DNA of 64,000 nucleotides from assembly GCA_964199315.1 (NCBI GenBank), contig OZ116703.1:9238001-9302000 (forward strand). The letters run 5' to 3'. Each line of letters begins with the position of its first letter. Position 1 is the first letter of the stretch. The translations under genes were made by a program, and so were the position numbers. This stretch comes from Orbicella franksi. Taxonomy: Eukaryota. The notes beneath the pieces are model-generated. The model was given only the letters and a program-made list of their open reading frames with translations, was not told the DNA's origin and ran no database searches. Below are positions 1 through 64,000 of this stretch, in pieces.

Positions 1-34398: not shown

Positions 34399-35537
34399 AC
34401 AGTGCTAAAACTGCTAAATTTTTGCTTTAATTTTCCAGACTAGGCTGAGCTTCAAGGGTTTATTCAACTCTGTGCCGTGTTTATCAACCTGAGCAGAAAG
34501 TCTTACTCCACGGCGGGCTGAAATCTACCAAACGGTTTACCTCATCACAGAAGGACTTTCATTTCTGTGCAAGTCCGCATTGTTACCAGACTGCAGTTTC
34601 TTCACTGGACGTTACACAGGTTATAGATTCTCAGTACATTTTTTGTTACCTTTTGTTACTAAGCAAGCTAGCTAACTGAATCTCCAAGTTATACCCACCT
34701 TTCGTAATTAAAAGTAAGGAGCTGTCGTTTCCGAATTACACCGCAGTCTGAAGTTTTTCTTCGTGCTTTCTTCGGAGTACTGAAGTATTTTCACATTCGG
34801 TTTTCGATGAAGATTTTGAATCGTCTAAGTTGTCGAACCGCGGTATATATAAAGGATAAGCTTTATTTCTTTTTGTCTGACATTGCTTATGTCTATCCGC
34901 CGCTGTACTGTGTCTTCCACGCCTCGAGATGAATAGTGATTTTTGCTGTGTTTCTTACTAGATTTTCTTCGTAAATCTTTACCCTAAACATTACTGTAAT
35001 TTATAAATACTTTAAAGCATGTGTCGTCTTTGTTCGCCATGCTGGTTGTCCGTGCTTAAATTTGCATCAAGCTGCTGTATCCGTCGATCATTTTCAATTT
35101 GACCGCTTCGTACTGAATTTCACTTTCACTTTCCTGAATTCGTTTAAAATAGATTGACGGGCTCTTAGCCAATGAGGTTCCGGATCTCTCTCAGGATTGA
35201 ATAGTTCCTATGAGTGCGTGTTGTCAGTGGTTTATTGAGCAGTATGTTAGTAAGGTAGCACGTATCGAATTGGCGAGTTTGTCTTTGATTGAAATATTTG
35301 AAGTGAACCTCAAACGCATGCTTTGACGTGGGTAGATTTTACCGGATTTCATGGCCTGGACGTTTGTGAGAATTTGAAGCGCAAGTGTCAGTATTTTTGA
35401 TGGAAAAAGGTTAACAACCTTAACAGGAGAACAGTGGCTAACCAAATTACTACTAGCCAATAAAGGGTAGCAACAGAAGCGTAGCGACCATATAATTGTA
35501 TTTACGCACGTGCGTACCTCCACAAATCTGAAAAAAA
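34399..35537 (+). repeat. Dispersed repeat Z (second copy at ~38261-39395)
   Basis: About 1.1-kb direct repeat, roughly 90% identical by eye. Confidence 0.88.
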
Positions 35538-35739
35538 TATATTTAATTTATATTTTATCTCGTTCCACATTACTCCTCGGAAGGGTTTGGGGACTGCTCT
35601 CGTCGCGCTCGTTTGCTGAAGCACGTTTAATAAGTTAAGCAAACACCGTGAGCAAACAACTTTCTGGCGTAAATAAGGCCACTAGCGTGACGTTTATTTT
35701 TCTCAAATATCCTATCTTAAAATAACAAGCATTTGATGA

Positions 35740-36660
35740 TATCTTCAGCAAAGGTGGGGCACGAAAAAACCGCCACAAGCCACACAATGTGGCCGCCCCA
35801 CCAAGACGAGAGCAGAACCCAGCCGACGATGAAAAATTGATTTTACTGATTCTTTTATCCGGTTAAATATCAGAATAACGTTAAAAGTGCTTCTAATAAA
35901 ACCCAAGTATGCCAAGTCTTGAAGCAGCCCAAGTCTGACCTCCGAAGAGATGACAAGTGTCAACTTGTTATTGTAGATCTGTAGTGTGAATACGCGTAAT
36001 TAACGAGCCGCAGCTCCTGACTGCCCGGCATGTTAATCACACTTCACCTACAGCAACTTAAGGCTACAAGCAAGAATAGTGCCACAGCTCATAACTGACT
36101 GGCGTGTTAAGTACGTAACGCTACTAAAGGGATACGTATAACTATAGGCATGAACAGTGCCACAGCTCATGACTGACTGGTGTGTCCATGCCATTAGAGA
36201 CACTACATTACACTACAGTAAATATTTCATCAATCAACAGCACCTACGCACCGACAAGGACGATAAGAAAGTTAATTAGCGGCAAGGGTGTCGTTTCGGA
36301 TATATGGCTTTTAAAAATGCATCGGACTTCCAGCGACCAAGAGCCCTGATCTGAGAATCGGAGAAACCTAGGTCAGCAGCGTGACAGGCAGCCCCGATGC
36401 GAAAGCTGTGCCTTTTGTATCGCCCCGAATCAAGAGCACAAAACGATAGGCAAGAGCGAAGTTGAGCATTGAACTGAGTTATGGTGACGGGACGGTTGTG
36501 TATGCAGAACAGCGGACCTGGCGAAAACAACCTTACTTTGCAGTAATCGAGCATCATCTGCACTGGGCAAAATGGAGAAGCAGGGTCGCGTGCAATAATT
36601 ATGTCCACCGGCCGGTTGCTGGTGTTATGTTTGAAGTGACAAATAGTTATCTTTAGGGAT
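35740..36660 (-). mobile_element. Remnant of an Ngaro-like tyrosine-recombinase retroelement (YR C-terminus plus 3' region)
   Basis: KITICHFKHNTSNRPVDI...PFCPV...HSFRIGAA...LGRWKSDAF, with the catalytic Tyr (K.YIR) frameshifted. Direct repeats CAGTGCCACAGCTCAT.ACTGACTGG downstream. Boundaries approximate. Confidence 0.7.
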
Positions 36661-37160
36661 CGTATGCAGCCGTCCGCCGATAAGAACGACTTCAGCCAAT
36701 ACTAGAGGGAAATGATTCAAACAATATTTGATGTAAAATCTACGATCTTAAGGTTCCCAAATCGGCCATCTCATTCTGTTCCTTACGTTATTTTCTGCCT
36801 CTGCATTAGGCGTTTTATTATTATTTGATAATTTTTTTCGTATATTTTTTTGATTTTTTTTGTTATTCACTTCCTCGCATGTAGGAACGAATATTTATAA
36901 GAAATTACTTAATACAGACAGAATTAATTATGACCTACCAAAGGTGAAATTAACAATAACAGCCGAAGAGTAGTGATAAACCAGAACTCAGTATGAGAAA
37001 TATTTTGTCTGGTTGATAATAATCAAGACTGGTTTTTACTGGCGCATTAAGCATGAGCATCAAACGTATTCTTCTGACGAAAGGCCACGCTGGTTATCAG
37101 CATCTCATTTGCACCTGCTTATCTCGATGCGCACTAAGGACATTTAGCCTTTCTTGAAAT

Positions 37161-37605
37161 CAAAAATCATGGATTCCTGAAATCTAGTGAACAAAGAAAG
37201 ATTGCAGAATCAAACGCCGAGTTTAAGGCGTTTTTGAAGGCGTTTTTAAGGCGCTTTTTAAGGCGTTTATGAGTGCTACGGTTACAGAATAAAATGAGCT
37301 TAATCCTTATGACTACCGGTTACCATTTGCATATGTTCGTAACGATCACTGGACTTTTTTCGGCCACATGATAGTAGCAATCAGATCGAAGCCAGGATTA
37401 ATGGTTCACAATAATTAAAATGAGTAATTTTCTAGAAGGAAACATATTTATCTTCTTATTGAAGCAATGCATACCTTTCACTTCTTTTTCCGCGAACTAT
37501 TTTTAACAGCGGTAGAAATTAAACAAGTTAACCCACTCCGTGAAAAATATTACCATTAAAATTAAGTTTCTTACGACAATGACCCTTCAAGATCCAGAAC
37601 ACCTG
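37161..37605 (+). repeat. Repeat X, copy 2
   Basis: Matches 33253-33699. Confidence 0.88.
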
Positions 37606-38260
37606 CAGTTTTGACGTAAAGTGTCGATCGGTATTTGCGTCTATTACGATAGGCCGTGTCGTGCGACTTGGGCACAATCATAACCAAGGCAAGTTTTAAG
37701 AGTGTTACGTCTGCAACACGCACGGGCTGACATGTTTAGGCGCAATGACATTACTTGTAGTCGTCATTGATCTTCCTGTTTGTATGCTTGCGTCGTATCG
37801 CAAAAGGTAGTAAACCCTTCCAGGGTGACGAGAGCTCGAACAAAGGACCGCTTATACTTGGTCGCTGATCCCAGTGTGTACACTAGTGAACAGACGCACA
37901 AAAACAGAAGGAAAAAAGAACGTTGTACACCCAGCTCAGCCTTTTAAAAAAGTGAAACTTAATAGCACGTGCTGAAACATTCATGGTGGGTTTCGGTAAA
38001 GTCTGAGACGTATGTTAATCATAGCACGGAGGTTCATTTGCATTTGAAAAGACTCCCCGCATTACTTCAATTGCAAGCTAGTGCGAAAATACGAACATGG
38101 CCTTACTTCGTGACAATTTCGCTGCAGCAAACTTTTCTTCTTTATTAGGTAAAAATTTGGCATATTACTTCGTGCGTAAATTTTCATGCACTTTCTGCAA
38201 AACCTGTACGGAAAGCAGTGTTTCTTCAAAGTTGAATGTGAAGAATTTAAGATCAAAGCA

Positions 38261-39395
38261 ACAGCGCTAAAACTCCTACGTTTTTGTTTTGATTTTCCAG
38301 ACTAGGCTGAGTTTCAAGGGTTTATTGAACTGCGTGCCGTTTTTATTAACCTGAGCAGAAAGTCTTACTCCACGGCGGGTTGAAATCTACCCAACGGTTT
38401 ACCTCATCACAGAAGGACTTTCATTTCTGTAAAAGTCCGCATTGTTACCAGACTGAAGTTTCTTCACTGGACGTTACACAGGTTAGATTTTCAGTAGATT
38501 TTTTGTTACCTTTTGTTACTAAGCAAGCTAACTAACTGAATCTCCAAGTTGTACGCACCTTTCGTATTTAAAAGTAAGGAGTTGCCGTTTCCGAATTACG
38601 CCGCAGTCTGAAGTTTTTCTTCGTGCTTTCTTCGGAGTACTGAAGTATTTTCACATTCGGTTTTCGATGAAGATTTTGAATCGCCTTAGTTGTCGAACCA
38701 CGGTATATCTGAAAGATAAGCTTTATTTTCTTTTTGACTGACATTGCTTAATATGTCTATCCACCGTTGTCTTCCACGCCTCGAGATGAATAGTAATTTT
38801 TGCTGTGTTTCGTACTAGATTTTCTTCGTAAATCTTTACCTTAAACATTATTGTAAATACTTAAGGCATGTGTCGCCTTTGTTCGCCATGCTGATTGTCC
38901 GTGCTCAAATTTGCATCAAGCCGCTGTATCCGTCGATCATTTTCAATTTAACCACTTCGCACCGAATTTCACTTTCACTTTCCTTAATTCGTTTAAAATA
39001 GATTGCGAGCTCTTAGCGAATGAGTCCAGATCTCTATCAGGATTGAGTAGTTCCTGTGAGTGCTTGTTGTCAGTGGTTTATTGAGCAGTATGTTAGTAAG
39101 GTAGCACGTATCGAGTTGGCGAGTTTGTCGTTGTTTGATTGAAATATTTGAAATGAGCCCCAAACCCATGCCTTGACGTGGGTAGATTTTACCGGATTTC
39201 ATGGCCTGGACGTTTGTGAGAATTTGAAACGCAAATGTCAGTATTTTTGATGGAAAAAGGTTAACAGAAGAACAGTGGCTAACCAAATTACTACTAGCCA
39301 ATAAAAGGTAGCAACAGAAGCGTAGCGACCATATAATTATATTTACGCACGTGCGCACATGCGCACGTGCGTACCTCCACAAATCTGAAAAAAAA
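38261..39395 (+). repeat. Repeat Z, copy 2
   Basis: Matches 34399-35537. Confidence 0.88.
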
Positions 39396-40105
39396 AAGTT
39401 TCATTTTCATATTCGGCGAAAAGCGTCTATTAAGGAGATCGGTTGGTTTGACAACGTCTGTACTACGAAAACATGGCGAATATTCAAAAGGCTATTCAGT
39501 TCAATACTAAAGTTTGACAATCAAGCGAGCAAGCAATGAATCAATCTTTAATTAAAGAGCGTAGCACACAATAGTTGTATTAAAAACTAACGAGCCTCTG
39601 ATACCGTTAATTAAGAATAATTAAGAAAAATTAAAAATCCAACTATACAAAAAAAGATAAATTGTCCATTCAAAAATGTTTTCAAAGTCACAAGAGGGAG
39701 AACAAAAAATTAAAAGGCAGGGATAATAAAGGTAGGAAATAAGGGAGTATGGGACGAGAGGGAATACCTTTTGATGAAATGATCTCAACTTAACTGAAAC
39801 CTTTTATAGGCCGGCCTCTCTCGGAGCTTCACTTTGTTTACTTCACTTTTTTGTTGTTGTTGTTCTTTGAATTTATTTAGGCGCACAATGTAGTGCCAGG
39901 TCATTTGACGAATGATCCTATTTATTTATTTTTTTCCCTTCCCGATTAGTAAACCTCTTTTTTGATCGTAAGTTGACCAATCATGAGCGGCATATTTTGT
40001 TGAGTATATTATGCTGTATTTTGTTGTCACAACAATCCAACACCGGTTCAAATGTTTCACTATTAGATTATTTGAACCAAAAGAATTCATAGTCTGAGAC
40101 GTCTG

Positions 40106-43100
40106 ATGATGGCCAGTATTTCTTGGCTGGGATGCAGTACCAAGTACTTCCTGTTATTACTTGCTGTTACTGGTTTATCCATCCTCCCATCTGCCTGGTG
40201 TCAGTATTGTAACAGCAACAATCCCGGTAAGTTATAATATCAGCACTATATTGAAATGGACTAAATAACAATATACATATCTAGGAGATGGGTTGGCCAG
40301 CGGTTGCAAAATAGGAAATATTAGAACACAGTTTATTTGAACTGTGGTGATTAAGACGTCAACGCCTCCAGGGCACCTTGTTGACGAAGGAGGGTTAAAC
40401 AAAGGCAAGGATGGTGATTGTTTGAAAAGACAAAACAGAATTACAATAAGAACTGAGGGGTCGAGAAAGCAATAGCTATGTTCCGTAAAACTTGGCCGTT
40501 AAGAACTTACATTTTTGCATGTTTTAAGCATCATAACACAAAGCTTTGATCTCTAGCAAATTGACTTGTGTAACGAATACGTGCATCTATTGAAACATGT
40601 CTTTTGGTCTCTTTTTTTCCCTTTGCAACCAGGCGAACCTAGGATTGAAATAACTCCGCCATCCAGCAAGCTACATGTAACTGTTAATGAAACTGTTAAC
40701 TTGACTTGCACTGCTTGGCAAGCTGATAGTCACAAGAGTGAAAAAACAAAACCAAAACAAATTGAATGGTTTGACCCACAAGATAAACGATTCGGGAATA
40801 AATGTTACGCTGACTCGCCACGAGCTACACACATGAGCTGCACAGTTACAGTTAGTGCCCTGACGAACGAAACATTTGGTAAATACACTTGCAGAGCGAG
40901 GAATGGTATAGATGTCTGCAGCACCAAAAAAATTCTTGTGCAAGGTAAGTAAAAAGAACTAATGAAATGATTGCAATTTCCTCCTTTCAAACAGAAAGTT
41001 AATTAATTTCATTCTAATTTACCTTAGTATAAATCTGCTAGCGTTTTATCACGAATGCCGCTCTCTGGCATGATTGGCTACGCTACTCACTATCTATTAT
41101 ATGATGGATAGTGAGTAGCGTAGCAGTTTGCACTTGTTAACATAATGACGGCCGCTTTTTGGCGTTTTCGAAGTGTCTGTGAAAAGGATTTATATAAAGT
41201 TTTAAACGACTACTAGATTTATACTAAAACAATTAGATTATTGGCTCTCGATTTCTATGCGTGATTTTTGACTCGGGCTCATAGTATAATTGTTTATTAG
41301 AAATAAAAATAAAACTTAAAACAAAATATTAACCTAACTTGGACTATTCCAATAGCAGGACAGGTAAAATTGTCTATGATTAGTTTTACACTTATATTTT
41401 TAATCCATTTCTAATTCTTCTTCTTCTACAACTTATGATAACAAATTCCAAATATTAGTAACATTCGTCAAATGACCCGGCACTGCGTTTTAGGCCTAAA
41501 TAATTTCAAAGGACAAAAAAGTAGTATTTGTACATTTACATGTGATTGTCGACAAGGAACATTCCGTGGATATAAGGGTAGCAAGGGACAAATCATGGTG
41601 AGTGTGTAAGAACCTTTTTGCGATCTAGCTTGCTTTCAGCTTTACCACATAAGTTCCGATAATATTAGCTGAAAATCTTCCGTTGTTGTTGTTAAATCAT
41701 AATGTAATAACTTAAACCACCACTCCCTCCCCCTTAAGTATTTAGCGGAGGTACACGACCGCCATTTTGATCCCAAAAGTGTTTTATGGGAAGTGAACGT
41801 GTCCGGCTGTGCATGCACATTGTATTGTTCTTATCGATGTATTTCTTTAACCCATAATGCTAACAATGTGCCAAATAAATCATATTTTAGGTCTGACTTA
41901 CCAACGTGCACGTGACGCAAGACGTTTTGGTTCGGTAGGGAAGGCAGAATCTATCAATACTCCAGTTAATATGACCAACCACGGTTTAGAAAGTAAGCTG
42001 TTTATCTCATATTCATATGACAAAAACCTTTTTTTTCTCTTGTATTCACTTTGTAAATAGCTGTTGTAAAGAGTTTCAGCATGAGATCCCCAAATCCAAC
42101 AAAGAAAGGTCAGGCAATCATTTTAATTAGTATTTTTAACTATTTTACGTTTAGGAATTCGGAGGTTTTAAAAAGGACTCCCGATAAAATGAACTGTCCC
42201 TTACGTGCAATACGTGACTTATTATCCACATCAAGCGGATTTGTAGCTACACTGCTTACGTCCATAAGCAATTTTATTTTACACGTTCTAGGGAAGTAAC
42301 GAATTGTTATCATTAACGAGTTTAAAGTATGTCACAACTCAGCCTCTTCGGGGGCTGCAATGATTTTATTCAATAAAGCTATCTACCTATCTATCTTTAT
42401 CTATCCACTCTGTAGACAAAAGTCCAGAGATCGTCAACGTTCCAGTCAACCGAACTGCTGTTCTCGGATCCAATGTGACTTTTAATTGCACTGCCACTGG
42501 TTATCCCAAACCGACCATCACGTGGGTAAAAGAAAATGATTCAAGTTCTGTTCAATACAACCCAACGCCAGAGATCTTAACAGGCGATGGCAATAGCATT
42601 TTCAGCCAGTTGGTTATAACAGAAGTCAAGAGCAATGATTATGGTATATATCATTGTGTTGCAAAGAACAGTGCTGGAGTAAAGACTTCAAGTGCGACAT
42701 TAGGATATAGAGGTATTTTCTGTTGTGTTTTTGGTTTCTAATATATGGGGGGATGGGGTGGGGGCACTTTCTGCTGAACTTTTGATTAACGTACTTTGAC
42801 ACATGACATCCTATCGTACTGTTATAAGTAGTGGCAGCCAAACTGGTAAAACAGGTGATTTAGAATAATAGTCTTATATTCTTCTATTATTTATTTATTT
42901 ATTTATTGTAAATTTCTATATCTTCTGTTATTTATTATTTCTACTTCTTTCTCTATTTCACTGAAACTGTACCGAATCTGATAAGCTGCAAGCATAGTCA
43001 ACCATTATTCAGAGTAAAATTAAAATTTAGTGCAGGATGCGAAATTCAGTGCACTTTTAAGGTTGCTGTAGCAGGCAAACTTTTCCACTGGCGCTCATGT

Positions 43101-46100
43101 GAAAATGCCCGCGAACAAAGTAAACAAAGTTTAGAAGTATTTCATTGGTAAATGTCACAAATATCAAATGTTTCTCGGGGAACCAGACTAAACCAAAACT
43201 GGACTTTTCTTTTCTAAGAAACAAGCTAGAAGCTACGAACATATTGAGAGAATGTTAATATTATATTTATACGAGAATAATCGATTTTATTCTTGTTTTA
43301 TTCACTCCGTAAATAGATGATGCGCCCAGCGTTGAGGGAACGGAAGGTCAGGAAATTATTAAGAGAATTATTACAACTGTTGTTTTTAATAATTATTTCA
43401 TGTTTAAAACCTTAGGAGTTTTAAAAAAAAAGGACTCCCGTAAAATAAAGGGTACATTACGTCCAATACGTTTTCGATGAATTAGATGAAACGGATTTGA
43501 AGTATCACTGCCTTGTAACCAATACGTTGATAAGCATTCATTTTATTTTTTTATTTATTCATTTATTTTTTTTTTTTTGCTGCGATGATCTGAGAAAATT
43601 GCTTTCCTTGTGCTATTGCCTTCAGCTCAATATTTGAAGGAGGGAGGGGTCCAAGTCTTAAAAAGTAAGTACTTTTCTATCTATAGCCGCAGGTATCTGC
43701 AGGATCTAGAAACACTGGTCTTAGTGTAGGAGCGCCTTCTTATAACACTTATCTCTAATTTTGTTTTTTAGGGCCATCAGCAACAAGTAAAAGGAAAAAT
43801 GTCGAGATCACAGCCATCATTGTGCCTTTGTCCGTTGCCATTATGTTTTTGGGGGGTGTCAGTGTATTTTGGCAATACTTCAGAGCGCGATGTCTTCGTA
43901 ATCAGGTAGTTTAAAATATGACAGTACATTGCTTCTGTCATATTTCTCAGTGGTGAAAAAATCAGCGAGATGCCGTACTTAAACGTGTTTATCTACTAAA
44001 GCCAGAAAATTGTCTGTAAATCTTAGCATACTAACGTTTGACAAAAAAAAAAAACATAGACTTGTAAAATATGCAACACAAAGGTGTAACAACAAGAAAA
44101 TAGAGGAATTTCCATGTTCTGTTTTCTGATGAGCATGGAATCATCCCGACAAAGGACATGTAGATACGGGCAAGATTAGAAGGAGACATTTTTTGCCGAA
44201 AATCTGCTTGTCCCGTAATATGTACCCTCAAGCGCTTTTATTTACTGTATTTTCCTGTGTTAGGCATTTGTTCATAAGTAGGTCACGTTCTGCGTTTCTC
44301 GTCACGTTATAGAGCAAAAAACAGAAAGGTGTTTGGTCACTTTCTGGGCTGCTCGATGTGGACGTTTTTGTTTAATAGAATTACACCCCTCGATCACCAA
44401 TGCATCTGAGCAGCCCCACCCCTGGGTCCACGTTTTGCATATTTTGTTACATAGTTTCCTTCCATGAAGACAAAATAGTTTTAAACACGTACGGTGACGT
44501 ATTTTTACTATTCTTTCTAGACATACGACAACAAAGACCCTGAGCAGGGCGTTAAATTCACCGGGCAGATACAAGAGGAAGACCAACTCAAAAACATCTA
44601 TGATTACATCGACAACAATCCAGCACCCCAAGAACACGAGGTGCCACTTTCACGACACAGTCCTGAGGAAAACCCCTTATTAGGTGTTGAAAGTCAAGTC
44701 AAGAAGCCTCTTCAAGCAAGACCACTGTCTCCGATTCCACAAATTGAAAAGGAGAGTCAAAGAATGGAAGAAAACTCGGAACATAATGTGACCTGTTTGG
44801 GTATGTTGCAGTCAGAAACCCAGAATCCTAATTTTCAGACGCCAGGTGGTGGAGATAGAGGCAACATCCTTGACGGACAAGACATCCCCTTGGATATTGA
44901 AAAGAACACTAATCTTATTGTAGTTTGGCAAAAGACTGAAAAGGAACCTGGGTTACTGCCCTCACGTGGTTCCATGAGTGAACTAGAAGCTGAAACAAAG
45001 CCAAAGCTAGGTGCTTTAGGTGTTGGCTTTTCACCTGCCTATGAGCCCCCAAAAGTTACAGAGTTGCTGCCAGCACTGGACTTTGAAGCCACGCCTCTCA
45101 GTCCTCCAAAGCCTACCAAAGAAACTAAACAGGGCACAAATTATAATGAAAGTTGTTCTAGCAATTCCCAAGAGATCGAGGAAGACTATGAAATCGATCT
45201 AAAAAGACTTGAAGTCCGAGATGAAGTGCTTGGAGAAGGGGAATTTGGAATTGTTTATAAAGGACGCTATCATTGTAAGGATACGAAAGTCATTGATGTA
45301 GCAGTGAAACAGTTGAAAGGTATGTATGTAGATAGTGAATTCATTCCTTGCGTCGGTTATACTGCATCTCAGTCAGCACAAGACAAAATCGTCTGGTTCT
45401 CATGACTATTTTTATCATATTTTTAATCTATACCATCACGCCTCAACTGACCAATCAGTTTCATCGGACCAGACTTGACCAGACTTTACTCTAAAGATGA
45501 CTTCCTTTCGGGTTGTCTAAAAGTTAGTCAGCAATAACAGTTCTTTTCAGAACTTCCATCACCCGGATGATCACACAATCACACTGTGCGAATTTAACTT
45601 AACTTAGCTGTAAATATTTGTGGAAAAAAAAAATGGAAATCAAATTTAAGATCACCTAAGGGCTCTTAAACGCATCATGTATTTCGCTATGTGTATACCG
45701 CCTCTATTAATCTAAAATAAACCATTTCCGAGGTACATTGTATCTCTGTTTCAAAACGAGTCTTCGTGCCAAACCTTTCAAATTAAAATGAGTTTGATTT
45801 GCATGAAAATAAACTTGTGGGTGGAACACATTTCCATATGAATGGTTTTGCACAAAGACTGGTTTTGATACCAGGGCACAAGGTGACTCGGAGGGGGCCT
45901 ATTTGAGAATGGTGAGTGAATTACTAAACAAGGTTACCTTTCTTTTTTGTGAATGCATAGACACGGCTGATAAGACCGGGAAAGTTGCCCTACTCAGTGA
46001 AATACAGATTTTGAAGCGGGCTGGACGGCATCCTAATATAGTCAACTTGGTTGGCGCGTGCACCCAGGGTGGTAAGTTGCCAAGAAATCATCACGTGACC

Positions 46101-49100
46101 ATGAGCTAATAAAACTTGATAATAAAATGAGCTGTCTCTACGTTTCCAGACACCTAGCAGTTATTCAATGATTTTATACTAGTTCCAGGATGTTCAAAGC
46201 ACGATTAAGCTGATCCAGGACAAACTTAAATTTCCATTTCATTTTTGTAACGTTTCAGTTCCTTCGCCCTTCAGTTCTGACTCGGTAAGATGAAGAGGGG
46301 TTAAGTATCTGTTCGAGCTAAGCCCATCCGGCGAACGTTTATAAATCCGGTTTTTGTCACGTCATTCTGTAGAATGATGAGACAAGGAGTGTTTCTACTG
46401 AGCCCCTGGATGAGGTGCTAGTCCATCGGAGGGTTACTAAGAGAGGCACAGGTGTCTGACCCAAGTACACAACAGAATGGCCCCAGGCAGGGCTCGCACC
46501 CAGAGCATTTACTGCAGCGCATAATCCATTTGGCTGCTACTTGACTGGACTAATCTTAAAATATACAAAACAAAAATAGAATAAAAACACTTTAACTCTT
46601 ATGGTGGTTTCACTGTCGAGCCATCAAAAAGTAAAATCTTAGGCATTCAATAAATAAAGAATCTGGCACACGGCAGATGATTGATTTATAAACACCGTCG
46701 TCAAGATTTAGGTCTGTGCGGTTTTTCATTCGCGCTTTATTCAGAGAAGAGAAGTTTATTCGAAGTTTATTTGTGTTACCCAAATTTATAGAGCATTGTA
46801 TCGAGACGTAAAGTAACGGAAACATCTATCATTGAATTTTGCTACTGAGACGAAAACTCAGAACTCTAAAGCACCGACACATTGAAATTAATACTTCTTC
46901 TAAACTTAACTCAGAACTGTTTACTTAGCAAAAACGTGAGCGATAACTCATAGTTTGGCCTACGAGATAACCTTCAAGTCGGGCCGCCATTTTAATGTCA
47001 CCCAACGCAATATTTGGAAATTCAAACAAATTCAGTCGAACCCGGTCGAGCTCGAACGTTGTAAAATGTCAAATTCTTAGAGGGTCTTACATCTGATGGA
47101 ACTAGAACCTCGGAAGGATTGGTATTTTTTAAATTTTGGTATATGAATACATTACATGAAAATCAGGAACAGGGAGTGGGGCACCGGGACAGCGAGAAAG
47201 TGTCCGCGCTGATTTATGACTAAATATTCATGAAACTTGGATACTGTTCAAAATATACGGAGACCCGTCTCACGGGTCTTAAAGAAGCCCAGGCTAAATA
47301 AAGCCAACCGCTATTTTTTATTTGGTTAGAAAATATTCTTCTGGTCACTGATTTGATTCCCCGAGGAACCCTTGAAAGTTTGTTGACTTCCAAGCCTGCC
47401 CCTGGTGAGCACGGCAAGTACGAGAATATCAAATGTGCGCTGAATGATCGGGAGCTGATAAAAATTGCTCTCCAGATCGCCTCAGGAATGCAGCACTTGG
47501 AAAGCAAGAAGGTGCGTGATACATCGTGTACAGTGTACTTGTACTATGAAAATATAGTTCCGAAGTTTCTTGTTCTGGCTCTACAAGAAAACATAGCCAA
47601 GTTTTGCTGCGTCAAATGCCAAGAAAGGAAATGCATTTCATCTTCTCCGATTTGCAACAAATTGTCAATAAATGTCTAAGTGTATGTAAATATAGTTTCA
47701 CTGAAACGGAAGCTGTCTCCGCTTGAATAGTATAATGCAAAAAATTGCTTCTTGTTGAGGACAAAATTGGTCATTCAGCTGTGGAATTTTCCTGTACCTT
47801 CATTTCGTATGAAGTTATTTTGTAATCATGACGACCAAACGTTGCTCGCTTCGTCATAATGGCAACCTTTTGACTTCATAAAAGAATATCATAACTTCAT
47901 TTTACCAGTTGCTGCTGTTTTGAGCTAGGTTATTTTGCATGTTCCAGAATTTATGGAAACGCCTCATGTGCTTTTTTCTACAGTGTATTCATGGCGACTT
48001 AGCAGCAAGAAATGTCCTTATTGACGAAAATAAAGTTGCTAAACTTGGAGACTTTGGATTGGCAAGAGATATCTCAGATCGTGGCATATACAACAAGACG
48101 TCCAATGTAAGTGCAGGATAGACACCGAACACGCTGCCGTCAGACCCAAAAAAACACGGCTACTTTGCACCACAGAATGAACGCAAAAACGCAAAGAAAT
48201 TGCACGTCTCTTTTGTCAAGCGCAGGGAAGAAACGCGGGCGAATGAGTCAAATAGTTCGATATGGGCAGTGCGAGTATTTAAACAAAGAATACCAAACGT
48301 TGTTGTTTTTTTTCAAAAAACAGGTGGAATTGGTCTTTGTCAGTAAACTGTAATTTACTCTAAAAAGACTAAAAAGCTAAAAAGCGGAAAATGAATATTG
48401 ACGAGTCTACTTTTAAACAGACGTAATCTCTAGTTCCTGTATGTTACTGATATTAACCTTATAATTACGTTGAAAATTGCAATAACTCAACATATCTCAT
48501 ATTATATCCATGGAAAGCAGGTTTCGGTTCGATATATACTGGCGAAAGCTATTTTCCTCGGGTCATGCAATATATGTCTCATTCAATAAGCCAATACGTT
48601 TTATCATCAGAAATCAAACTAGGGTGTATTCATTTACTTTCATGTCAGTTAGTAATACCTGAGTACATTTTCTTCAACAGGGTAAGGTCGCCTGGAGATG
48701 GCTGTCTTTAGAATCATTGAGATATCTAGTCTATACATCACAGAGTGACGTGTAAGTAACGGAATCATGCTGTGTGCGTCAAATTCCAATAAGTGAGCTT
48801 TCTTGCTTGTTTTAAAATTGTCACGCCTTTTGTCACACCTTCTGCAACGAGGACTGAGCGACATCCAGGACAACACCTGGGAGAGGCTTAGTCTGCGTTT
48901 TATGTTTTACTTAAGAATCTTGCAATTGATGCATTCGGCGTATGTATTGACTTCCAACCAATAAAAACGTTCTCCAGTGCAGGCAGAATTTGGTCATCTT
49001 ACTCCGCTATTGTTTAAAGCTCGAGGGGCTTTTGAGGTCTTTCTCCTGTAACTGCTAGTGAATTGAAATCATTACGATGAAAATTTGATTAATAGAAAGT

Positions 49101-50439
49101 ACAAAAAACATTTCTTTTAAGGTCCATAACATGTAATAATGACGTCAAATGACGCGGAAATGACGCCGTCATTTTCTAATATTTGTCATATCTTGGATTA
49201 GCTTAGGAACTCTATTAAATGTCAGGAAACTATAGAAATGGCTCAATAATACTCAAAACGGATGAAAAAAAAAGAGCTGAATAAAAATGTGAAAGTTACT
49301 GGAATCAAGCTGAAGCATTGTTTTAAACACAACAAAATTCAAAATTCCACATAGTCTGAGTAGACTTGTGAGTTATTCTTGTTAATTCTTATCTTTTTTT
49401 TTTTTTTTTCAGATGGTCTTTTGGTATTGTCTTATGGGAAATTACCACCTTTGGTAAGTCTGTGAACATTTTTATGCACGTGGAAATGATTAAAGTACAA
49501 TTAGATTTACTGCTCGAGATTTTCAAAGGTGGTGAAAACGAAAACCTCTGGCAACTGGAACAAGGAATGGACACGCGCTTCAAATTCTAACTGCTTGCAT
49601 TTCGCTCTTGAATCAATTAATTGGTGACTAGGCCTCGTGTTCAGTACAGATCGAAATAATAATTATGCTTATGCTTTTTACCTTTTTTTCAATTTTGTTT
49701 TAAAAATGTATCTAAATTTTAAATTTATTCGTTTGAGTTATTTTTACAGTGGATTCAACTTATTCTAATTTCTATTACTTGTGCATGTATCGAAGCTGAA
49801 CCTTATTTCATCGCCTTATCAGGTCAGCTCCCGTACCCTGATATAGGAACACCACGAGCTCTTGTAAGTTTCCTCTCCTCAGGAAGACGGATGCCTCGTC
49901 CCGACCATTGCACTGAGGAACTGTAAGTTCAGTATTCTGCTGCCACAATTATTTCAAATTACTAACCACTGACCTTTGTGTTTGGCCGGCACTTTCAAGA
50001 ACTCGGGCCTATCGGCTCCTAGTACTGCAGAAAAATCTCGCGTAAAGAGCGTTTAACTCGAGCTTCCTTCAAATTCTCCAAACATGAATGATAATAAAAG
50101 ATAAAGTACACTATATTTATTGTGAAAAGCTTCTTCATGGACGATGACATAATCTATGTTTCACATTTAATGTCCATTTTTCGACGGCGTTCACGTTCCC
50201 CGCCCACATTCCTCTTTCTTCCAAGCTAATGCAGTGTAATACAATGCCATTAAATGCTATTTTATGCAATGTCATGACATCACATTTCTTGCCAAATGCT
50301 GTGATTTGATGTGATAGTATTATCTTATTTTGTTTACAGATATGCACTTATGCAAAGCTGTTGGATGGAAAACCCCTTGATGAGGCCTACTTTTGAAGAC
50401 ATGACAAAACGGATCAAATGTCTCTTAAAGATATTTAAG
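40106..50439 (+). CDS. Receptor tyrosine kinase with two Ig domains (FGFR/RET-like kinase), at least 13 exons, >807 aa; last exon uncertain (~51275-51427)
   Basis: Phase-consistent GT-AG exons: 40106-40226 (signal peptide), 40633-40944 (Ig1), 42416-42712 (Ig2), 43317-43346, 43772-43905 (TM), 44521-45319 (juxtamembrane, GEGEFG, VAVK), 45961-46071, 47330-47511, 47984-48106 ([11 protein letters not shown]), 48681-48751, 49413-49453 (WSFG), 49823-49922, 50340-50439. Confidence 0.92.
46313..46540 (-). mobile_element. Degenerate SINE copy in an RTK intron
   Basis: Reverse-complement similarity to 13684-13988 (e.g. gagtgtttctact..ccctggatg..gctagtccatcg, ggcagggctcgcaccc). Confidence 0.65.
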
Positions 50440-52178
50440 GTATGTGTCGCTGGTTTACTTGTTACGGTAACTGTCAGTGCTTCTAACAATTCTATAGCGT
50501 TTTTTCTCCCTTTTTCTGTTTCTGTACATTTGTACTCTTATACAAGCTTTACTGAAAAAGATCTCGTTGGTAAATTTCTATTATGTGGTTTGTAACATTT
50601 CTGAAACTCATGAATAATCCATCAAGTTTAAACGAAGGAAATAGGACCGTGACGGTGTTTGGATATCCGATCTTAATTAGCATAGATTTTTACGATTTGA
50701 ATTCTCAATTTTCTCCTTCGATTGATGGCGGATAGAAGAAATATCAAACACTCAAGACCGTGTTTGACCACATTACCAAACACCTCGAAGTTTGTCAAAA
50801 AATTCTCCGCTGCGTGTCGAATTTTCATCTTTCTTCTCGGTGTTTGGAACAGGCAAGACCGTGTTTGATCGCATCTCCAGAGACCGATGAGATCGTTCAA
50901 AATATGACGCGTAGCGGAGCATTTCTGACAAGCTTTGAGCAATTTCTCTGTATGTGATCAGAACTAAAACCCATCCCATCTGTCACTTCTGAAATGCTAA
51001 AATGCACGTTATTTTAAGCAACTCGGTAGTCGTCTAGGTTGTTAAGTAGTCAGCAGTACCTAGTTTAGCTTACTGCTTACCTTTCACCAGCCACTGACAC
51101 TATTCTGCGTACCAAAAGAGTCCGATTCCGAGTCACTTCCAAGTCACCCATTTCTTGTAATGTTAGAAGAAATGAATACCAAAACGTAAGCCAGAACATA
51201 ATTATACTGTGCCAAATTAGAAATCTCAGTCCGTGTCTTCGGCGTCTATAATTTCTATTTTTCTGCATATAAAGCCGATAAATATAAACACATACCGATA
51301 TATGCAGCCAACAAATAGTTTTTTCTTTGGGTTTGCCATGTCAACCGAGCTCATGTGGAATTCCAGTGACTTTTGGCACCCTTATTCTATTCTGCATATG
51401 CAGACGATGAATACAAACACATTCTAATATAGGCAGAGAACAAATTTATTTGCGTCGTGATTGCCGTGTCAACCTCGATTATGTCCATATAAGCAGGTTA
51501 TTTTCAGCATCCCGTGGACACGTCATTAATGAGTTTAGAAAAACTACAATGACAACCGCAAAGGGAAAAAGGTTTACTGAGGATTACAATGGCGTACCAG
51601 TGCATTAGAATTCTTAGTACATTTCTTTGCTGTCCTCTTCATTATCAAAACAACAATAGGGAGCTTTACCAATGACGACATGGATGTCGAGGACAACGCC
51701 TCATAAAATATGGATTTAAATTTTACCTTGCAATGTCGCAATCGCGTAGATTTGTTCAGTATGCCTATCGGTCTAAAAACTTGCTCAGGCAAAATATGCA
51801 ATGACAGTGTTCATTTCCAAAGGAAGACAAGAAAAGTTAGCCACTGCGGTTCACGTTCTCCAAAATACGGAGAACTTAGTCATTTCACGTCGTTGTTTTG
51901 CAGAGGACTGCAAAGAAATGCACAAAGATTTATAACGCACGTGCACAGCTATTGTGTTGCTCATTAACCCTTTAGTTTGATAACATTCTCGTAGCCTTTG
52001 CCGTCGTGGTTTACTAAGGCTCCCCAATATGAAATGACCAAATTCTGTGTTGTGTGGAAAACGTGAACCTCGACGGCGAATTTTTGAAATATATATTTCG
52101 AATTTTACGCTGCGTTCCATATTCAGTTTGGAGAAAGAGAGACAAACTAAATGGCGTTAGATTATCCTTAGATGCGTA

Positions 52179-52810
52179 CCCTTACCAAAACAGCTGTATT
52201 TTTAAACTGATTTTAAACTGTTTTGAACGTATTTTGACGATTTAAACAGTATTTTGAAGTCACTATAGGGTATTTTTGTCCTATTTTGTACAAAATTCAA
52301 AATTTTGCTTCTTGTTTGTAATGTATTTCAAGTATAGTTAAAACCTACTTCATGATATTGGAATGATTTTCACTCTGTTTTTAACGTAGTTTGAGCTCAA
52401 AACAGGGTTTAAATAGGGGATTTAAAATCTATTTTAATACTATGGCCACAAAAATTTCGTTCAAACAGTTTAAAAATTCTAGTTAAACCCTGTTTTGAAA
52501 GTTATGTTGGCAATGGCCGTAGGTTTAAAAAGTATTTTACAAATTTTCAGTGTTAAAATAGTCTTTAAATAGGATATTTAAAATGTAGTTGACATGCCAA
52601 GAACATAAAATATGTTTTAAATAGGAAGTTTAAAACCTATTTGAGATAGCAATTCATATTATAAGCTTTAAAATACAACCAAAACAGTCTGTTTTAAACA
52701 TACATGTATTTTAAGTTTTAATCAGGCGAGTATACTATTTAAATAGTAGTTTTAAATAATGACAATAATGTCTATCTTAAAAACAGATTTTAAATACACT
52801 ATTTTTGCAC
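52179..52810. repeat. AT-rich segment packed with TTTAAA/GTATTTTAA-like motifs; candidate transposon end
   Basis: Begins TA|CCCTTACCAAAACAG and carries dense short repeats. No matching right end seen in the window. Confidence 0.4.
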
Positions 52811-54707
52811 TATTTATAAATCTAGCCCAATGGAAATTTATAATTCAATCAACATAATTTGCATCCCCTTTTTGAAAACTGCTTTAGTGTGTAAGCTTTT
52901 AAGACTCTCTCAATATCAAAATCAATCAAAAATTTAGCCAAGCCAAAAACATGAATCTGTGGACAAACAAACCTTTTCGCAAAATAGCACTCTCTTGCCG
53001 CCCTGCATGTACATGTATTCCTGTCTTTCTTTTTTTTCGAAGTATCAAGCACTGTTTATAACCAAAATGGCAGGCAAAGACTGAACAACTCCAGGACTTC
53101 CCAGAGGAGTTTTTCGAAAGGCGTTAAAGTAAATCCCAGTCTTCTCTAAAAGGACATGGTCACAGATGCCATGTTTGTTCACAAGTGAGGTTCAGGTTGA
53201 GAGCATGTGCTAAGCCGCATGTACATGCACAATATATAAGTTCTATCAAAAGTGTCATCACTTTAAAAATTTACCAGGAGCAATCAAATCTCTGAAAGCA
53301 GCAACTAATAACTCAAGGAAAATTGATCCAAGTAATTGGTTGACATTACTTATTACTGATTGGGGCTACTCCTAATGGCAAAACATGCCATCACTCACAA
53401 AGTAGACCAGAATTAAGATCTCACAATCAAATCACAAAAAAATCACATCTACTCAATATTAAAAAGAAAATTTCAAGGTACATGTAACTAGCTTGCAGTA
53501 ATTAGCAAATTATTGATTGTGGTCAGTCATCATGTACGTGCTTCAAGATTACATAATTTACATACATGTAATTTTGGCAGAAAGTGTCCCACTCACAGTG
53601 TGCACATGAAAGATCTCAAAACAAATCACAAGAAATGACAACCACTGAATATGAAAAAGAAAATTGCTTGTAGTAATCAGCCAGTTATTTATTGTGGTCC
53701 TTCATCATGGTATACATGCTTCAAGATCTTGCAAAAGTGCTGTCACTCACAAAGTACACCAAAATCAAGATCTCACAACCAAATTCCTTTTTTTTTTGTT
53801 CTCTCAAACAATTCTTTTTTTCCTGTTTCCCATATGAGCAGTTACAGTTTTCCAGATTTGACAGTCATTTAATTTTGAAGTCAAAAGTGGTTTGAACTAA
53901 TATTTGTGTACAACAGTTTAGTCATTATTGTTAACAATGTAGGAAATCCATTTTTTTTTTTTTGTCTAAACAGTTGTTAATGATAAAAGTTGTTGTTCCA
54001 GTCTGTTATGAGCAGACTTATGTTGAATTTAGTGGTTGGTTTCAATGACAGATGCTGTGACCAGGCTAATATTATGAGAGTCTGTGCTCTGATCTGTTAA
54101 CAAGAGGCATTCACTACTAACAGCACAGCAAGCTGGCAAAAAGTGCCAGTTCCACAATAACTGTGAATAATAATTATTATTGGATGAGGTTGAGCAAAAT
54201 ATCAAGATTTGTCAGTGGCAAGCAGATCAATTATTTCCCGAAGCTGAAGGCTGAGGCAAATAATTGATCTGTGACCACCCAGTTTGGTTTCACATTTAAA
54301 TCACTCTCTGACAGCTCAGCGAAGCGATCTGCCATTTAAATTATTTCACCTGAGAGCTTGGTTTCAATTACACATGAGAGGAAAATTTAATATTATTTGC
54401 AGCAAACACATTTACACGGCACTATGCATGAGCAGATCATTATTTGTAGGCAGTTATTTACACGTCACTTGGTGGGCTCTCTGCCAATAAAAAGGAAGAC
54501 AAAATGCACCAAATGATAAAAAGTTTTATTTTTCAGTTGTCAACAATAACATTTCAGAACACCTAGAGGCCTTTGCGCATTTGCTTGGATGCCATCTTGC
54601 AAACTAGAGCACAAGCTTCAAGATCTCGTGAACAACAACTACCGAACCAAGACTTGGAACATTTCATTATTAATTATGTACATGAATCAACTGCATTATC
54701 CACTTAC

Positions 54708-55053
54708 CCATTCATTCATGTCCTAGTGGGCTATTCTGTAACTGGTTAAATTTACTCTGTTTCTTGAAAATGTTACAAGCAAAAGTGAATAAAGAACCCT
54801 CACTGGACCACATAAAAATGCCTTGGTGGTAAATCACACTGGTTCCGCAAATCTTTCCCAACTTAATTGTTTCATCTGCTTCAGTTTCTTGCAAAGAATG
54901 AAATACTTCAGCTACATGTAGTTTTCTGTGTTTTCATCCTTCTCTTATTACTTTGTCCTCTTGTCTTTCATTATTTTTTCTTCTTCTTGCCAGGTAATTT
55001 CTTCTTCCTGAACCTTGGTTGTGCTTAGCCATATTTTTTGGAAATATATCAAC
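54708..55053 (-). pseudogene. Exon-like segment of a decayed gene divergent from the KDZ transposase
   Basis: CAG acceptor, ATG at 55032, MAKHNQGSGRRNYLARRRK...FACNIFKKQSKF and a GTAAGT donor. Two in-frame TGA codons (54934-54936, 54712-54714). Confidence 0.35.
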
Positions 55054-55759
55054 CTGCCACATAAATATAGTGCATTCATCTAATCAAAAATTTGTTGAAT
55101 TTGAACTACACTGAATGCTTGTCTATCCCCCACTGAAGGTCAAAACTAACATGTGCATGGGGAGAAGTCCCTATCACTAGGCCCTTCAACCATTTTCCAG
55201 AGCCCCTTTGTGTGAATATCATTTTTGCCAAGAAATCTACACCCATAATAGAGAAGAATGAAAATAATTAAAGTAAAATTAACGATAGAAACAATAGGAC
55301 GAATACAGGTTGAGTGACACCTAAAGTCGCAACCAAAATGCAAGGATTCGACTGTCCATGGCAGGCTTGGATTTCATGTGTTATAGCATGCAATTACTCA
55401 ATACATGAACATGTGTACAACACATTCTTTCACGACAACAAAGTGCGATTCCATTCATTCGAATGTCCCAATTTTGTTCTTCGAGTGTTCGGACCCAATC
55501 GTTCGATTAAGTTCGATTGATTTCGATAAAGTTCGTTTAATCGAACGTTCCATTTGGTACGTGATTAGTTACGTCTGGAGCAAAGCCATGCATCTAAGAG
55601 AAAGCTTCTTTTATGAATAAACATTTGGCGCATCCAACCAAGAAATCGCCAAGCATTACCCGCGTATGTCTCAATGTAAAATACCTGAGAATACGCTTCA
55701 AAAAGTTACGAGGGTTGTAAACAAAAAAATGAAGTTTAAGCAGATAAAATAAACAGATA

Positions 55760-56147
55760 CCGTACCGTTAAAAATCCTGGGCTAAGAACTACATGTATAT
55801 CCAATGTGGCGATCGATGCGATCCTCTTGCTTCGTTTTGGCGGTCGTAACTTTTGGCGCAAACGGATTTTCCGGTCGATTTTCCGCTGACCCGCGGGTGC
55901 CCGGTTCACTCGATACACACTGGGTATCACCCGTAAAAATGATACCCAAATTACCGGGCAGCAGCCGCTGTAGTACGTACTATAGTACGGTATATATGAT
56001 ATGAAGTCGAGCATAATGGCGGCTTGACCGGAGGTGCACATACAGGAGAAATTTGGACAGCTACAGAGCTTTTTTCAGTTAAAAAGAGCGTATTCGGGAT
56101 TTATACTGGGAATTTTTCCTATTTACGTGAACACGAAAGCAAAGGTC
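55760..56147. promoter_or_regulatory. CpG-rich island, candidate bidirectional promoter
   Basis: Locally CpG- and GC-rich relative to its flanks. Lies between the KDZ ATG (56148) and a minus-strand donor near 55764. Confidence 0.35.
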
Positions 56148-59100
56148 ATGGGCCGGTTAGTGTTTTTTTTTTTTTGGATAACTTAAATGTGATGTAGCGA
56201 TTCGTTTTGTTTTGAAATTCAGCTAATCCTTTACCTGAGGTTTCTCTTTCTTATGCTTATGACTACCTTCCTTTATTTTAATTCCTCAGCCGAAGGAAAC
56301 GTTTTAGGGCAGAAGTGAACGTGAGGTATCACCAAGAAGATGGTGTCCAAACTAACAGGTTGGAGCGGCTGAACGCTGTTGGCGAGACGAATGGTATAGG
56401 GTTTAGTGGTAATGCTGATGCCGATGAGCCGGGCCATGAAATTGATTTAAATGCTGCAGCACCGGACATGGAACAATCAGATGAAAGTGATGGAGCAGAG
56501 ACGTCCACCACCAATCACTACCAGAGGCTGCAAAGAGCAGGGAATGCTTGGTCAAAGCTACGAGAGGGTGTTTTGGCAACAACAATTGAAAACCAAGCGT
56601 CTTTATTTGATGAGAGGTGCCACTTCTGTGAATCAGAAGCTGGTGTCTGTCGTTGTCTTGACTGTGGACCTTCAGTCAGCTTTTGCAAGTCTTGTGCTGT
56701 TTCAAGGCACACCAAATATAACATTTTTCATCACGTTGAAATTTTAACTGTAAGTCTTCTCTCCGGTTTATACTTTGTAGTTGTAAGTTTTGAAAAGTAG
56801 AAGTAAGCGTGATACAGTACGTTCAAACCTTGCCCTTAATTTTACAAAGACATTTGGTTACTCTTGCCTTTCTTCTATTTGTGTTTTCTTCGTTATGTAA
56901 AAGCTTGGTCTTTTAAGGCATCTGCAGTCCACTCTGTTTTATTGACTATCAGTGACTCAGCCTCAACCCACAAATATAGGTTCACCTAATTTTGTAGTTT
57001 GTGTGTAGTTCATTGTTTGTCATTCATGAGATTATTAGCATGTGTAAGACCCACCAAGTCAGCTTAGAGATCTTTCCAAGATATGAAGGCCAACTATTTA
57101 AAGTTGTGTTCCATAAACAAAGTGGGGTCTCCTGTTTTCGTAGGGGATCATGGCCTGCTGACGATTTTTATAAGCACATGCATTGAAATGGCTGATTTCT
57201 TTATTCAACACACCTGTTGCATTGTAGGCTGTTGATGTGTGGTGCAATCATATTAGTTTATTCAGTTGTATTACAGATTTATAGTTATGTTGAATGATCT
57301 AAATTGTATTTTTAATGTTTCAATTAAATATGTGTTTTGTTTAGGACTTAAAGATCTATGTCCCCTTAGAAATGGAGCGAATCTTGGTACTTGGCGACCA
57401 TCATTGTTCTAGTACATCTACTACTGGTAGCTCTGTCCTTTTCCGTGAAGTAACTGTTGTAGACTCTCGAGGTTAGATATGTCAGCTAGCTTACTATGGT
57501 GCCGTGGAGTGTCTAATCTTATGTAGACAGCAATTTAATGTTACATATCAGTCTTCATAAGTACATATAATTTTTATCTTTAAGTCCCAATTTATAAAAA
57601 AAAAAGAGAAAAGGATGTGTCTGCCACAGGGCATACAGTAATGTTAAGATCCTGATATAGGCTTCTTCGTAAGTACATTTAATTGTGATCTTTCAGCCCC
57701 AGTTTGAGAAAATGAGGATGTGTGTACTAAAGAGCGAACAGTAATGTTAAGATTCTTCTAGAGGCAAATTGATATTAATAGTAGTTGTAAATCTTGTTTG
57801 TGGGAGAGGCAACAAACAGTGAGTTGGTATATTGTTAATTTTAGGATTCTGTTCTGTAAGAACATGCCTTGCTGGTGTGTATATTCATTGACAGTGCACA
57901 TTTTCTGTAGACAGTTCTTCATATGTATACATGTATAAATTATGTAATCTATCTATATTTATATTTATGTAGGCTATCAAACAAAAGTGAAGGTGCAGTT
58001 TTGTAACTGTGAACCCGATTTTCTGCGGCTGTTACGTTTCAATCTTTGGGGTGCAACACCAACAAACCCTGAGTTGGCATTCACTCTTGATTTGATGAAG
58101 CTACTACACACCCTGAATCTTGAGTGTCAAGTAGCTGTTAAAGACTTCTGTGCTGCCCTTGAGATCCTGACAGATGATGTTATCGTCTTTTCAGTGAGGA
58201 CCACCTTTGATTCATATTCTTTCTTGTAATATTATTCTTTATTTTCTGCATCTATTTCTTTATGCTTCCATGTTTTAAGAGCAAAGTAGGCTGTTTGTGC
58301 CTTAAACAATCTTGCTTGTTTTTGAAGTACAACAGTGCTCGTTGCTTATTTCTCACAGTATATATAATGATGATACCACATCATTTGTAGGTATTTCTGT
58401 TATATTTTTGGAACCCTCCTGTATTTTGATATATCCCACCATTAGTTTTTACCTTAGGAATACTTACCTCAAAACACTGTGGGTATGAAATTTAGGTTTA
58501 AGATATAACCAACAAGTTGCGGCTTGTACATTACTTTAGATATGCATGTGTGCCTTTTCAGACAATTTTTGTTCCAAGGATTGCGATGGCTGTCTGTTTA
58601 CATTGTACCTATAACTGGTTTGTTTTTAGAACCAAAGAAAGCTATATCCAGTGGTCATAGACAGTCTTGAAGAATTTAGGTTTGTTCTATTTTTATGTCT
58701 CCTTACACCTTACTTATTATTGAACTACATTTGTAGTACTAGTTACTATTTATTTGTATTAAGTGTTGAGCTCTGAACAGTACAATGTTGCTGTTTTTTT
58801 GCATGTTATATTGTCATAAACTATCCACTCTTAAGTTCACAGTTAGTGCTTGTAATGCTGTTGAAACTATAGTGTGTCCTGCATGTCCCAAGGTATGGAG
58901 AATGGTGAGGTCAATATTGTAAGTACAGTGAATGTCTTAATTGACAATCTGACATCCTTTGATTGAAACAGAAGGAGATGGGAATGGCTGATATTGCCTG
59001 AGATTGTATGTTGATGACCTTTGAACACTATACTTTTAGTTCACTGTTGGGACTTCTAGTTAGCTTTGAATCCCTTAAGCCTGTTTGAAATTGTTTTGCT

Positions 59101-62100
59101 GAATGCTCATGAAGTATATCATTATGGGCCATGTTTGGAGACTTCCCTAGCTAGTTGTATAGACAATCTAGGTCTACCTAGAAAGAGATTGTTCAGTTGC
59201 CTAATCACTCTGTGTTAATTAATACACCTTTGCAGACTCAGGGTACCCTTCTTGAATCCATGGATGCCTTGTTTATTGGCCGAAAAAAGTCAGCAGGCAG
59301 AAGTGTGAGAAATCCTCTCTTTGGAACTGTTTTGTTTGATGATGACACAGAGGTGGAAGAGTTTGTTCAGCAACATCCAACAACCAGTAGAGCAAATGGG
59401 GTGTGTGGAAACCTGTTTTCTCCAGCAGAACTATTTGAGACATTAACTGACTGAAACTATGTTGATACAGGGCTGTTAAAATTACATTAGAAAAATGATC
59501 TGGTAGTGGGAAAGTGCAATGAAGGGTGGGGAAAGGCAGGTATTTACCTAAGATTATTACATTAATTGTATATTGTCTTAACTACAGCAGCGGGAATCGC
59601 CCAGCTGCATTGTGAATATCTCTTATTATTATTGCTATTAGTCAATTTAGATTGACTATTTAAACCTTAAAAATGACAATGATATTTTTTGTTGTTTCTC
59701 CTGTACTTAGACTCACAGAATTGGATCATTTTTTGTTTCATTTAATTATAAGGTGTGTGGTGACTTTCTTGCTGGTGATGCACTACGTTCAAGATCTCAA
59801 TATTCTGCCCTCAGTGAAACTGCCATATTTGGGCGGGCCTGTCGTCATGAGTTTCCCAAAAAATTTGTCAATATGAAACATGGTGAAAGGTAACATTTGT
59901 TTATGTTGTACTCCTTTACTGAATTGTCACTGTCAGAATTGCTTTGATTAATTTATTGATAATTTCTTTATTTCCTACCTTCCTTCCTTCCTTCCTTTCT
60001 TTCTTTAATTCTTTCTCTCTTTCTCTCTCTCTTGTTATGTAATTTTTGTTAAAGGATATAACAACATCAACAACAACAACAACATCCTCTTTATTACCCT
60101 TTTTTCATTAATTAATTAATACAGAAATATATAAAATATTGCTAAAAATTAGGGTTCTGGCAACCCGAAATAACCACTAGGTTAAAAATGCTGGGTTGCC
60201 AGTTTACAAATTGGTTAGTCAATGCTTTAATTTTGTGTCTAATTTTTAATTCTATGTTTTAATTTTGTTTCTAATAGGCCTGCATACCCAGTTTGGATGT
60301 TGCAGAATCTGCTTGAGGAAATTGGTGATCAGTCCACAGATGTATGCATGCTTTATGATATTGCTTGTCACCTGGAAACTCATTTACAGGTTCTGTTATC
60401 ATTTTTTCATTTACTATTTTCATGAAAGGTCATGTAGATCTTATAACAAAGTCTTTTAAGCACCAGTTAAGCAATGAAGTTTTTAATTTTGCTTTGATGC
60501 AATATTACCACTGTAGGCCCAAGGACAGCATCACATCCTACAGTCTGTCAAGTTTGCCATTCCCATTTTCCATAGCTATGGACACAAAGCAAAATGCCAG
60601 GTTTGCTTAAATTATTCAGTTGACATCTGCTCATGTGTGTACATGTGTGTTTTTGTTTGTTTGCCACACTGTATATCATGTTTTCTGTCAGAAAATTTGT
60701 CACAAAATTTCTTGGTGATTATTATTGAAATGTCCACTTATTTGAAACTAACTGTATGTCAAAAAAGTAGTATTTTAAAAAAGATGAGCATGTATGGCCA
60801 CCCTGTGTTATGGGGTCAATGTTTGTGTTACTGGGATTGAACAGCATTTGTACTGTGTATTTAGTTCTGTTTTGGTGAATTGTACTGATTTCCTAGATCA
60901 AATACAGTCCCAGGAGAGTTCCTGGCTTTGGTCTCACAGATGGTGAAGTCATGGAGAGACTTTGGTCTTTTTTACGGAGATTTGGAAAAATGACCAAGGA
61001 AATGAGGCCAAACCACCGGGTGGATGTTCTATCTGATGCTCTTTTCTTTTATGCCAAAAAAGGATCAGCAAGTTTAGGTTAGCTGAATGAACTTTTCATT
61101 CGTGCAATGTCAGTAGCAGCTTAATTAAGAAATTGTTGTTTAGGAAGGATTTCTTTGCATGGTTCCCGTGAACTTCTTTTTTACAAAAATATATGCCTCT
61201 TTGTTGTATGCGTTACAAGCAAATTTTGCCCCCTCTAGTCTTCTCCTTTTCCTTTTGAAACCCTTGGATGGCAAGAAAATGCTGAAATTCTCATTTAAAG
61301 AATAGTTGTTTAAGAACCATCAGCTTTAACTAATATTTTATTTTTAAGGGAATTTTATTTTCATTCCATTTGTTTCCCCCAGGGAAACTTTTGTGTGTTC
61401 GCATGAAGAAAGCACATTTGGTAATTAAAGATGCAGAGGAAGAATTGTCAAAATTGCAGGATAGCCTTACAGGTCAGATTGTTTTGCTTCCTCCTGATAA
61501 TGTTGACTGCTGAACTCATCTGTGCCTGTTGCAGTTGGAGTCATGTACCTAACAGATTCATTTCAGTCTTTTGAGAATTATGTCACTTTTCCTTTCAGAA
61601 ACAGGCGATTTTTTTTTCTGTATTCCATTTCCTTTCCTTTTGCAATGTCCATGCAAATTAGACATGTTTATATTATAACTACAGTATGTTCACAAGAAAA
61701 TATCAACACGGTTTTATACATGTAAGCTGTCGAAAAGGTTTGAATTGCTTTACACTGGTACTAATATTATAAAATATTCATTTTGCAGTACCGGTTCGAA
61801 GGGAAGATGTTGCTGAATGGGCAAAGCAGGAAGCAGAATGGACAGGAGGATTACATAACCCAGTTGAAGAACCCTGTTGGAGACATGGCTATGTAATCTA
61901 CCTTAAAATGTTCTATGAAATCCGCTCAAAATGGGAACAAGCATCTGACCCTGATAAACTTCAGCAACTTTATGGACAGTTGACCAAGTATGTATTTTTG
62001 GGGGGATTTAGCCTATAATTTTTAATGCTTGTTTGCTTGCTTTTAGTGGTAAATGCATTTTTTGACTATATTTTGGTATGTACCGTTGTTGCTGCATCAT

Positions 62101-63348
62101 TTAATCAAAAGTGCTTTGTTAGGGTTGGGCCTCTTCAGAGTGTTTGATAGAGAAAAAGCCTATCATGCCACATACATTACGTGACATTTTACCCTCGGGC
62201 ACAGATTCTTTTTCAAATCTCCTCTATTCCTTTGTCAAAATCACTTTATACCGTGTAGCTCAATTTTCAGCAGCATTGGATGAAAATAAATGTGTGTATA
62301 AAATATTTTGTTGGATTTTATTAGATTAGAAGGAGTTTTGTCAGATTTGGAGCACAGAAATGGCATTACTCAGCGTTGGACTACTGCTTGTGAAGAATAT
62401 CGGATGGCTCGAGATGCTGCCTATGACCGAAGCAAAAGGGTTGCTTTAGTGAAACTGCATACAAAGGTTGTAGAACGGTGGTTCTTGTTGTGCTTGAAGG
62501 CGAAATATGCTGGCAAGTATTTTACCCAAATTTATGTATTTAAAAAGCTGGAGCGATTTGAGAGTCATGAAAACTGGTATCCGGTGTGATTGTTTGTGTG
62601 CAAGGAGATACGTGAAGTAAGAGCGGACCTGCCTCTTTTGCTAATCTCGAGAAGTTCCTGTGAAACGTATGTTAAACTCACAAACTTTAATTATCAACAT
62701 GTATTTTCAGGGCCGTAATGAAAACCGCCGTTGGCGAGGGGGTTCCCTGGTTAAAAATTGCTGTTACTATTATTGTTATGATTGTNNNNNNNNNNNNNNN
62801 NNNNNNNNNNNNNNNNNNNNNNNNNNNNNNNNNNNNNNNNNNNNNNNNNNNNNNNNNNNNNNNNNNNNNNNNNNNNNNNNNNNNNNNNNNNNNNNNNNNN
62901 NNNNNNNNNNNNNNNNNNNNNNNNNNNNNNNNNNNNNNNNNNNNNNNNNNNNNNNNNNNNNNNNNNNNNNNNTAATTGTGCTACTCTGTTTACTTCTCTT
63001 AGATGGTCATGCTCTTGCCAAACGGCTCTCCAAACAAATTTCGCAAGCAACGAAGGCCATGGTAACTTCTCTCAATGAATTCAACAGACTTGAGTGCAGC
63101 AGTGATTGGCCACTGCCTCGCTCGTTCGAGGTCGATGAAGTTAAAAATCCGGAAACAGAAGCTTTTTTTTGGAGCCGACAGACATCCCTTTAAAGAACAA
63201 CTTTGAAACGGAAGAGGATGAACGAACTTTTCTTAGCCTTCCGGAAAGTGCTGATGGACAAGCCAGTGACAGTGACAGTGATGATGACACGGAATATGAA
63301 ACTGAAGTCACTGATGATGCTGATAGTGGTTTCAACAGTTTGACCTAA
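56148..63348 (+). CDS. KDZ (Kyakuja-Dileera-Zisupton) superfamily transposase with N-terminal CxC cysteine cluster, 15 exons, ~775-825 aa
   Basis: Phase-consistent exons: 56148-56155, 56290-56749 (CHFC..RCLDC..CKSC..H..FHH), 57345-57471, 57973-58193 (FCNCE..LWGATP..AF), 58630-58679, 58781-58892 (CPACPK), 59236-59400 (MDALF), 59753-59889 (CRH), 60278-60389 (YDIAC), 60517-60600 (FHSYGH..CQ), 60897-61077 (GLTDGEVMERLWS), 61383-61472, 61789-61987, 62325-62512 (GC donor), 63003-63193. The acidic tail to 63348 needs a +1 correction in a T8 run. Confidence 0.85.
62786..62972. other. Assembly gap (N run) inside KDZ intron 14
   Basis: Run of N. The flanking exons join in phase as KYA-DG, so probably no exon is hidden. 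Confidence 0.99.
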
Positions 63349-64000
63349 TTAATACAATTTGCAATGTTTGGATTTCTTGTACGAGGAATTTATCATGTTA
63401 CAAATCTTGCGTTAAATTTATGATTCCACGATCACTGTACAATTAAAGTGCATTTTGTCCACCCTCCAAAGAAGTCTGTTTTATTGTGAAATGAACTATG
63501 CCGTTCCAGACGGTTGAGTGACATGGGAACGAATTAGTCAGAAATTAATATTCTGACGACACGTTGGAGAGATTGGCGCGGCATGATGGGTTAACCGGGA
63601 GTAGTTAAGGGCCCATTAACCGATTTATGCGCGCGCTCGCGCGCGTTATTAAGGGGGGGGGGGGGGGAAATTTCACTTTCGGTTACTTACGTCAGCCTGA
63701 GCGCGGAAAATAAAAACAACTCAATAACTTGCAAATTCGCTTACATTTTGGATGTTTTCCTTTGTTTTTCACAAAATGCAGAGTAAAAAAAGTACAAGAC
63801 AAAATAAGAGAAAGACAGAAAAACAAGAGCAATAGAAAGAGAAAAACTAGCTCCGGGTGTCTTTGTTTGATCTTACCAAAGTGCACTAGTAATGTAAATA
63901 GCGCACGCGCTGATAGAGTAACTTCCAGTATATTTCGGGCGCACTTCCGGTTTCTTTAAATATTAAAGGAAACGCGGTTTTTCATTAAATCCAGCCTTTT

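Follow-up and report, generated by a model that had tools for sequence, protein, structure and literature searches.

A previous account of the Kyakuja lineage of transposons described 7-bp target-site duplications and 5'-CA...TG-3' termini (PMC12730594). The same account reports the fungal members of Agaricomycotina, Kyakuja-1_LB and Kyakuja-2_LB, without inverted repeats, and gives the target-site duplication of Zisupton and Dileera as 8 bp (PMC12730594). KDZ/Zisupton elements of Pristionchus contain 18-31 exons (PMC9297572). Among the entries of the ESM Atlas, architectures that join a CxC2 cluster to a KDZ domain are commonest in Basidiomycota, and CxC3 clusters are commonest in Chordata.

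We describe herein a gene of this kind in the coral Orbicella franksi, located in the window (the whole stretch of 64,000 nucleotides that was analysed). An 18.98-kb element, which runs from about 55901 to extended coordinate 74877 (C6:9312877), 10.9 kb past the window end, has the gene at its left end. With a probability of about 90%, this element is an autonomous-type cut-and-paste DNA transposon of the KDZ (Kyakuja-Dileera-Zisupton) superfamily, and the gene is its transposase. Like Kyakuja, it has 7-bp duplications, CA...TG termini and CxC-type clusters ahead of the KDZ core; unlike Kyakuja, it resides in an animal host, ends in a 12-bp terminal inverted repeat, and carries a 14-intron transposase gene and a PHD-finger ORF with no TET/JBP dioxygenase. 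These structural hallmarks match, and it is by them that the element is classed as Kyakuja-like. With the Zisupton elements of the fish Xiphophorus and of Pristionchus nematodes (Bohne et al. 2012, cited through PMC12730594 and PMC9297572), it shares an animal host, terminal inverted repeats, recent bursts of activity, and a multi-exon transposase gene that resembles a host gene. It differs from them in that its duplications are 7 bp in all four copies that could be scored, as opposed to 8 bp (PMC12730594), in that its protein has about 770-820 amino acids rather than up to 1400, and in that its cysteine cluster scores as CxC2/CxC1 and not as CxC3. The original prediction pointed to an intron-rich KDZ gene; the gene is intron-rich, but that property had already been described for animal KDZ/Zisupton elements (PMC9297572).

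Homologues are found in other corals, where they are filed as "uncharacterized protein" models: Acropora palmata LOC141889079 (XP_074630358/9), A. digitifera LOC107328048, Montipora foliosa XP_068690588 and Desmophyllum pertusum KAJ7371614. They resemble the present gene in the N-terminus (MGRRxKRF or MDRKRKRI), the cysteine clusters and the boundaries of exons 2-6, and representatives of their clusters are 43-65% identical to exon 2. On the other hand, these models are partial (175-320 amino acids), unnamed, and belong to other sub-families or species, and none is described as a transposon with ends. A search of protein representatives with exon 2 returned 417 relatives at E<=1e-3, which were short ORF-style fragments with no full-length relative among them.

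Rebuilt from the sequence, the spliced gene comprises 15 exons between 56148 and 63193 on the + strand, all in phase, and encodes 766 amino acids with no internal stop (Table 1). Of its 14 introns, twelve have GT-AG borders; the others are a GC-AG intron (donor at 62513) and a GT-AT intron (acceptor 58803-04). Raw reads of polyA RNA under the same species label (runs X23/X24) were placed on 57340-63339. Split reads confirmed 12 of the 14 junctions, that is, each one from exon 3 to exon 15, and the thirteenth (exon 2 to exon 3) appeared as loose read ends at 57345 that carry the last 30 nucleotides of exon 2. The series of small in-phase exons foreseen by the original prediction is thus borne out. 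The junction of exons 1 and 2 falls outside the span of the placed reads and is modelled on the GT..AG borders and on an N-terminus, MGRR(R/K)KRF, conserved in coral homologues; the predicted MGRRRKRF agrees with those of Montipora foliosa and Desmophyllum. The start of exon 6 is backed by isoform X1 of Acropora palmata, which reads EEFR/IYRHNL. The GC donor at 62513, formerly counted as a lesion, turned out to be a normal and well-used donor: 92 spliced reads (68+22+2) join 62512 to 63003 in phase (G/AT = Asp). A run of N also falls in this intron (62513-63002). Since the window differs from the assembly only at these 187 N positions, the stretch is masked, not unread; the three paralogous copies in which this region is present are colinear on either side of it.

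Table 1. Features of the KDZ element and its transposase gene (window positions, unless given as extended coordinates)
Feature	Position	Strand	Content and evidence
Left target-site duplication, window copy	55894-55900	.	CGGGTGC
Left 8.1 kb of KDZ transposon	55901-64000	+	boundaries common to five or six copies, contigs C7, C10, C13, 98-99% identity
Truncated left terminal inverted repeat, window copy	55901-55909	+	CCGGTTCAC; other copies start CACCCGGTTCAC
Exon 1	56148-56155	+	ATGGGCCG, donor GTTAGT; codes M-G-R (first 2 nt of R)
Exon 2	56290-56749	+	basic N-terminus, acidic linker, first Cys cluster (CHFC...CRCLDC...C..C)
Exon 3	57345-57471	+	junction 57471>57973: 43+11 reads
Exon 4	57973-58193	+	CxC2 cysteine cluster; junction 58193>58630: 45+18 reads
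Exon 5	58630-58679	+	RNA-seq junctions
Mutated exon-6 acceptor	58803-58804	+	AT in window copy and three others; AG in C13c, C7m (58804 T>G)
Exon 6	58805-58892	+	88 nt; LYCHKL...CPACPK; skipped in most transcripts
Exon 7	59236-59400	+	first catalytic Asp candidate (SMDALF, D328); junction 59400>59753: 75+20 reads
Exon 8	59753-59889	+	KDZ profile 53-97, CRH motif; RNA-seq junctions
Exon 9	60278-60389	+	KDZ profile 102-132; second Asp candidate (LYDIAC, D446); RNA-seq junctions
Exon 10	60517-60600	+	KDZ profile 145-164 (FHSYGHKAKC); RNA-seq junctions
Exon 11	60897-61077	+	KDZ profile 166-212 (GLTDGEVME, Glu candidate); 43.9 bits, E 3e-11; RNA-seq junctions
Exon 12	61383-61472	+	RNA-seq junctions, 51+14 and 91+16 reads
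Exon 13	61789-61987	+	helical region; to exon 14: 95+6+4 reads
Exon 14	62325-62512	+	ends at GC donor (GCAAGT at 62513)
Masked N stretch	62786-62972	.	wholly within intron 14
Exon 15, coding part, T8 frame	63003-63193	+	stop TAA 63191-63193
T8 run	63163-63170	+	frameshift relative to ancestral reading
Acidic tail ORF, 59 codons, +1 frame	63169-63348	+	cut off in window copy
Right terminus, window copy	extended 74866-74877 (L033:1866-1877)		GTGAACCGGGTG
Right target-site duplication, window copy	extended 74878-74884		CCGGTGC; left copy agrees 6/7
Target-site duplications per copy			C10 GGAAACC; C13b GTCATTT; C13a TAATTTT; window CCGGTGC

The protein carries every motif that had been named for it: CHFC at 113, CPACPK at 313, MDALF at 327, CRHE at 403, YDIAC at 445, FHSYGH at 474 and TDGE at 498. 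When Pfam profiles were searched exon by exon, exon 4 matched CxC2 (54.4 bits, E 1.6e-14) and CxC1 (45.5 bits, E 9.4e-12), and exons 8, 9, 10 and 11 matched the KDZ profile PF18758 colinearly with 22.1, 20.6, 18.2 and 43.9 bits, exon 11 alone lying above the cut-off of 26.6 bits. A six-frame KDZ search of the genome recovered exon 11 as well. Candidates for the acidic triad occur in the order D328 (MDALF), D446 (YDIAC) and E501/E504 (TDGEVME), as placed by motif alignment with the first D matched by eye, and the columns YD.AC, FH..H..C and E can be aligned with those of further KDZ families in this genome. When the transposase and the PHD ORF were compared with those families by tblastn, divergence was too high for comparison. 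Judged from its sequence, the protein is a KDZ transposase with its catalytic candidates retained, as originally proposed. In such a protein, the basic patch MGRRRKRF may serve as a nuclear signal, and binding to the termini and to the 3' subterminal repeats may fall to the CxC2 cysteine clusters. Cleavage at the CA/TG tips and integration with a 7-bp stagger would be carried out by the RNase-H-like core, whose putative residues by motif alignment are D328, D446 and E501 or E504 of TDGEVME.

Intact termini of the element read 5'-CACCCGGTTCAC...GTGAACCGGGTG-3' and form a 12-bp terminal inverted repeat; the tips CACCCGG...CCGGGTG are present in copies C10, C13a and C13b and in one diverged relative. 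The left tip of the window copy has lost its terminal 3 bp (CAC), the 5'-CA included. Target-site duplications of 7 bp flank each of the four copies that have both ends. At the window locus the element interrupts a host repeat, uninterrupted copies of which read ...GACCCG CCGGTGC AATACT... (L045-L047; more than 30 host-repeat copies were checked). Over the rest of the element (63.3-74.9 kb), the ORF pieces contain a weak PHD finger and otherwise no Pfam domain. A genome search for Tet_JBP (PF12851) gave a single locus, on contig C8, and none within the element. A second KDZ element is nested in one of the copies, likewise with a 7-bp duplication.

Six copies are distributed over four chromosome-scale contigs (C6, C7, C10 and C13, with three on C13) and are 98-99% identical, introns included. 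Divergence among them is 0.6-1.05% in exons and 0.5-1.3% in introns, and their coding events amount to 17 synonymous and 30 non-synonymous changes (three of the latter nonsense), with an omega of ~0.5. Frameshifts or large deletions affect five of the six. Copies C10m and C13a have in common a deletion of 56287-57984, insertions of 4 bp and 2 bp in exons 6 and 7, respectively, the nonsense change R334* and the loss of 6 bp from exon 11; at 0.87% they are the youngest pair. Because the same deletion and lesions recur on different chromosomes within different duplications, a working transposase must have acted in trans on a defective copy and moved it. The element has evidently moved recently in this coral genome, and its copies have decayed after insertion.

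Recruitment of a KDZ gene or small gene family by the host for a cellular function, with introns gained during long residence, would fit the 14 spliceosomal introns, the polyA transcription and the preserved catalytic motifs, as well as the annotation of coral homologues as ordinary genes and an omega that is not 1. Multi-exon transposase genes are, however, usual in animal KDZ elements (PMC9297572). Moreover, the unit has sharp shared ends and the 12-bp inverted repeat, 7-bp duplications flank it at four sites that are unrelated, and one filled site has matching empty sites. A recruited gene also fits poorly with introns and flanking non-coding DNA that are conserved as well as the exons, with frameshifts, nonsense codons or deletions in five of six copies, and with six dispersed copies in place of one fixed locus, one deletion derivative having itself transposed. 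For these reasons we regard recruitment as very improbable. The copies might instead have arisen by segmental duplication or assembly redundancy, the KDZ gene being a dead passenger, and their small number, the three on a single contig and the large size of the unit (19 kb) could be read in that way. Yet the ends agree base for base on C6, C7, C10 and C13, and the flanks differ, each with its own perfect 7-bp direct repeat (6/7 in the window copy); homology between copies was not seen in the flanks beyond the termini. The exact empty site provided by the uninterrupted host repeats, and the 7-bp duplication around the nested KDZ element, likewise speak against duplication, which we find hardly credible. 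The original prediction had allowed for either an active cnidarian KDZ family or a domesticated gene; the comparison of copies and flanks that it called for decides against the latter: the termini and target-site duplications mark the gene as the transposase of a young, low-copy transposon family.

Within this transposon family, the window copy is the least damaged of the six; in no other copy are all 15 exons in frame. The exon-6 acceptor had been called ambiguous. Its AT proved to be a real lesion, as two copies keep AG and inclusion of exon 6 (58679>58805) was supported by 5 reads as opposed to 49 (41+8) that skip to 59236, i.e., ~90% skipping, which shifts the frame so that codon 313 becomes a stop. 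None of the junctions listed used the in-frame CAG at 58778-80 that had been offered in its place, or the further candidates at 58836 and 58847. As for the T8 run, the claim that it cuts off an acidic tail holds, and the lesion is a true frameshift rather than an assembly slip. Here T9 occurs in 11-17% of RNA reads (16/142 and 5/30), and other copies have T8, T8, T7, and T8 followed by a G>T change. The frame of the acidic tail is open and conserved in a fragment from another coral (L048:10383-10709); a homologue search with the tail returned the window's own ORF only. An exon-15 homologue (P0173) was considered as a sign that the T8 frame is ancestral, and was rejected, its continuation being read-through into a ~319-bp insertion.

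The private alleles of the window copy (57396, 58067, 58088, 59799, 60280, 61062) were absent from the RNA reads, and the transcription and splicing modelled here are those of the family. Given the AT acceptor, the T8 run, the lost CAC, about five private amino-acid replacements and this absence from RNA, the window copy has probably lost both autonomy and mobility, and "near-intact", as the locus was first described, was an overstatement. A more generous reading is that the family is fully active, that an intact master with AG and T9 exists in the population but is missing from the assembly, and that the window copy is still mobilisable or weakly functional. The T9 reads, the junction reads that use the exon-6 acceptor, the copies with an AG acceptor, the low divergence of the youngest pair and the abundant transcripts in polyA RNA all point in this direction. 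Against it, each of the six copies in this assembly carries lesions, and loss of the left CAC would likely block excision of the window copy itself. We consider this reading possible, though the balance is against it.

That KDZ elements exist, occur in animals and are rich in introns was already known, and in principle the present element is no surprise. What it adds is an animal KDZ element that is fully delimited, with ends, a 7-bp duplication, an empty site, a deletion derivative mobilised in trans, and a 15-exon transposase backed by RNA. A bolder proposal is that this is the first structurally complete animal Kyakuja-type KDZ transposon (7-bp duplication, CA..TG tips), that the family is still mobile in coral populations, and that transposase from AG+T9 transcripts moves 17-19-kb copies in trans; we put it forward as speculation that is rather doubtful as a whole. 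If such a mobile family with an AG+T9 transposase does exist, reef corals would have in it a native candidate for a large-cargo DNA vector. The window gene and its five paralogues look just like ordinary multi-exon genes, and annotation should assign them to a transposon rather than to the host. Finally, the occurrence of fungal-Kyakuja hallmarks without TET/JBP cargo is relevant to the distribution of the three KDZ lineages beyond fungi.

Reading of the three forward frames of 56100-63400 and assembly of the candidate exons yielded 15 exons whose in-phase joining gives an ORF of 766 aa, in agreement with the original prediction, and the listed motifs of a KDZ (Kyakuja-Dileera-Zisupton) transposase are complete and in the same order in the spliced protein. 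The introns comprise twelve of the GT-AG type, one GC-AG (donor GCAAGT, 62513) and one GT-AT (acceptor 58803-58804). The proposed profile search, in which a Pfam scan was run exon by exon and not on the whole spliced protein, identified E4 as a CxC2 cluster (54.4 bits, E 1.6e-14; CxC1, 45.5 bits), and the KDZ profile PF18758 was matched colinearly by E8 (53-97, 22.1 bits), E9 (102-132, 20.6 bits), E10 (145-164, 18.2 bits) and E11 (166-212, 43.9 bits), with E11 alone passing the cut-off of 26.6 bits. E1, which lies outside the read-mapping range, was predicted from a GT..AG pair and the conserved N-terminus (MGRRRKRFRAEV in the window, MGRRKKRFKAEI in Montipora foliosa, ..MGRRRKRFKAEI in Desmophyllum and MDRKRKRIKAQL in Acropora palmata).

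Exons of the KDZ-type transposase gene (window coordinates)
Exon	Position	Strand	Basis
E1	56148-56155	+	exon assembly
E2	56290-56749	+	exon assembly
E3	57345-57471	+	exon assembly
E4	57973-58193	+	exon assembly
E5	58630-58679	+	exon assembly
E6	58805-58892	+	exon assembly
E7	59236-59400	+	exon assembly
E8	59753-59889	+	exon assembly
E9	60278-60389	+	exon assembly
E10	60517-60600	+	exon assembly
E11	60897-61077	+	exon assembly
E12	61383-61472	+	exon assembly
E13	61789-61987	+	exon assembly
E14	62325-62512	+	exon assembly
E15	63003-63193	+	exon assembly

Raw polyA RNA-seq reads with the same species label (runs X23 and X24) were mapped on 57340-63339; run X21 gave almost no signal on the gene. 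All modelled junctions from E3 to E15 were seen as reads (19-95 each in X23), which confirmed the predicted splicing over this range, and the end of E2 was supported by loose read ends at 57345 that bear the final 30 nt of that exon. A stretch of Ns (62786-62972) falls within intron 14 and is spanned by the 62512>63003 junction (68+22+2 reads), in phase (G/AT = Asp); hence, no hidden exon of the main transcript lies there, and the reading frame runs through uninterrupted. Three paralogous copies hold this region, and their alignments are colinear to either side of the N stretch. Since the only differences between the window and a fetched genome piece (L023) are at the 187 N positions, where L023 has letters, the stretch is masked, not unread. 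The first eight bases of intron 7, GTGTGTGG (59401-59408), are identical to the first eight of E8 (59753-59760), which leaves the junction in RNA reads ambiguous over 9 letters; direct repeats at intron borders can be a trace of intron gain. A diverged paralogue on contig C10 has a shorter intron at this position. Intron 8 holds a dispersed repeat of ~160 bp (60060-60222; at least 30 copies genome-wide, 71-96% identity), which is probably an inserted MITE or SINE.

At the DNA level, a search of the genome from which the window comes (497 Mb, 805 contigs) recovered five further copies with 98-99% identity, introns included, on contigs C7, C10 and C13 (three on C13). In five copies the similarity has a common left boundary (window ~55900), and the right boundary is a shared base 10.9 kb past the window end (extended 74877 = C6:9312877); beyond these copies, the genome search found each terminus in a single diverged relative. 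The unit spans 18.98 kb, and intact copies start with CACCCGGTTCAC and end with GTGAACCGGGTG, termini that are inverted repeats of 12 bp tipped by CA..TG. Perfect 7-bp direct repeats flank the copies that have both ends, one on C10 (GGAAACC) and two on C13 (C13b, GTCATTT; C13a, TAATTTT). The window copy, whose left end is missing the terminal CAC (3 bp), at first seemed to be without a target-site duplication, an impression dropped once its flanks were compared with uninterrupted copies of the repeat family (>30 copies) to which they belong. These read ...GACCCG CCGGTGC AATACT..., from which the duplication of the window copy is CCGGTGC, with one mismatch in its left repeat (CGGGTGC). The window copy thus sits in a filled site for which matching empty ones exist. 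This host repeat (window 55300-55897 plus L033:1878-2477; 87-99% identity) also forms local clusters on C6 (26.6-26.75 Mb), C9 (9.9 Mb) and C11.

The original prediction left a choice between an active family and a domesticated gene. The ends shared among the copies (six in all), the 7-bp duplications around those with both ends and the similar decay of exons and introns identify a transposon. Divergence from the window copy is 0.6-1.05% in exons, equal to that in introns (0.5-1.3%), and the 47 distinct exon substitutions comprise 17 synonymous and 30 non-synonymous changes (three of them nonsense; crude omega ~0.5), as would be expected of transposon copies and not of a conserved family of host genes. 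Evidence for recent mobility comes from the C10 copy (C10m) and C13a, which share a 1.7-kb deletion (56287-57984) that covers exons 2-3 and some of exon 4, insertions of 4 bp in exon 6 and of 2 bp in exon 7, the nonsense change R334* and a loss of 6 bp from exon 11, yet lie on different contigs within different duplications and diverge by 0.87%. Shared lesions at separate sites indicate that a defective derivative moved in trans, and therefore that a working transposase existed then. C13b lacks 59679-64237; C7m, the copy on C7, breaks off at 61757 and bears two 1-bp deletions, R94* and a disrupted acceptor of exon 2; in C13c, the remaining C13 copy, exon 2 has lost 1 bp and there are three insertions.

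Three sites in the window copy had been suspected as lesions. The GC donor at 62513 is not one, as GCAAGT was used by all 92 junction reads. The doubt over the exon-6 acceptor was justified: the window and three other copies have AT, versus AG in C13c and C7m, and the A. palmata homologue starts exon 6 at the identical residue; AG therefore represents the older state. Exon 5 was joined directly to exon 7 in 41+8 RNA reads, while only 5 reads entered exon 6 at 58805 and 7 left it, and these few may derive from AG copies. As exon 6 is 88 nt long, its skipping shifts the frame, with a stop at codon 313. The in-frame CAG at 58778-58780, suggested as an alternative acceptor, was unused among the junctions listed. 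The T run (63163-63170), predicted to cut off an acidic tail, reads T8, T8, T7, and T8 followed by a G>T change in the copies, and one extra T, found in 11% (16/142) and 17% (5/30) of RNA reads, places the 59-codon tail in frame. This tail frame is kept open in L048, a related element fragment from another coral reached through protein P0173; L048 carries a ~319-bp insertion at the T-run site and, with that discounted, exon 15 and the tail share one frame. The spacing that can be compared measures 36 nt in L048 and 38 nt in the window, which puts T8 off by +2 and T9 in frame. The read check and this comparison bear out the truncation, and T8 is a genuine frameshift of this sub-lineage, not an assembly slip. 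An insertion of ~316-319 bp with a 3-bp duplication (AAG), at aligned position 63161 directly before the T run, is present in C13c, in the X1 RNA contig and in reads, and also at the same position of L048 (10103-10421); its carriers are an old sub-lineage of the element.

Among the copies, that of the window is the sole one with every exon open. Its defects are an AT at the exon-6 acceptor, the frameshift at T8, a left tip shortened by 3 bp and about five private amino-acid changes (D174, N230, Q389, P420 and G540), at which all other copies holding the sites agree among themselves. It is the best-preserved member of the family, but itself impaired. At the six private positions covered by reads, 100% of RNA reads carried the other allele, so the transcripts seen came from other copies or from an individual without the window copy. 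At 60976 (exon 11), a G>A change in C10m, C13a and most RNA reads creates a new AG acceptor, which was used equally with the normal one (20 vs 19 reads in X23) and whose use drops 81 nt in frame, the GLTDGE motif included.

Elsewhere in the element, the single long ORF lies on the minus strand (extended 70051-71154 = L029:7051-8154; 368 codons) and encodes S/T/P-rich mucin-like repeats, a basic patch and a weak C-terminal PHD finger (E 2e-4). It was found in four other copies, two bearing stops, and its product may serve the transposon in an accessory role. The 3' third (71544-74570) consists of direct repeats of 0.5-1.5 kb, plausibly subterminal repeats bound by the transposase. A genome-wide domain search placed no TET/JBP domain in the element, the sole match being on contig C8.

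Other KDZ loci occur in the same genome. A second element of a different family (~19.7 kb, C13:15192737-15212416) is nested in the right end of C13a; its borders, seen in L042 and L043, have inverted repeats of at least 60 bp starting CAACACGGTCTCC and a 7-bp duplication (TCGTACT), and it contains the KDZ match L008. C10:2518194-2536616 holds diverged relatives of exons 4, 5, 7 and 8 (84-92% identity), the exon-4 match recurring three times at intervals of ~8.2 kb, as if an older KDZ paralogue were arrayed in tandem. A KDZ-like ORF at C10:7543832-7544158 (L001, minus strand) keeps the CRH and H..H..C motifs and reads YN in place of the family YD, whereby the second catalytic Asp is lost.

Zisupton and Dileera produce 8-bp duplications, whereas Kyakuja has 7-bp duplications and CA..TG termini without inverted repeats (Kojima 2025 survey, PMC12730594). 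The coral element shares the 7-bp duplication and the CA..TG tips with Kyakuja, but differs in having a 12-bp inverted repeat; it also has no TET/JBP. Animal KDZ transposase genes were already known to be multi-exon (18-31 exons in Pristionchus; PMC9297572), and molluscs, arthropods and basidiomycetes commonly have KDZ clusters of the CxC2 type. Our literature search found no description of a delimited KDZ element in any cnidarian; one Hydractinia gene is catalogued as a "likely KDZ transposase", and the Acropora, Montipora and Desmophyllum homologues are annotated merely as "uncharacterised protein". The window gene is the transposase of a young, low-copy, Kyakuja-like KDZ transposon, not a host gene. 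This is the less exotic of the two options originally proposed, and the element is of moderate interest for transposon specialists and for coral genome annotation.
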